Part shown: positions 1-64,000 of the stretch, piece after piece
Position numbering within the stretch: the stretch's first letter is position 1
Layout: every line of letters starts with the position of its first letter
Assembly (NCBI GenBank): GCA_002308915.1
Contig: DBWI01000024.1
Location: forward strand, 2,004 to 66,003
DNA length: 64,000 nt
Origin: Christensenella sp. UBA1242
GTDB lineage: Bacteria; Bacillota; Clostridia; Christensenellales; UBA1242
Reading direction: 5' to 3'
Made by a program: the position numbers and the translations under genes
The notes under the pieces: model-generated
Told to the model about the DNA's origin: nothing
Databases searched by the model: none
The model's input: only the letters and a program-made list of their open reading frames with translations

Positions 1-605
1 TGGGTTTTGTTATTGCCAAATGTATCAATATTTTTTGCTGTTTTCTTGACATCAAAATCATGTTCTAAATCTGTTATATTATACATTATATTGTATATGT
101 TATTGATAGTGTTATACAAGTTATAGATGTAAGTATTACGTATCTCCAAAGCATTTAAGGCAAGCAAATACTGCTCATTTGGCAAGTATTCATCTGCCTT
201 TTTATTTATCTCAATACACTTTTCACTGTTTGTTGTAATCTTATCACACAAGTCTTCAATTAACAATTCTTTCCTTTTTGAAATATCTGTTTTTTCAAGT
301 TCAATTATCTTGCAAAGAGTTTCAATCTCGTCAATGGCACCAGTAACACATGTTAGTAAATAATCTTTTTGATTCTCTAAAATATAGTAAGATTCAGCAA
401 TATCTTTTTTGCTATCATCTTCATCTGTTTTTGTGGCTACAATAGTGTATGTAGGCTTCTTTTCATCCAATTCTATTATGGCTTTTTCTGTTTGATTAAA
501 AGTGCTATTAAGTTTTTCTACAAGCACTTTATTTTCATTTCTGTTGCAACCACAAATTGTTATCAAATATAACATTATTAAAAACAAAGCAATTGTTTTT
601 TTCAT
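1..605 (-). CDS. putative lipoprotein of unknown function (C-terminal part runs off the window edge)
   Basis: Absent from the ORF track because no stop lies in the window. Manual reverse-strand translation from ATG at 605-603 gives MKKTIALFLIMLYLITICGCNRNENKVLVEKLNS... (signal peptide ending in a Cys lipobox-like motif). The frame stays open to base 1. Confidence 0.55.
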   Translation of the reverse strand, partial: MKKTIALFLIMLYLITICGCNRNENKVLVEKLNSTFNQTEKAIIELDEKKPTYTIVATKTDEDDSKKDIAESYYILENQKDYLLTCVTGAIDEIETLCKIIELEKTDISKRKELLIEDLCDKITTNSEKCIEINKKADEYLPNEQYLLALNALEIRNTYIYNLYNTINNIYNIMYNITDLEHDFDVKKTAKNIDTFGNNKT

Positions 606-701
606 AATTTCTCCATAAATATTATTTGCAAATAGTTTTTTTATATTCTTTTATGTTGTTTAACAACAAATTATTTGGCAATAAATGAAGTAGGGGGAAT
701 T

Positions 702-1148
702 ATGCAAGACGAAGTTAGAAATAAAAAATATAATTCTTATGTAGAAGCAAAAATTGCAAAAACCCACGCTTGGCCAAGTCTTTTTAATGCGTTTTGGGTT
801 GGTGGACTTATTTGTGTATTTGGACAAGTGTGTAATGATTTGATTTTAATGTGGTTTCCAAGCATTTCAACACAAAGTGCTTGGGCTTACACTTTGATTA
901 TAATAATTTTTATTGCTGCACTTTTAACTGGATTAGGTGTATTTGACAAAATTGGAGCATTTGCTGGTGCTGGAACAATAGTTCCAATTACTGGATTTTC
1001 CAATTCAATCACAAGTCCAGCGCTTGATTTCAAAAATGAAGGAATTATTTTTGGTATGTGTGCAAAAATGTTCATAATTGCTGGTCCTGTAATAGTATCT
1101 GGAACTGTTGCAAGTATGATTGTAGGCATAATTTATTTATTTGTGTAG
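702..1148 (+). CDS. spoVAC: stage V sporulation protein AC
   Basis: Polytopic ~150-aa protein with FWVGGLICVFGQ and GAGTIVPITGF motifs typical of SpoVAC. Start moved to ATG 702, which follows a GGGGG Shine-Dalgarno at 693-697. First gene of a spoVAC-AD-AE trio. Confidence 0.9.
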   Translation: MQDEVRNKKYNSYVEAKIAKTHAWPSLFNAFWVGGLICVFGQVCNDLILMWFPSISTQSAWAYTLIIIIFIAALLTGLGVFDKIGAFAGAGTIVPITGFSNSITSPALDFKNEGIIFGMCAKMFIIAGPVIVSGTVASMIVGIIYLFV

Positions 1149-1154
1149 GTGAAT

Positions 1155-2171
1155 ATGAAAAGAGAATTAGGACAACAAACTGTTTTTTTTAAAAACAAAC
1201 CTAAAATTATTGGACATTATTCAATTGTCGGTCCAAAGGAAGGGAAAGGAAATCTTAGAGAATACTTCAGTGAAATTGAACAAGATGACTTTTTTGGGCA
1301 AAAAACATATGAGAAAGGCGAAAGAGTAATGATAGAAAGAGCTTTGGAAGGTGCTGTAAAAGATGCAAATTTGTCTTTTGATGACATAAAGCTTTTTCTT
1401 TCTGGGGATTTACTCAATCAAATAATTAGTTCAAGTTATGCAGCAAGAAAATATGATATTCCATATGCTGGTGTTTTTGGTGCTTGTTCAACAATGGCAG
1501 AAAGTCTTGCTCTTGGAGCTTGTCTTGTTGATGGTGGACATTTTGAAACTGTGGCTTGTGCAACTTCTAGCCATTTTTCCACAGCAGAAAGACAGTTTCG
1601 AACTCCTTTGGAATTAGGTAGCCAAAGACCACCAACATCACAATGGACAGTTACAGGTTCTGGAGCTGATATAATTTCTAGTAAAGGCAGCGGTCCAATA
1701 ATTACATGTGCAACATTTGGAAAAGTTGCAGATTTTGGAATAACAGACGTAAATAATATGGGTGCAGCTATGGCACCTGCAGCAATGTATACTTTGATTG
1801 CACACTTTAAAGACACAAAGACAAAGCCAGAAGATTACGACTTGATTTTGAGTGGAGATTTGGGCAAACTTGGCAGTGAAATTCTAATTGATTTAATGGA
1901 AGATAAAGGTTATAAACTTGGACTTAATTACAAAGATTGCGGACAAATAATCTTCAAACGAAATCAAAATGTTTTGATGGGTGGCAGTGGCTGTGGTTGC
2001 AGTGCGACTGTATTGAATTCTATTGTATTAAAAAAGCTAATCACAGGTGAATATAAAAGAGTTTTGTTTATGGCTACAGGTGCATTACTTTCAACACTTA
2101 GTGCACAGCAAGGAGAAAGTGTACCAGGTGTTGCACACGCAGTTGTAATTGAAGGAGAGAAAAATGAATGA
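1155..2171 (+). CDS. spoVAD: stage V sporulation protein AD
   Basis: ~338-aa thiolase/ketoacyl-synthase-like fold (GACSTMAESLALGA, GGSGCGCSA). N-terminus MKRELGQQTVFF aligns with the SpoVAD N-terminus. Lies between spoVAC and spoVAE. Confidence 0.9.
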   Translation: MKRELGQQTVFFKNKPKIIGHYSIVGPKEGKGNLREYFSEIEQDDFFGQKTYEKGERVMIERALEGAVKDANLSFDDIKLFLSGDLLNQIISSSYAARKYDIPYAGVFGACSTMAESLALGACLVDGGHFETVACATSSHFSTAERQFRTPLELGSQRPPTSQWTVTGSGADIISSKGSGPIITCATFGKVADFGITDVNNMGAAMAPAAMYTLIAHFKDTKTKPEDYDLILSGDLGKLGSEILIDLMEDKGYKLGLNYKDCGQIIFKRNQNVLMGGSGCGCSATVLNSIVLKKLITGEYKRVLFMATGALLSTLSAQQGESVPGVAHAVVIEGEKNE

Positions 2172-2535
2172 TTGGTATGTGTATTTAATTGTATTTTTAA
2201 CAGGTGGTACAATTTGCTTTATTGGGCAAATACTTGTAATAAAAACCAAAATGACAACAGCAAGAATACTTGTAACTTTTGTCCTATTAGGTGTATTTTT
2301 GCAAGCAGTTGGCCTATTTGATGCAATTTCACAGTTTTGCAAAGCAGGAATAAATGTTCCAATAATTGGATTTGGTGCATCACTTGCAAAAGGTGCAATA
2401 AACGCTGTTAAATCAAGTGGAATATTGGGTATTTTCACAGGTGGACTTTCTGCTTGTGCAGGTGGTATTGCTGCAGCAATATTTTTTGCTTTTATATTTG
2501 GAATTATATTCAAAGCAAAAACAAAAAAGATGTAA
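2164..2535 (+). CDS. spoVAE: stage V sporulation protein AE (SpoVAEB type)
   Basis: Small polytopic protein (GGTICFIGQ..., paralogous to SpoVAC). ATG 2164 overlaps the spoVAD stop (ATGAATGA) and follows GGAGAG. Confidence 0.85.
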   Translation: MNDWYVYLIVFLTGGTICFIGQILVIKTKMTTARILVTFVLLGVFLQAVGLFDAISQFCKAGINVPIIGFGASLAKGAINAVKSSGILGIFTGGLSACAGGIAAAIFFAFIFGIIFKAKTKKM

Positions 2536-2575
2536 AAATATTAAAAAATTAACAATTCATAGCATATAATACTAT

Positions 2576-3256
2576 GTGAAAAATAATAAGAAATGCAGTA
2601 AGTTTCGTTTGCCATTCAAGTATAAACTTGGTATATTTTTTTGCATATTTGTTCTTGTTATTGCTTGCATATTAACATATCTTAATAATGTTGTTAATCC
2701 TGTTATTATTGAATCAAGTGGAGCAAAAACAAGGTCACTATCTCAAAAGGCAGTTGAACAAGCAATTTTTGATACAATTTCTGGTGAAGAAATATATGAT
2801 AGTCTTGTTATGATTGCAAGAAATGAAAATGGCAAAGTAATATACATAAGCACAAACACATTGCAAATAAATTTGCTTGCACGAAAGCTTGTTAAAGCAG
2901 CACAACAAAACCTTGAAAATCTTGGCGAAAAGGGAATAAATATTCCACTAGGGACATTTACCGGAATGCCAATTTTTGTAGGTCGTGGACCTAATATAAA
3001 TATAAAATTACTTCCTATAGGAAGTATTGCATGCAAATTTAGTTCAGAATTTGTTAATGCAGGCATAAATCAAACAAATCATAAAATATATTTAAATGTT
3101 ACTTCAAATGTTTCAATAATTTTACCTACAGGCAACCAGACAATAAAAACGACAACCCAAGTAATGATTGCCGAAAGTATTATAGTGGGTGAAATCCCAG
3201 AAACATATCTAAACTCAACAAGTTTGGACGATATGCTTAACCTCGTTCCAGATTAA
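2576..3256 (+). CDS. yunB: sporulation protein YunB
   Basis: N-terminal TM helix, then IPLGTFTGMPIFVGRGPNINIKLLPIGS and GINQTNHKIY motifs characteristic of YunB. GTG start with no SD, 5 nt downstream of CATATAAT (2563-2570), so the start/TSS is uncertain. The 3' end overlaps the convergent rluA-like gene by 20 nt. Confidence 0.7.
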   Translation: MKNNKKCSKFRLPFKYKLGIFFCIFVLVIACILTYLNNVVNPVIIESSGAKTRSLSQKAVEQAIFDTISGEEIYDSLVMIARNENGKVIYISTNTLQINLLARKLVKAAQQNLENLGEKGINIPLGTFTGMPIFVGRGPNINIKLLPIGSIACKFSSEFVNAGINQTNHKIYLNVTSNVSIILPTGNQTIKTTTQVMIAESIIVGEIPETYLNSTSLDDMLNLVPD

Positions 3257-4124
3257 TTAACTTCAAAAAATCATCAGGAAAATCGACTGACAAACTAATT
3301 ATCTTTTTTGTTGTTGGTTGCACAAATGATATTTCTTTGAGAAGTAGAGCAGTATGAGATATTTTCTCGCTTTTTTGCCCATATAACTCATCACCAATAA
3401 GTGAATGTCCAATACTTGACATATGAACTCTTATTTGATGAGTTCTGCCATGTTCAATTTTTATTTTTGCAAGGGAATATCCATCAAAATTTTTAACAAC
3501 TTCAACATAAGTTTTTGCAGGTTTTCCAAGTGTATCAGAAGTCTCTCTTTTGTTTTGATTTATTCCATTGTTACACATTGTAACAATGTTTTTATCAATA
3601 ACTATATCTTCATTCAAATTACCAGAACAAATAGCATAATATGTTTTTTGTACATTTTCATCTCTATTTAAGAAATTACTTGCAAGGCTATTTTTTGCAA
3701 CCAAAACAATTCCACAAGCATCTTTGTCTAATCTGTTTATAATTCTAACAACAAAGTCTCCACCATAATAATTGAGTATTGCACCAGCCAAATTATTCAT
3801 ATAATGTGACCTAGACGGCATAGTTGCAAGTCCACTAGGCTTATTGATTGCCACAATATCATTGTCTTCATAAATAACATCAAGTTTGATGTCGCATAGT
3901 TGCAATTTTGAATTTGAATTTGGATTGTTGTTAATTGATATAACATCTCCATTATCAACAATTTTGTCCATAAAACAAACTTCATTATTAAGCTTAATGA
4001 AACCACTTTGTTTTCGTAAGTTTTTTAGATAGTTTTCACTATGCCCCAAAGATTTCAAATATGAGTATATTGTTTGTTTATTGAGAGCATTTTTAACCAC
4101 AACATCTACATAACTTTCTTTCAT
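3237..4124 (-). CDS. RluA-family pseudouridine synthase with N-terminal S4-like domain
   Basis: Contains RLDKDACGIVLVAK (catalytic Asp motif) and HGRTHQIRVHMSSIGHSLIGDELYG, diagnostic of RluA/RluD-type synthases. Confidence 0.85.
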   Translation of the reverse strand: MKESYVDVVVKNALNKQTIYSYLKSLGHSENYLKNLRKQSGFIKLNNEVCFMDKIVDNGDVISINNNPNSNSKLQLCDIKLDVIYEDNDIVAINKPSGLATMPSRSHYMNNLAGAILNYYGGDFVVRIINRLDKDACGIVLVAKNSLASNFLNRDENVQKTYYAICSGNLNEDIVIDKNIVTMCNNGINQNKRETSDTLGKPAKTYVEVVKNFDGYSLAKIKIEHGRTHQIRVHMSSIGHSLIGDELYGQKSEKISHTALLLKEISFVQPTTKKIISLSVDFPDDFLKLINLERG

Positions 4125-4204
4125 AATAATTTTATAGTAACATATTTAATAAAGTTAGTAAATTATATTTGACTTTTAGTTTGTATTGTGCTAGTTTATT
4201 TTTT

Positions 4205-4446
4205 GTTAAAAGACGATGATAAAAGACTAGTAACTATTCTAATTGCCAACAGAGATGAAAACTCCTGGGCTGAAAGGTTTTCTTGGACAAATTATAGTGA
4301 ATTCACTTTTTAGTCACCAGCTGAAATAGTAGTAGGATTGGTCGGGAAATCCCGTTATAGATTAAATGAGTATGCTTTGCATGAATTTAGGTGGTACCGT
4401 GGCTAAGAGTTAGTCACCCTAAAATTTGCAAAGTTTTTTTATTTTT
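4205..4446 (+). promoter_or_regulatory. T-box leader (tRNA-Phe responsive) with intrinsic terminator, upstream of pheST
   Basis: Near-canonical T-box sequence AATTTAGGTGGTACCGTGG at 4384-4402. AGAGA/GA-motif stem I region around 4250-4275. UUC (Phe) at 4280-4282 in the candidate specifier region. Alternative hairpin GGTG...CACC followed by a T-run at 4434-4446. Possible TTGACT-17-(TGc)TAGTTT promoter at 4169-4197. Confidence 0.85.
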
Positions 4447-4458
4447 TAAGGAGAGAAA

Positions 4459-5478
4459 ATGGAAAAAAAGATTACTGAATTTTTAGAAAAAGCAAAACAA
4501 GAATTGGCAACATGTAATGCACTAAAGCCATTAAATGACCTAAGAGTAAAGTTTTTAGGTAAACAAGGTGAGTTAACTGCATTTTTGCGTTCAATGAAAG
4601 ATGTTCCAAATGAAGACAAACCAAAAATTGGACAACTAATCAACAAAGCTCGTCAAGAAGTTGAAGAAAAAATAAATGAATTACAACGCAAACTTGAAGA
4701 AAAAGTATTAGAAGAAAAACTTTCAAGACAAAAAGTGGATATAACAGAGCCAAGCAAAGTGCCAGAAAAAGGCGAAATACACCCACTACACAAAGTTTTT
4801 GACAAACTTATTGATTGTTGTGTTGAAATGGGATTTACAGTTGTTACAGGCCCAGAAATCGAGTATGACTACTATAACTTTGAAGCTCTTAATGTACCAA
4901 AAGACCATCCAGCAAGAGATATGCAAGATACTTTCTTTATCTCAGACAATATCTTAATGCGTTCACAAACTTCATCTGTTCAGGTTCATGCTATGGAAAC
5001 AATGAAGCCACCATTTAGAATTGTTAGTCCAGGTAGAACATACAGAGCTGATAGTGATGCAACACACAGCCCAGTATTCCATCAATTTGAAGGTCTTGTT
5101 GTTGATGAAAACATTTCTATGATTGACCTAAAATCTATGCTTACAAATCTTCTTTCAATGTTATTTGGAGAAAATACAAAAGTTAGATTCCGTCCTTCAT
5201 ACTTCCCATTCACAGAGCCAAGTGTTGAAGTTGACGCAACTTGTCCATCTTGTGGTGGCAAAGGTTGTAAACTTTGCAAAGGTACTGGTTTTATGGAACT
5301 TTTGGGTGCTGGTATGGTTAATCCAAAAGTTTTGGAAATGAGTGGTATTGATAGCAAAAAGTACACAGGATTTGCATTTGGTCCAGGTGTAGACAGATTG
5401 GCAATGGTAGTTAACAAAATACCAGACCTTAGAATGATGTTTGAAAATGATATTAAATTTTTGGAACAATTGAAGTAG
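4459..5478 (+). CDS. pheS: phenylalanine--tRNA ligase alpha subunit
   Basis: 339 aa with class II aaRS motifs (HPARDMQDTFF, FRPSYFPFTEPS, GFAFGPGVDRLAM). AGGAGA SD. T-box upstream. Confidence 0.97.
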   Translation: MEKKITEFLEKAKQELATCNALKPLNDLRVKFLGKQGELTAFLRSMKDVPNEDKPKIGQLINKARQEVEEKINELQRKLEEKVLEEKLSRQKVDITEPSKVPEKGEIHPLHKVFDKLIDCCVEMGFTVVTGPEIEYDYYNFEALNVPKDHPARDMQDTFFISDNILMRSQTSSVQVHAMETMKPPFRIVSPGRTYRADSDATHSPVFHQFEGLVVDENISMIDLKSMLTNLLSMLFGENTKVRFRPSYFPFTEPSVEVDATCPSCGGKGCKLCKGTGFMELLGAGMVNPKVLEMSGIDSKKYTGFAFGPGVDRLAMVVNKIPDLRMMFENDIKFLEQLK

Positions 5479-5488
5479 GAGAAAGATA

Positions 5489-7885
5489 ATGATAGTAACA
5501 TTAAATTGGTTAAAAGATTTTGTTGATATTGATGTATCACCAGAAAAATTAGCAGAATTACTTACAAATTCTGGAAACGAAGTTGAAGAAATTATTTATC
5601 AAGACAAATATTTAAAAAATGTTGTCGTTGGTAAGATATTAAAAATAGAGCAACATCCAAATGCAGAAAAATTAGTTGTTTGTCAAGTTGATATTGGAAC
5701 AAAAGTTACTCAAATTATTACAGCAGCAAAAAATGTTTTTGAAGGTGCTATTGTTCCTGTTTCACTTGCTGGTGCAAACCTTGCTAACGGAATACACATA
5801 GAAGACTCAAAATTAAGAGGTCTTGACAGCTTTGGAATGTTCTGTTCTATTGAAGAACTTGGAGTAACAGACTATGACGGCGAAAAAGACGGCATAATGA
5901 TTTTGGATAACGACCTTGTTCCTGGAACAGAAATCGCAAAAGCTCTTATGATGGATGATGTTATATTTGATGTTAATGTAACAGCAAACAGACCAGACTG
6001 CATGAGCATTATTGGTATTGCAAGAGAAGTTAGTGCATTAACAGGCAAACCACTTAAAGAACAAAATTTATATTATGAAACAAATAATGAAAATGTTTCT
6101 GATTATGTTTCTGTTGAAGTAGAAAACACAGAGTTATGTCCAAGATATATGGCAACAGCACTCAAAGATGTAAAACTCGAAAAATCACCAAAATGGTTAA
6201 GAGCAAGACTTGTTGCAGTTGGAATTAAGCCAATATGCAATATTGTTGATATAACAAACTATGTTCTTATGGAATATGGTCAACCAATGCATGCTTTTGA
6301 CCACAAATATCTTGGTGGCAAAAAGATTATAGTTAGAAATGCAAAGAAAGGTGAAAGCTTAAAGGTTCTTAACCAAAATACTTATGACCTTGATGAAAAA
6401 ATGCTTTGCATTTGTGATGCCAATGGTCCAAGCGTTATCGCTGGTATTATTGGTGGAACATACAGCTCAATTCAAGAAGACACAAAAACAGTTGTATTTG
6501 AATCTGCTGCTTTTGAAAGAGCAAGCATAAGAAGAACAAGTAGAAGAATTGGTGTAAGAACTGATTCAACTGCAAGATTTGAAAAAGGTGTTGATGTTGG
6601 CTCACCAGAATATGGTATGAAAAGAGCACTTAACCTTGTTTATGAACTCAAAGCAGGAACAATCGTTAGTGGAGTGATTGATACAGTAAAAGAACAACCA
6701 AAAAATAGAGATTTGGAATTTAGTTTGAATAGAATATTTAAATTACTTGGAATAAGAGTAGAAAACGATAAAGTATTAAACATACTCAATAACCTTGGTA
6801 TCAAATCAAAAATTGACGGCGACAAACTTTTCTGCAATGTACCAGTATTTAGAAGTGATATAGAAAATGACGCAGATATTGCAGAAGAAATAATAAGAAT
6901 GTATGGTTATGGTGTTTATGACAGCATAGAAACAGCACCACTTAGCAGTGCATCTGTTACAGTTGGAAAACATGACAAAGTATTATTGCTTGCAAGAAAT
7001 CTAAAATATGAACTTTGTGATTATGGATATTTTGAAGCAGTAAACTTCTCAATTTGCAGTGATGATGTTAAAGACAAACTTCTAATAAACCCAGAAGATA
7101 AAATGTATAACATGATTAAAATAGCAAACCCAATTAGTGAAGATTTGGGATATGTTAGAACAAGTATGGCAAATGGAATGTTCTTAACTGTTGCCAGAAA
7201 CTTAGCAAGAAAAAATAGTGGATTTAAGTTATTTGAAGTTGGTAGAGTATATATTCCAAAATCATTACCACTTACAGAACTTCCAGACGAAATCAATATG
7301 CTTTCTTTGTGCAGTGTTGACCCAAAAGATGATTTCTTTGTATTAAAAGGAATAATGGAAAATCTCTTAAGAGATTTTGAATTTGAATACAAACTTGAAT
7401 ATTCAAAATTACCATATTTGCACCCAGGAATTAGTGCTGATGTAATTGATATTAACACAAATGTAAAAGTAGCTAGTTTCGGTCAAGTGCATCCAAAAGT
7501 ATGCAAGAATTTTGATTTGCCAGAAAAAACTTTCTATGGTGAAGTTAATCTTGATGCACTAGCAGCATTGAAAGAAAAAACTCATAGTGTAAAAGCACTT
7601 TCAAAATTCCCAATTGTTGAAAGAGATTTGGCAATTGTATGTGATGAAAGCTTAACAGTTGATACTATTATTGGTTGCGTAAAGAAGTCTTGTGGCAACT
7701 TATACTATGGCGCAAAAGTATTTGATATTTATAGAAGTGCAGAACTAGGAGAAAACAAAAAGAGTGTTGCATTCAATTTCCAACTCCAAAGTTATGACAA
7801 AACATTAACAGATGACGAAATAAATCAAGTCGTTAAAAAGGTATTAAAAGACCTTCAATACAAAACAGGTGCAGTGCTCAGATGA
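5489..7885 (+). CDS. pheT: phenylalanine--tRNA ligase beta subunit
   Basis: 798 aa with an N-terminal tRNA-binding OB domain (MIVTLNWLKDFVDI...), B3/4 and B5 regions and a C-terminal FDX-ACB-like domain. Immediately follows pheS. Confidence 0.97.
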   Translation: MIVTLNWLKDFVDIDVSPEKLAELLTNSGNEVEEIIYQDKYLKNVVVGKILKIEQHPNAEKLVVCQVDIGTKVTQIITAAKNVFEGAIVPVSLAGANLANGIHIEDSKLRGLDSFGMFCSIEELGVTDYDGEKDGIMILDNDLVPGTEIAKALMMDDVIFDVNVTANRPDCMSIIGIAREVSALTGKPLKEQNLYYETNNENVSDYVSVEVENTELCPRYMATALKDVKLEKSPKWLRARLVAVGIKPICNIVDITNYVLMEYGQPMHAFDHKYLGGKKIIVRNAKKGESLKVLNQNTYDLDEKMLCICDANGPSVIAGIIGGTYSSIQEDTKTVVFESAAFERASIRRTSRRIGVRTDSTARFEKGVDVGSPEYGMKRALNLVYELKAGTIVSGVIDTVKEQPKNRDLEFSLNRIFKLLGIRVENDKVLNILNNLGIKSKIDGDKLFCNVPVFRSDIENDADIAEEIIRMYGYGVYDSIETAPLSSASVTVGKHDKVLLLARNLKYELCDYGYFEAVNFSICSDDVKDKLLINPEDKMYNMIKIANPISEDLGYVRTSMANGMFLTVARNLARKNSGFKLFEVGRVYIPKSLPLTELPDEINMLSLCSVDPKDDFFVLKGIMENLLRDFEFEYKLEYSKLPYLHPGISADVIDINTNVKVASFGQVHPKVCKNFDLPEKTFYGEVNLDALAALKEKTHSVKALSKFPIVERDLAIVCDESLTVDTIIGCVKKSCGNLYYGAKVFDIYRSAELGENKKSVAFNFQLQSYDKTLTDDEINQVVKKVLKDLQYKTGAVLR

Positions 7886-9000
7886 TTTATTTAGATAATG
7901 CTGCAACAACAAAGCCATCAAAGCAGTGCATAGAAACATATAACAAATACACAGAGGAATTTTATAATCCCTCTGGTATTTATATGCCTAGCATTAAAGT
8001 AAAAAACGATATTCAAAGTGCAAGACAAACAATACAAAAAGCTTTGGGAGCAACAACAGGGAATATAATATTCACTTCTTCTGCAACTGAAGCAAATAAT
8101 TTGGCAGTATTCGGCTCAATGCGCTCAAACTTCAAAAAATTTGTCTTTACAATGGCGGACCATCCTTCAACATACAATATTGGAGTTGAACTTAAAAACA
8201 GAGGCTATGATGTTGAATTTTGTCCATTAACACAAGATGGGCAAATAGATTATAATGCACTTGAGCAAATTTTAGATGATAAAACAAGTTTCATATCTGT
8301 TATCCATGTATCAAACGAAACAGGTGCAATAAATGACTTAAAAAGAATAAACGAATTGCGCATAAAGAAATGTCCAAATGCAATATTACATGCAGATGGA
8401 GTTCAAGCGTTTGGAAAAATAAAAATAAACTTAGATTATTTTGGTGTTGACTTGTACACAATAAGTGGACACAAAATGAATTCATTAAAAGGTTGTGCTT
8501 GTTTATATAGTAGAAATATAATATTAAAACCTACAATATATGGTGGTGGACAAGAGGGCAATCTTCGCTCAGGAACAGAAAATGTTGGAGCAATTATGTC
8601 TCTAAAAACTGCAGTAGAAAACATTGGAAACATAAAAGAAAATTATGATTATGTTCAAAATCTTAAAAATGAATTTATAAAAAATATCATTGATTTGCCT
8701 TGCAAAATAAATAGTGATAACAGATGTTCGCCATATATACTAAGTTTAACTTTTAAAGGCGTAAAAGGTGAAACACTTGTTCATATGATGGAACAAAAAG
8801 ATATATATATTAGCACTGGTAGTGCTTGTTCAAGCAGACATACTGGAAACAGAACACTTGAATCAATGAATATTTCACCAAAAGATGTTATTGGCAGTGT
8901 TAGAATTAGTTTTTCGAAAAATAATACGCTTGAGGAAATTAAAGTTGCATCAAAAGAACTAGCTGAAAGCTACAAACAATTGATAAAAAAGTTGAGTTAA
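7882..9000 (+). CDS. cysteine desulfurase (class V aminotransferase, NifS/NifZ-like, paired with thiI)
   Basis: IYLDNAATTKP N-terminus, PLP-lysine motif SGHKMNSLKG, GGGQEGNLRSGTENV, and active-site Cys in STGSACSS. Start overlaps the pheT stop (ATGA). Directly upstream of thiI as in the Bacillus nifZ-thiI pair. Confidence 0.85.
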   Translation: MIYLDNAATTKPSKQCIETYNKYTEEFYNPSGIYMPSIKVKNDIQSARQTIQKALGATTGNIIFTSSATEANNLAVFGSMRSNFKKFVFTMADHPSTYNIGVELKNRGYDVEFCPLTQDGQIDYNALEQILDDKTSFISVIHVSNETGAINDLKRINELRIKKCPNAILHADGVQAFGKIKINLDYFGVDLYTISGHKMNSLKGCACLYSRNIILKPTIYGGGQEGNLRSGTENVGAIMSLKTAVENIGNIKENYDYVQNLKNEFIKNIIDLPCKINSDNRCSPYILSLTFKGVKGETLVHMMEQKDIYISTGSACSSRHTGNRTLESMNISPKDVIGSVRISFSKNNTLEEIKVASKELAESYKQLIKKLS

Positions 9001-9002
9001 AA

Positions 9003-10157
9003 ATGAAAAGAGTAATTTTACTAAGATTTGGAGAATTATATCTCAAAGGAAAGAACAGAAATTATTTTGAAAAAGTGTTAATATCTAATATCAAGTTAAA
9101 TCTAAAAGGACTTAACTGCGATTTTTATCGTTCAACAGGCAGATATATTGTTACCGATTATGATGAAATGGATGAGAGCATAATTATTGATAAATTAACA
9201 AAAATATTTGGTCTTGTTTCTTTGTCTAAAGCTGTGGAAATTAAAACTGATATTAATGATATTCGTGAATATATTTCAACATTAAAATTTGATGTTGAAA
9301 CTTTTAGGGTATCTGTAACTAGAGCAGACAAAAATTTTCCTGTTCAATCAAATATTTTTGAAAGAGAACTTGGTGGTATAATTTTATCAAAGAATCCAAA
9401 ACTAAAAGTAAGCTTAAAAAATTTTGACACAGAAATTATTGTTGACATAAGAGAAAGTGGCAAAACATATATTTTGACTGACAAAATACAATGTGCTGGT
9501 GGAATGCCACTTGGAACTGCCGGCAAAGGTCTTTTGCTTTTATCTGGTGGGATAGATAGTCCTGTGGCTGGCTATATGATGTCAAAAAGGGGAATGAGTA
9601 TTGTTGGATTACATTTTCATAGTTTTCCATATACAAGTGAACTTGCAAAACAAAAAGTAATTACGCTTGCAAAAGAAATTTCTCCGTATTGTGGAAAAAT
9701 TAGACTTTATATGTGTCCGTTTACAGAAATTCAAGAAGAAATACACAAACATTGTGCACCAGAATTTATGATAACAATAATGAGAAGAATAATGATGAAA
9801 ATTGCTGCAAAAGTTGCCGCTATGGCAAATTGCAAAGCAATTATAACAGGAGAAAATCTTGGTCAAGTTGCGAGTCAAACTGTTGAAAGTATGACTGTAA
9901 CTAATTTCTCTCAAACAGAAGTTCCAATTTTTAGACCTTTAATTGCATTTGATAAAAAGGAAATTATTGAAATTTCAAGGCAAATAGGAACATATGATAC
10001 ATCAATCTTGCCTTATGAAGATTGCTGTACTGTATTTCTTCCAAAAAATCCTGTTATAAAACCAAAATTAGAGAAAGTGCAAAAAGAAGAATCAAAATTA
10101 GATATAGAAAATTTAATACAAACTGCAATTAGTAAGATTGAACTAATAGAATGCTAA
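9003..10157 (+). CDS. thiI: tRNA 4-thiouridine(8) synthase ThiI
   Basis: 384 aa with a THUMP-type N-terminal half and PP-loop LLLSGGIDSPVAGYMMSKRG. Confidence 0.93.
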   Translation: MKRVILLRFGELYLKGKNRNYFEKVLISNIKLNLKGLNCDFYRSTGRYIVTDYDEMDESIIIDKLTKIFGLVSLSKAVEIKTDINDIREYISTLKFDVETFRVSVTRADKNFPVQSNIFERELGGIILSKNPKLKVSLKNFDTEIIVDIRESGKTYILTDKIQCAGGMPLGTAGKGLLLLSGGIDSPVAGYMMSKRGMSIVGLHFHSFPYTSELAKQKVITLAKEISPYCGKIRLYMCPFTEIQEEIHKHCAPEFMITIMRRIMMKIAAKVAAMANCKAIITGENLGQVASQTVESMTVTNFSQTEVPIFRPLIAFDKKEIIEISRQIGTYDTSILPYEDCCTVFLPKNPVIKPKLEKVQKEESKLDIENLIQTAISKIELIEC

Positions 10158-10164
10158 AATTTTC

Positions 10165-10193
10165 TTGACAAAATTTTTTAAAAAAAATAATAT
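10165..10193 (+). promoter_or_regulatory. sigma-A-type promoter for rny
   Basis: TTGACA (10165-10170), 17 nt, TAATAT (10188-10193), about 65 nt upstream of the rny ATG. Confidence 0.6.
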
Positions 10194-10259
10194 TAAGTTA
10201 GTAAGTTTTTAATTTACGATATTTTAAGCGAAAAAATATATATAAAAAAGAGGTAAAAA

Positions 10260-11852
10260 ATGAGCAATTTTATTAGTGCACTTTGTGCAGTTGGTACGAT
10301 TGCTTCTATCTTTATCGGATTAGGTGCTTTGATTGTAGGCTTAGCAGGGGGATATGGCTTAACCTATCTAATCAATACAAAAAAAATGGCCAGAGGTAAA
10401 CAAAAGGCTGTAAAAATTTTGGAAGATGCTTATGCTGAAGCAAAAACCGTAAAAAAAGAAGCAATCCTTGAAGCAAAAGAAGAAATTCACAAACAAAGAT
10501 TGGAGTTCGATCAAGAAGTAAAAGACAGACGTATTGAACTTCAAAAAACAGAAGATAGACTCACTCAAAAAGAAGAGTTTATCGACAAAAAAGATTTAAA
10601 CTTAGACAAAAAACAAGAAGAAATTGATACACAAAAAAAGATAGTTGATGAAAAACTTGTTAAAGTTAACGAAGAACTTGCAAAACAAGAACAAATTAAA
10701 CAAGAGATGATTTCTCAACTTGAAAAAGTTGCAACATTAAAAAAAGAAGATGCAAAGCAAATTCTTATCAATTCTATGGTTGAAGATGCCAAAAAAGAGG
10801 CAGCAAAACTAGTTAAAGCAATTGAAGATGATGCAAATGAACAAGCAACAAAAAAAGCTCAAAATATCGTAAGTCTTGCTATACAAAAATGTGCAACAGA
10901 TGTTGCAGGTGAAATTACTGTAACTTCCGTTTCTATCCCAAATGATGAAATGAAAGGTAGAGTTATTGGAAGAGAAGGAAGAAATATTCGTGCAATTGAA
11001 AATGCAACAGGTGTTGACCTTATAATTGATGATACACCAGAAACAATTACAGTATCTTGCTTTGATCCAATAAGAAGAGAAGTTGCAAGATTATCACTTG
11101 AAAAACTTATTCTTGATGGAAGAATTCATCCAACTCGTATTGAAGAAATTGTAGAAAAAGTACAAAAAGATGTTGACCAAACAATCAAACAAGCAGGTGA
11201 ACAAGCAGTAAACGAAGCTGGAATTTATGGAATGCATCCAGAACTAGTTAAAATATTGGGAAAACTTAAATATAGAACAAGTTATGGACAAAATGTTTTA
11301 AAGCACAGCCTTGAGACTTGTTATATTGCTGGTTTATTGGCTTCAGAAATGGGAGCAAATGTTCAAGTAGCAAAACGTGGTGGACTTTTACATGATATTG
11401 GAAAGGCACTAGACCATGAAATAGATGGAACACACGTTGCAATTGGTGTTGACTTGGCAAAGAAATATAAAGAATCACCAGAAGTAATTCATTGTATTGA
11501 AGCACACCACTTTGATGTTGAATTCCATAGCATAGAAGCAGTTTTGGTTCAAGTTGCTGATGCAATATCAAGTGCAAGACCTGGCGCAAGACGTGAAACT
11601 CTTGATGCTTATGTAAAGAGATTAGAAAAACTTGAAGAAATTTCAAATTCATTCAATGGTGTTGAAAAATCATTTGCAGTTCAAGCAGGTAGAGAAGTTA
11701 GAATTATTGTTAAACCAGAAGAAATCAGTGATGCTGATGCAATGTTCCTTGCAAAAGATATTGCAAAACGAATTGAAGCAGAAATGGAATATCCAGGTCA
11801 AATAAAAGTAAATGTAATTCGTGAAGCAAGATTTAGTGAATTTGCAAAATAA
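10260..11852 (+). CDS. rny: ribonuclease Y
   Basis: 530 aa: N-terminal TM helix, long coiled coil, KH domain ([15 protein letters not shown]) and HD domain (LLHDIGKA...HH). Confidence 0.97.
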
Positions 11853-11869
11853 AATAAACAACAAAAAAA

Positions 11870-11900
11870 GACACAACAACCAAGTTGTGCCTTTTTTATT
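11870..11900 (+). terminator. intrinsic terminator after rny (short stem)
   Basis: CACAAC (11872-11877) pairs with GTTGTG (11884-11889), followed by CCTTTTTTATTTTT. Confidence 0.5.
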
Positions 11901-11904
11901 TTTA

Positions 11905-11980
11905 TGGAGCTACTGGCCGGATTCGAACCGGCGACCCACGCATTACGAATGCGTTGCTCTACCAGCTGAGCCACAATAGC
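11905..11980 (-). tRNA. tRNA-Thr (anticodon CGU), CCA encoded
   Basis: Reverse strand reads GCTATTG-TG-GCTC-AGCTGGTA-GAGC-A-ACGCA-TTCGTAA-TGCGT-GGGTC-GCCGG-TTCGAAT-CCGGC-CAGTAGC-T-CCA. This is a full 76-nt cloverleaf with all four stems pairing; anticodon loop TTCGTAA gives CGT. Confidence 0.93.
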
Positions 11981-12035
11981 AACAAAATAAATATATCATA
12001 ACTTTGTATTAAATAAAAGCAAAAACAATATAATT

Positions 12036-12641
12036 TTACATTCTTCTTATTATTCCAACAACTTTACCAAGTATAGTTATGTCTTTTGACACAATAGGTT
12101 GATATAGGGAATTGGCAGGTTGAAGTTTGATTACATTATTTTCTTTTTTATATATTTTTACAGTTGCAGAATTATCTATCATGGCAATTACAATATCTCC
12201 ATTTTCTGCTGTGTTTTGACTATATCCAATAGCAAAATCGCCATTATTAATTCCAATGTCAATCATACTGTCTCCCTTAACTCTAAGAACAAACAGTTTT
12301 GAAGTATCAGTAATATTAAAAAAAGAATTTGATATTGATATATAGTCTTCAATATTTTGTTCAGCCAAAATTGGTGTACCTGCTGCAACTTGCCCAACAA
12401 TAGGCAATGAAACAATTTTTCCAGCACGATTATCGACAACTTCTATTGTTCTACTTTTTAAATTTTGTCTTATAATTGAACCATTGTTTTCCAAAATATC
12501 CAAATACTCTTTAACTGAATTTGTTGACTTTAAGCCAACAGCAGAAGCAATTTCTCTATAAGAAGGTGAGTAACTGTTTTCTTTTGTATAATCAATAAGA
12601 TATTCTAAAATTTCTTTTAGTTTTTGTTCTGATTTTTTCAT
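12036..12641 (-). CDS. lexA: LexA repressor (SOS regulator, S24 peptidase)
   Basis: N-terminal LexA wHTH (SYREIASAVGLKSTNSVKEYLDILENNGSI), cleavage-site region VAAGTPI, and S24 catalytic motifs VKGDSMIDIGI ... K in the C-terminal half. Start set to ATG 12641 (MKKSEQ...). The track's upstream extension is not supported. Confidence 0.93.
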   Translation of the reverse strand: MKKSEQKLKEILEYLIDYTKENSYSPSYREIASAVGLKSTNSVKEYLDILENNGSIIRQNLKSRTIEVVDNRAGKIVSLPIVGQVAAGTPILAEQNIEDYISISNSFFNITDTSKLFVLRVKGDSMIDIGINNGDFAIGYSQNTAENGDIVIAMIDNSATVKIYKKENNVIKLQPANSLYQPIVSKDITILGKVVGIIRRM

Positions 12642-12663
12642 AATTTTATTCCTTTGTAATTCT

Positions 12664-12703
12664 ATTATATAAAAAAAGATTAAAAAAAGCAAACATTTGT
12701 TCT
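12664..12703 (-). promoter_or_regulatory. lexA promoter with overlapping LexA (SOS) box
   Basis: Minus strand reads AGAACAAATGTTTGC (12703-12689; Firmicute GAAC-N4-GTTY box). It overlaps -35 TTGCTT (12692-12687), then 17 nt, then TATAAT (12669-12664). This is the classic autoregulation layout. Confidence 0.75.
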
Positions 12704-12709
12704 ATTTTT

Positions 12710-13750
12710 TTAATCTCTTAATTTAACTTTATTTGCAACACTTCGTCTTATATCTTCACTCATTGCTGCATAATGCTTTTTGGTTGTGTTAACATCTTTA
12801 TGACCAAGCACTTCTGCAACAACATAAATATCTCCAGTTTCTCTATATAAATTTGTACCATATGTACTACGAAGTTTATGTGGTGAAATTTTTTTAAGGG
12901 GAGATGCAATTTGACTATATTTCTTTACTAAATTTTCAACAGCACGAGTAGATATTCTTTTTTTCTGCAAAGAAACAAATAGAGCATTTTCATTTATTAC
13001 ATCTTCCATAAGTTTTTTTCTGTCTTCAAGCCAAGCAAGCAAAGAATCTTTTACTTCATCTGAAAAATATAAAATAACTTGATTTCCACCTTTTCTTGTT
13101 ACCTTAAAACAATTGTTGTCAAAATCTACATCATTTAAGTTAATTCCAACACATTCACTAACTCTTATGCCTGTACCTAAAAACAAAGAAAGCATTGCTA
13201 CATCACGAGTTTTTGTGTGTTGATTAAAGGCCTGTTGCATCTTTGTCATGTGCTCAGGTGTTTCTGCTTCATTAATTAATTTACAAACTTCATCAACTTC
13301 AAGCCTTACAATCTCTTTTGTATGAATTTTTGGAGAGGTGAGCTTTGAAGCAACATCAACAGATAAATTTTCATTTTTAAAGTTATATTTAAAAAAACTT
13401 TTGATTGAAGCAATTTTTCTTGCTTTGCCTTTTTCGCCATTATGATATGTTTTTCCATTAAACTCATGATAAGACAAATAACTTACATATTGTTCTAAAT
13501 CACGCACTTTTAATTTTTCTAAATCAGAATAGGTGATACTCTTGACCGGCTTAAAAAACAAATTTTTTGATAGATAATCAAAAAAAATCTCCAAATCACG
13601 ACTATAATTCAATCGTGTCAAAGGTGATGTATAATTTTCTATACCCAAAAAATAATCTAAGCAAAAGTCTGGTAAGTTTTCCAAATTTTTGCTTAAACCT
13701 TCTATACTTTTTTTATTCCTTTGCAATATGTAACTACTCATAATTAACAT
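12710..13750 (-). CDS. tyrosine-type site-specific recombinase (XerC/XerD/phage-integrase family)
   Basis: N-terminal SAM-like domain. C-terminal catalytic motifs LFLGTGIRVSE (Arg), HKLRSTYGTNL (H-x-x-R) and LGHKDVNTTKKHY (His...Tyr). The start could be 13750 or 13741. Confidence 0.85.
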   Translation of the reverse strand: MLIMSSYILQRNKKSIEGLSKNLENLPDFCLDYFLGIENYTSPLTRLNYSRDLEIFFDYLSKNLFFKPVKSITYSDLEKLKVRDLEQYVSYLSYHEFNGKTYHNGEKGKARKIASIKSFFKYNFKNENLSVDVASKLTSPKIHTKEIVRLEVDEVCKLINEAETPEHMTKMQQAFNQHTKTRDVAMLSLFLGTGIRVSECVGINLNDVDFDNNCFKVTRKGGNQVILYFSDEVKDSLLAWLEDRKKLMEDVINENALFVSLQKKRISTRAVENLVKKYSQIASPLKKISPHKLRSTYGTNLYRETGDIYVVAEVLGHKDVNTTKKHYAAMSEDIRRSVANKVKLRD

Positions 13751-13791
13751 TGTAATTATAACAAATTATTTATCTTAATACAATCAAAATT

Positions 13792-13820
13792 TTGACTATT
13801 TTAATTTGCTGTGGTATTAT
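13792..13820 (+). promoter_or_regulatory. extended -10 promoter placing the TSS at or next to the ATG of the 13827 gene
   Basis: TTGACT (13792-13797), 17 nt, TGg-TATTAT (13812-13820). The ATG at 13827 lies 7 nt after the -10 and has no Shine-Dalgarno. Confidence 0.5.
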
Positions 13821-13826
13821 AATAAT

Positions 13827-14804
13827 ATGAAAAACAAAATTACTGTTTTTGATGAAAAGTACATTAACACATTTGCAAAACAAATAGATACACAATATGT
13901 TGATAATGCATATGAATATGTATGCAATATTTTGAATACTGCAATTGATGAACTATGTAAAAAAAGACCGATTATTGCAGATTACGAAACTGAAATTGTA
14001 AACGAATGTGCAACATTTAGTGAAAATTCAAAATCATCACTTGACATCTTTTTATCAATAAAATCACCACAACTAGAACTAAGCGTTCTTAAACTTAACA
14101 ACAACATATTAAAAAAGGTGAACTTGCGTTTTAAAAATGCTTGGCATGCAACTATGAAACCAAAAAACAAAAGAAGGTGGTTTAACTTTTTTAAGAAAGA
14201 CAAAAAGAAAAAAGATGATGAGATTAGCAATAAAAACTTAACTATAAATAATGACAAATACAATATAATCAATTTTGAAGTAGATTTGGTAAGTGAAATG
14301 GCCAAAAACTTAACTGAACAAACTCAATTATACGTAAATAACTATGGAATAACAATATTAGGTGAAGAAGAAATTGGAATGAATGTTAATATTTATGTTA
14401 CATTCCAAAATGGCGAAGAACTTAAAATCTTTAATTCAAACGAATATAGATTAACAACAATTGATTTTGGTTCTCGTATGCAAAATATCGAATCTAAGAA
14501 CAACGCAACAAACTATGCTTTTAGAACAATTTTAAGAATTTTTAATGGAATGTTTGCAAACTTAATGAACTACAAACTTAATCAAATATTCATTGAAAGC
14601 ATCTTGTATAACTGTCCAGATGAATTATTTAAAGGAACAACATATCAAGCTTTCTTAAAAATTGTTAATTATATAAACATAAGTAACTATCAAAATTTTA
14701 AATCAATTACAAACTCAAACTTAAATATATTTGACGACAATTTGGTTACAATCAGTTATTATGAATTTAACAAATTTATCAAATTAATGGCAAAACTTAT
14801 CTAA
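13827..14804 (+). CDS. hypothetical protein; by eye resembles a pol-beta-superfamily nucleotidyltransferase (SMODS/CD-NTase/OAS-like) with degenerate catalytic residues
   Basis: Start set to the only nearby ATG (MKNKITVFDEKY...). The expected G[GS]...DxD position reads ATFSENSKSSLDIFLSI (one Asp). The later acidic strand reads MNVNIYVTF. The C-terminal helices AFRTILRIFNGMF and IFIESILYNCPDELF resemble the NTase helical lobe. A Lys-rich insert is present (KPKNKRRWFNFFKKDKKKKDD). Confidence 0.35.
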   Translation: MKNKITVFDEKYINTFAKQIDTQYVDNAYEYVCNILNTAIDELCKKRPIIADYETEIVNECATFSENSKSSLDIFLSIKSPQLELSVLKLNNNILKKVNLRFKNAWHATMKPKNKRRWFNFFKKDKKKKDDEISNKNLTINNDKYNIINFEVDLVSEMAKNLTEQTQLYVNNYGITILGEEEIGMNVNIYVTFQNGEELKIFNSNEYRLTTIDFGSRMQNIESKNNATNYAFRTILRIFNGMFANLMNYKLNQIFIESILYNCPDELFKGTTYQAFLKIVNYINISNYQNFKSITNSNLNIFDDNLVTISYYEFNKFIKLMAKLI

Positions 14805-14826
14805 ATTTGTGTTAAAATAGGTATAA

Positions 14827-14862
14827 CTATTCGCAAAAGCTGTCTTTTGCGAATAGTTTTTA
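14827..14862 (+). terminator. intrinsic terminator between convergent genes
   Basis: Perfect 13-bp stem CTATTCGCAAAAG / CTTTTGCGAATAG with loop CTGT, followed by TTTTTA. Confidence 0.85.
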
Positions 14863-14899
14863 TTTATGCTTTAATACAATTTTTACTTCCCCTAACTTA

Positions 14900-15547
14900 T
14901 TAAAACAAATCTAAAACAAAATTATTTTGACTAATTTCTTTCTTTATTTGCCTGTAATTACTCAAATGTTTTTGTACCAAACTCCAAAAATATTTGCTAT
15001 GGTTCATATATTTTAAGTGGCATAGTTCATGTATACAAACATAATCAATACAACTTTGTGAAAGCATTATCATTCTAAAATTTAGTCTAATTTCCTTTTC
15101 GCTATTGCAACTGCCCCATTTCTTTCTTGCTGATATAATTTTTGTTGATTTATATCTTAAATCACAATATTCTGAAAGATGTGAAATCCTCGGTAAAATA
15201 AGGGATTTAGCCATTTTTAGTAACCATTTTTTGATGACATTTTGAGCGCTACTACCCTTCCTGTATGGTATTAAATAATCACCAATTTGAATATTATTTT
15301 CAACATATTTTATCTCATATGTAGTACCTAAAAACATTATTTTACTATAATTATAAAACTCTTTGTGTTCACTATACCTTTGTTGTACCTTTGCTATGCC
15401 TTTTTGTATCCATTCTTCTTTTTCTTCTAATATTTTATTAACTTGATTATCTGAATACCTTAATGGGCAATTAACTTGTACTTCTCCACTATTTAATATC
15501 TTTATCGATATCGTTCTTCTTCTACTTCTTTTAACTACTACTTTCAT
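14900..15547 (-). CDS. YgjP-like (DUF45/M48-related) zinc metallohydrolase
   Basis: HELCHL...NHS..FW zinc motif near the C-terminus. The family-typical N-terminus is MKVVVKRSRRRTISIKILNSGEVQV. Start set to ATG 15547; the 29-aa upstream extension in the track is non-homologous. Confidence 0.75.
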   Translation of the reverse strand: MKVVVKRSRRRTISIKILNSGEVQVNCPLRYSDNQVNKILEEKEEWIQKGIAKVQQRYSEHKEFYNYSKIMFLGTTYEIKYVENNIQIGDYLIPYRKGSSAQNVIKKWLLKMAKSLILPRISHLSEYCDLRYKSTKIISARKKWGSCNSEKEIRLNFRMIMLSQSCIDYVCIHELCHLKYMNHSKYFWSLVQKHLSNYRQIKKEISQNNFVLDLF

Positions 15548-15554
15548 ATTTTCT

Positions 15555-15583
15555 ATTATATACCAAAATATGGTACTATGCAA
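15555..15583 (-). promoter_or_regulatory. candidate promoter giving a leaderless or near-leaderless ygjP-like mRNA
   Basis: Minus strand: TTGCAT (15583-15578), 17 nt, TATAAT (15560-15555) preceded by TGG. Only 7 nt (AGAAAAT, no SD) separate the -10 from ATG 15547. Confidence 0.45.
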
Positions 15584-15608
15584 AATAAAAATATGTACTA
15601 TGCAAAAA
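15565..15608. repeat. tandem direct repeat in the divergent ygjP-like / padR-like promoter region
   Basis: AAAATATGGTACTATGCAAAA (15565-15585) and AAAAATATGTACTATGCAAAAA (15587-15608). They are near-identical ~21-nt units with ~23-nt periodicity. The proximal copy overlaps the -35/spacer of the ygjP-like promoter. Confidence 0.8.
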
Positions 15609-15627
15609 CAGAATACCCTTAAAAACA

Positions 15628-15657
15628 TTGACAATTAGCTACTTTTTTGTTTATACT
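15628..15657 (+). promoter_or_regulatory. sigma-A-type promoter for the PadR-like gene
   Basis: TTGACA (15628-15633), 18 nt, TATACT (15652-15657). GAGG SD at 15675-15678 precedes ATG 15686. Confidence 0.6.
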
Positions 15658-15685
15658 TTAAAAGAAATATATATGAGGTCAAAAA

Positions 15686-17593
15686 ATGGCAAAAGAAGAA
15701 CTACCAAGAGGTCAATTATCCACTATAATTCTTTCAACATTATTGGATAATGACAAATATGGTTATGAAATAATAGAATTAATAAGAGAAAAAACCAATG
15801 GAGATGTAAATATTAAACAACCTAGTTTGTACAGCAGTTTAAAGAGAATGCAAGATCAAGGTCTTATTTCATCTTATTGGAGAGATAGCGAAATTGGTGG
15901 CAGAAGACACTATTACAGCATTACTGATTATGGAAAAAAATATGCTGAAAAATGGCAAGCTGATTGGACAAGTGAAAATATAAAGAATACTAACAAAACT
16001 AAAACTGTAGAAGAAACAGAAAAGCATGAAGACAATAAGCCAAAAGGTTTTGTTCAATATGACCTATTCTCTAACCCAACATTAATAAGTGAGCCTTCTG
16101 ATGAAGTATTTGATTCAATCAAAAAATTACGTCAAGAAGCTGACAATGAACAAATTCCTGAGTCTGCGGACAATATGATTAATTCATTAAGAAATACTGG
16201 AGTAACAAATAACACAACAGACTCACCTGCACCAATTGACCTTAGCAAAGAATTTTCTCAATTAAAGAAAAATCAAAAAAGTTTTTCTGAATCAATTAAA
16301 AGCAACGAAACACAAATATTTGAAAATAATAGTTTTTATGTACACAATGAAGCAAACGACTATTACGAAAATCAGAAATCAAACAATGACAATATTCAAT
16401 TGGACTTAAATGAACAAAATAATGTTTACAAAGAAGAAAATAATATCTTTGAACAAAACAATGAATCTAATGACAATGTCGAAGTTCCAGTTGATGAAAA
16501 ACCTACAATTTTTCAAGACACAAAGCAATTTATTGAAACATATGATGAAAATGAAAATAGTGATTCATTATCTACAGAATTTATTGATTTAAATAATATT
16601 AGCTTTTCTTCCTTAAATGCAGCAGAACCACAAGAACCTACAAACGAAGAGTTTGAGGAAAATTTTGAAGATAATAACAATAATATTGATGTTATCAATA
16701 ATGAAAAAGACTATTCACCTATTTTGGAAGAAAATGAAGAACAACCTATTAAAGATAATCAACCTAGTTTTGAAACAAAAGATGATGCGATATACATAAC
16801 TGAACGATTAAATTTTGAAACTTTGCCAAAAGTTAAAAAGATTGAACCAAATCGTTTTGAAAAATACGCACAACACAATTCATCATTTGATAAGAAATTA
16901 ACACAGCTTTATGAAAATAGATACAATAACTCATATGAAACTGAAAATAAAACACCTGTTGATTATGCTGAAGAAATAAAAGAAACATATGATAACAATG
17001 CAAGTGAACAAGAAGTTGAGTACGAAAACAAAGCAAACTATACTTCTAATGTACAAGAATTTGATAATGTAAGAAAAAATTATAATTCATTGACTGATTT
17101 GCAAAGATATTATAATTCACAAAAAATTAAGTTTGGTATTTATGACAAACAAAATAAAACTCTTGATCAATCAAATTATGTCAAAATCAACAAATTAAAC
17201 TTACTATCATTTTCCTGTATTTCAATTATAGCAATCTTAGAATCACTAATAATGTTTCTTGCTAATATGACTTTGCAACAATCTTGGAACTGGTTATATA
17301 TTATCGTTCCTATCGCCTTTATTGGATTTACTGTTTTCTTTGTTATAAAATACTTAAAAGAAAAAAACAAGCTAACTCCAAAATATGGTGTGCAAAATAA
17401 CAATTGGATGTATAACATTATTTTCTTTATTGTTGCATCCCTTATATTATTCTCATTAAATATTTTGTTTGGAATGGATTTATCACAAGTAGGAAAATAT
17501 GCGACAACATTATGGTACTTAATTTTAATGGCTTCTAACTATGCTTTACTTCCACTTGCAAATTATGTACTAATAAAGTTAAAATTGATTTAA
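15686..17593 (+). CDS. PadR-family winged-helix regulator fused to a long low-complexity linker and a C-terminal multi-pass membrane anchor
   Basis: Residues ~1-95 match PadR (GQLSTIILSTLLDNDKYGYEII...KQPSLYSSLKRMQDQGLISSYW...RRHYYSITDYGKKY). About 400 aa of N/D/E/Q-rich sequence follow. About four hydrophobic helices lie in the last ~130 aa (LLSFSCISIIAILESLIMFLA, WLYIIVPIAFIGFTVFFVI, IIFFIVASLILFSLNILFG, LWYLILMASNYALLPLANYVLI). Confidence 0.7.
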   Translation: MAKEELPRGQLSTIILSTLLDNDKYGYEIIELIREKTNGDVNIKQPSLYSSLKRMQDQGLISSYWRDSEIGGRRHYYSITDYGKKYAEKWQADWTSENIKNTNKTKTVEETEKHEDNKPKGFVQYDLFSNPTLISEPSDEVFDSIKKLRQEADNEQIPESADNMINSLRNTGVTNNTTDSPAPIDLSKEFSQLKKNQKSFSESIKSNETQIFENNSFYVHNEANDYYENQKSNNDNIQLDLNEQNNVYKEENNIFEQNNESNDNVEVPVDEKPTIFQDTKQFIETYDENENSDSLSTEFIDLNNISFSSLNAAEPQEPTNEEFEENFEDNNNNIDVINNEKDYSPILEENEEQPIKDNQPSFETKDDAIYITERLNFETLPKVKKIEPNRFEKYAQHNSSFDKKLTQLYENRYNNSYETENKTPVDYAEEIKETYDNNASEQEVEYENKANYTSNVQEFDNVRKNYNSLTDLQRYYNSQKIKFGIYDKQNKTLDQSNYVKINKLNLLSFSCISIIAILESLIMFLANMTLQQSWNWLYIIVPIAFIGFTVFFVIKYLKEKNKLTPKYGVQNNNWMYNIIFFIVASLILFSLNILFGMDLSQVGKYATTLWYLILMASNYALLPLANYVLIKLKLI

Positions 17594-17627
17594 TAAAAAA
17601 AACCACAAAAAATGTGGTTTTTTTGTT
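17594..17627. terminator. bidirectional intrinsic terminator
   Basis: AACCACA (17601-17607) pairs with TGTGGTT (17613-17619), flanked by an A-run upstream and a T-run downstream. Lies between convergent genes. Confidence 0.75.
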
Positions 17628-17632
17628 TACAT

Positions 17633-18361
17633 TTATAATATAAACCCTCCATCCAAAGTAATAATTTGGCCAGTAATATAATCACCTTTTTCAACCAAAA
17701 ACTCAACCAAATCAAAAACTTCACTAGGTTCTCCAAATCTCTGCACTAATATAGATTTTTTTAATTCGTTTTTTTCTTCATGAGATAAGTTATTATTCAT
17801 ATCTGTGTCAATAACACCTGGACATATTGCATTAACAGTTATATTCGAATATCCATATTCTTTTGCCAATGCTTTTGTTAATCCTATTATACCTGCTTTT
17901 GATGCAGAATATGTTGCCTCCATACTTGCACCAACTTGCCCCCATATTGATGATATATTGATTATTTTACCATAATTATTTGCAACCATATTAGGTAAAA
18001 CAGCTTTACAAGTGTTTAGACATCCAACAAGATTAGTATTTATAATATCGAAAGTTTTTTCATTTGTTTCATCAATAAACAAACCCTTATTGCTTATGCC
18101 TGCATTATTTACTAAAACATCAATATGACCAAAAGCATTTATAAATTGATTGACTATATTTTTTACATCAGCATCATTGCCAACATCACCTTTTAGCAAG
18201 ATGGCATTACCACCATTATCAATTATTTTGTTATAAACTTCTTTTGCATCTTTATCTGATTGTTTATAGTTAATGCCAACGCAATAACCTTTTTTTGCAA
18301 AACCTTCTGCAATAGCTTTACCTATTCCCCTAGATGCACCAGTAATTAGAATTGTTTTCAT
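17633..18361 (-). CDS. SDR-family oxidoreductase (3-oxoacyl-ACP reductase-like)
   Basis: TGASRGIGKAIA cofactor motif, NNAG, and catalytic S...YSASK. Start set to ATG 18361 (MKTILITG). Confidence 0.85.
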   Translation of the reverse strand: MKTILITGASRGIGKAIAEGFAKKGYCVGINYKQSDKDAKEVYNKIIDNGGNAILLKGDVGNDADVKNIVNQFINAFGHIDVLVNNAGISNKGLFIDETNEKTFDIINTNLVGCLNTCKAVLPNMVANNYGKIINISSIWGQVGASMEATYSASKAGIIGLTKALAKEYGYSNITVNAICPGVIDTDMNNNLSHEEKNELKKSILVQRFGEPSEVFDLVEFLVEKGDYITGQIITLDGGFIL

Positions 18362-18420
18362 TTTGTCTCCTAATAAAATACTAATATATTTGAAAGTAAA
18401 CATCAAGCAATTTATTGTTA

Positions 18421-18449
18421 TTGACAAAAGCATTTTATCATTATATAAT
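18421..18449 (+). promoter_or_regulatory. consensus sigma-A promoter
   Basis: TTGACA (18421-18426), exactly 17 nt, TATAAT (18444-18449). Lies 22 nt upstream of ATG 18471, which has a GAAGGATGGTGG SD. Confidence 0.75.
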
Positions 18450-18470
18450 ATATTTGAAGGATGGTGGATT

Positions 18471-19049
18471 ATGGATAATAAACAAAGAAGAAAATTATTG
18501 TCAGCAATATACAGAACAATAACATTTTTTTCTGTTCTTGCAATTGGATTAACAATTTATTTGGCAATTGACAAAATTGTAAAAGCAACAAATAATGTTT
18601 TATGGCTAGATATAACATTCTTAAGCGTATCTGGTATATTACTCCTATACATATTGGTTGAAAATGTTAAAACCAAAAAAACATCAAATCAATATGGCGT
18701 TGCTAAATTCTTTTATCATTTCTTTAAACTAAGTTTCTTGGCTGCAATTGTTCTAGCTGTATATTGTTATGTCCAAAATATTGATGTTTTGTCATATGTA
18801 ACTTATGCATTGCCTCTAGGATTGATTTATGGTGTTGAACTTGTTCTTATAATCAACTTAATGCTTGGTATATATTTAACAAGATTAAACAAAAATTCAA
18901 CAATCATTATCGACTCTGCAAGCGAAGTTCCAAATTTTGACGATGAAGTTCAACTAAAAAAGAAATTGAATGAACTTAATAGAAAGTTGGAAATGAAAAA
19001 AATTCAAGACAAAATTGACAAAGTTGAAAAAGAACTTGAAGAAAAATAA
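18471..19049 (+). CDS. hypothetical membrane protein (about 4 TM helices plus a C-terminal coiled coil)
   Basis: Start set to ATG 18471 (MDNKQRRKLL...). Four hydrophobic segments, then a charged heptad-like tail (QLKKKLNELNRKLEMKKIQDKIDKVEKELEEK). No recognisable family motif. Confidence 0.6.
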   Translation: MDNKQRRKLLSAIYRTITFFSVLAIGLTIYLAIDKIVKATNNVLWLDITFLSVSGILLLYILVENVKTKKTSNQYGVAKFFYHFFKLSFLAAIVLAVYCYVQNIDVLSYVTYALPLGLIYGVELVLIINLMLGIYLTRLNKNSTIIIDSASEVPNFDDEVQLKKKLNELNRKLEMKKIQDKIDKVEKELEEK

Positions 19050-19060
19050 TATTACAAATT

Positions 19061-19093
19061 AAAAAGCATCAGTAAACAACTGATGCTTTTTTT
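19061..19093. terminator. bidirectional intrinsic terminator
   Basis: GCATCAG (19066-19072) pairs with CTGATGC (19080-19086), with AAAAA upstream and TTTTTTT downstream. Lies between convergent genes. Confidence 0.8.
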
Positions 19094-19112
19094 ATTCAAA
19101 AATTAAAATAAA

Positions 19113-20141
19113 TTACAATTTAAAACTTATTCTATCTTTTTCTGTATCAATATTTTTTATTTCAACTTCAATTTCTTCACCCAATTTAACAAGTTGATAA
19201 ATTCTTTTATCATTATGTTCTGTTGCATCTGCAACATGTAATAAACCTTCAATTTTGTAATCATTGAGTCTAACAATTGCTCCAAATGCCAAAATTTTAA
19301 CTACAGTTCCCATGTATCTGTCGCCAACTTTTAAAGTTTTTAAAAGTGCAGATCTTGGATTTTCTGTCATTTGTTTTAGTCCAAGTGAAACTTTTTTGTT
19401 TAACTTATCAATTTTTATAACACGAAAATTATATGTTTCGCCTTCTTTAATATATTCATCAATCTTGGTTACTCTTTCATAAGCAATATCTGATATGTGT
19501 ATAAAGCAACTTACGCCATCAACATCAACAAATGCACCATAAGGCATAATTCTTTCAACTTTTCCACTAACAATTTTGTTAATAAAAATACTGCTCCAAA
19601 ACAAATTTTCTTGACTTTCTTTTATTTGCTCTTTAAGCATTTTTACAGAACATACTATACTTTTTGAATCACGGTCAATTTCAGTAACAATACCTGTTAG
19701 TTGCTTGTTAAGGTAATAATTTAAATTTCTAGTTCTTATATCTATTTCATCATGTGGAACAACTAAATTATATAATCCAAGTCTTGAAACCAAACATCCA
19801 TTTTTTATCCCAGTAACATAAAAAGATGTTTCTGACCCTATTTTTAATTTTTCTGCAGTATTAGATCCAATAATGATTTGGTCGGCTAATTTTTTTGAAA
19901 CCAAAATCATTCCTTCATCATTTTTTTCTCCTAAAATAGCAACCTTAAATCTATCTCCAACTTTTACCAAACTGTAATCTTCAAAATCAGTGCTTTTAAT
20001 GAAAGCATCACTCTTTCCACCAATATTAAAAATTGCACCATCTTCTCTTTTTAAGATGATAACACCATCGTAGATATCATCTTTTTTGTATCTAGCAAAA
20101 GTCTTGTCAATTTCGTTTAAGTCAAATTTTATTTCTTCCAT
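19113..20141 (-). CDS. S1 RNA-binding domain protein (ribosomal protein S1 homologue, YpfD-like)
   Basis: 342 aa with four S1/OB repeats (for example VSGKVERIMPYGAFVDV and YMGTVVKILAFGAIVRL). Position after cmk-plsC matches the Bacillus cmk-ypfD arrangement. Confidence 0.8.
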   Translation of the reverse strand: MEEIKFDLNEIDKTFARYKKDDIYDGVIILKREDGAIFNIGGKSDAFIKSTDFEDYSLVKVGDRFKVAILGEKNDEGMILVSKKLADQIIIGSNTAEKLKIGSETSFYVTGIKNGCLVSRLGLYNLVVPHDEIDIRTRNLNYYLNKQLTGIVTEIDRDSKSIVCSVKMLKEQIKESQENLFWSSIFINKIVSGKVERIMPYGAFVDVDGVSCFIHISDIAYERVTKIDEYIKEGETYNFRVIKIDKLNKKVSLGLKQMTENPRSALLKTLKVGDRYMGTVVKILAFGAIVRLNDYKIEGLLHVADATEHNDKRIYQLVKLGEEIEVEIKNIDTEKDRISFKL

Positions 20142-20186
20142 GTTTTCTCCTGTAATTATGTTAGCAGTACAAAAAAAATTTGTCCA

Positions 20187-20753
20187 CTATTTTAATGATT
20201 CTTCTCTAAGTTTGAGTAATTGTTCCTTGATTATTTCCCCACTATTGTCGCTTTGTTCTTTTGTTATATAAAATGGCTCACCAATATATATTGTGTTAAA
20301 TCTAAATAATCTTGGTTTTTTCTTTATCCAAATTGGAACAATTGGTGCAGAAGATTTTACTGCAAAAATGCCAGCACCATTTTTAATTTCCAAAATAGGT
20401 TCTTGGGTTTTATTTCTAGTCCCTTCTGGAAATATTGTTAATGTTTTGTTATTTTTTAATAGTTTTAAACATTGCTTAACTGTTGATATTTCTACATTTT
20501 CTCTATCAATAGGAATTGTTTTCATACCCTTTAAAAATGCACGCAATAAAGGCCTTTTATATAATTCTTTTTTTGCTAAAACATGTTGAGTTCTTGTAAA
20601 AATATTCAAAAGTAATAGTGCATCAATATTACTTAAATGATTGCACACAAAAATGCACTTACCTTTAGGCAACTTGGACTTTCGTTTAACAAAAGTTGGG
20701 TATAACAACCAAAAAGGAATAAATGCAATAATTTTTATAAACCAATAAAACAT
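20187..20753 (-). CDS. plsC: 1-acyl-sn-glycerol-3-phosphate acyltransferase
   Basis: Acyltransferase motifs NHLSNIDALLL (H-x4-D) and FPEGTR. Confidence 0.85.
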   Translation of the reverse strand: MFYWFIKIIAFIPFWLLYPTFVKRKSKLPKGKCIFVCNHLSNIDALLLLNIFTRTQHVLAKKELYKRPLLRAFLKGMKTIPIDRENVEISTVKQCLKLLKNNKTLTIFPEGTRNKTQEPILEIKNGAGIFAVKSSAPIVPIWIKKKPRLFRFNTIYIGEPFYITKEQSDNSGEIIKEQLLKLREESLK

Positions 20754-21409
20754 TATTTCTCCTTAATGAATTTTATGATTTTTTGCAAACTTTGTTCAGT
20801 TGTATCATTTGAAGTGTCAATAAGAATTGCATCATCAGCTTGCTTTAATGGACTAATTTGTCTATGTGTATCATTGTAATCCCTTGCTAGCAAACTTTCT
20901 TTAACTTCATCTAATGTTATTTTTTCTCCATTAGCAACTAGTGTTGCATATCTTCTATTTGCACGAGCATCTATGCTTGCTGTTATAAAGAACTTAAACT
21001 CAGCATTAGGAAAAACTTCAGTCCCAATATCTCTACCTTCAATAACCAAATCATATTTTTCAGCAAATTTGTGTTGTATGTTTTTTACAATTTCTCTAAT
21101 CTCTGGAACTTGTGAAAAAGTTGATGCTTTTGAACTAATATGTGGTAAAGCAACAAAAGGAAGTGTGTTTTCTCCATCAACATAAACAATCTGATCTTTA
21201 CCAACAAACTCAACATCAATTTTGCAAGAAGTTAAAAGATTATGAATCTTTTCACTATCAAGTTCACTAACATTATGCTTATCCAAATAATAAGCAATTG
21301 CCCTAAATATCATACCAGTATTTAGTGAATGAAATTCTAATTCATCTGCCACCATAACTGCCAAAGTAGACTTACCAGCACAAGCTGGTCCATCAATTGC
21401 TATAACCAT
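20753..21409 (-). CDS. cmk: cytidylate kinase
   Basis: IAIDGPACAGKSTLA P-loop. Length and overall sequence are typical of Cmk. Confidence 0.93.
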   Translation of the reverse strand: MVIAIDGPACAGKSTLAVMVADELEFHSLNTGMIFRAIAYYLDKHNVSELDSEKIHNLLTSCKIDVEFVGKDQIVYVDGENTLPFVALPHISSKASTFSQVPEIREIVKNIQHKFAEKYDLVIEGRDIGTEVFPNAEFKFFITASIDARANRRYATLVANGEKITLDEVKESLLARDYNDTHRQISPLKQADDAILIDTSNDTTEQSLQKIIKFIKEK

Positions 21410-22623
21410 TTACTTATCACTCCTTTTGCTGCACTATTTGCTGTGGAAAGTGCAATTTGAATATTATAACCACCAGTAAGAGCATCAACATCCAATACTT
21501 CACCTGCAAAAAACAAATTTTCAACTAATTTGCTTTCCATTGTTTTTGGATTAATTTGTTTTGTATCAACTCCACCATTAGTAATTATAGCATAATCGAT
21601 GTCATATAATCTATCAAAATCAAGCTTAAATTTCTTTAACCCATCAACTATTTTTCTTCTAATCTCAATAGTGATTGAATTAGCTTTAAGTTTTTCATCA
21701 ATTCCAATTTGATTTAAAAATACACTAATTAAATTTTTTGGAAGCAAGTTCTTTAATATATTATTTATCTGTAAATTTTTGTTTTCATCAAACTCACGTA
21801 ATAATCTGTTTTCTAACTTTTCAAATGTTAAAGCTGGCTTGAAATCAATAAACAAATCGATATTAGAAATTTTGTTAATATAACTAGATATTGTTAGTGC
21901 AATAGGTCCACTTATACCATCTCTTGTGAATAACATTTCACCAAATTCACTTTTTATTAGTTTGTTATTTGAATATGCAGACAATTCTACATTCTTCAAA
22001 CTAAGTCCTTCAAGCTCTTTTATGTAGGAATTTTTTAATTTTATTGGACAAAGAGCTGGTCTTTGTTCAATTATGTTATGCCCAAACTTTTTTGCAATTT
22101 TGTAACCAAATCCAGTACTGCCAGTTGCCTTATAAGATAATCCGCCTGTACAGACAACCAATGAATCTGATTTATAATCACCCACATTAGTTTTAACAAC
22201 AAAAGAATTTTCATCTTTATACACATCTTTTACTTCTGTGTTAAGCAAAACTTTTACACCAGAATTTTGACATCTGTTTTGCAAAGCCTTGATAATATCA
22301 CTAGATTTGTCGCTAACTGGGAATACTCTATTACCTCTTTCTGTTTTTAATTCAATACCTTCGCTTTGTATCATATCAATTGTATCACTTGGAGAAAATG
22401 AAAATATGCTACCATATAAAAACTTTGAATTAGTCACAACATTGCTTAAAAAATCTTGTGGTAAACAATTATTTGTGACATTACATCTACCTTTGCCTGT
22501 TATATATAATTTTTTGCCAAGTTTTTCATTTTTTTCAATCAATATCACTTCATGCCCAGCGTTTGAAATAATACTAGAAGAAAACATGCCACTTGGACCA
22601 CCACCAATAACTATTACTTTCAT
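21400..22623 (-). CDS. NAD(P)/FAD-dependent oxidoreductase, HI0933/YhiN family
   Basis: N-terminal VIVIGGGPSGMF dinucleotide motif, TGKGRCNVTN, and a C-terminal FAGEVLDVDALTGGYN motif typical of the HI0933-like family. Confidence 0.8.
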   Translation of the reverse strand: MKVIVIGGGPSGMFSSSIISNAGHEVILIEKNEKLGKKLYITGKGRCNVTNNCLPQDFLSNVVTNSKFLYGSIFSFSPSDTIDMIQSEGIELKTERGNRVFPVSDKSSDIIKALQNRCQNSGVKVLLNTEVKDVYKDENSFVVKTNVGDYKSDSLVVCTGGLSYKATGSTGFGYKIAKKFGHNIIEQRPALCPIKLKNSYIKELEGLSLKNVELSAYSNNKLIKSEFGEMLFTRDGISGPIALTISSYINKISNIDLFIDFKPALTFEKLENRLLREFDENKNLQINNILKNLLPKNLISVFLNQIGIDEKLKANSITIEIRRKIVDGLKKFKLDFDRLYDIDYAIITNGGVDTKQINPKTMESKLVENLFFAGEVLDVDALTGGYNIQIALSTANSAAKGVISKWL

Positions 22624-23327
22624 TTTTCTCCTAATAGGCTACAAATTTCAAAATCATTCAATGGTCTATATTCTCCTCTGCTTAGCCCACCTAATTTTAT
22701 TTCACCTATTCTTACTCTTTTTAACAGTTTTATATTTTTGCCAATTGCTTCAAACATTCTTCTAATTTGTCTATTTTTACCTTCATGAATAACTACTGAC
22801 AGTTTTGCATCACCATTAATCAATTCCAAAAACTCAACTTTTGCTTTTGGCATTCTTACACCTTTTTCTACAACGCCATTTCTTAAAACAGCAAGTTCAC
22901 TTTCAAGTATGCCACCTTCAATTTTAACAATATATTCTTTTTCGGTCTCATGCGATGGATGACTAATCTTTTGAGCCAAATCACCATCATTTGTTAGAAT
23001 AATTAAACCTTCTGTATCATAGTCAAGTCTTCCAATTGTAAATAATCTTACATCGCTTTTTACAATGTCAAAAACAGTTTTTCTACCTCTATCGTCCATT
23101 GCACTACAAATATAACCTTTAGGTTTATTTAATTTGTAATAGACATAGTTAGAAGGCAAACTTAATTGTTTGCCTTCTAACTCAACTTTGTCTTTTTTTA
23201 CATTAACATCATATGACAAATCTGTTATAACTTTTCCGTTGACAAATACTTTGCCATCAATAACAAATTGTTCACTTTTTCTTCTTGAGGCAACTCCACA
23301 AAGTGCCAAATATTTGTTTATTCGCAT
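22620..23327 (-). CDS. rluB: pseudouridine synthase, RsuA/RluB family
   Basis: S4 domain (MRINKYLALCGVASRRKSE) and catalytic GRLDYDTEGLIILTNDG motif. Confidence 0.88.
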   Translation of the reverse strand: MRINKYLALCGVASRRKSEQFVIDGKVFVNGKVITDLSYDVNVKKDKVELEGKQLSLPSNYVYYKLNKPKGYICSAMDDRGRKTVFDIVKSDVRLFTIGRLDYDTEGLIILTNDGDLAQKISHPSHETEKEYIVKIEGGILESELAVLRNGVVEKGVRMPKAKVEFLELINGDAKLSVVIHEGKNRQIRRMFEAIGKNIKLLKRVRIGEIKLGGLSRGEYRPLNDFEICSLLGEK

Positions 23328-23330
23328 TCC

Positions 23331-24467
23331 TCACCATTTGGAAATTATTCTTTGAATACTTCCACCTACACTATTAGATTTTACATCTTCCATAGTATAT
23401 ATTTTTTCAGAAAATAGCAAGCAATTATCGAAATATATTTTTACTTCACCAACAATTGTATCTCTTTTTACTGGTGCTTTTAAGCATTCTATTTCATCAA
23501 CTAGTACTTGAACTTTTAATTCTTCTTGTTTGGTTAAAGGATAACAAAACTCTTTTTGAGTGTATGATTTTATTTCTGCCTTTTTACCATCTTCTATAAT
23601 TATATTATTTTGAATTGAATAAGCCGGCAGCAATTTAACCATGTTATATTTTGAAAAGCAATTTTCCATATGTGCAGCACTCTCTTCAAACATTGGACCA
23701 CAATTTAATACAACACATATCAAATGCATTTTGCCTCTTTTGCAACTAGAAACCAAACATCTTCCTGCATCGTCTGTGTATCCTGTTTTTACTCCATTTG
23801 CACCTTCCAGTGTCCACAATAACTTATTCTTATTTTTCAGGTATCTATAATCGTTTTCTCCGTTTGAAACCTTTGTATTTTTACATGAGACAATTTCTTC
23901 AAAAATTTCATATTTATAACATTCTCTTGCAATTTGAGCCAAATCATATGCAGTTGTCTTGTGGCCATTTTCATCTAATCCATGTGGATTTTTGAATATT
24001 GTATTTTTGGCTCCAGCATCTTTTGCATCACTTGTCATCAACTCTGCAAAATCTGATATAGAATTACATACATGCAATGCTAATGCTGTTGCTGCATCAT
24101 TACCAGAAACAAGCATCATTCCATAAAGTAACTCTTTTATAGTTAATTTTTCACCTTTTTTCAAATAAATTGATGTTCCACTTACCCCAACTGCTCTTGG
24201 GTCAATTTCTATTTGTTCATCTAAATTTTTACAATGCTTTAATACAGTTAAAAAGGTTGCAATTTTTGTTGTGCTTGCATTTGGTAATTGTAAATCTTCA
24301 TTTAAACTTTCAAGAACTCTATTTGAATTAGCTTCAATAACAATCATAGCCTTTGCAGAATTTTGATCAGCAAAGACTATTTTATTGTTATGAATCGATA
24401 CCACTGGTAAACTAAATATAAAAATAAAAATTAGTAAAATATAAATATATTTGCGACTATTTATCAT
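23331..24467 (-). CDS. D-alanyl-D-alanine carboxypeptidase (S11, PBP5 family)
   Basis: Signal peptide, SxxK (ASTTKIAT), SGN (VSGNDAA) and KTG (VKTGYT) motifs. Start set to ATG 24467, which has GGTGGAG 9 nt upstream. Confidence 0.88.
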   Translation of the reverse strand: MINSRKYIYILLIFIFIFSLPVVSIHNNKIVFADQNSAKAMIVIEANSNRVLESLNEDLQLPNASTTKIATFLTVLKHCKNLDEQIEIDPRAVGVSGTSIYLKKGEKLTIKELLYGMMLVSGNDAATALALHVCNSISDFAELMTSDAKDAGAKNTIFKNPHGLDENGHKTTAYDLAQIARECYKYEIFEEIVSCKNTKVSNGENDYRYLKNKNKLLWTLEGANGVKTGYTDDAGRCLVSSCKRGKMHLICVVLNCGPMFEESAAHMENCFSKYNMVKLLPAYSIQNNIIIEDGKKAEIKSYTQKEFCYPLTKQEELKVQVLVDEIECLKAPVKRDTIVGEVKIYFDNCLLFSEKIYTMEDVKSNSVGGSIQRIISKW

Positions 24468-24834
24468 TCTTATCATCTCCACCAAATCTTTTTGCTATTG
24501 CGTTAATGATATTTAACATAGTTTGATATGAACTTTTGTTCTCAATATCAATATATTTAACGTTATTGTCATCTTCAACAATAAAACCAATAGGCGTTAC
24601 AGAAACACCTCCGCCACTACCACCAGCCATTGGATAAGGAAGCTTTTTTGAAATTGAATTGTACTGCCCACCACCAACAACAAAACCAACTGAAACTTTG
24701 CTGACTGGAATTAAAATGTTGCCTGTTGGGCTTATGATTGGATCGCCAATAATTGTACTGGTTCTAGCTAAATCCTTTATATTACTGATTGAAGAATTAA
24801 TAAAATCATCAATATAGTTCTCATTGTTTTCCAT
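24457..24834 (-). CDS. ytfJ: sporulation protein YtfJ (GerW family)
   Basis: IGDPIISPTGNILIPVSKVSVGFVVGGGQY and GGSGGGVSVTPIGFIV are hallmark GerW/YtfJ motifs. Confidence 0.88.
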   Translation of the reverse strand: MENNENYIDDFINSSISNIKDLARTSTIIGDPIISPTGNILIPVSKVSVGFVVGGGQYNSISKKLPYPMAGGSGGGVSVTPIGFIVEDDNNVKYIDIENKSSYQTMLNIINAIAKRFGGDDKNDK

Positions 24835-25408
24835 AATACCTCCTCAAACTGAAAACTGAACAAATAAAACTAAACAAAACATCAAAAATAGAAATTACAA
24901 AACTTGAGTATACACAAACTAAAAAACAATCATTATTAAAACTTGGATATATTTTGTAATCAATGCTACACATTGGTTTTTTGTTTTTTATATAGCAAAA
25001 CAATGTTTTTAATAATATCAACATATTACCATTTATCACAGCAGTATTTTTGGCATCACTAGTGCCTATTTTTGAATAAACACATATTTGTCTTGGTTGT
25101 ATTTTATCTTTTAAGTTTGAAATAAATTGTTGCATAAACATAACGGATTTTGAAGAAAAGGAAAATTTTATTTCTTTCTTCTTTTTTGAATACATAAAAA
25201 TTTTATTATCTTTAACATATACCCGTATAATGCGTATTTTTATATTCCATAAATATAAAACCATAATTCCTGTTAAGCTTTTTGCATCAATTGATAGCTT
25301 AATTTTAACTAATAAAGGAAGTACTAATATGATAATAAAAAATAGTGGTATGAGAAAAAATAAATTTTCCATATCACTATTATTTGTTAATGCAATAAAT
25401 TTATTCAA
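24821..25408 (-). CDS. DUF2953-like membrane protein (YtfI-like)
   Basis: N-terminal TM segment plus a basic beta-rich body. Position immediately upstream of ytfJ mirrors ytfI-ytfJ. The call rests mainly on synteny. Confidence 0.5.
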   Translation of the reverse strand: MNKFIALTNNSDMENLFFLIPLFFIIILVLPLLVKIKLSIDAKSLTGIMVLYLWNIKIRIIRVYVKDNKIFMYSKKKKEIKFSFSSKSVMFMQQFISNLKDKIQPRQICVYSKIGTSDAKNTAVINGNMLILLKTLFCYIKNKKPMCSIDYKIYPSFNNDCFLVCVYSSFVISIFDVLFSFICSVFSLRRYYGKQ

Positions 25409-26158
25409 TTATTGTTGCTCATCGTCTTCTGTCTTTTGTGTAAAGTCCATTCTTTGAATGTTATTTGCTTTTAGTATTTCATCAATAACATCCAACTTGG
25501 CTTGATCTTCTGCTTTAATTCTCTTTACATCTTCTTCATTCTTTAAGAAGTCAGGAATCTCTTCTTCATCAGGCACATCATATGCTCTATAAAGTCCGTC
25601 CGTAGCAAGTTGATTATCATATGTTTCACTTCTAATAACATTGATTCTTTCTAATAATTCTTCATAATCAGGCAAATCATTTATATCTTTTAACCCAAAG
25701 CGCTTTAGAAACTCATCTGTTGTTCCAAACATATATGGCTTGCCAACAGCATCTTTTCTTCCAACTATTTCTATCATTTTGTTATCAAGCAAAACCTGTA
25801 TTGCATAATCTGCAGAATTGATTTTTCTTATTTCTTCAATTTCTAGTTTTGTTATTGGTTGCTTGTATGCAATTATTGCAACAGTTTCTAATGCAGCTTT
25901 TGTTAATGCCTTTTCTCTTATTGGATTTAATACTGTTGATATTTCTTCAGCATACGCTGGATTTGAACACAACTGAATTTTGTTTTTATATTCAATGATA
26001 TGTATTCCACAATCACCAGCAAACTCTTGTTTTAATTCTTCAACTATTTTATTGAATGTTTTTTTGTCTATCTCTAACTTTTCCATAATAGCATCACATT
26101 CAACACCTTCACCCGCAATAAATAGAACAGCCTTAATTATTTCCTTCAACTTCTTCAT
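25409..26158 (-). CDS. scpB: segregation and condensation protein B
   Basis: IKAVLFIAGEGV N-terminus and two wHTH repeats. Follows scpA. Carries an acidic C-terminal tail longer than usual. Confidence 0.88.
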   Translation of the reverse strand: MKKLKEIIKAVLFIAGEGVECDAIMEKLEIDKKTFNKIVEELKQEFAGDCGIHIIEYKNKIQLCSNPAYAEEISTVLNPIREKALTKAALETVAIIAYKQPITKLEIEEIRKINSADYAIQVLLDNKMIEIVGRKDAVGKPYMFGTTDEFLKRFGLKDINDLPDYEELLERINVIRSETYDNQLATDGLYRAYDVPDEEEIPDFLKNEEDVKRIKAEDQAKLDVIDEILKANNIQRMDFTQKTEDDEQQ

Positions 26159-26936
26159 CTAGTTCAATCTCCTTATCAATTCCTTCTTCGTTTGCAATAA
26201 TATCAATCTCGCCAAAAATCGTTGTTTGTTGAGCCTTAATGAATTGTCGTTTCAACAATTCTAGTAAAGCCAAAAATGTGTTAATAAGCTCACTTTTTGT
26301 TAAATCATCTTCAAACAACTCCGTAAACTTTATCATCTTTTTATCTCTAATTACATTTTTTATGCTAATCATTTTTTCGGCAACAGTAAATCTGTCTTTT
26401 GAAATTTGCTTTGGCTCAATTTCAATCATCTTTTTTGGTGCTGTTGCCATCATTATTGCAAAAGCATCAAGCATCAAATCCAATGACATATCTTTTAGAA
26501 TAATTTTTACATTACCTGCCATTTTGTCTGGTTTTTTGTACATTGTATCAATATCTTCTTGATTTGCCAACTTTTCACTTGCTTCTCTGAATAACTTTAA
26601 TTCTTTTAACCTAGCAAGAAGATTTGCTTCTGGATCATCTTCAATTTCTTCTTCTTCACCATCTGGTGGAAGCAATGTTCTAGATTTAATTTCAATAAGT
26701 TGTGCAGCTATTTCAATAAATTCACTTGCGTTTTCCATATCAAGCTCTTCAATGCCTGCAATATATTCAAGATATTGTTCAGTTAAGTCAGACAACTTTA
26801 CTGTTTCAATGTCCATCTTGTTGTTTTTTATAATTTCAAGCAACAAGTCAAGTGGGCCTTCAAAATTTTCAAGCTTAACTGTGTACTTATCTATAGACTC
26901 ATAATCAATTTCTTCTTCCACTAGAACAACCTCCAA
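26133..26936 (-). CDS. scpA: segregation and condensation protein A (kleisin)
   Basis: LENFEGPLDLLLEIIKNNKMDI N-terminal kleisin motif. Paired with scpB. Confidence 0.9.
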   Translation of the reverse strand: MEVVLVEEEIDYESIDKYTVKLENFEGPLDLLLEIIKNNKMDIETVKLSDLTEQYLEYIAGIEELDMENASEFIEIAAQLIEIKSRTLLPPDGEEEEIEDDPEANLLARLKELKLFREASEKLANQEDIDTMYKKPDKMAGNVKIILKDMSLDLMLDAFAIMMATAPKKMIEIEPKQISKDRFTVAEKMISIKNVIRDKKMIKFTELFEDDLTKSELINTFLALLELLKRQFIKAQQTTIFGEIDIIANEEGIDKEIELDEEVEGNN

Positions 26937-27583
26937 AAACTTAAAAACAAATCCAATATTCCATTTGTTATATAGGAATGAACATAATCAAATACAGGCA
27001 AAATCAATATAATAATCAAAATAATCATTCCATACCTTTGCATAAACTCTATAAACCTATTATTTGGTTTTGTTAATGCCTTGATAACATTAAAACCATC
27101 AAGTGGAAATACTGGAATCAAGTTAAAAATAAACAACGATATATTTATAATAACAGAATAAACTAAAAAGTACTTCAAAAATACCATAAATAAGTTTAAT
27201 GAATCAAAAATATATCCAATTGTAAAATAGTAAATCCCAGAAAATATAAATGCCAAAATAATATTTGAAATTACTCCTGCTAAAGATACAAGGACCATTG
27301 ACCTTTTGTAATGTTTGAAATACATTGGATTTACTGCAACAGGCTTTGCCCAACCAAAGCCAAAGAATATTAAAAACAAAAATCCCATAGGGTCAATATG
27401 CTTTATAGGGTTCAGACTCATTCTTCCAAGAGCTTTGGCTGTTGGATCCCCACATTTGTAAGCAACAAAGGCATGTGAAAATTCATGTACACAAAAAGAA
27501 ATCATAAGCGCAAGCATATAACCAATTAGTAGTGCCAATATTTCTAAAAATGATAAATTTGAGCCAATTAAACTATATAACAT
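26921..27583 (-). CDS. M50/site-2-protease-family membrane metalloprotease
   Basis: HEFSHAFVAYKCGDPTA (HExxH in a TM helix) and a downstream FNLIPVFPLDG motif. Confidence 0.85.
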   Translation of the reverse strand: MLYSLIGSNLSFLEILALLIGYMLALMISFCVHEFSHAFVAYKCGDPTAKALGRMSLNPIKHIDPMGFLFLIFFGFGWAKPVAVNPMYFKHYKRSMVLVSLAGVISNIILAFIFSGIYYFTIGYIFDSLNLFMVFLKYFLVYSVIINISLFIFNLIPVFPLDGFNVIKALTKPNNRFIEFMQRYGMIILIIILILPVFDYVHSYITNGILDLFLSFWRLF

Positions 27584-27630
27584 ACTTTATATATTATACA
27601 TATATATTAGTATTTTTGCAAGAAAAAGTT

Positions 27631-27658
27631 AAAAAAATTAACCTCATAATGAGGTTAA
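27631..27658 (-). terminator. intrinsic terminator after the dacF-like gene
   Basis: Minus strand: TTAACCTC-attat-GAGGTTAA followed by TTTTTTT, starting 4 nt after the stop codon. Confidence 0.85.
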
Positions 27659-27662
27659 TTTT

Positions 27663-28820
27663 TTACCACTCATTAGCAATCTTCTTAATGCCATCAAAGT
27701 AACTTATTACTTCCAAATCTTGCTTTGTTATTAGTTCAATATTTTTTATTACTTGACCATTTTTTGTTATGGTTAAAAAGCCAACAACAGAATTTGATTT
27801 TAATGGTGCTTTTATTTCATTAATATTGTACTCAATACTATAGCCACTATTATCGCCTTTTTTGCACAATCCAAAATAACTTTCTTTTGCATATAAATCA
27901 ACTATGTTTGTTTTGCTTTTAATAACTTGTACCCCTTTTAAAATTGGTAATTCACTATCAATCAACATCTTATTTTCAAAGTTTGCAAAACCATAATTAA
28001 ACAAATTAGAAACTCCCGAAAATCTATCTTGACTTGTTTTTGCTCCAATAACAACAGCTATCAACCTAAAATCACCCCGGATTGCTGATGCCGTCAAACA
28101 ATATCCCGCTTCATTCGTTGACCCAGTTTTTCCACTATCACAACCTTTGTAATATCTTACTAACTTATTTGTATTTACTAATTCAGTTGTTCTGCCAGAA
28201 GGATGTGTTAAAGTATCCATCCAAGTTGTACTTATGGTATGATAATGCTCAAAACTAATTATTTTTTTTAAAATCTTTGCACAATCGCTTGCACATGAAT
28301 ATTGTTCTGGTGCTGGAAGCCCAGTACAATTAACATATACTGTGTTATTCATACCAAGCTCTTTTGCTCTTTTGTTCATTTTTGAAACAAAAACTTCTTC
28401 GCTCCCAGATATTTGTTCAGCAAGAGCAACACTGGCATCATTTGCTGAAGCCATTATAACACTCCTAAGCAAATCTTCGGTTTTATATTCAACATATGGA
28501 TCAATAAAAACTTGAGAACCACCCATTCCTGAAGCATTTTCTGAAGTTGTAATCATTGTATCAAGAGTTAAATTACCTGCTTCAATCTCTTCATATGTTA
28601 AAAGTATTGTCATAAGTTTAACCATACTTGCAATAGGAAACCTTGCATTTTGGTTATTCTCAAATAAAACTGTATCTGTATTGTAATCAACAAGCAAACA
28701 AGCTTTGGCATCAACTGGTACATCATCAGCATATACTATTTTGTTGTTTGTAAAAACACTACATATAGTAGATGTAATAAGTAGTAATATACTAAATATA
28801 ATAAAACAACTTTTCTTCAT
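27663..28820 (-). CDS. D-alanyl-D-alanine carboxypeptidase (DacF-like, S11)
   Basis: Signal peptide, SxxK (ASMVKLMT), SxN (ASANDAS) and KTG (GKTGST). Adjacency to punA and spoIIM resembles the Bacillus dacF-punA...spoIIM neighbourhood. Confidence 0.85.
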   Translation of the reverse strand: MKKSCFIIFSILLLITSTICSVFTNNKIVYADDVPVDAKACLLVDYNTDTVLFENNQNARFPIASMVKLMTILLTYEEIEAGNLTLDTMITTSENASGMGGSQVFIDPYVEYKTEDLLRSVIMASANDASVALAEQISGSEEVFVSKMNKRAKELGMNNTVYVNCTGLPAPEQYSCASDCAKILKKIISFEHYHTISTTWMDTLTHPSGRTTELVNTNKLVRYYKGCDSGKTGSTNEAGYCLTASAIRGDFRLIAVVIGAKTSQDRFSGVSNLFNYGFANFENKMLIDSELPILKGVQVIKSKTNIVDLYAKESYFGLCKKGDNSGYSIEYNINEIKAPLKSNSVVGFLTITKNGQVIKNIELITKQDLEVISYFDGIKKIANEW

Positions 28821-28847
28821 AAAAAAAATACTCCTTTCATAGGAGTA
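28821..28847 (-). terminator. intrinsic terminator after punA whose 3' arm is the SD of the next gene
   Basis: Minus strand: TACTCCT-atgaa-AGGAGTA (28847-28829), then TTTTTTTT (28828-28821), then directly ATG 28820. Confidence 0.7.
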
Positions 28848-28868
28848 GTTTTTTCAAATTATAAAATT

Positions 28869-29663
28869 TTATTCTTGAAGAAGTTTTGTTAACAATATTT
28901 TTATTCTTTTGCATGCCTTGCTTGCATTTTCAAGAACTTCTTCATGATTAAGTTTATTCATTGAATCATTCTCTTCAAATGTATTAACAATAACAGCAAT
29001 ACCACATACTCTCATTTGCAAGTATTTGCTTATAATACAATCATATGATGTACTCATTGAAATACTATCAGCACCTAACTTTCTGGCAACATAAATTTCA
29101 GAAAGTGTTTCATATGATGGACCTGCAAATTGAAAATGCACACCTTCTTTAATATCAATTTTTTCTTCTTTTGCTATTTCCTTTAATCTTTTTATTACTT
29201 CAATGTCATAAGCATGTGCCATTGGAACAAACACGATTGGATTGATTCCAACAAGTGGATTATATCCAGAAAGATTTATATGGTCATTTATTACCATAAT
29301 ATCTCCAACAGCAAATGAAGTATTAACTCCACCAGATGATGTTAATAGAACAATGTCTTTACATCCTAATTTGGCAATAATTTCAAAAGGTAATCTAACT
29401 TTTGACATATCCCCACTTTCATAAAAATGAAGACGAGATACAAGTACTCCCATTCTGTCACCAAACTTGCCAAAAACAAACTTTCCACTATGCCCTTTTA
29501 CTTTAGATTTTGGCATACCGAGTTTGTCATAAGGTATTGTTACTGTATCAGTCAAATCAACTGCAGCTTCCATAAGTCCACTGCCAATAACAATAGCAAA
29601 ATCAACCTTATTTATATTATATTTTTTATTAATCTTATTTACGATTTTTTCTACTGATATCAT
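28869..29663 (-). CDS. punA: purine nucleoside phosphorylase (PunA type)
   Basis: VIGSGL, GHSGKFVFG and FAGPSYETLSE motifs of trimeric PNPs. Start set to ATG 29663, preceded by AGGAG. Confidence 0.88.
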   Translation of the reverse strand: MISVEKIVNKINKKYNINKVDFAIVIGSGLMEAAVDLTDTVTIPYDKLGMPKSKVKGHSGKFVFGKFGDRMGVLVSRLHFYESGDMSKVRLPFEIIAKLGCKDIVLLTSSGGVNTSFAVGDIMVINDHINLSGYNPLVGINPIVFVPMAHAYDIEVIKRLKEIAKEEKIDIKEGVHFQFAGPSYETLSEIYVARKLGADSISMSTSYDCIISKYLQMRVCGIAVIVNTFEENDSMNKLNHEEVLENASKACKRIKILLTKLLQE

Positions 29664-29713
29664 ATTAACTCCTATTCGCAAATAAGTTTATCAATTAGTA
29701 TGTTTAATGTCAA

Positions 29714-30337
29714 TTAAATTACCAATATTACACTACTTCTAAAAAGGAATAACAACAATGTTTCAAGCAAATTAATAGCAGTAAGTACAATACTTGAAAT
29801 TATAAATGTTAAAACAACCGTCTTTGTGTTCTTATTTTTAAAACACTTGTCATTATTTATTAATTTTGATACAAATGAAAAATACAATATCATAACAATT
29901 AACATTAGCAATTGACAAGGAAGAATTATTAATATTCCTTTTATTATTCCATTAAAACTAAATAACAAAACAATCATTACACAATTAATTGATACCAAAA
30001 ACGATCTGTATGCAATTAAACACCAACCAAATAAGTATAGAAAAGGATTTAGTGCAAAAACAAATAACAGTGCCAAAACCAATTCATAACTTAGCAAACG
30101 GCTAAAAAAGTTAGATGAAAAATTTTCTAAGTCTGATAACTGATATGTTAAATTAAAACTTTCAAATATTTCTATATCACCAGAGTTAAAAATCTTTATT
30201 GCCGTAAATACTCCAGTCAATATTCCAATAAGAAAAAATATCAAACTAACAAAAATCTTAATTTTATTATTTGAGAAAAATTCAATAAATGAATATTTAA
30301 AAGAATATAAGTTTCTTGAAATCTTGTTATATTTCAT
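29714..30337 (-). CDS. spoIIM: stage II sporulation protein M-like membrane protein
   Basis: 207-aa polytopic protein. Its topology and the ILPCQLLMLIVMILYF segment resemble SpoIIM (VLPQNLLLIPAY...). The neighbourhood is compatible. Confidence 0.55.
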   Translation of the reverse strand: MKYNKISRNLYSFKYSFIEFFSNNKIKIFVSLIFFLIGILTGVFTAIKIFNSGDIEIFESFNLTYQLSDLENFSSNFFSRLLSYELVLALLFVFALNPFLYLFGWCLIAYRSFLVSINCVMIVLLFSFNGIIKGILIILPCQLLMLIVMILYFSFVSKLINNDKCFKNKNTKTVVLTFIISSIVLTAINLLETLLLFLFRSSVILVI

Positions 30338-30374
30338 ATTATATGTCTATTCACTAACATAATAATTATGAAAA

Positions 30375-31589
30375 CTACACAACTTCATCCATCATCCAAT
30401 CTGAATAAACCCCATATCCTTTTGTTGAGTCATATAAAAATACATGTGTTACTGCCCCAATTAATTTTCCATCTTGTATTATTGGTGAACCACTCATACC
30501 TTGAACTATTCCGCCTGTTAATTCTAATAACCTTTTATCTTTTACTCTAAACACAAATCCCTTGTTATTAACTTTATTTTGATTATATGTTTTTATTATT
30601 TCTATATCATATTCTTCTCTTACTCCACTTACACTACTTATTAGCTTTGCTTTACCTGGTTTTACCAACAGTCTTGAAGCTACAACACAATCCATATTGG
30701 GGTCTATGATATCACTTACATCTGTCACCATACCAAAAACTCCACATTCAGTATTTTTACTTATATTACCTTTGTCCATTGAGCCATCAACAAACAAACA
30801 TCTTAATTCACCTGCTTTTCCAGCTACACCCTTTGTAATTCCAAGCATTGTGCATGAATATATTTTTCCATCTTTTACAGGTATCACCGAACCAGTTTCG
30901 TAATCAGAAACAGCATGCCCAAGTGCTCCAAATTTATTGTCTTGTGTAACAAAAGTTAAAGTACCAATGCCTTGTGCATCATTTTTTATCCAAACACCAA
31001 GTTTATATTCATTACTTTGATTATCAAAAATTGGTACAATATCACAGTTTATTTCTTTGCCATTACGATTATATGTGATGTTTACTTTTTCTCCATTACA
31101 ATCTTTTAATTGACTTTTTATATCGTCAATATTATAAATTGCCATGCCATTAATTTGTGTCAATATATCACCAGATTGAAGTTCGTTGTTTATGTCATGG
31201 GTTGAGTTTGTTAATACTCTGCCATTGCCAACAATCAACACTCCATTAGTATTTATACTAAAACCTAGTGGTATACCACCAATATAAACATTCTTTTCAT
31301 CACAAACAACAACACTAACTTTTTTAATTGGTATAAAGCCAAATAGTTTTATTACCATTGAAGTTTTTTTCTCTTTAACTCCACCTGTGGTCCAAATATC
31401 TTCCGTTAACTTTGTATCTACAAATTCACCTAATATATGTTCTGCATTAAGTTGTTCTAAAGTTTCTAATGTTACAGAAACATTATTTGGTATCTCAAAT
31501 ATATCAGAAAAATTAACATTTTTTACAACTATAACAAAGCATACAGATAAAATCACACCTAATGTTTTAATAAAAAACTTTTTAAGCAT
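30375..31589 (-). CDS. spoIVB: SpoIVB signalling serine peptidase (S55) with PDZ domain
   Basis: GIGTLTFV...FGALGH (His), D, and GMSGSPIIQDGKLIGAVTHVF (Ser) catalytic motifs. A PDZ-like segment is present. Lies downstream of recN as in Bacillus and Clostridium. Confidence 0.92.
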   Translation of the reverse strand: MLKKFFIKTLGVILSVCFVIVVKNVNFSDIFEIPNNVSVTLETLEQLNAEHILGEFVDTKLTEDIWTTGGVKEKKTSMVIKLFGFIPIKKVSVVVCDEKNVYIGGIPLGFSINTNGVLIVGNGRVLTNSTHDINNELQSGDILTQINGMAIYNIDDIKSQLKDCNGEKVNITYNRNGKEINCDIVPIFDNQSNEYKLGVWIKNDAQGIGTLTFVTQDNKFGALGHAVSDYETGSVIPVKDGKIYSCTMLGITKGVAGKAGELRCLFVDGSMDKGNISKNTECGVFGMVTDVSDIIDPNMDCVVASRLLVKPGKAKLISSVSGVREEYDIEIIKTYNQNKVNNKGFVFRVKDKRLLELTGGIVQGMSGSPIIQDGKLIGAVTHVFLYDSTKGYGVYSDWMMDEVV

Positions 31590-31634
31590 AAAAAAACCAC
31601 CTTATATTTATAAGGTAGTTTGAAACATTTTTAT

Positions 31635-33317
31635 TTAATTATTCAAATTTAATTTAAAAGCTTTAGCTTGAGCAAGCAACTCTTTTGCATGAGTAATAGC
31701 AGCTTCACTTTGATAGCTTCCAAATAGTGATGCCAAATACTCAATTAGATCTTCTTCATTAAGTACCTTTGACGAACTAACAGTAATATTATTGATTACG
31801 CTTTTGCTCATCAATAAACATCTATCTGCCAAAGCAGTAACTTGTGGTAAGTGTGTTATACAAATAACTTGCGTATTCTTTGATAATAAGTATAGTTTTT
31901 GTCCAACCTTATAACCAATTTCACCACTAACACCTGAATCAATTTCATCAAATATCAATGTACCTTCTTCTTTGCTGCAAAGCACATTTTTTAGAGCAAG
32001 CATAAATCTACTCATTTCTCCACCAGAAATAATCTTTGATAAACTCTTTTGTTGTTCACCAGCATTTGCTGATAACAAAAATTCAATTTGATCAATTCCA
32101 TTTGTTGTAAAAGAACAATTATCAATATTATCAACAGGCTTAAAATCTATTCCAACTGAAGTATTATTCATGCCCAGTTCTTTTAATTGTTGCTCAATCT
32201 TTGATACAATCTCTCGTCCATTTTTAACTCTGATATTATGTAATTCCAAACTTACATCATATAACTTCTTTGCGAGTAAACTTTTTTCTTTTTCTAGTTT
32301 TACAAGATTTGCTTCACTATTCAATAATTCATCATACTTAACTTTTGCATCATCACAGAATTTTAATACATCATCAATAGATGAACCATATTTCTTTTTA
32401 AGCAATTTAATATTATCTAATCTTGAAACCATTTCATCAAGTTCTGCCTCTGAATAGCTTATATTAGAAACATATTCATTAATACTTGATGTAATATCTT
32501 CTAAATCAATTTCAACACTTTTTAATCTAGAGTAAATATCATCTAACTTGCTATCATAGTTTTTTGCATTATCTAAAAATGAAATAGCAGCACCCACATT
32601 GTCTTGAGAAAGAAGGTTATAGCTTTGTTTAAGATTATTGGAAATCTTTTCAAAATTAGACATAATTCTAATCTGGTTTTCTAACTCTTCATCTTCACCT
32701 ATTCTCAAATTTGAATTTTGAATTTCATCAATTTGATATTTGAGCAAGTCCAATACTCTTTCTCGATTTTCACCTTGTCCACCAAGATCATCAATCTTAT
32801 CATTGATTGCTTTATATTCTACAAGCAATTCTTTTATCTTAGCCTTATACTCATCAATTCTAACAGAATCATAAGCATCTAGCATTGCAAGGTGGTTCTT
32901 TGAATTGAGTACCATTATGCTTTCATTTTGACCAAAAATATCATAAAGCAAAATTCCAACTTGTCTAAGCATTGAAACTGTAACTGGCTCACCATTTATT
33001 ACACAAGATGATTTTCCATCAACATTAAAAGTTCTTGAAACAACCAACAAGTCATCATCAGCATCAATTTGAAATGCTTTTAATTTGTCTACAACTTCAG
33101 ATGACAAATTTGTAAATGTTGCCTTAACAAGAGTTTCGTTTTGTCCATGCCTTATCATTTCCCTATTTGGCTTTTCACCAAGCACAAAAGAAATGGCGTC
33201 AAGGACTATACTCTTTCCAGCCCCAGAAGCCCCTATCAAAACATTAAAGCCTAAATCAAATTTTAGGCTTGTGTTTTCTATTATTGCAAAATTTTTTATT
33301 AAAAGTGTATCTAACAT
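31635..33317 (-). CDS. recN: DNA repair protein RecN
   Basis: 560 aa with N-terminal Walker A GASGAGKSIVLDAI, a long coiled coil, and C-terminal ISGGEMSRFMLAL / LIFDEIDSGVSG. Confidence 0.95.
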   Translation of the reverse strand: MLDTLLIKNFAIIENTSLKFDLGFNVLIGASGAGKSIVLDAISFVLGEKPNREMIRHGQNETLVKATFTNLSSEVVDKLKAFQIDADDDLLVVSRTFNVDGKSSCVINGEPVTVSMLRQVGILLYDIFGQNESIMVLNSKNHLAMLDAYDSVRIDEYKAKIKELLVEYKAINDKIDDLGGQGENRERVLDLLKYQIDEIQNSNLRIGEDEELENQIRIMSNFEKISNNLKQSYNLLSQDNVGAAISFLDNAKNYDSKLDDIYSRLKSVEIDLEDITSSINEYVSNISYSEAELDEMVSRLDNIKLLKKKYGSSIDDVLKFCDDAKVKYDELLNSEANLVKLEKEKSLLAKKLYDVSLELHNIRVKNGREIVSKIEQQLKELGMNNTSVGIDFKPVDNIDNCSFTTNGIDQIEFLLSANAGEQQKSLSKIISGGEMSRFMLALKNVLCSKEEGTLIFDEIDSGVSGEIGYKVGQKLYLLSKNTQVICITHLPQVTALADRCLLMSKSVINNITVSSSKVLNEEDLIEYLASLFGSYQSEAAITHAKELLAQAKAFKLNLNN

Positions 33318-33770
33318 TTATCTTAACAATTGCTCCAAAGTTTGAGTTGCTTTTACAGCTTCGTCTGAAGTAGGTAATATAATCATAACGGTATCATCTC
33401 CATAAACGGAACCCATAACACCATCAACATTAAGTTTATCTATCATAGCACAAATACCACAAGCCAATCCTCTTACTGTTTTTATTACACACAGATTGTT
33501 TGCTGATTTAACAGAAATAACAGTATCCTTAAAAATAGATAGGTTCTTGTTTGAAACTTGTTGTTCACCACCATCCATTAAAGCATACTTATATTTACCA
33601 TCTCCGGTTTGTAATTTGATAAGACCTAGTTCTTTAATATCTCTAGAAATTGTTGCTTGTGTGATGTCAAAATTTGCTGCTTTTAGGTAAGCAACAAGTT
33701 CGTCTTGTGAACCAATTTCCTTAGTTGAGATGAGTTCTAGTATCTTTGATTGTCTTGATGACCTAGCCAT
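33318..33770 (-). CDS. argR: arginine repressor
   Basis: SRQSKILELISTKEIGSQDELV wHTH and the C-terminal oligomerisation core GDDTVMII. Start set to ATG 33770, preceded by GGAGAAG. Confidence 0.9.
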   Translation of the reverse strand: MARSSRQSKILELISTKEIGSQDELVAYLKAANFDITQATISRDIKELGLIKLQTGDGKYKYALMDGGEQQVSNKNLSIFKDTVISVKSANNLCVIKTVRGLACGICAMIDKLNVDGVMGSVYGDDTVMIILPTSDEAVKATQTLEQLLR

Positions 33771-33825
33771 TTTACTTCTCCTTTGCATAGCCTAATTCCC
33801 TTATAAATAAAGGGGATTAGCGTGT

Positions 33826-33985
33826 TTTGAATATTTATACATTCATAATTATTCAACCACTTTGGAATTATTATACAATATAATTTATAATTATGCAAGC
33901 ACTTTTTGCATAAATATTCACAGCAATTTTTATGATTATAAACAATACTGAAAAATTATAAATCGCCTATTCATAAATATTCACA
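33826..33985. promoter_or_regulatory. cluster of ARG-box-like motifs upstream of argR
   Basis: TGAATATTTATACA (33828-33841) and the adjacent TTCATAATTATTCA (33842-33855). TGCATAAATATTCA (33907-33920) and TTCATAAATATTCA (33970-33983). All approximate TGAAT-W4-ATTCA. Confidence 0.45.
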
Positions 33986-34007
33986 AAATTTATAACACAA
34001 AATTAAC

Positions 34008-34034
34008 AAAAAAAAGACAGGTTTATACCCTGTC
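34008..34034 (-). terminator. intrinsic terminator ending the ncRNA-oapA unit
   Basis: Minus strand: GACAGG-GTATAAA-CCTGTC (the stem overlaps the TAA stop) followed by TTTTTTTT. Confidence 0.8.
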
Positions 34035-34712
34035 CTTATTATTACCCTCACCTGGTTCCATGTTATCATTAGCCAAGTTTTCTTGTCCTAATTCATCTGA
34101 GTTTACATTCTCAATTTGTGAATGCTTTTTGGGTTTGTTTTTGTTTTGTGGAGTAAACCAACTCATCACCTTACCTACTCTTAGAAGTATCTTGTCACAA
34201 TTATCAATAGCATATTTTTTACAAATTGATTTTCCAAAAATTGTAAGACTTGCAACTAGTGCACTAACCAAAGAAGCAACTATTATACTTAAAGCTGAAT
34301 TTGACTGAATGGCTATTTTTATAACAATACTCGCTCCAGCCGAACCAGAAAGAATTCCACAAACATCTCCTATAACATCTGCCGATATTGAAGAAACTTT
34401 GTCTGCGTTGTTGATTAGTCTTATTGCTTCTTTTGCTCCCCTAACCTTTCTTGCAGCCATAGCCCTAAACGGTTCAACATTGGCAGCAGTTGTAGCAACA
34501 CCTATCATATCTGTTATAATTGCTATTGACATAAACACTAAAATTATTATTACCGCTATAACAACTCCTGTCCCCGACAGGAATACTTCACTAAGAATAG
34601 CAAAGCACATAGACAATGCAAATGACAATAACAAAATTTTTAGTGACCATCTAATTTGGCTTGAACTTTGCTTTTTTACTTTTTGCTTATTCGGGTTTGG
34701 TTTCTCTTTCAT
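34023..34712 (-). CDS. oapA: small multi-pass membrane protein, probable OLE-associated protein A
   Basis: 229 aa with about four hydrophobic helices around a conserved-looking core (ITDMIGVATTAANVEPFRAMAARKVRGAKEAIRLI...ADVIGDVCGILSGSAG). Lies immediately downstream of the large structured RNA in the xseB...argR interval where oapA is known to sit. Confidence 0.6.
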   Translation of the reverse strand: MKEKPNPNKQKVKKQSSSQIRWSLKILLLSFALSMCFAILSEVFLSGTGVVIAVIIILVFMSIAIITDMIGVATTAANVEPFRAMAARKVRGAKEAIRLINNADKVSSISADVIGDVCGILSGSAGASIVIKIAIQSNSALSIIVASLVSALVASLTIFGKSICKKYAIDNCDKILLRVGKVMSWFTPQNKNKPKKHSQIENVNSDELGQENLANDNMEPGEGNNKDRV

Positions 34713-34759
34713 ATTATTCCTTTTTATATATAGTATATATTGATTTCATAAATAAAAAA

Positions 34760-35334
34760 ATGAAGGCAACACCTTGAGTAAACCTTGCGACATAGGTTCG
34801 GTAGGATTTCCCCAGTTTTTAACACCCACCGTCACCGTGTGGGCAGTTTCCTTTTAAGTAAAAACATACACCGAATCGCCACTTAGATCACACTATAATC
34901 CCCAAAGTGTCAAACTCTCGTCAACAGTCTAGAAGTTTTCCTTGACAGTTTACTATGCTCTTAGCTTTTTTTGCAGATCTGATTTCATACACAAAGAAAT
35001 ATTCAAAATAGGCCTTTATTTTAAATTTTCCCTTTACCGCGTAATTCCTACAACCCCACTCAAAGCAGGCTACTCTGCACACAGCCGTTTTTTTTTAACC
35101 GCAATGCAGGTTTTTAATCCAACCAGTACAAAATGTATTTGCACCGAATTGGGTCTCCACGATAATTGGGACGGAAGTTATATGCCGTTATAACGCGCCC
35201 AAAAATCTTAACTTCCAGCACACACCCCAGTTTGGGCAACCAAAGCATGCACCAGAAACTTCACAGTTGTGCCCTTCGTTGCTTATTTATCAACTTCCAA
35301 GCAAAATAAACTGACTAGAATACTGCGCCTTCAT
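34760..35334 (-). ncRNA. large structured non-coding RNA, probable OLE (ornate, large, extremophilic) RNA
   Basis: The 661-nt gap has no credible ORF and shows GC-rich islands in an AT-rich genome. A terminal helix AUGAAGGC (35334-35327) / GCCUUCAU (34767-34760) encloses ~575 nt. Internal helices are GGAAGUUA (35216-35209) / UAACUUCC (35180-35173) and CCCAC/GUGGG (34843-34825). Synteny is xseB - RNA - 4-TM protein - argR - recN. RNase P and tmRNA signature motifs are lacking. Confidence 0.6.
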
Positions 35335-35338
35335 AATT

Positions 35339-35367
35339 ATCTTAACACAAAACAAAACATAATACAA
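35339..35367 (-). promoter_or_regulatory. candidate extended -10 promoter for the ncRNA-oapA unit
   Basis: Minus strand: TTGTAT (35367-35362), 17 nt, TGt-TAAGAT (35347-35339). The predicted TSS coincides with the 5' arm of the terminal helix. Confidence 0.45.
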
Positions 35368-35373
35368 GTAGTT

Positions 35374-35580
35374 TTATTTCATATCTTTCTCAACAAGAGC
35401 ATCCAATTCTTTTGTCAATTCAACAATCTTACCTTTTTTCTCATCTAAGCATTTGGCACACTGTATAGCAAGATTTTTCCCTTCTTCAAAAAGAACGCTT
35501 GCCTCATCAAGTCCACATTCTCCACTTTCTATTTTGTTTACTATCTCTTCAATTCTAGACATATCCTTTTCAAAACTCAT
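35374..35580 (-). CDS. xseB: exodeoxyribonuclease VII small subunit
   Basis: 68-aa helical protein (FEKDMSRIEEIVNKIESGECGLDEASVLFEEG). Directly follows xseA. Confidence 0.92.
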   Translation of the reverse strand: MSFEKDMSRIEEIVNKIESGECGLDEASVLFEEGKNLAIQCAKCLDEKKGKIVELTKELDALVEKDMK

Positions 35581-36771
35581 CTACTTTTTCTCCCTAATAT
35601 TATTTATTTTGGCATCAATTTCACCATCTCTCATTTTTACCACAACTTCATCACCAATTTTAAGTTTAGATATATTAGAAATAACTTCATTATTCTTAAA
35701 TAAAGTTGCATACCCTAACCTAAGAACATCCGACGGATTCATCTTTAATAATTTTGAATTGATAACTTCAAGATTATTTTCTGCCATCAAAACTTTTTGC
35801 ATGATTAAAAATTTTAACTTTGAACACAAGGCAACTATCTTCTTTTCATAGTCTACGCTTTTTGTGCTATAGTTATTAATCAACTCATTAACAAGACTAA
35901 AGTATTCTTGATGCTTATCTAAATAAATTGCGTTAATTGATTTTTTTAACCTTGCTATTAATTCAAAAAGATTCTTTGCTTTTAGCTGAAAATCATCACA
36001 CACCAACTCTGCTGCTGCACTTGGTGTTGGTGCTCTCATATCACTACAATAATCACAAATAGAAAAATCTGTTTCATGTCCAACTGCAGATACTATAAAT
36101 TTCTTCGCATTATGCACAGCATCAGCAACCACTCTTGTATTAAAAGGTGCCAAGTCTTCAAAAGAGCCACCACCTCTAGCAACTATTATCAAATCAACAT
36201 CATAATTATCTAAAGTCTCTATACCATTCGCTATTTCGTATTCAGCATTTACTCCTTGTACTTTTACTGGGAACAAAACAATATCGATTTGCGGATTACG
36301 TCTTGTACGAACATTTATTATATCTTGTATGACCGCGCCTTCTTTACTCGTAACAACTCCAATTCTTTTTATATCTTTTGGCATCTGCTTTTTTATTGCT
36401 GAATCAAAATATCCCTTCTTCTCTAACTCACCCAATAGCTCGAGAAATTTTTGATACAACTCGCCTTGTCCATATTTTTCAATTTTTGAAACATTAAAAT
36501 TTAGTTTGCCACCCTTGATATAATATCTTGGTGTTCCTGTTAACAAAACTTTATCACCATTGTTATAACTAAAGTTACTAGCATCAAAACAAACGCAAGA
36601 CATCATTGCGTTTTCATCTTTAAGAGTAAAATAAGCGACACCTCTAACTAATGATAAGCCAGAAATTTCGCCAATAACACATACATTAAAAAGCATCTCT
36701 TCAGCATCAAATATCTGCTTAAAATAAGTTGATATCTGTGTAACGGTTAATGCTTTTATTCCATTATCCAC
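35581..36771 (-). CDS. xseA: exodeoxyribonuclease VII large subunit
   Basis: 396 aa with an N-terminal OB fold (VIGEISGLS...), GVVTSKEGAVIQDI, and a catalytic-core ARGGGS motif. Confidence 0.93.
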   Translation of the reverse strand: MDNGIKALTVTQISTYFKQIFDAEEMLFNVCVIGEISGLSLVRGVAYFTLKDENAMMSCVCFDASNFSYNNGDKVLLTGTPRYYIKGGKLNFNVSKIEKYGQGELYQKFLELLGELEKKGYFDSAIKKQMPKDIKRIGVVTSKEGAVIQDIINVRTRRNPQIDIVLFPVKVQGVNAEYEIANGIETLDNYDVDLIIVARGGGSFEDLAPFNTRVVADAVHNAKKFIVSAVGHETDFSICDYCSDMRAPTPSAAAELVCDDFQLKAKNLFELIARLKKSINAIYLDKHQEYFSLVNELINNYSTKSVDYEKKIVALCSKLKFLIMQKVLMAENNLEVINSKLLKMNPSDVLRLGYATLFKNNEVISNISKLKIGDEVVVKMRDGEIDAKINNIREKK

Positions 36772-37166
36772 TATTTGTTTGCCTCGCTAATACTTTTAAG
36801 AATGCCATTAACAAAAGAATAACTTTTTTCTGTGCCATACTTTTTTGCCAATTCGACAGCTTCATTTATTACAATACCAAGAGCCGTCTTTTTGTAAAAT
36901 AAAAGCTCAGTTACAGCAACTGAAATAATTGCTCTATCTATTCTATATATTCTGTCTAATGAATAATCTCTTAAATTTTCACTAATAATTTCATCAATTT
37001 TAATTTTGTTTTCAAAATATAAGAACACAAGAGTTTCAGCAAAATTTTTATCATCTTCTTTTGTCAAATTTTCTAAATCAAAAAAACTCTGCAAATCATC
37101 TTGATTTTCAGTAAACATACTTTCATATACTTTTTTAAATGCTACTTCTCTTGCTAATGCTCTCAT
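36771..37166 (-). CDS. nusB: transcription antitermination factor NusB
   Basis: MRALAREVAFKKVYE N-terminus and a DRIDRAIISVAVTEL-type helix. Start set to ATG 37166. Confidence 0.9.
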   Translation of the reverse strand: MRALAREVAFKKVYESMFTENQDDLQSFFDLENLTKEDDKNFAETLVFLYFENKIKIDEIISENLRDYSLDRIYRIDRAIISVAVTELLFYKKTALGIVINEAVELAKKYGTEKSYSFVNGILKSISEANK

Positions 37167-37212
37167 ATATCTTCCCCTAAAACAAAAAATCCACATATAA
37201 GTGGATTAGCTG

Positions 37213-37581
37213 TTATTCTTCTGTCTTAAAATCAACGCCAACAATATGCACATTTATCTTGCCTACTCTCATTTCTACCATAGATACAATATTGTTTTTG
37301 ATATTCTCTTGTACTTTAAACGCCACATCTGGAACTTTGTTTCCACTATATATTCTTATAAACACATCAATAACAAGTTGACCATTTGAGGCAACTTTTA
37401 ACTTTACACCAGTTGAATCTGCTCTTGTAAAAAATTTTTTAAATTTCATTGCAAAACTATCTTGCATTCTAGAAACACCATTAATCTCTTTAGTTGCTAA
37501 TGATATTATTGAAAGTAAAATATTTCTATCACAAGTTATCTTGCCTTTATTATCTTGCAATTCGTTGTATAATTCTGCCAC
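37213..37581 (-). CDS. Asp23/Gls24-family envelope stress protein (YqhY-like)
   Basis: Asp23 signature (ISLATKEINGV ... VNVHIVGV). Position between spoIIIAH and nusB matches Bacillus yqhY. Confidence 0.85.
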   Translation of the reverse strand: MAELYNELQDNKGKITCDRNILLSIISLATKEINGVSRMQDSFAMKFKKFFTRADSTGVKLKVASNGQLVIDVFIRIYSGNKVPDVAFKVQENIKNNIVSMVEMRVGKINVHIVGVDFKTEE

Positions 37582-37659
37582 AACATCCTCACTTTGTACT
37601 CTTAATATTAGGTTATCCCTTACACAATATAATATAACACAAAATTTTCCTTATTGCAA

Positions 37660-38136
37660 TTATTCTACTGGAATTATTTTAATATTATCTAATGATTTTG
37701 ATGTTTGTTCCTTAACAATTGACACAATTTGCGCAACTTGAGTACTTTCTAGGTTTGTACACTTTACAATTACATTAACATTTGTTGCAGAATTTGTAAC
37801 AATAACATCTTGAAATCCCTTTGCTTTAATTAGTCCTTCCATAACCAACTCTGATTCCATTTGATTTACAATTTCCAATTTTTTTGCTTCAGCATTTGCT
37901 TTTGCCTCTTCAGTTGAACTTTCTGAATTAATGATAGCATCATAGTAAAGAAGTTCTTGATTTCTTGTTGATTGTCTATCTTCTCTATAAGTATCAAAAT
38001 AATTCATTGTTGTAACAGTTGCAGTCGTTTGCGCCGTTTCTGCATTTTTGTTTAATGTTATATTAAGATAACCAGTAACCCCAAGTAATAAAACCATAGC
38101 AGCCAAAATAATAATCTTTGTTCTTTTTTTCAACAT
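37660..38136 (-). CDS. spoIIIAH: stage III sporulation protein AH
   Basis: N-terminal TM anchor plus a YscJ/FliF-like C-terminal domain. Last gene of the eight-gene spoIIIA operon. Confidence 0.8.
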   Translation of the reverse strand: MLKKRTKIIILAAMVLLLGVTGYLNITLNKNAETAQTTATVTTMNYFDTYREDRQSTRNQELLYYDAIINSESSTEEAKANAEAKKLEIVNQMESELVMEGLIKAKGFQDVIVTNSATNVNVIVKCTNLESTQVAQIVSIVKEQTSKSLDNIKIIPVE

Positions 38137-38148
38137 AATATACTCCTT

Positions 38149-38697
38149 TTATTCTCCAACTAAAATTTCTATATCTTTTGAATTCACTTCCAACAGAGCT
38201 TCAACTGCTTTTTGAAGTTCCAATCTTACACTTATGTTCTTTGCTCCACTCGCAACAACCAAAACCCCTCCAACTTTTGGCAAATTCTCTTGCAAAATAA
38301 TAGGCGAAGATTTTCCGGAAACAGACACAAGTAGCACCTCGTCTTTTTTTGTTGTCTTTGTTGTAGTGTTTCCATTACTGGTTTGCGACGTTGTCTCTTC
38401 TGTAGTATTTGTTGCATATATGTATTCCACTCCACATTCAAGCGTAATCATGACTTTAACCTTACCTGCTCCAGATATGTGTGTCAATACATTACACAAT
38501 TTATTCTCTAAGTATTCTGCATATTCCTCAGTTGTTAAAGTTGTTAATGTATTTTTTTGAGAATTTGAAGAAGTAAATGTTGAAAAATAGATTAAAAGCA
38601 AAATTGCACAAAAAATAGCAATAACAATAAGCTCAAAATGTTTTATTTTCTTTAACTTATCAAAAAACATAAACTTTTTCTCTTTTTGGTCATTCAC
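38149..38697 (-). CDS. spoIIIAG: stage III sporulation protein AG
   Basis: N-terminal TM helix and a C-terminal beta-rich ring-forming domain (GGVLVVASGA). Operon position seven. Confidence 0.8.
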   Translation of the reverse strand: MNDQKEKKFMFFDKLKKIKHFELIVIAIFCAILLLIYFSTFTSSNSQKNTLTTLTTEEYAEYLENKLCNVLTHISGAGKVKVMITLECGVEYIYATNTTEETTSQTSNGNTTTKTTKKDEVLLVSVSGKSSPIILQENLPKVGGVLVVASGAKNISVRLELQKAVEALLEVNSKDIEILVGE

Positions 38698-39175
38698 TAA
38701 TTACAATATTCTCCATTTGAATGTCTATATATGTAGTAATACACTTAACAACTTCATTCTCTATATTTATATTCTGCAAATTTCCTTGTATAACCATTTG
38801 ACTCAAATCGACAAAAACTTTTTCTATCTTCATTTGTAATGTAAATATGTCAGCAGATATATATACTTCAACCCCATCAATTCCCGATTTTTCCAAACTA
38901 CTCTCTATCTTATCCTCTAACAACATAAGCTTATCGTGATTAAGTTGATATATGTAATCCTCTTGTAAATCAATACTTTGAGTTGGGAACATATCATTTA
39001 TGTTGTAATCTTTTTTTAATAGGTTTGGTAATGGTGTTACAACAACTAATATAATTGAAAAATTAAAAATTGTTTTAATAAAACCATTTAATCTTCCATC
39101 AGGTAAAAACAAATCTACCAAAACACTTAAAACAACAATCCCAGCTATTGATAAAATCCAATTTGAAATAGTCAT
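38690..39175 (-). CDS. spoIIIAF: stage III sporulation protein AF
   Basis: Two N-terminal TM helices. Start set to ATG 39175, preceded by AGGAG. Operon position six. Confidence 0.75.
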   Translation of the reverse strand: MTISNWILSIAGIVVLSVLVDLFLPDGRLNGFIKTIFNFSIILVVVTPLPNLLKKDYNINDMFPTQSIDLQEDYIYQLNHDKLMLLEDKIESSLEKSGIDGVEVYISADIFTLQMKIEKVFVDLSQMVIQGNLQNINIENEVVKCITTYIDIQMENIVISE

Positions 39176-39182
39176 AGAACTC

Positions 39183-40391
39183 CTAAATAAAATTTGCACT
39201 AAAAATAATCATTCCACTCATAATCATATACATAAAAGAACAACCAAGAATAAGCACAATAAGAAGTGATACACTACTAGCAATCATAGATAAAAAATTT
39301 GTTATTCTTGAATCAGTAATCGGCTCAAGTACAGCAGAAGCAAGTTTTAGACCAAACATAAACACAATAATTTTTATTAAAGGAATAACAATAGTAGCAA
39401 ATAGTAACAGCAATCCACACACACCAACAGCGTTTTTAATTAAAACACTAGATGCGATAATTAAATTCAATCCATCAGATAAATACCTGCCAACAATAGG
39501 AACTGAATTTTTTATTGCATATTTTGCCGTTCTAAAAGATATACCATCAATACTACCTGCCGTTATCCCCTGTATTGCCAAAAAAGCAGAAAAAACAGTA
39601 AATATAATACCTATTATCCACTTAAAACCACTTGAAAAAAAGTCTGCAAATTTACTCAATTTAATATTATTTGACAAATTTGAAATAACAGAAAAAACCA
39701 ACCTAAAAATAAAAATCGGCATCAATACAGAAGTAAAAATATTTATTATAGTTCCACTCAAAACCGCAACTGTTGGTTGATAAACAGACACTGAAGTTGT
39801 TCCCCCAACTGCAGTTAGCAATGTCAATAATATTGGAAATGATATATCCATTTGTTTTTTTATACTTTGTATTGTACTTGATGTTAAGGTTATCATATTA
39901 ACAGAATAAGCTACAAGTATTACAACTATACTTCCAAAACAAACAAAATGTATTACATCATCCAAAGATTTCATCTTTGAATTTGTTTTTGATGCAGAAA
40001 CCAAACTAAATACAACACTTATTGCAATAACCAATGACAATGTGGGCAAAAAAGAAAGCAAATTGTCAAAAAATAAATTTGTTATACTTAAAAAAATTGA
40101 AACTTGATTTTGAGAAAACTCTCCAGAAATAATCTTTTTTAACTTGTCCAAAAATGATGGTGAATCAAATATTTCTTTTTCTTCATCTCTCAATTCTGAT
40201 AAAATACTTTCAAACTTATCAAAATCAAGATTAGATAACTGAGATGAAATATTATTCTCAATAGTCTTTTCAAGTTCACTAGCAGTTAGTTCATCATCAC
40301 AGTAGACAACATCTAATGAATTGGCTTGCAACGCAAATGGAATATATAATCCAATAAAAACAGCAATAAGTAAAATACAAAATCGTTTCAT
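39183..40391 (-). CDS. spoIIIAE: stage III sporulation protein AE
   Basis: 402-aa protein with a signal peptide and multiple TM helices. Size and position are typical of SpoIIIAE. Confidence 0.85.
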   Translation of the reverse strand: MKRFCILLIAVFIGLYIPFALQANSLDVVYCDDELTASELEKTIENNISSQLSNLDFDKFESILSELRDEEKEIFDSPSFLDKLKKIISGEFSQNQVSIFLSITNLFFDNLLSFLPTLSLVIAISVVFSLVSASKTNSKMKSLDDVIHFVCFGSIVVILVAYSVNMITLTSSTIQSIKKQMDISFPILLTLLTAVGGTTSVSVYQPTVAVLSGTIINIFTSVLMPIFIFRLVFSVISNLSNNIKLSKFADFFSSGFKWIIGIIFTVFSAFLAIQGITAGSIDGISFRTAKYAIKNSVPIVGRYLSDGLNLIIASSVLIKNAVGVCGLLLLFATIVIPLIKIIVFMFGLKLASAVLEPITDSRITNFLSMIASSVSLLIVLILGCSFMYMIMSGMIIFSANFI

Positions 40392-40774
40392 GGCAATATC
40401 TCCACGATTATTTGTATTATATTAGTAATAATCGGCAATGACATTGCAAGTATAATAACCTTACCAGCAAAAACAATTTTACTTGCAATACCAGTATTTC
40501 CAGCATCAACACATGCATCTGCCCCAAATTCTGTTAAATATCCTATGCCTATTATTTTTAGTATTGTTTTAAATAAACCAGTATTAACTCCTGTTCGTTG
40601 CACCAAATTGGTAAATGTTTCTAGGATTTGAAAGAGATAATTTATAGTTTGAGATAGTATTAAAACACCACCACAAAGACCAATTATCAAACTTATTTCT
40701 GGTCTTACAGGTTTTATTAACATACTAGCAAAAACTGTTACCAAAGCAATTCCTAATATACGAATCAAATCCAA
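40388..40774 (-). CDS. spoIIIAD: stage III sporulation protein AD
   Basis: 128-aa hydrophobic protein with four helices. Operon position four. Confidence 0.85.
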   Translation of the reverse strand: MDLIRILGIALVTVFASMLIKPVRPEISLIIGLCGGVLILSQTINYLFQILETFTNLVQRTGVNTGLFKTILKIIGIGYLTEFGADACVDAGNTGIASKIVFAGKVIILAMSLPIITNIIQIIVEILP

Positions 40775-40783
40775 AATTATCTC

Positions 40784-40978
40784 CTAAAGGCCAAAAAGAT
40801 TCCTTACTTTATCAAATAAATTACTAATTAAATCAAGAACCATTAGCAGTACAATTATCAGCCCTGCCAAAGTAGAAAAAGTAGCAATATCTTCTTTGCC
40901 GCTTTGCTTTAGGATTTGTCCAACAACAGTTGTTAAAATACCAACTGCAGCAATTTTAAAAATTATCTCTACTCCCAT
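40784..40978 (-). CDS. spoIIIAC: stage III sporulation protein AC
   Basis: 64-aa two-helix protein (MGVEIIFKIAAVGILTTVVGQILKQSGKED...). Start set to ATG 40978, preceded by GGGAGAG. Confidence 0.85.
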   Translation of the reverse strand: MGVEIIFKIAAVGILTTVVGQILKQSGKEDIATFSTLAGLIIVLLMVLDLISNLFDKVRNLFGL

Positions 40979-40989
40979 ATTCTCTCCCA

Positions 40990-41484
40990 TCAAATAACAA
41001 GCAAACAAACAAGAAGGCCAACTATTATTCCCAATTTAATAAATAGGCTTGCGTATTTTTTACATTCTTCTCTTGACTCATCACATTTTATTTTTATCTT
41101 ATTTTTGTATGTACCCATTTCATTGCTAAGTGACATAACATCAAATCTACCAATATTCGAAAAATACTTATAAATAAATTCTTTCTCATCTTTTTTTAGT
41201 ATTGAAATATTGTCTAACAGACTTACTTCAATATTTTTTTTGTCTTCTAATCTTTGATATATTAAATCACATAATGCAATTAACTCTCGACTATTTAACT
41301 TTTCACAATTTCTTTTGATTACATATTTCAACTTATCATGAGTAAAAGTAACATCTGCCTCTATTGAACTCATTAATATCTCAAAACTAGAAAAGAATTT
41401 TTTTCTGCTTATATAATAATCTGCAATTTTATATCCCAAAAAAGCGAAACAGAAAACAATTAACAAAATTAAAGCAATTTTCAT
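40990..41484 (-). CDS. spoIIIAB: stage III sporulation protein AB
   Basis: 164 aa with TM helices at both ends and a helical cytoplasmic domain. Operon position two. Confidence 0.8.
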   Translation of the reverse strand: MKIALILLIVFCFAFLGYKIADYYISRKKFFSSFEILMSSIEADVTFTHDKLKYVIKRNCEKLNSRELIALCDLIYQRLEDKKNIEVSLLDNISILKKDEKEFIYKYFSNIGRFDVMSLSNEMGTYKNKIKIKCDESREECKKYASLFIKLGIIVGLLVCLLVI

Positions 41485-41487
41485 ATT

Positions 41488-42390
41488 TCACCATCTAACT
41501 ATTCTAGAAAACTTCTCGTTATAAACACCTTCAAATGTTCCTGGCCCTTCTCTATTAGACAATAAAACATATCTCTGAAAATAATAATTTGGAAGTTTAC
41601 AAAAAAACTCTTTTCTTCTTAATTCATCAAGATTATTTGCATGAATTGTTGCAATTACTTTAACACCACAATTCATAGCAGAGATCAAACTATTTATATC
41701 ATCTTCACTACCAATTTCATCAGTAACAATAACACTTGGGTTTAATGATCTTATTGCACACATAAAACCATAACTTTTATCAACATTACGTAGTACATCA
41801 CAAAAAATGCCAATACCTACCATATCACACGATATTTCTCCACGCTCATCTAGGATACAAACATTCAAACAATAGTTCCTCTCTGATAATTGATTAATAA
41901 AGTCTCTTATAAAAGTTGTTTTTCCGGCTCCTGGTGGTGATATTATTAGTGCATTTTTTATTTCATTATTTGAAACGATATCGTCAAAAGCACATAATGA
42001 TGCATTTTTTATATAATGTGGAATTCTTATATTTAAACTTGTCCAATTGGTTATAGTTTTTATTTGATTATTCTCGTATACAAATGTTCCTGCAATACCA
42101 ATTCTTATTCCACTTGGAAGAATAATATACCCTTGTTTAATTTGCTCATTAATTGAATAAATAGAAAAATCACTTGCCTTGTAAATGATATCTGCAATCA
42201 TATCTTGAGTTGCATATAATGCCAAATTTATATTACAAGTTATTCCATTTTGATATATATAATATGGCTGTGATTTTATAAAAACAACAATAGGCTTATC
42301 TTGTCTAATTCTTATTTCTGACAATTCGCCTATTGCAATTTTGTTATTTATGATATTATACAAATCACATGGTAAAATATCCTTAAGCAT
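41488..42390 (-). CDS. spoIIIAA: stage III sporulation protein AA (secretion-type ATPase)
   Basis: Walker A ISPPGAGKTTFIRD and Walker B VIVTDEIG. First gene of the operon. Confidence 0.9.
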   Translation of the reverse strand: MLKDILPCDLYNIINNKIAIGELSEIRIRQDKPIVVFIKSQPYYIYQNGITCNINLALYATQDMIADIIYKASDFSIYSINEQIKQGYIILPSGIRIGIAGTFVYENNQIKTITNWTSLNIRIPHYIKNASLCAFDDIVSNNEIKNALIISPPGAGKTTFIRDFINQLSERNYCLNVCILDERGEISCDMVGIGIFCDVLRNVDKSYGFMCAIRSLNPSVIVTDEIGSEDDINSLISAMNCGVKVIATIHANNLDELRRKEFFCKLPNYYFQRYVLLSNREGPGTFEGVYNEKFSRIVRW

Positions 42391-42421
42391 AACATCTCCA
42401 CATGATATATATATTTTTGAA

Positions 42422-42484
42422 ATAAAAAAAAATACCTATATAAAAGGTATTTTCTACAAAATAAAAGCCACTTGAATAAGTGGC
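42422..42484 (-). terminator. two tandem intrinsic terminators after efp
   Basis: Minus strand: GCCACTT-attc-AAGTGGC + TTTTAT (42484-42461), then ATACCT-tttatat-AGGTAT + T-run (42450-42422). Confidence 0.7.
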
Positions 42485-42490
42485 AATTTA

Positions 42491-43051
42491 TTATTTAACT
42501 CTTTCCATATAGCTACCATCACGAGTATCAACTCTGATTTTTTCGCCATTATTAACAAAAAGTGGAACACCAATAACATAACCTGTTTCAAGAGTTGCTG
42601 GCTTGTAACTTGACTTTGTTGTATCACCTTGAACACCTGGCTCACAATCAACAATTGTAAGTTCAACGAATGTTGGTGGTTCAACAGAGAAAGCAACACC
42701 TTTGTAGAATTGAATGTTTGCCATCATGTTCTCTGTCATAAAATTCATTGCATCTTCAACTTGAGATTTATTGAGAGGAATTTGATCATATGTTTCCATA
42801 TCCATAAAATAATAAAGATCACCTTCATTATAAAGATATTGCATTTCCTTTCTTTCAATAACTGCAACTTGGAACTTATCTGTTGGATTGAATGTTCTCT
42901 CCAAAACTTGTCCAGTAATAACATTTTTTAATTTTGTTCTTACAAATGGTGAACCCTTGCCTGGTTTTACATGTAAAAACTCAACAACAACATAAACATT
43001 TCCTTCCATTTCAAAGGTAACACCCTTTCTAAAATCACCTGCTGTAACCAT
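42491..43051 (-). CDS. efp: elongation factor P
   Basis: 186 aa: [38 protein letters not shown] (KOW/OB domain with the conserved Lys loop). Confidence 0.96.
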
Positions 43052-43120
43052 AAATAAATTTTCTCCTTATTAAACTAAAAAAATTATAACATACAAAATA
43101 ACACTTAATCAAGTAATTTT

Positions 43121-43675
43121 TTAATGTCCATACAAAATTGTGTAATTGCTATTCAAATAGGGTTTAATTTTTTTTATACTTGAAATCAATTCTGAAAAAT
43201 TGCCATCATAAAAATCTGTTCTTCCATAACCATTTTCAAATAGCAAATCGCCACAAAATACATTGTTTTTATATATATAAACAACACTCCCTTTTGAATG
43301 TCCGGGAGTATGCAACACTTTGAATACAATATTATTGACTTCAATCTCTCCTTCTTGCAATAGAACATCTGCGGTAAAACTATCAAAACTTTTTTGGACT
43401 ATATATGACAAATTCCCATTTGTATATAATTTGTCAGCATCGGCTTGATGTATATAAATCTTAACACCTTTTTCTTGAAATTTTTTACAACTTGCACAAT
43501 GATCAAAATGACCATGCGTTAATAATATTGCCTTAGGTGAAAGATTTTTTTCGTGTAAAAAGGCATCTATTTTTTCATATTCTTCACCAGCATCAATTAT
43601 TACGCAAGACTTATTATCTTCAGTAATTATATAGCAATTCTCCATTAATTCGCCAAGAACTATTTTATATATCAT
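43121..43675 (-). CDS. MBL-fold metallo-hydrolase
   Basis: THGHFDH metal-binding motif plus a downstream HTPGHS. Confidence 0.8.
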   Translation of the reverse strand: MIYKIVLGELMENCYIITEDNKSCVIIDAGEEYEKIDAFLHEKNLSPKAILLTHGHFDHCASCKKFQEKGVKIYIHQADADKLYTNGNLSYIVQKSFDSFTADVLLQEGEIEVNNIVFKVLHTPGHSKGSVVYIYKNNVFCGDLLFENGYGRTDFYDGNFSELISSIKKIKPYLNSNYTILYGH

Positions 43676-44532
43676 AATAAACTATCATATATTCCTTTCA
43701 TAATTAAACTATCAGTAGTTTGATGACTTTGCGATTCACAAATTATTGTTGGAGTTAATCCCATATCTTTTATAACCCTTGCAAGTGGTTCAAAGTCAGG
43801 ACCATAAATTTCATCATCATAGTTCAAGTGTCTAATTTCACCTTTTTCACCATATTCAATTTTTGAAAAATGTATATGGCAATTTTTTGCTCTGTTACCC
43901 AGCTTTTCTATAGCCAAATCAAATACTTTTTTGTAATCATCATATGTTTTCAAAGTTCCACCTGTTAAAGCATTAATGTGACCAAAATCAAATGTTGGAA
44001 CCAAGCATTCATCAAGTGTACAAATATCAATAATCTCTTGATAAGTGCCAATTTGTTGAGGTTTCCCCATGGCTTCAGGACAAATTCTCATACCTGGTTT
44101 CAATAAATTTTTCTCTCTACAAATATCAATAGCTCTTTTAAGGTTTTTCTTAACTAAATCAATTGCAACACTTCTTTCTAATTTTCCACAAGAACCAACA
44201 TGAACAACATAATCAGTGCCACCAAAGCAATCTAATAATTCCAAACCTCTTGTGATGTAATTAAAAGATTTTTGTATCATTTCTTCATCTGGATTAGCAA
44301 GGTTGATATAATATGGAGCATGAGCAGAAACCAAAATGTCATTTTCTCTTGCTGCCTCACCAATTTTTGTTGCAGTATCTTCTTTTACAGTAAAGCCCCT
44401 ACCAAAAGAAAATTCATAAGCAGATAGACCTTTACTCTTCAACCAAGCTGGTGCTTCAACAGAATGCTTGTAACCTTCATCATAAAAAATTTGTTCATTC
44501 CCAGATGGTCCAAATCTCAATTTTTTCTCCAT
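43672..44532 (-). CDS. AP-endonuclease-2 / endonuclease IV-like TIM-barrel protein
   Basis: SAHAPYYINLANPD, HVGS, PEAMG, FDFGH and HIHFS motifs parallel the metal ligands of the Nfo/xylose-isomerase-like TIM-barrel family. Confidence 0.6.
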   Translation of the reverse strand: MEKKLRFGPSGNEQIFYDEGYKHSVEAPAWLKSKGLSAYEFSFGRGFTVKEDTATKIGEAARENDILVSAHAPYYINLANPDEEMIQKSFNYITRGLELLDCFGGTDYVVHVGSCGKLERSVAIDLVKKNLKRAIDICREKNLLKPGMRICPEAMGKPQQIGTYQEIIDICTLDECLVPTFDFGHINALTGGTLKTYDDYKKVFDLAIEKLGNRAKNCHIHFSKIEYGEKGEIRHLNYDDEIYGPDFEPLARVIKDMGLTPTIICESQSHQTTDSLIMKGIYDSLL

Positions 44533-44535
44533 GTT

Positions 44536-45213
44536 TTATACCTCAATATATTCAAATTTTCCACTTTTAATTTCTTCCAAAGTGTAGGCTTGTTTTAAAG
44601 TTAAATCAGCACATCTTGTACGTATTATTGCAAGCATTGTGCCATATGTTGATAAAGAATATGCAATATCACGACATAAACTTCTAATATAGGTTCCTCC
44701 TGAACAGGTTATTTCAAACATAAATGTATTATTGCCTACTTGATATAAAACATCACATGAATAAATTGTAATATGTCTTGTTTTTAGTTCAAATTCCTCA
44801 CCCTGACGTGCAAGATTATATGCTTTTTTGCCATTCACTTTTTTGGCTGAATATTTTGGTGGAATTTGATCAAACTCTCCAACAAAATTCTTACAACATT
44901 CCTTAACTTGCTCTAGTGATATATTGGTATCACATTTATTTATAACCACACCTTCACTATCTAATGTATCTGTTTCTATTCCAAAACTGAACACAGCACG
45001 ATATGTTTTAACTTTATTCAAAAACTCATCAAATAGCTTTGTTCCTTTATTTATACCCAGGACCAAAACTCCACTTCCAAGCGGATCCAAAGTGCCCATA
45101 TGTCCTATTTTGTTAGGTTTAATTGTTCTTTTTACTATTTGAACAGCAAGACTTGAAGACATCCCCGTCGGTTTGTTTAGAACAATAATGGCATTTTTGT
45201 CAAACATTATCAT
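44536..45213 (-). CDS. truB: tRNA pseudouridine(55) synthase TruB (short form, no C-terminal PUA domain)
   Basis: GHMGTLDPLGSGVLVLGINKGTKL catalytic motif and GGTYIRSLCRDI. At 225 aa it ends before the region where the PUA domain normally starts. Confidence 0.88.
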   Translation of the reverse strand: MIMFDKNAIIVLNKPTGMSSSLAVQIVKRTIKPNKIGHMGTLDPLGSGVLVLGINKGTKLFDEFLNKVKTYRAVFSFGIETDTLDSEGVVINKCDTNISLEQVKECCKNFVGEFDQIPPKYSAKKVNGKKAYNLARQGEEFELKTRHITIYSCDVLYQVGNNTFMFEITCSGGTYIRSLCRDIAYSLSTYGTMLAIIRTRCADLTLKQAYTLEEIKSGKFEYIEV

Positions 45214-46171
45214 TCCCCTCTTCTACTGCTTCTTTACATGCTTTAATTACATTTTCTAAAGCTTCTTTTTTTGTACCATAGTATGTAGCGCCACTTGCTT
45301 GAGTATGGCCACCACCATTGAATTGATTAGCAACTTTACTTACATTATATCCCTTTAGACATCTAAAATTTAATCTAAACACATTTTTTTGTTTCTCTAC
45401 AAATAAAACTGCAACTTTTGTACCTTCTAAATTAAGTAATCTGTTAACATAATCACCTAAATCATGCGATGTGTAGCCATTTTTATTCATAAAATCATAA
45501 CTAACAACATTATATGTTAATCCATTGTCCATAACTATATTTTGGTCTAGTTCTGTTGTCATCTTAAAAGTTTTTAGTGGTTCAAGTTTGAATACATGAT
45601 AATTTACTAAGCTAATATCTGCACCAAGGTCAATTAAGTCACCAGCAATTTTATGAGTTGTTGAAGTTGTGTTATCATGCATAAAACAACCTGTATCATC
45701 ACTTACACCCAAGTAAAGCATTGTTGCAACATCTTTTGTAATTTTAACTTTACTCTTTTTTATCATCTCATAAACAATTTCAGCACAAGATGCTCTGTGC
45801 TCTACATATGTATATTTACCAGTCAAGTCACGACTTAAATGATGATCTATAACAATTGTATTATTAAATTTTTGAAATACTTCAGCATATTTACCAAGCA
45901 ATTTTGAAGTAGCAACATCAGTTGAAATTAGTAAATCATAATTATTTTCATCAAATTCACAAGTATTTAAGTTCTCGTATTTAATGAAATCATATGGAGC
46001 AGTTAAATCATCATCAATAAAAACATCTACATCTTTTCCAAATTTTTTACATAAAAAAGAAATGGCATAAGAACTGCCCAAACAATCTCCATCTGGAGAT
46101 TGATGAGCAAATACTGCCACTCTTTTACTATTTTTAATTATTTTAAAAATCTTCTTCATTATCACCTTCAT
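45200..46171 (-). CDS. nrnA: DHH/DHHA1 phosphoesterase (NrnA-like oligoribonuclease/pAp phosphatase)
   Basis: HQSPDGDCLGS, DHH and GGGH motifs. Lies between rbfA and truB as in many Clostridia. Confidence 0.8.
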   Translation of the reverse strand: MKVIMKKIFKIIKNSKRVAVFAHQSPDGDCLGSSYAISFLCKKFGKDVDVFIDDDLTAPYDFIKYENLNTCEFDENNYDLLISTDVATSKLLGKYAEVFQKFNNTIVIDHHLSRDLTGKYTYVEHRASCAEIVYEMIKKSKVKITKDVATMLYLGVSDDTGCFMHDNTTSTTHKIAGDLIDLGADISLVNYHVFKLEPLKTFKMTTELDQNIVMDNGLTYNVVSYDFMNKNGYTSHDLGDYVNRLLNLEGTKVAVLFVEKQKNVFRLNFRCLKGYNVSKVANQFNGGGHTQASGATYYGTKKEALENVIKACKEAVEEGNDNV

Positions 46172-46517
46172 CAGCTTCAGGAATGTTTAATGTGCTAAGT
46201 ATAGCATTTATTTTATCACTATGACTTGCACCTTCATCAAGAATAAATACAATTTCTGGAGTATATGGCAACTTAACTTCTTTGATAAGCTCACGTTTGA
46301 TAAATCCTTCACTTTTTCTTAGTTGTTTCATTACAATATTTTTATCACCAGTATATATGCTTATTCCAATTTTGCAATGTCTAAAATCACTAGATAAGTT
46401 AGCATAAGTAACTGTAATAAACTCATTAAGTCTAGGATCATTAACTTTGTTTCTTAATATATTAGAAATTGCCTTTTCAACTTCAGAATTTGCTCTTTCT
46501 ATTCTAAGATTTTGCAT
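46143..46517 (-). CDS. rbfA: ribosome-binding factor A
   Basis: RIERANSEVEKAISNIL...DPRL N-terminus typical of RbfA. Follows infB. Confidence 0.9.
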   Translation of the reverse strand: MQNLRIERANSEVEKAISNILRNKVNDPRLNEFITVTYANLSSDFRHCKIGISIYTGDKNIVMKQLRKSEGFIKRELIKEVKLPYTPEIVFILDEGASHSDKINAILSTLNIPEADEGDNEEDF

Positions 46518-46519
46518 AA

Positions 46520-49099
46520 TTAACCTCTTTTAATTTCAACTTTTTGGAATATTTCAAGTGTATCACCAACTTGAATACCAGTTGAATCTTTAAGCTTTAT
46601 ACCACATTCATAGCCATAATTTACTTCAGCTTTGTCATCTTTTTGAATACGTAATGCTTGAATTTCTGTTTCTAGAAGCTTTTCATCTCCATGATAAACA
46701 TTAACTATACCATTTCTTATTGCTTTACCATCAAGAATATAACAACCACAAACAACACCACTTGTAGAAAGCTTAAACATTGCTCTAACTTCTGCTTTAC
46801 CAATATATTGATTTTCATACTTAACAGAAAGCATACCATTAAGAGCTTTTGTGATTTCGTCTACAACTTCATAAATTACTTTATAACTTTTGATTTGAAC
46901 AGACATAGAATCTGCAATTTGTTCTATTTTTGAAGACATCTTAAGGTTAAAGTTGATAATTACAGCCCCAGACGCTTGTGCAAGAACGATATCAGATTCA
47001 GTAACAGCACCAGCACCACTATGAATGCATACAACTCTAGCTTCTTCATTTCTTATAGCTGTTAAAGACTGTTTAAGTGCTTCAACAGAACCTTGAACAT
47101 CTGCTTTGATAATAATATTTAGCGCTTTAAGTTTTCCTTCATTAACTTTATCCATAAAGTCTTCAAGAGAAACACCACTTGTTGAGTTGGCACGCATTTC
47201 TTTTGCTTTTGCAATTCTTTCTTGAATAACTTGTTTTGATAATTTCTCATCAACAGCGAACACTCTATCACCAGAATTAGGAACACTATCAAGTCCCAAT
47301 ACTGCAACAGGAGTGCTAGGTGGTGCAACTTTTATTGTTTTACCATTTTCATCAAACATTGCTCTAACCTTACCAAAGCTAATACCACTCATTATTGAAT
47401 CACCAACTTTAAGAGTACCACTTTGAACAAGGACAGTTGCAATTGCACCTCTGTTTTTGTCAAGTTCAGCTTCAATAACTGTACCAACTGCACTTTGATT
47501 TGGATTTGCTTTCAACTCTTGAATTTCAGCAACAAGTAATATCATTTTTAATAAATCATCAATGCCTATACCTTTTTTAGCTGAAACAGGAACAAGAATT
47601 GCATCTCCACCCCATTCTTCAGGAAGAACACCATTTTCTGCAAGTTGTTGTTTACATTTGTCAATATTGGCTTCTGGCTTATCAATTTTGTTAATTGCAA
47701 CTATCATTGGAACATTTGCAGCTTTTATATGGTTAATTGCTTCAATTGTTTGAGGCATAATACCATCATCAGCGGCAACAACAAGAATTGCAATATCTGT
47801 AACTTCTGCCCCTCTAGCTCTCATAGCAGTAAATGCTGCGTGTCCTGGTGTATCAATAAATGTTATCTTTTCACCATTAAAGTTGACTTGATAAGCACCT
47901 ATTTTTTGTGTAATTCCACCAGCTTCACCGCTTACCACATTTGTCTTTCTGATTGCATCCAATAATGAAGTCTTACCATGGTCAACGTGTCCCATAACAG
48001 CAACAACTGGCGGACGCTTAACCATATTGCTTTCATCCTGATCAGCAACATCATCATACAATTGTTCTTCATATGTTTTTTCTAATTTTTGTTCAAGTTT
48101 TACACCAAGTTCACCCGCAACTAGTTCAGCAGTCATAAAATCAATACTTGAGTTTATGTTAGCCATAATTCCAAGCATCATAAGTTGTTTTATGATTTCT
48201 GTAACAGGTTTACCTGTTTTTTCAGAAAGTGTTTTTACTGTTACATCTTCTGTTGTTATAACTGCACTTTCAATTTGTGGTGCAACAAAAGTTTTTTGCT
48301 CTTTCTTTTTCTTTGCCAACTTTCTGTTGCCCATTCTGTCGCCATCATAATCATCAATATCATTGTCAACAATGATATTTTTTCTCATTAAAGCTTTTTT
48401 GTTTATTTGTTTTTTCTCTTCTAAATTTCTATTAGATTTGTTCTTGTTTCCAAAATTTCTTTCTGGTTGAGCAAGAACACTACTGCTTTCTGTTGGAGCA
48501 AATACTTTGAATTGATTTGATTTTGTTGAAACAAAGTTTCTTCCACCTTGTAGTGGTCTTTTTTCAAATGGTTTTTGGCCAGGTTTTGTTGGATTAAATT
48601 GTCTGTTTTGTTGACCTTGAGGTTTTCTTTGTTGTTGATTATTTTGGAATTGACCTCTGTTTTGTTGTCTGTTGTCTTGCCATCTTCTTTGGTCATTACT
48701 ATTTTGATTGTTTGAAAAATCTCTACTCTTTGTGAAAGTAGTATTTTTTTGTTTAATATCATTTCTATTTTTAACATCTAGTTTGTTATTAGATTTTGCA
48801 AAATCACTCTCTTTTGATGTTTTTTCAACAGAACTTACATTATTATTTTTTGTATCAGAGCTCTGTTTTGGTTCATCAACAACTTCTACAACATGCAAAT
48901 CAATCTTTTCTTCTTTTTTGGATTCATTTTGAAGTTGAGAGAAATTTCTTTGCAATTCTCTAATTTTCTTTAAAGTGTCTTCCATTTGATCTCTAGATGA
49001 TCTAACATCTCTAATCATAACTTGGATTTGGCCACTTTTTTGAACATTAAAAATAGCTTTCAAATTATTTAATCCAATTTCTTTTTCTTGTTCAGTCAA
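46520..49099 (-). CDS. infB: translation initiation factor IF-2
   Basis: 859 aa with GTPase motifs [17 protein letters not shown] and NKID. Q/N/K-rich N-terminal region. TTG start 9 nt after AAGGAG. Confidence 0.97.
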
Positions 49100-49105
49100 A
49101 TTATT

Positions 49106-49411
49106 TTACTCCTTACATAATTTTATTACTTCATCTGCAATGCCCTTGTTTTTTATTCCAACAACTTTGCAATTTGAAATATTAACAATTTTATCAAAGT
49201 CATCTGGTATTAATGTTAAAACTTCACAATTCGTTCTTTTGGCATTATCCTCAACGATTTTGCTTAGGTTTTTTCCTCCATTATCACTTTTGATTACCAA
49301 ATACAACTTTTTATCATAATTCTTTAAATAGTCACTTCCAATTATTAAGTATCCTGCTTTGCGTGCAATATTGATGTAACCTTTAATTTTTTGAATTATT
49401 TCCTTCTGCAA
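49106..49411 (-). CDS. L7Ae-family RNA-binding protein (YlxQ-like)
   Basis: 101 aa with the ARKAGYLIIGSDY motif. Lies between ylxR and infB. Confidence 0.8.
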   Translation of the reverse strand: MQKEIIQKIKGYINIARKAGYLIIGSDYLKNYDKKLYLVIKSDNGGKNLSKIVEDNAKRTNCEVLTLIPDDFDKIVNISNCKVVGIKNKGIADEVIKLCKE

Positions 49412-49658
49412 TATTCAACTCCTCAAATAATTTATTATATATTTCTTGTGAAATATTGAGCTTATATACGCGATTAAGTATTTTTTTTGAAATTAATGCT
49501 GTTTTGCATGAATTGTCATTACAAACATAACAACCTTTTCCAGTCTTTTGTTTTAAGTTATCTAAATAAACTTCATCATTGACAAGTGTAATTCTTATCA
49601 TATTCTTTTTGTCTTGTTTCTTTTTACAAACGCAACAAGTTCGAATGATTTCTTTCAT
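49383..49658 (-). CDS. ylxR: YlxR/RnpM-family protein (DUF448)
   Basis: RTCCVCKKKQDKKNMIRI and GKGCYVC motifs. Follows nusA. Confidence 0.85.
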   Translation of the reverse strand: MKEIIRTCCVCKKKQDKKNMIRITLVNDEVYLDNLKQKTGKGCYVCNDNSCKTALISKKILNRVYKLNISQEIYNKLFEELNIAEGNNSKN

Positions 49659-50863
49659 TATTCACCATCTGTATCATCAAAATCTGTAAGTTCAACAACT
49701 TCACTTAATTCATCATTTGACATTGGGTCAAGTTGAATTTCTTCCAAACTTGCAAATGAATCCATGTCATCATCACCAGAAACATCAGAAAGTTCATATT
49801 CAACATCTTTAACTTCATTGTTTTGCGTTTCTGATAATGGCTTAACATCAATTTTCCAACCAGTAAGTCTTGCAGCTAATCTAACATTTTGACCACTTTT
49901 ACCTATTGCAAGACTAAGTTTGTCATCAGGAACAATTGCTCTTGAAGATTTTAAACTTTCATTTATTTCTATACTGATTACTTTTGCTGGACTTAATGCA
50001 TTTGCAATATATTCAATTGGGTCATCTGAATATGGAACCAAATCAATCTTTTCTCCATTAAGTTCATTCATTATTGTATTAATTCTTACTCCATGATTAC
50101 CAACACAAGCACCTAATGCATCAATGTGTGGTTTAGTTGACATAATAGCAATCTTAGATCTATTTCCAGCATCTCTAACAAGATTTTTGATAACAACATC
50201 ACCACTTTCGATTTCTGGAATTTCAACTTCCATTAATCTTCTTAAAAATCCAACAGCTGTTCTTGATACTTGAATTTGAATACCTTTGAAAGTATCTTTA
50301 ATTTTCTTAACATATACTTTAATTCTATCATTAACATGATATTTTTCACCAGGTATTTGATCTTGTTCAAGCATAACACCTTCTGTATGAGAACCAGCAA
50401 TTTGAACATAAACAATATTTTTGTCTATTCTTTTTACTATTGTTGTTAATAGTTCATCTTCTTTTTGATTAAGTTCTTCAATAGCATATTGTCTTTCAAT
50501 TTCTTTAAGTTTTTGCATAACAACTTGTTTTGCTGTTTGTGCTGCAATTCTTCCGAAATCTTTTGTGTTTTCTTCTTGCATTATTGTATCACCAATCTTG
50601 TAAGATGCTTTAATCTTTTTGGCATCTTCAAGACTGATTTCCTTGTCTTGATTTTCAACTTCTTCAACTACTGTTTTGTAACTATAAATTTTAATAGTAT
50701 TCTTTTCTGGAACAAGTTTAACAAAAGCACTTTTTGCTTCGCCATACATTTTTTTGTATGCTGAAGTTAATGCGTTTTCTAATGTTTCAATAAGTTGTTG
50801 TGCGTTAATCTTTTTTGTTACTTCAAGTTCTTCTAATGCTTGAAAAAAATCTTTATTTGTCAT
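49658..50863 (-). CDS. nusA: transcription termination/antitermination factor NusA
   Basis: N-terminal domain, S1 and two KH domains (GACVGNHGVRI, AIGKSGQNVRLAARLTGWKIDV), and an acidic tail. Confidence 0.96.
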   Translation of the reverse strand: MTNKDFFQALEELEVTKKINAQQLIETLENALTSAYKKMYGEAKSAFVKLVPEKNTIKIYSYKTVVEEVENQDKEISLEDAKKIKASYKIGDTIMQEENTKDFGRIAAQTAKQVVMQKLKEIERQYAIEELNQKEDELLTTIVKRIDKNIVYVQIAGSHTEGVMLEQDQIPGEKYHVNDRIKVYVKKIKDTFKGIQIQVSRTAVGFLRRLMEVEIPEIESGDVVIKNLVRDAGNRSKIAIMSTKPHIDALGACVGNHGVRINTIMNELNGEKIDLVPYSDDPIEYIANALSPAKVISIEINESLKSSRAIVPDDKLSLAIGKSGQNVRLAARLTGWKIDVKPLSETQNNEVKDVEYELSDVSGDDDMDSFASLEEIQLDPMSNDELSEVVELTDFDDTDGE

Positions 50864-50874
50864 TTCTTTTCTCC

Positions 50875-51336
50875 TTAAAATTCTATCACTGGGCTAATTT
50901 GTGCAACTTCTTTTCTATCAAAAGTTAAATTTTGTTTACCATCAAATATTGTAACTTCTGTTTCAGAAAAATCAATAAGTTCTCCGACAAACCTTTTTGC
51001 CCCATTTTTTTGTTTGTAGAGTGTTATTTCAACCTTTTTGCCTTTATTTTTAATAAAATCTCTTTGATTTTTTATTGGTCTATCTAAACCAGGTGAACTA
51101 ACATTCAAAATATATGGTTCGTCGTTTGTAATATTGATTTCATCCAATAAATCTGTAATTGCATTATTAACTTTTTCACAATCATCAATTTGTATACCAT
51201 TTGATGAATCAATGTAAAAAGTCAAATTCATTCCATCAACTTTTTTTGCGTACTCAACCTCAACAACTTCATAGCCAAGACTTTCTATTATTGGATTGAT
51301 TTTTTGTTCGCAAATTTCTACAACCTTACTTGCCAT
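50875..51336 (-). CDS. rimP: ribosome maturation factor RimP
   Basis: 153 aa with the VSSPGLDRPI motif. Lies immediately upstream of nusA. Confidence 0.92.
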   Translation of the reverse strand: MASKVVEICEQKINPIIESLGYEVVEVEYAKKVDGMNLTFYIDSSNGIQIDDCEKVNNAITDLLDEINITNDEPYILNVSSPGLDRPIKNQRDFIKNKGKKVEITLYKQKNGAKRFVGELIDFSETEVTIFDGKQNLTFDRKEVAQISPVIEF

Positions 51337-51355
51337 AAATTTTCTCCTATCTACA

Positions 51356-51386
51356 ATTAAGAGTGGGCTGTTCGCCCACTCTTAAT
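51356..51386 (-). promoter_or_regulatory. strong stem-loop in the rimP-nusA 5' leader
   Basis: Perfect 13-bp stem ATTAAGAGTGGGC (51356-51368) / GCCCACTCTTAAT (51374-51386) with a 5-nt loop. No U-tract follows. It lies 19 nt upstream of the rimP ATG and just downstream of the predicted TSS. Confidence 0.7.
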
Positions 51387-51398
51387 CTAGCATAATTT

Positions 51399-51428
51399 AT
51401 TCTAACATAAACTATAATATAAAATCAA
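51399..51428 (-). promoter_or_regulatory. extended -10 promoter for rimP-nusA-infB
   Basis: Minus strand: TTGATT (51428-51423), 18 nt, TGt-TAGAAT (51407-51399). Confidence 0.5.
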
Positions 51429-51446
51429 TAACTTTTATTGTTTTTT

Positions 51447-53006
51447 TTATATTTCATTTATTTTTAATAAAACTTTTGCAGTCATCAATGCATCTGCCAA
51501 AGCTCTGTGTGCATTAAAATCACCTAATTCTAATGCATCAACAACATTTGAAAGTTTATATTTTGGAAGATATAACTTTTTTCTAACAAGTTCCAAACAA
51601 TCAACTATTTTATTATCAAATGACAATGCAACTCTTTCTGCTGCAGATTGTATAAACCCAACATCAAAAAGTACATTATAACCAGACAAAATACTTCCTT
51701 CACAGAACTTGTAAAAATCTTGTATAACAACATCACATTTTGGTGCATCTTGAAGCATTTCCTGTGTAATTGATGTAATATCAACAATTTTTTCTTCAAG
51801 TTCTTTTGAAGTATAAACTAGTGTTTGAAATTGTTCAGTGATAACCCCCTTGTCCAATTTTACTGCACCAATTTCTATTATTTCATCAAAACGACTATCT
51901 AGGCCAGTTGTCTCACAATCAAATACAACAAATGTATTATTCATTATAAAATCATTGTATTTTGCAACTGTGTCAAACAAATTGGCTTGTTTATTCTCAA
52001 TATATGGCTTTGGTTTGATGAGTTGATATTTGTCAATATGTACATCATGTTGAATTTCAACTTTTTCATCAACAATAACTTGCGGATTTATTATTTCACA
52101 TAAAGATAAACTTCTTATATACAAAGTAGTATCTCTTTCTGTCTTTTTGATATCCCCAATAACTAATATTTTGTCGCCATCTTTAATTTTCCTAATTTTT
52201 GGCAAATTGGCTTTTGTTGAAAAATATATGGCAGAAATTGATTTAGTATGATCAGTTAAAGTGAATTTATAATAGTAACTAGGCTCTTCGCTGCCTTTCT
52301 TTTTTGATCTTCTTGATATATATGTCTTTTCAACCAAATTTTCAACCTTCCCAGCAAGAATCACAGAAAGCTTGCTTTCCTCTTGGTCAATAATTTGTTC
52401 AGGCATTGGAGTAATCTCTTTACCAAATATCACTTCTGGTTCATAAACCAAATATCTGGCAACATTTTTAGGCTTTGGAATATTTTCATATATTTGTTTT
52501 TCATGATCAACTAAAGCTGACTCATCAATTTGTTTGTTGCTTTGGCATGCCTTTATTGAAAAACTTCCAATAAAATTTCTATCCAATGCCTCAATTAACT
52601 TGAACTTTAAATTATTATTAAAAAAATAATCATATAGTTCTTTTATTAAATATAATACAATTTCAACTTGATCCTCATTAATATTTACCTCAACACTATC
52701 CTGTTTGTAATAAACAAACATAGATGGCAATGTATCCTTAAAGTAATTTAACAAGAATTTTTGAATTAATTCTTTATCTAAATAGCTTTTTTTGAATTTT
52801 ACTTTTACATTGCAACCCACTTGCAGTGTTGATATAACAAAATTTGTTATTTCTTTTTTTTCGTTTGAAGACAATTCAAGATCGTTAGGATGCAAAAAAC
52901 AAACTTCTGCACAAGACAAAAGAGTGTTATAATCTACACCTAACACTCTTAACCTTTCATATTTATTATTAAATTCCTTATTTAATAAATTTAATATTTC
53001 CATCAT
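51447..53006 (-). CDS. PolC-like N-terminal/OB-fold region fused to a DEDDh 3'-5' exonuclease (no PHP or polymerase domains)
   Basis: C-terminal ~170 aa carry Exo I FVVFDCETTGL, Exo II GYNVLFDVGF and Exo III HRALADA. Residues ~205-295 look like the PolC OB domain (VILAGKVENLVEK...YYKFTLTDHTKSISAIYF...IKDGDKILVIGDIKK). Occupies the rseP-[polC]-rimP slot. Confidence 0.65.
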   Translation of the reverse strand: MMEILNLLNKEFNNKYERLRVLGVDYNTLLSCAEVCFLHPNDLELSSNEKKEITNFVISTLQVGCNVKVKFKKSYLDKELIQKFLLNYFKDTLPSMFVYYKQDSVEVNINEDQVEIVLYLIKELYDYFFNNNLKFKLIEALDRNFIGSFSIKACQSNKQIDESALVDHEKQIYENIPKPKNVARYLVYEPEVIFGKEITPMPEQIIDQEESKLSVILAGKVENLVEKTYISRRSKKKGSEEPSYYYKFTLTDHTKSISAIYFSTKANLPKIRKIKDGDKILVIGDIKKTERDTTLYIRSLSLCEIINPQVIVDEKVEIQHDVHIDKYQLIKPKPYIENKQANLFDTVAKYNDFIMNNTFVVFDCETTGLDSRFDEIIEIGAVKLDKGVITEQFQTLVYTSKELEEKIVDITSITQEMLQDAPKCDVVIQDFYKFCEGSILSGYNVLFDVGFIQSAAERVALSFDNKIVDCLELVRKKLYLPKYKLSNVVDALELGDFNAHRALADALMTAKVLLKINEI

Positions 53007-54268
53007 ATACCACTAAAAATTAAATGCACTATATCGGCAACTATAACAAAGCCTAACAAGAATAATAGTCCATAAGTATGGATATAATTTTCAACTTTTC
53101 TTGAAACGACTGGCTTTCTGAATATCCACTCTAGCAAGGTAAATACAGCATGCCCACCATCTAATGCTGGTATTGGTAAAAAGTTAAATACAGCAAGATT
53201 TGAAGCCAATAATGGAAGTAATATAAACAAATTCACAAAGTTTTCTTGTATGCGTGCAGACATTACTGCAATTGTTGATATTGAACCACCCAATTCTTTA
53301 AACGCAATTTGTCCAGTAATTATTTGTCCAAAGCCTTTTAAAACTACCCATGCAAAACCAAATGCAACTTCAAAAGACCTACCAAGTGCTTCAAGAAAAC
53401 TATGTTGATAAGCTGAACAAGAAAATCCGCCAACTAAAACATTTGCTGTTGTTCCATCTTCTTTTGTTTCCACTTCTTCTTTTAATCTAATCACAACATC
53501 AACCATTTTATTATCACGTTTTACTGTTAATGTTATGTCCTTATCTGCACCTTGTTCTCCAAGAAATTGGCTAAAAGTTCCAGAGAAAGCAAAACTAATT
53601 TGTTTGCCATTTACTTTCCAAATAACATCACCTTCTTGAAGTTCCCCATAATATGCAGCATAATCTGGATTTAGTTGTGATACTTTTGGAATATCGTATC
53701 CAAACCCTAGCAACAATATAAAAGAAAACAAAATAGCACTCAAAAAGTTAAATGTAACTCCTGCAGCGTATACCAAAAGCCTTTTCCATGGCTTTTGTTC
53801 ATTAAACAACAAATAATCTCTTTCTTTTTTGTTTTCAATTATTTCCTTGTTTGGTATTTCTTTTATTTCATCAATAATCTCTGATGCTTTTTCACTCACT
53901 TTGAGTTCTTTGTTTTCATCTGCATTTGAAGAGTCGATTTGAACTTCTGCTTCATTATTTATTTCATTGTTATCTGAAGTTTTTTCATCTTTATTCTCGT
54001 CTACGTCTTCTTCATCTTCTTCACCAGCAAATGCACAATAACCACCTAAAGGAAAAATACGAAGTGAAATTAACTCACCTCGTTTGTTCTTATGTTGAAT
54101 TATTGCTTTTCCAAAACCAACGGAAAATTCATTGATTTTGAAACCAAGCCATCTTCCTATAATGTAATGTCCAAATTCATGAATCAATACCATTAAAAGA
54201 AGAATAACAATAGCAAGAACTACATACATAATAGTAGAAAAAATACCTGCACAAATTAAACTCATCAA
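53003..54268 (-). CDS. rseP: RIP metalloprotease RseP/RasP (M50, PDZ-containing)
   Basis: HEFGHYIIGRWLG, GGYCAFAGE, a PDZ-like segment (GDVIWKVNG) and FNFLPIPALDGGH. Confidence 0.92.
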   Translation of the reverse strand: MMSLICAGIFSTIMYVVLAIVILLLMVLIHEFGHYIIGRWLGFKINEFSVGFGKAIIQHKNKRGELISLRIFPLGGYCAFAGEEDEEDVDENKDEKTSDNNEINNEAEVQIDSSNADENKELKVSEKASEIIDEIKEIPNKEIIENKKERDYLLFNEQKPWKRLLVYAAGVTFNFLSAILFSFILLLGFGYDIPKVSQLNPDYAAYYGELQEGDVIWKVNGKQISFAFSGTFSQFLGEQGADKDITLTVKRDNKMVDVVIRLKEEVETKEDGTTANVLVGGFSCSAYQHSFLEALGRSFEVAFGFAWVVLKGFGQIITGQIAFKELGGSISTIAVMSARIQENFVNLFILLPLLASNLAVFNFLPIPALDGGHAVFTLLEWIFRKPVVSRKVENYIHTYGLLFLLGFVIVADIVHLIFSGI

Positions 54269-54274
54269 ATTCTC

Positions 54275-55222
54275 CTATAATACAATAATTAAGAATAGCA
54301 TTACAACAAGTATACTTAACAAATGGCTATCCATTCTATCCAATATACCACCATGTCCTGGCAAAAGAGTTCCTGAATCTTTTACATTTGCTTTACGCTT
54401 TAACCAACTTTCAAAAAGGTCACCAAGTTGACACAAAATACTAGCAACAGCACCAACTATAATCAACTGCCAGAAATGAAGCCCAACACTTGCAAAAGTA
54501 GCAGAATATTCTGGTATAGCATCAAAAATCAAGAACAAAGCAACTGCACTTATTGTTCCCCAGACAAAACCTCCTATTGCTCCAGAGATTGTCTTGTTTG
54601 GACTAATCTTTGGACAAAGTTTTGGCCCTTTAAATAACATTCCTGTTAAGTATGCGAATGTATCTGTGAAAATTGGCATACAAAATGCTAATATTAAAGC
54701 AAAAGTTGCAATCATAGTTAAGCTATTTGCAGAATTATTAAATAAATATTGCAAGCCATTTAATTGATTAACAAATACAAATAATAACATCAAAAGTGCT
54801 GGATATAAATCGATTAACATTGTTTGAATAGATTTGTATATTGAAAAAGTTTCTACTTTTAATTTCAAATTTCTTGTTTGAATTTCATTTTGAGTCTTTT
54901 TGTAAGTAATAAGGCAATAAAACCATTGTGCCATAACAAAAACAATTATTAATGACAATTGAACTAAAACAAGAAGATACCACTTCATGTTTACATTAAT
55001 CCCCAAAATATAAAATCCATAAGCAAATACTGGATAAACAACAGCAAAATATAAATTATTGTATAAACCCATCTTTGCCATAAGTTTACTCATTTCATAG
55101 CAACCAATAACTGCTAAAACCAAAATAAATGCATCAAAAATATATGGTGTTAACTGTCTTGAAATAAGAGCTAATACCAATGCTGCAATCATTGTGATGC
55201 CTGTAAAAAATCTTTGTTTCAT
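54275..55222 (-). CDS. cdsA: phosphatidate cytidylyltransferase
   Basis: C-terminal signature SWLKRKANVKDSGTLLPGHGGILDRMDS. Polytopic membrane protein. Confidence 0.92.
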   Translation of the reverse strand: MKQRFFTGITMIAALVLALISRQLTPYIFDAFILVLAVIGCYEMSKLMAKMGLYNNLYFAVVYPVFAYGFYILGINVNMKWYLLVLVQLSLIIVFVMAQWFYCLITYKKTQNEIQTRNLKLKVETFSIYKSIQTMLIDLYPALLMLLFVFVNQLNGLQYLFNNSANSLTMIATFALILAFCMPIFTDTFAYLTGMLFKGPKLCPKISPNKTISGAIGGFVWGTISAVALFLIFDAIPEYSATFASVGLHFWQLIIVGAVASILCQLGDLFESWLKRKANVKDSGTLLPGHGGILDRMDSHLLSILVVMLFLIIVL

Positions 55223-55938
55223 TATTTTTTCTCCTGTTTTATGCTTCCAAAACGTCTTTCTCGTTTTTGGTAATTAATTATTGCCCTAATTAAAGCTTTT
55301 TTATCAAAATCAGGCCAATAAATTTTAGGAAAATATAGTTCACTATATGCCCCTTGTAATAACATGAAATTACTCAATCTTTGTTCTCCACTTGTCCTGA
55401 TTATCAAATCTGGATCTGGCAAATCAAAGGTATAAAGTTCTTTCATTAGTTCTTGTTCAGTAATACTCTTTGCACCTTTATTAATAAGAGAATTATAAGC
55501 TCTAACAACTTCTGCTCTTGAACCATAATTTAATCCTATATTGATAATAATGCTATTATTATTTTGGGTTTTTTCGATTATATCTATTAACTTTTTATAT
55601 AAAGAACTTGGAAGTTTTGATATGTCACCCATAGTTCTTATTTTAATATTACTGGACATTAATTGTTCATAGTTTGTATCAATATAGTTTTCAATTAAGT
55701 CAAATATTCCGTCAACTTCTTCTTTGCTCCTATTCCAATTTTCTGTTGAAAAAGCAAAAAAAGACATAACTTTAACACCAAGCTCTTTAGCAGCATCAAC
55801 AACTCTTTTTAAAGCATTGACGCCAGCCTTGTGGCCTGCAAGTCTGGGCAATAATCTCTTCTTTGCCCATCTGCCATTCCCATCCATTATTATTGCAATG
55901 TGAACTGGAATATTATTTGAATCTATTTTTTTGAACAT
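55222..55938 (-). CDS. uppS: undecaprenyl diphosphate synthase (isoprenyl transferase)
   Basis: HIAIIMDGNGRWAK, FSTENWNR and IRTSGEQRLSNF motifs. ATG 55938 is preferred over the TTG at 55941. Confidence 0.95.
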   Translation of the reverse strand: MFKKIDSNNIPVHIAIIMDGNGRWAKKRLLPRLAGHKAGVNALKRVVDAAKELGVKVMSFFAFSTENWNRSKEEVDGIFDLIENYIDTNYEQLMSSNIKIRTMGDISKLPSSLYKKLIDIIEKTQNNNSIIINIGLNYGSRAEVVRAYNSLINKGAKSITEQELMKELYTFDLPDPDLIIRTSGEQRLSNFMLLQGAYSELYFPKIYWPDFDKKALIRAIINYQKRERRFGSIKQEKK

Positions 55939-55942
55939 CAAG

Positions 55943-56134
55943 TCAATCCTTTAAATTAAATATAAATTCCCCTGTTGTTAAGATAACTGAATTATCTTGT
56001 AACACTTTTACATTTGTAACCAAAACAGTATCACCATTGACATTATGATTATTGCTTACTACAGTATACTTTATATTTTTGCTTTCAAGTTCTTTTTGGC
56101 AATCTGTCAACGTTCTACCGATTAAATGTTCCAT
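55943..56134 (-). CDS. small hypothetical protein, PASTA-like by eye
   Basis: 63 aa. Its start ATG overlaps the frr stop (TAATG), and its stop lies 4 nt before the uppS ATG, so it appears translationally coupled. IGRTLTDCQKELESKNIKYTVV...GDTVLVTNV...VILTTG resembles a single PASTA repeat. Confidence 0.4.
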   Translation of the reverse strand: MEHLIGRTLTDCQKELESKNIKYTVVSNNHNVNGDTVLVTNVKVLQDNSVILTTGEFIFNLKD

Positions 56135-56706
56135 TAGATTTCCATCACTTCTTTTTCTTTGTCGGCACTTTCTTTGTCACAAAGGGAAATATATTTATCT
56201 TGAAGCTTTTGAACTTCATCTTCAAGTCCTGAATATTCATCTTCACTTATTTCAGAATCTTTTTTCATCTGCTTAAACATATCAAGACAATCACGTCTTG
56301 CATTTCTCATAACAACTTTTGTTTCCTCAGCAAGTTTTTTAACTTGTTTAACAATTTCTCTTCTGCGTTCTTCTGTTAAAGCTGGGAAAATTAATCTGAT
56401 AATTTTTCCATCATCAGTTGGTTGCACTCCAAGGTCAGCAGCTTGAATTGCCTTTGAAACATTTTTAAGTTGACTTTGATCCCACACATTTATCGCAAGA
56501 ACTCTTGCTTCTTGAACATTTATGTTTGCCATTTGATTTATTGGAGTTGGCACACCATAATATTCAACAACAACTTTATCCAAAATATGTGGATTTGCTC
56601 TTCCTGCCCTTATAATTTGATACTCAGAAATAAGGTGGTCAAGTGCTTTAGTTAAGTCTTCTTCATATTCCAACTTAACCTCATTTACCATTTCTTCGTC
56701 TTGCAT
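56134..56706 (-). CDS. frr: ribosome recycling factor
   Basis: 190 aa with IRAGRANPHILDKVVVEYYG and LTEERRREIVK motifs. Confidence 0.96.
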   Translation of the reverse strand: MQDEEMVNEVKLEYEEDLTKALDHLISEYQIIRAGRANPHILDKVVVEYYGVPTPINQMANINVQEARVLAINVWDQSQLKNVSKAIQAADLGVQPTDDGKIIRLIFPALTEERRREIVKQVKKLAEETKVVMRNARRDCLDMFKQMKKDSEISEDEYSGLEDEVQKLQDKYISLCDKESADKEKEVMEI

Positions 56707-56782
56707 AATTTCTCCTTATATAATATTTTATTACTATTCATAATATTACAATATTAAGCAACATAAATCAAATGTTTTTGTA

Positions 56783-56820
56783 CAAAAAGAAAAATCCACT
56801 ATCAAATTTAGTGGATTTTT
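56783..56820 (-). terminator. intrinsic terminator after tsf
   Basis: Minus strand: AAATCCACT-loop-AGTGGATTT followed by TTCTTTTT. Confidence 0.8.
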
Positions 56821-56826
56821 TTTGAC

Positions 56827-57480
56827 TTAGTTTTTCTTTGCAGTCATCTTGGCAATTTCTTCAGCAAGATTATCTTGTCTTTTTTCAAGACCTTCGCCCA
56901 TTTCGTAACGAACAAATCTTCTAATACTAATTTTTTCACCAAGTGCTAAAACTGCTTCATTAACAACTTCTTTTACAGTCTTTGAAGGATCTTTTACAAA
57001 ATCTTGTTCAAGCAAACAAATTTCTTTATAGAACTTGTTTATTCTTCCCTCAACCATTCTTTCAACAACTGCAGCTGGTTTACCCTCATTGAGAGATTGA
57101 GCAGTTAAAACTTCTTTTTCTTTTGCAACTTCTTCTGCAGGAACTTCATCTTGTCTTACATACTTTGGATTAGCAGCTGCAATTTGCATTGCAACATCTT
57201 TTAATAATGTTTTGAATTGATCACTTCTTGCAACGAAATCTGTTTCACAGTTGATTTCAACCAAAACACCAATCTTTCCACCCATATGAATATATGAGCC
57301 AACAGCACCTTCTGCAGCAATTCTATCTTGTTTTTTTGCTGCTGCTGCAATACCTTTTTCACGAAGCCATGTAACAGCTTTGTCAAAATCTCCATCGCTT
57401 TCTGTTAAAGCTTTTTTACAATCCATCATACCAGCACCTGTTGCGGTACGAAGTTTAACAACATCTTGTGCAGTAAACAT
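56827..57480 (-). CDS. tsf: elongation factor Ts (short form)
   Basis: [21 protein letters not shown]-like N-terminus and core domain. At 217 aa it is the short EF-Ts architecture. Confidence 0.95.
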
Positions 57481-57484
57481 TATA

Positions 57485-58369
57485 TTATTCTCCTTTATCT
57501 TCTGCAGCAGGAGCTTCTGCTACTTCTTCTGTTTCTTCAGCTTTTTCAACTTTCTTTGTTGATTTTCTTGGTTTTTTCTTTGGCTTTTCTTTGTCTTCAT
57601 CTTTTACTTCTGCTGTTTTAACTTCTGCCAAAACATCAGCCATATCGATATTGCCATCTTCTTCTGTTTCTTCTTTTTGAACACTTACGCCTTCTCTTGC
57701 TTCAATAACAGCGTCTGCCATAGCACCAGCAATAAGTTTTACTGAACGAATTGCATCGTCATTTCCTGGAATTACATAATCAATTCCTGTTGGGTCACAA
57801 TTTGTATCAATAAGTCCAACAAGTGGAATATTAAGAGCTTTTGCTTCTTTAATACAAATGTGTTCTTTTGTTGAGTCAACAACAAAGATAACGCCTGGCA
57901 TTTCTCTCATTTCTTTAATGCCACCAAGGTTAGCTTCTAGTTTTTCTCTTTCATGTTTAAGAATAGCTACTTCTTTCTTTGGAAGAAGTTCAAATTCACC
58001 TAATTTCTCCATTTGATTAAGTTTGTTTAATCTTTCTACTCTTTGTTTAATTGTTTTGAAGTTTGTGAGTGTACCACCTAGCCAACGATTGTTAACATAG
58101 AACATACCGCATCTCTCTGCTTCTTCTTTTACAGCTTCTTGAGCTTGTTTCTTTGTGCCTACAAACAATACTGATTTGCCTGAAGCAACTACGTCTCTAA
58201 CAAATGCATAAGCATTGTCAACGAGAACTGATGTTTCTTCTAGATTGATGATATGAATATCATTTCTTGCTGTGTAGATGTATGGAGCCATCTTAGGATT
58301 CCACTTTCTTGTTTGATGACCAAAGTGAACACCTGCTTCTAGAAGTTGTTTCATTGAAATAACTGACAT
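57485..58369 (-). CDS. rpsB: 30S ribosomal protein S2 with a K/E-rich C-terminal extension
   Basis: [27 protein letters not shown]. Start set to ATG 58369, preceded by AGGAGG; the track's 47-aa upstream extension is rejected. Confidence 0.96.
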
Positions 58370-58554
58370 AAAATTTTTATCCTCCTTTGTTTTTAGTCTT
58401 CCTTGGTGTTTTAAAACTCTCATCGCAACCTGCAAAATGCATAGGCAACCGCTTTGAAATTTACTACCAAGTGTTAATTTGTCAATGAATGACCTTGTAA
58501 TATATAACATATATAAAAATTAAAATCAAGTATTTTTTCAATAAAAAAAATATA

Positions 58555-59511
58555 TTAAATATACAAAAATTCAACAAAAACAGTTAAGCAAGCATCAAAC
58601 AAATTTTTGTGATTTTCAAAGTCAATTTCATAGGTGTTGTTTAGATAAACTAATAATTGATTATTGCATAATCGTGAATATAGAAAATCAACCTTTTGAC
58701 TAATTGTTTCTAAATTATTTTTACCATCAAAAAGATATGACTTTACGCCATCTTTTCTGGTAATATTTGTAACTTCCCTATAATATTTTTTTATTGCTTT
58801 TGCGAGTGATTTTTCACTTAGGTTATTATATAAATTAGTTATATTTATAGCATCAAAATCTGCCAAAACATCTTGACTTCCGAACGAACTATTATGGTTG
58901 AATTTTTGTTCAACCATTGTTTTTAGTTCATCATCTGTTTTGTCTGTATTTTTAATTTCTTTTACAAGCTGACAAAGGTCTCCACCCCAACCACCAAGGT
59001 CCGAATACATTTCATTTCCAATCATGCTTAAATTTATTGTTGCAATCATGTGAATAAAATCAATTTCTTCATTACTTCCAGGATAAGTTAATACTTCTTT
59101 TGTTCGTAAATACTCCAATTCTGCATTATTGTTATGCACATAGTTGGCAAAGTCCTCATCAATACTTCCACCCAAAATTGACCATTGATTTGTGTTATAC
59201 TTGCTACTTCTAATGTAAATTACAACTCTTGAAATATAGTTTGTTTGATTATATTGTTTTGAAAGAGCTTCCAATGCTAATAAATCATTTGTGAATTTTT
59301 CAAAAGCAAGCTCCTCTGGGGTTGTTGGAACATAGTCATCTTGATCTTCAATACCATCAATATTGTTAGCATCATTATTATTTTCAGGATTCTCTGTTTG
59401 CTGTGTTTCGTTATCACTGTTTTGAGCATAATTATACTCTTTGCATGCAAAAAATGTAAAAAAACACATACAAATTAACAAAAAACATGATATTTTCTTA
59501 AATTTTACCAT
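58555..59511 (-). CDS. hypothetical lipoprotein
   Basis: Signal peptide with lipobox FFAC (MVKFKKISCFLLICMCFFTFFAC), an acidic N/D/E-rich linker, and a ~230-aa domain with HMIAT...DLGGWGGDLCQL. No family recognised. Confidence 0.6.
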   Translation of the reverse strand: MVKFKKISCFLLICMCFFTFFACKEYNYAQNSDNETQQTENPENNNDANNIDGIEDQDDYVPTTPEELAFEKFTNDLLALEALSKQYNQTNYISRVVIYIRSSKYNTNQWSILGGSIDEDFANYVHNNNAELEYLRTKEVLTYPGSNEEIDFIHMIATINLSMIGNEMYSDLGGWGGDLCQLVKEIKNTDKTDDELKTMVEQKFNHNSSFGSQDVLADFDAINITNLYNNLSEKSLAKAIKKYYREVTNITRKDGVKSYLFDGKNNLETISQKVDFLYSRLCNNQLLVYLNNTYEIDFENHKNLFDACLTVFVEFLYI

Positions 59512-59554
59512 ATTTTTATTATATCACGTATTTACTTAATTAAAAAATATTTAT

Positions 59555-59592
59555 GCAAAAAATAAAAAAGAACAAGGCAAATACCTTGTTCT
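59555..59592 (-). terminator. intrinsic terminator after yloV
   Basis: Minus strand: AGAACAAGG-tatttg-CCTTGTTCT followed by TTTTTATTTTTT. Confidence 0.85.
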
Positions 59593-59606
59593 TTAATTAT
59601 GTTAAA

Positions 59607-61244
59607 TTATTCCATTGATATGATGTAATAGTAAACTGGTTGTCCGCCATCAATGATATTTACTTCACATTCTGGATATTTATTTGAAAGTGTATCTCTA
59701 AGTTCTTCTGCATCTTGTTGTTTAACATCTTCACCATAGAACAATGTTATGCTAACAACACTTTCATCTATCATCTTTGCAACCAAATCTTCTGTTGTTG
59801 GATTTACAAGATTTCCTTTGGCCAAAATTGTTTTGTCATCAAGACCAATAACTTCACCAACAGAAAGATCAAATCCATCAACGTGAGTTGCACGAACTGC
59901 ATAAGTAACAGAAGCGCTCTTTACATTAACAAATGCTCCACTCATACTCTCTTTGTTTTCTTCAAGTGTTCCATCTGGATTAAATGCAAGTGAAGCACTA
60001 ATTCCTTCTGGTACATTACGAGTAGGAATAACAACAAGATTTTTTGTTGTAAGCCCTTTTGCTTGTTCTGCTGCTAAAATAATATTCTTGTTATTTGGGA
60101 AAACAAAAACTGTCTTTGCAGGAACTTTATCTGCAGCTTGAGCGATATCTGCTGCACTTGGATTCATTGTTTGTCCACCAGTGATAATCTCATCAACCAT
60201 CAAATCACGCATAAGATCTGCAATTCCCTTTCCAGGAGCCACAGAAACCATGCCTAATTCCTTCAAATCTTCTTGTCTTTGTCCAGCTTTTTTCTTGAGT
60301 TCACGATTTTGTTCACGCATGTTTTCTATCTTAAGATTATAGAGTTCACCAAGTTCAAGAGCATAACCTAATGCTAAGTTTGGTTCGTTTGTATGAACGT
60401 GTACCTTAACTAAGAGCAAGTCACCAATACAAAGAACAGAATCACCAATCTTCATCAATTTTTCTTTAAGTTTTTCAATATCAGCTTCTGTTGTCTTTTT
60501 CTTCATATTGATTATCATATATTCTGTACAATAACCAAATTCAATATCTGCAAGGTTATTTATGTCTGCAATAACATCATCTGCTGTTTGAACAGGTTGT
60601 CCATCATTGAATACTGTTGTGAAATCTGTTTCACCAATAAGTGCCTTATAAAAGCCAGTAAAGATAACAATAATACCTCTACCACCAGAGTCAACAACCC
60701 CTGCTTTTTTGAGTACAGGAAGCATTTCTGGTGTTTGTTGTAATATTTCTTCACCTTTGTCAAGAACAGTTTTAAGGAAAGCTTCGTGATCTGATACTTT
60801 CTTTGCTGTTTCAACTGCACATTCACTCATTACTCTAATAACAGTTAAAATTGTTCCTTCCTTTGGCTTTGTAACAGCTTTGTAAGCAACTTTGCTACCT
60901 TCTGCCATTGCCTTTGCAAAATTCTTGGTAGTGATGTTTTCGCAATTTGACAAAACTGAACACATACCTTTTACAATTTGAGAAGTAATAACACCACTAT
61001 TACCTCTTGCACCACGAAGAGCACCTTTTGCAAATGCTTCGCAAAGATGTTGAATAGTATTATCTGGGCAATTATTAACTTCATTGCCTGCAGATTTCAT
61101 TGTTAAAAACATATTAGTTCCAGTGTCACCATCTGGAACAGGAAAAACGTTGAGTGCATCAACTATTTGCTTATTTTGGTCTAAAAGGCTAACGCCCCCT
61201 AGAATCATCTTTCTAAATGTTGCGCCATTTATGGACTTTTGCAT
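59607..61244 (-). CDS. yloV: DAK2 domain fusion protein YloV
   Basis: 545 aa with N-terminal Dak2 motifs (PDGDTGTNM, GARGNSGVI) and a C-terminal DegV-like half. Follows yloU. Confidence 0.9.
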   Translation of the reverse strand: MQKSINGATFRKMILGGVSLLDQNKQIVDALNVFPVPDGDTGTNMFLTMKSAGNEVNNCPDNTIQHLCEAFAKGALRGARGNSGVITSQIVKGMCSVLSNCENITTKNFAKAMAEGSKVAYKAVTKPKEGTILTVIRVMSECAVETAKKVSDHEAFLKTVLDKGEEILQQTPEMLPVLKKAGVVDSGGRGIIVIFTGFYKALIGETDFTTVFNDGQPVQTADDVIADINNLADIEFGYCTEYMIINMKKKTTEADIEKLKEKLMKIGDSVLCIGDLLLVKVHVHTNEPNLALGYALELGELYNLKIENMREQNRELKKKAGQRQEDLKELGMVSVAPGKGIADLMRDLMVDEIITGGQTMNPSAADIAQAADKVPAKTVFVFPNNKNIILAAEQAKGLTTKNLVVIPTRNVPEGISASLAFNPDGTLEENKESMSGAFVNVKSASVTYAVRATHVDGFDLSVGEVIGLDDKTILAKGNLVNPTTEDLVAKMIDESVVSITLFYGEDVKQQDAEELRDTLSNKYPECEVNIIDGGQPVYYYIISME

Positions 61245-61253
61245 TTTTATCTC

Positions 61254-61604
61254 CTAAACTCTAACACCAACAACATGAATGTTAACAGTATCAACAATCA
61301 TGCCAGTAAAATCTTCAACACTGTATTTGATAGTCTTTTTTAAACTTTCTGCAACAGCGCTCACTGAAATACCGTATTTTAAGATACAGTAAATGTCGAT
61401 GAATATTCTATTTTCTATATTTGATATTTTAATTCCTTTGGAATATGGTTGTTTAATTAAAAGTTCACGAATACCATCTTTGAGGTTTCTTGAAACAAGA
61501 TCAACAACACCATAAGAATCTAAGGTGGTAAAACCAGCGACAGCAGCAATAGCGTCGTTAGAAATTGTTATTTTGCCATAGAAATTATTTGTTTCTACTG
61601 CCAT
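61254..61604 (-). CDS. Asp23/Gls24-family protein (YloU-like)
   Basis: Asp23 signature (ISNDAIAAVAG ... VNIHVVGVRV). Paired with yloV. Confidence 0.88.
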   Translation of the reverse strand: MAVETNNFYGKITISNDAIAAVAGFTTLDSYGVVDLVSRNLKDGIRELLIKQPYSKGIKISNIENRIFIDIYCILKYGISVSAVAESLKKTIKYSVEDFTGMIVDTVNIHVVGVRV

Positions 61605-61636
61605 TTAATCCTCCATTTCGATAAATTCGCAGAAAT

Positions 61637-61665
61637 AATATACTATAATTTTATAAATGTTTCAA
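61637..61665 (-). promoter_or_regulatory. sigma-A-type promoter for yloU-yloV
   Basis: Minus strand: TTGAAA (61665-61660), 17 nt, TATATT (61642-61637). Confidence 0.5.
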
Positions 61666-61703
61666 GTATTTTTTACATTTTTATAAAAAATTAAAGAAAA
61701 GTG

Positions 61704-61732
61704 TTGCAAAAGTAAAAAAAAAATGTTAGTAT
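61704..61732 (+). promoter_or_regulatory. extended -10 promoter for rpmB
   Basis: TTGCAA (61704-61709), 17 nt, TGt-TAGTAT (61724-61732). Confidence 0.5.
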
Positions 61733-61778
61733 ATGTCCTGTTGAAATATTTAGACTAAAAAAGAAATCGGAGGAAACT

Positions 61779-61961
61779 ATGAGCAGAGTATGTGAAATTT
61801 GTGGCAAAGGAAAAATGGGTGGACACAACGTTAGCCACAGCAATCGTAAATCAAACAGAACTTATGAAGTAAACTTACAAAAAACAACTATAGAAGTTGA
61901 TGGAAAAGAAAAAACTGTTAGAGCTTGCACAAAATGCATCAAAACAGCAAAAAAAGCATAA
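61779..61961 (+). CDS. rpmB: 50S ribosomal protein L28
   Basis: MSRVCEICGKGKMGGHNVSHSNRKSNRTYEVNLQ. GGAGGA SD upstream. Confidence 0.96.
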   Translation: MSRVCEICGKGKMGGHNVSHSNRKSNRTYEVNLQKTTIEVDGKEKTVRACTKCIKTAKKA

Positions 61962-61982
61962 CCATAGTTTTACTTTGTAAAT

Positions 61983-62008
61983 AAACTCACCGTTTGGTGA
62001 GTTTTTTG
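61983..62008 (+). terminator. intrinsic terminator after rpmB
   Basis: CTCACC (61986-61991), gttt loop, GGTGAG (61996-62001), followed by TTTTTTG. Confidence 0.8.
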
Positions 62009-62100
62009 TTTATGTATTTGGTTATTTTATTATAACTTTCCTACATACTATTTTTAGTATGCCAGATAAAAACCTTGGAACTTTTATGCAAATTATTTTC

Positions 62101-62140
62101 ATAAAAAACCTCCCTATGTAATATTATACTAGGAAGGTTT
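62101..62140 (-). terminator. intrinsic terminator after rpe
   Basis: Minus strand: AACCTTCCTA-loop-TAGGGAGGTT (one mismatch) followed by TTTTTTAT. Confidence 0.65.
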
Positions 62141-62152
62141 ATTTTTTGTTAT

Positions 62153-62815
62153 TTATTTCTTTAGTGACAATATTGCTTCTTCTCTATTTTGTGAATTATA
62201 AACATAACTGCCACTAACAACAATATCTGCACCTAATCTCTTTAATTTTTTGCTTATTGTTGGATTAACTCCCCCATCAACTTCTATTTTGAAGTGGGAA
62301 GAATAATCTTCTCTTATCTTATCTAATTCAATAAGTTTTGAATATGTTTCATTAAAAAACTTTTGTCCACTCTTCCCCGGCTCAACACTCATAAGCAATA
62401 CAATGTCAACATAACTCAAAAATTGTAATATCTCATATACACTTGTTTTGGGCTTTATGCTTAACCCACAAAGTGCATTACTCTTTCGTATCTTCTTTAA
62501 ATCATTTTCTAGTTTTTTCTTATCTTTATATGCTTCATAATGGATTGTAATAACATTTGCTCCTGCATCTATATACTTTTGTATAACCCTACTTGGTTCT
62601 TTAACCATCAAGTGCACATCTAATGGTAATAAAGTTCTTTCTTTTAATAATTTTAGGGCAACATAATCAAAAGTAGTTTTTTCAACAAATTGTCCATCCA
62701 TAATGTCACAATGCAAAAAATCTGCCACATTTTTGATTTCATCGGCATAATTTATCATATCTTCAATACCCTTAACAATTGGATCTGTTGAAGGTGCAAC
62801 TAATAATTTATCCAT
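62153..62815 (-). CDS. rpe: ribulose-phosphate 3-epimerase
   Basis: HCDIMDGQFV, LDVHLMV, MSVEPG and VDGGVN motifs of Rpe. Confidence 0.92.
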   Translation of the reverse strand: MDKLLVAPSTDPIVKGIEDMINYADEIKNVADFLHCDIMDGQFVEKTTFDYVALKLLKERTLLPLDVHLMVKEPSRVIQKYIDAGANVITIHYEAYKDKKKLENDLKKIRKSNALCGLSIKPKTSVYEILQFLSYVDIVLLMSVEPGKSGQKFFNETYSKLIELDKIREDYSSHFKIEVDGGVNPTISKKLKRLGADIVVSGSYVYNSQNREEAILSLKK

Positions 62816-63674
62816 GTGTTCTCTCCCATTTATCTTTTAACAAATTATACATTTTTGCATATCTGTCATATCTGGCTCTATCAAGAACTCCTGCCTTAAC
62901 CATTTCTTTTACCTTGCATTCATTTACACTTTCTGCAACATGAACGCAACTTGTGTATTTGCATTTATCTTTATACACATTATAATCCCTGTAATAATAA
63001 GGCAATTCATAGTATGCTATTGGAAGCAAAGTTTCATCCAAAGAAGTAAAACCAGCAGTGTCTGCAACCATTATATCATCATCATAGAAAATTTCACAAT
63101 GCCTTGTTGTATTTTTTCCACGATTAACTTTTTTACTTAGTTCCCCTTCTTTTGCCTTATCTCCAAATAGTGCATTAACAAGTGCACTTTTCCCAACTGC
63201 AGATTGCCCTGCAAAAGCAGACAATTTGCCTTTCAAAACTGTTTTTAACTGCTCCAAACCATTTTTTGTCTTTGCAGAAACATTTACAACTTTAACAAAA
63301 GTTGAATATGTTTTAATTACATATTCGTTTATTTCATCAGAAATATCTTGCTTATTTATTACAATAATTGGCTCAATGTCATAGCAATAAGCGAATAAAA
63401 TCAACTTGTCCAAAATATAAAAATCAGGCTTTGGAACAGGAGAGATTACAATGATAATTTGCTCCAAATTAGCAAGTGGTGGACGAATTAGCAGATTATG
63501 TCTTTGGTCAACCTTGTCAACTACATACAAATCATCAACTTTGCTAATTTCAACATGATCGCCAACATATATTCCTTTTGCCTTTAAATTACCCCTAGGC
63601 TTGCAAATAAAAGTATCATTAGATACTTTAACACAAAAACTATCAGCTATTTTTTTTGTAACAATACCTTTCAT
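62808..63674 (-). CDS. rsgA: ribosome small-subunit-dependent GTPase A
   Basis: Circularly permuted GTPase (NKQD, GQSAVGKSALVNAL, DTAGF) and a C-terminal Cys/His zinc knuckle. Start set to ATG 63674. Confidence 0.92.
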   Translation of the reverse strand: MKGIVTKKIADSFCVKVSNDTFICKPRGNLKAKGIYVGDHVEISKVDDLYVVDKVDQRHNLLIRPPLANLEQIIIVISPVPKPDFYILDKLILFAYCYDIEPIIVINKQDISDEINEYVIKTYSTFVKVVNVSAKTKNGLEQLKTVLKGKLSAFAGQSAVGKSALVNALFGDKAKEGELSKKVNRGKNTTRHCEIFYDDDIMVADTAGFTSLDETLLPIAYYELPYYYRDYNVYKDKCKYTSCVHVAESVNECKVKEMVKAGVLDRARYDRYAKMYNLLKDKWERTHG

Positions 63675-64000
63675 TTGCCTTCCTTTAACACCTTTGCTCT
63701 TAGTTGTCCACAAGCCCCATCAATATCTTCACCCATTGTTCTTCTAACAGTTGCTGAAATGCCATTTTTGTTGAGTCGTTCCATAAAAGCATATGCTCTC
63801 TTCCTTGTTGTTCCAACCAAGTTCCTTTCCTTAACTTCGTTAAGTGGAATCAAGTTTACATGGCAACTCATACCTTTCAATAGCTTTGAGAGTTCATCAG
63901 CACACTCAAATGTGTCATTTACCCCACTTATTAAAGCATATTCAAAAACAATTCTTCTTTTTATTTTTTCAAAATATCTCTTTGTTGCCGCAATTAATTC
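63671..64000 (-). CDS. rlmN: 23S rRNA/tRNA (adenine-C2)-methyltransferase RlmN, C-terminal part (N-terminus beyond the window)
   Basis: Manual extension of the frame to base 64000 gives ELIAATKRYFEKIKRRIVFEYALISGVNDTFECADELSKLLKGMSCHVNLIPLNEV...GACGQL. This is the radical-SAM RlmN/Cfr C-terminal pattern. Confidence 0.88.
   Translation of the reverse strand, partial: ELIAATKRYFEKIKRRIVFEYALISGVNDTFECADELSKLLKGMSCHVNLIPLNEVKERNLVGTTRKRAYAFMERLNKNGISATVRRTMGEDIDGACGQLRAKVLKEGK

Follow-up and report, generated by a model that had tools for sequence, protein, structure and literature searches.

The window, by which we mean the whole 64-kb stretch of DNA that was analysed, carries on its minus strand the genes asp23, nusB, xseA and xseB, followed by the gene of an OLE RNA and by oapA, argR, recN and spoIVB. 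The OLE-oapA unit comprises the following features:

34747 to 35347, minus strand: OLE RNA gene, delimited by the Rfam model RF01071
35339 to 35367, minus strand: candidate proximal sigma-A-type promoter, with -35 TTGTAT (35367-35362), a 17-nt spacer and extended -10 TGtTAAGAT
35327 to 35334, minus strand: 5′ arm of the closing helix P1, AUGAAGGC, pairing with 34767-34760
34760 to 34767, minus strand: 3′ arm of the closing helix P1, GCCUUCAU, followed by U7 at 34759-34753
34867 to 34869, minus strand: junction without P13, where GUA links the P12.2 5′ arm (UUCGGU, 34875-34870) to P14 (34866-34858)
34825 to 34843, minus strand: P14.1 hairpin CCCAC..GUGA..GUGGG with a GNRA tetraloop, aligned to an RF01071 consensus hairpin
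34023 to 34712, minus strand: oapA, 229 aa, with the RBS AAGGA at 34722-34718 and a start 34 nt past the end of the OLE model
34013 to 34037, minus strand: intrinsic terminator with a 9-bp stem, 4 G-C pairs, a 7-nt loop and a T8 tail, overlapping the oapA stop codon

When the whole window was scanned against Rfam 15, the OLE model RF01071 matched the minus strand from 35347 to 34747 with 386.5 bits (E 5e-110; the gathering score of the model is 50 bits). The match covered the model end to end (positions 1-616 of 616) without truncation, and eight related loci scored 344-547 bits with the same model. In the cmscan alignment the conserved blocks GCAGUAUUCUAGUCA, GCCCA, GGCAU, CGUGGAGA, AACCUGC, GUAGCCUGC, CUGCAAAA, GGAAAAC, CUAGACUGU, CUAAGUGG, GGGAAAUCCUAC and UUUAC were all present with posterior probability '*', and nearly all conserved blocks of the OLE family are intact in the window RNA. 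L001 and L002, which are independent metagenome contigs, carry exactly this OLE sequence. A preliminary description of this DNA had proposed an OLE-oapA unit at this place and had named a covariance-model search as a check. The RF01071 match, together with the OapA-family protein encoded downstream, bears out this core proposal, and we consider it highly probable (about 0.96) that the locus encodes an OLE RNA together with OapA, its obligate partner in the membrane.

Exactly 661 nt separate the stop of xseB (35374) from the start of oapA (34712), as had been described, and the claim that this interval holds no credible ORF was supported. Three ORFs of 53, 59 and 83 aa lie in the interval; they are not kept in the nearest relatives, their frames break in L005 and L006, and their tblastn matches mirror nucleotide conservation only. 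The GC-rich islands reported for this region were also evident, with a GC content of 0.40 in the OLE RNA and 0.38 in the 661-nt interval, compared to 0.30 for the window overall and 0.23 for the spacer that follows. The OLE RNA proper probably begins with the 5′ arm of P1, near 35334, and ends in the U-tract past the 3′ arm of P1, near 34755.

Three complementary pairs had been pointed out in this region and all three were found at their coordinates; two of them are helices of the OLE family, and one is unsupported. The long-range closure formed by AUGAAGGC and GCCUUCAU corresponds to P1, the name given to the helix that joins the ends of OLE RNA (PMC3413148). It comprises 8 bp (35334-35327 with 34767-34760). 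P1 is left unannotated in Rfam, and it was found in a fixed register in every relative where anchoring worked. Compensatory changes in the same register occur in more than 20 loci, with variants such as GAAGGU/ACCUUC (L003-L005), UAAAGAC/GUCUUUA (L009), CGAAGGC/GCCUUCG (L014), AGAGUGGC/GCCACUCU (L036) and UAGAGGC/GCCUCUA (L052), showing that the closure is real and covaries across relatives. The U-rich tail that follows P1 is also part of the Rfam OLE consensus. The second pair, CCCAC with GUGGG, corresponds to hairpin P14.1 in the Rfam structure; the name is taken from PMC7936274, and the equivalent hairpin of Halalkalibacterium halodurans is a weak secondary OapB site (PMC7936274). The third pair, GGAAGUUA (35216-35209) with UAACUUCC (35180-35173), lies outside the family structure. 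It conflicts with the Rfam consensus, in which GGAAG closes a long hairpin further upstream and AUAAC belongs, as 3′ arm, to a small hairpin with a GGCAU loop, and the complementarity is gone in L003 and L007. A simple estimate gives about three perfect 8-nt complements per 600 nt by chance alone.

OapA and its association with OLE RNA

A search for homologues of the 229-aa protein yielded 530 at E<1e-5. No dedicated Pfam or NCBIfam model was found for it. Its best domain match was CNNM/DUF21 (PF01595; E 3.6e-4) with 20.7 bits, under the cut-off of 28.4, and the OapA of L036, which is encoded in the canonical ispA-OLE-oapA-dxs context, gave an equally weak match to CNNM (E about 4e-4). The two proteins are homologous (41% identity, E 5e-41). 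In H. halodurans, OapA is WP_010898928.1.

The association with OLE was studied in 82 loci, namely 80 loci from species-representative genomes, sampled via the homologue alignment, and two contigs with an identical protein. In 79 of the 82, an nhmmer search with the window RNA placed OLE directly upstream of the oapA homologue and on its strand. The three exceptions are two loci cut by a contig end and L012, which appears to be without OLE altogether. As association with OLE is the defining genomic feature of OapA, this settles the assignment. Since the protein also carries the published hallmarks of OapA, the comparison to the OapA family that had been suggested in the preliminary description had a positive outcome. 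The further statement that OLE is always followed by oapA does not hold, since exceptions exist; in L059, for instance, OLE lies 5.8 kb away from oapA.

The protein had been described as having about four transmembrane segments, in agreement with both hydropathy and structure prediction. Hydrophobic peaks were found at residues 26-44, 48-66, 113-135 and 141-159 (Kyte-Doolittle), and AlphaFold2, run on an input alignment of database proteins only, predicted helices at 17-47, 50-76, 103-136 and 140-170. The model had a mean pLDDT of 72, and residues 21-180 averaged 78-89 in blocks of 10 residues; low complexity and predicted disorder mark the C-terminal 40 residues. Helices 2 and 3 are connected by a basic loop, EPFRAMAARKVRGAKEAIR (residues 74-108), with seven K/R residues. 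In an alignment of 24 sequences K89, G92 and K94 of this loop were invariant and R91 nearly so (90% or more), and in an alignment of 77 sequences G92 was invariant and K89, R91 and K94 were nearly invariant. A D112/G115/D116/C118/G119 motif was invariant among the aligned homologues.

When the predicted structure was compared to the PDB with Foldseek, the six best fold matches were all CorB/CorC Mg2+ transporters, namely 7m1t and 7m1u (MtCorB) and 7cff and 7cfg (transmembrane domain of CorC), with probabilities of 0.99-1.00, E 5e-3, query-normalised TM scores of 0.41-0.46 and an rmsd of 3.5 Å over 137 columns. This match of a predicted fold is modest but specific. A search of the PDB with the OapA sequence profile gave no match at E<=1. 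The four helices, the basic cytoplasmic loop, the weak CNNM match and the predicted fold thus all liken the protein to the CNNM/DUF21 domain of MpfA, CorB and CorC, as has been published for OapA (PMC11332333, PMC12265935). OapA was described as "weakly homologous" to the CNNM domain of MpfA (PMC11332333), and a cluster of positive charge on its cytoplasmic face as well as membrane localisation have been reported (PMC12265935). Unlike MpfA, CorB and CorC, the window protein has no CBS pair and no CorC_HlyC domain, and no other further domain was found in its 229 aa.

Transcription of the OLE-oapA unit

In the candidate promoter the TG of the extended -10 element lies at 35347-35346 and the hexamer TAAGAT at 35344-35339. 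It scored 8 of 12, under the cut-off of 9 of 12 of our scanner, and all close relatives have a stronger -10 hexamer. It occupies the same position as a strong TTGnnn-17-TGnTATAAT element in L003-L006, L009, L013 and L014. Moreover, a TTGnnn-17-TGnTAnnnT-like promoter precedes P1 in most of 59 loci, including those flanked by ispA; our crude scorer passed 37 of the 59 and more were visible by eye. In H. halodurans an OLE promoter of its own, proximal to the RNA, was shown experimentally to give more than 100-fold higher expression, and the proximal start site coincides with the 5′ ends mapped at P1 (PMC3413148). Going by sequence and position, the element in the window would also act as a promoter. 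The preliminary description had thus correctly placed a conserved candidate element, and it had taken an own promoter as a departure from the usual OLE arrangement. Because such a promoter is commonplace, being found in H. halodurans and in most related loci, it does not distinguish this locus.

The terminator that had been proposed to close the unit after the 229-aa gene was confirmed as a 9-bp stem with a T run at 34037-34013. The relatives of the clade likewise have a hairpin and a T run after oapA, which sets these compact loci apart from loci where dxs begins no more than about 25 nt past oapA. Between xseB and OLE no terminator was seen, so read-through into OLE is likely; read-through from upstream also occurs in H. 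halodurans (PMC12265935).

No promoter for oapA alone was evident. With a gap of 34 nt and one shared terminator, this suggests that oapA is translated from OLE-carrying transcripts. The same three observations would suit a structured region that acts only in cis, as a long leader on the oapA mRNA, and yields no separate stable RNA. We consider this very unlikely, because the OLE RNA of H. halodurans appears as a single, very stable band and forms an RNP with OapA (PMC3413148, PMC12265935). In addition, P1 and the U-tract mark a discrete 3′ end both here and in the Rfam consensus, and in L059 OLE and oapA stand 5.8 kb apart.

For the OLE RNA and OapA we propose a mechanism that is built on the sequence and on work in H. 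halodurans and Clostridium botulinum. Transcription would start a few nucleotides ahead of P1, from the proximal promoter with its extended -10 element, and read-through from nusB-xseA-xseB would also feed OLE transcription. The product would be an RNA of about 580 nt, bounded by P1 and the U-tract, which by analogy may be abundant and stable. Some transcripts would run 34 nt past the RNA end into oapA and stop at 34037-34013. The basic loop of OapA may bind the OLE RNA and hold it at or in the membrane, and the resulting RNP may aid stress tolerance; the proposal is confined to membrane tethering and a stress phenotype. In H. halodurans, OLE has high stability and is linked to alcohol and cold phenotypes (PMC3413148), and the OLE particle takes part in the adaptation to the stress of excess Mg2+ and of poor carbon sources (PMC3413148, PMC10898510). 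The steps demonstrated here are membership of the RNA in its family, covariation of P1, the family and predicted fold of OapA, and a conserved terminator and promoter position.

The missing P13 hairpin and OLE variants

A feature overlooked in the preliminary description is the loss of the P13 hairpin. In the cmscan alignment of the window, 19 consensus positions between the P12.2 5′ arm and P14 are replaced by a single residue. P13 is absent from the window, L003 and L007, whereas the hairpin is retained in L036 and L031, where it is bulged and has GGUGAC or GGUAAC in its loop. Across the loci, the spacing in the P12.2-P14 region falls into two classes of about 28 nt and about 45 nt. The spacing was obtained by pattern match, in which a first pattern missed most loci and a looser one missed 28, and the absence of P13 is deduced mainly from five sequences aligned by cmscan and from the two spacing classes.

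In its three-protein form the OLE RNP also includes OapB (YbzG) and OapC (YbxF). The GNRA loop and the bulged nucleotide of P13 form the primary OapB-binding site in H. halodurans (PMC7936274), and a K-turn beside P5 is the OapC-binding site (PMC9723947). Among the ten small proteins of the 64-kb window that were scanned, no match to the OapB (KOW motif) or OapC/YbxF (L7Ae-like) families was found. A 101-aa ORF at the ylxQ position was considered as YlxQ/OapC-like and was rejected, as it had no L7Ae match.

'Variant 1' OLE RNAs are "often missing" the OapB site and are commonest in the uncultured gut clade TANB77, which is largely without OapB and OapC (Fernando and Breaker 2024, PMC11332333). 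Like these, the window derives from uncultured gut Clostridia and is missing P13, and we file it with the published P13-less variant on the basis of the missing hairpin. The RNAs of the window clade are also shorter, as in 'variant 1', with 568-601 nt compared to 606-687 nt in the fetched Oscillospiraceae and Clostridiaceae loci. A shortening of P7-P9 has been published for 'variant 1' (PMC11332333). When the window is compared to the Rfam consensus, one such stem alone is clearly shorter. Judged from its sequence, the window RNA fits the 'variant 1' description. We do not assign the window to TANB77; the one named relative, L014, is Ca. Caccopulliclostridium and was assigned to order 4C28d-15, family UBA1242 (PMC8035907). 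The loss of P13 would make the complex independent of OapB, and the P13-less copy probably works without this protein, as has been proposed for 'variant 1' in gut clades with reduced genomes.

The missing P13 could alternatively reflect erosion, with the OLE copy being a decaying relic in a reduced genome. Such gut lineages have been published as genome-reduced (PMC11332333), and the weak -10 hexamer would point in the same direction. Against decay stand the full-length 386-bit match with its nearly complete set of conserved blocks, the covariation of P1, and an intact oapA in which every family-invariant residue is present. Moreover, the P13-less architecture is kept in at least 10 divergent loci, whose OapA proteins are 50-67% identical. 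Erosion is thus even less probable than a leader function, and a maintained OLE-OapA unit remains our preferred reading.

Gene order and standing of the locus

In Oscillospiraceae and Clostridiaceae the order is xseB-ispA-OLE-oapA-dxs-tlyA-nadK-argR-recN, as determined with Pfam on L036 and with BLAST using the L036 proteins elsewhere. The compact order xseB-OLE-oapA-argR of the window was also found in L003, L004, L005, L006, L009, L013 and L014. The OapA proteins of these seven relatives are 50-67% identical to that of the window, 67% being the best value among the fetched representatives. As the same order is kept in divergent relatives, the compact arrangement characterises a clade of uncultured gut Clostridia. 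The absence of flanking ispA and dxs had thus been correctly noted, and it is not special to this locus, being common to at least seven related species.

That the interval is decayed coding sequence, for instance a remnant of ispA, whose canonical position is between xseB and OLE, had been raised in the preliminary description as a refutation of the OLE reading and is ruled out for practical purposes by the RF01071 match and by tblastn with the L036 proteins IspA, Dxs, TlyA and NadK, which gave no match at E<=1e-3 anywhere in the window; the RNA model accounts fully for the interval, and there is no room for an ispA remnant because the xseB stop lies 26 nt before the start of the OLE model.

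OLE is expected in anaerobic or extremophilic Bacillota, and the surroundings of the locus agree with such a host: the window contains the sporulation genes spoIVB, spoIIIA, spoVA and ytfJ, and the nearest loci are from gut MAGs labelled Clostridia. Compared to the full-length OLE type of H. halodurans and C. botulinum, the window is alike in the full-length model match, the conserved blocks, P1, the proximal promoter, the oapA gene directly downstream, the nusB-xseA-xseB ... argR-recN-spoIVB neighbourhood and the host, a spore-forming anaerobe of the Bacillota. It differs in that P13 is missing, one hairpin is 8 nt shorter than the consensus, there is no ispA upstream and no dxs, tlyA or nadK downstream, and a terminator directly follows oapA.

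The locus is therefore a routine member of a curated family in a published variant form and is already known in this sense. The features that had been claimed to distinguish it are the norm for OLE (the promoter) or clade-wide (the gene order). OLE is a curated Rfam family with thousands of members, and its P13-less gut form was described in 2024; the locus matters little past its correct annotation and opens no new question.

A more tentative idea, which we regard as possible and somewhat less than probable, is that the OLE RNP of this lineage has been reduced to a self-contained module of RNA and OapA. This module would carry a promoter and a terminator of its own, lack the P13 dock for OapB and be physically uncoupled from isoprenoid genes, in a genome that perhaps lacks the MEP pathway. 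The uncoupling is suggested by the absence of ispA and dxs beside OLE and of dxr between cdsA and rseP in the window. If true, such a two-gene module would be a natural minimal system, and the long-noted linkage of OLE to isoprenoid genes would not be needed for its function. As a clean and compact ole-oapA unit, the locus may provide comparative material on dispensable parts of the RNP.

Usual positions of MEP-pathway genes and the rimP-nusA-infB region

In this part of the window, the following features are found on the minus strand:

53003-56706, minus strand: frr, a 63-aa ORF, uppS, cdsA and rseP, in that order
51447-53006, minus strand: gene for a 519-aa protein with Pfam exonuclease matches, upstream of rimP-nusA-ylxR-infB-rbfA
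49106-49411, minus strand: 101-aa ORF between ylxR and infB, at the YlxQ position

In B. subtilis, the position between cdsA and rseP is occupied by dxr. In the window these two genes abut with no dxr between them, and ispA and dxs were absent when the window was searched by tblastn. Both usual MEP-gene positions are therefore vacant within the window.

The gene of the 519-aa protein lies at the position that in B. subtilis belongs to polC. Residues 360-514 matched overlapping exonuclease families in Pfam, of the RNase_T/DnaQ type and, weakly, Rv2179c-like, and no other Pfam matches were obtained for this protein. YlxQ is an L7Ae-family paralogue of the OLE-binding protein OapC; for the 101-aa ORF at its position, neither a match in Pfam nor an L7Ae match in the PDB was found.

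Further elements of the window are:

4207-4424, plus strand: T-box leader (Rfam scan, 102.6 bits), directly 5′ of pheS-pheT
11908-11980, minus strand: tRNA gene (Rfam scan, 68.7 bits)
37213-37581 and 61254-61604, minus strand: two Asp23-family genes

One of the two Asp23-family genes adjoins nusB on its upstream side, as is also the case in most related OLE loci.

Unusual OapA loci among the relatives

Two of the loci fetched for comparison have an unusual organization. In L012, the OapA homologue (5545-6153) is followed by argR-recN and has a TatD-like gene 116 nt upstream; OLE was not found in this locus, even by unfiltered nhmmer. In L059, three genes, or about 5.8 kb, separate OLE and oapA, the two elements lying at 1606-2176 and 8001-8534.

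The region ahead of argR

33789-34012, minus strand: spacer from the oapA terminator to argR, with ARG-box-like sites and a promoter
33792-33820: hairpin with complementary bases on either side of CCCCTTTATTTATAAGGG, conserved and just 5′ of the argR start codon

The hairpin has a counterpart in most clade relatives and was scored as terminator-like on the plus strand by the terminator scanner. The ARG-box-like sequence TGAATAWWTATKMA occurs in three exact copies (33842-33855, 33907-33920 and 33970-33983) and in one copy with a single mismatch (33828-33841); these copies bracket a promoter (TTGCAT-17-TATAAT) upstream of argR. When the whole window was searched for such sites, six of the seven matches fell within this spacer. 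The same block of sites and promoter is kept in L003-L006, L009, L013 and L014, relatives that share the compact order xseB-OLE-oapA-argR. Together, the arrangement of the sites around the promoter and its conservation suggest that argR-recN forms a separate unit under autoregulation by ArgR.
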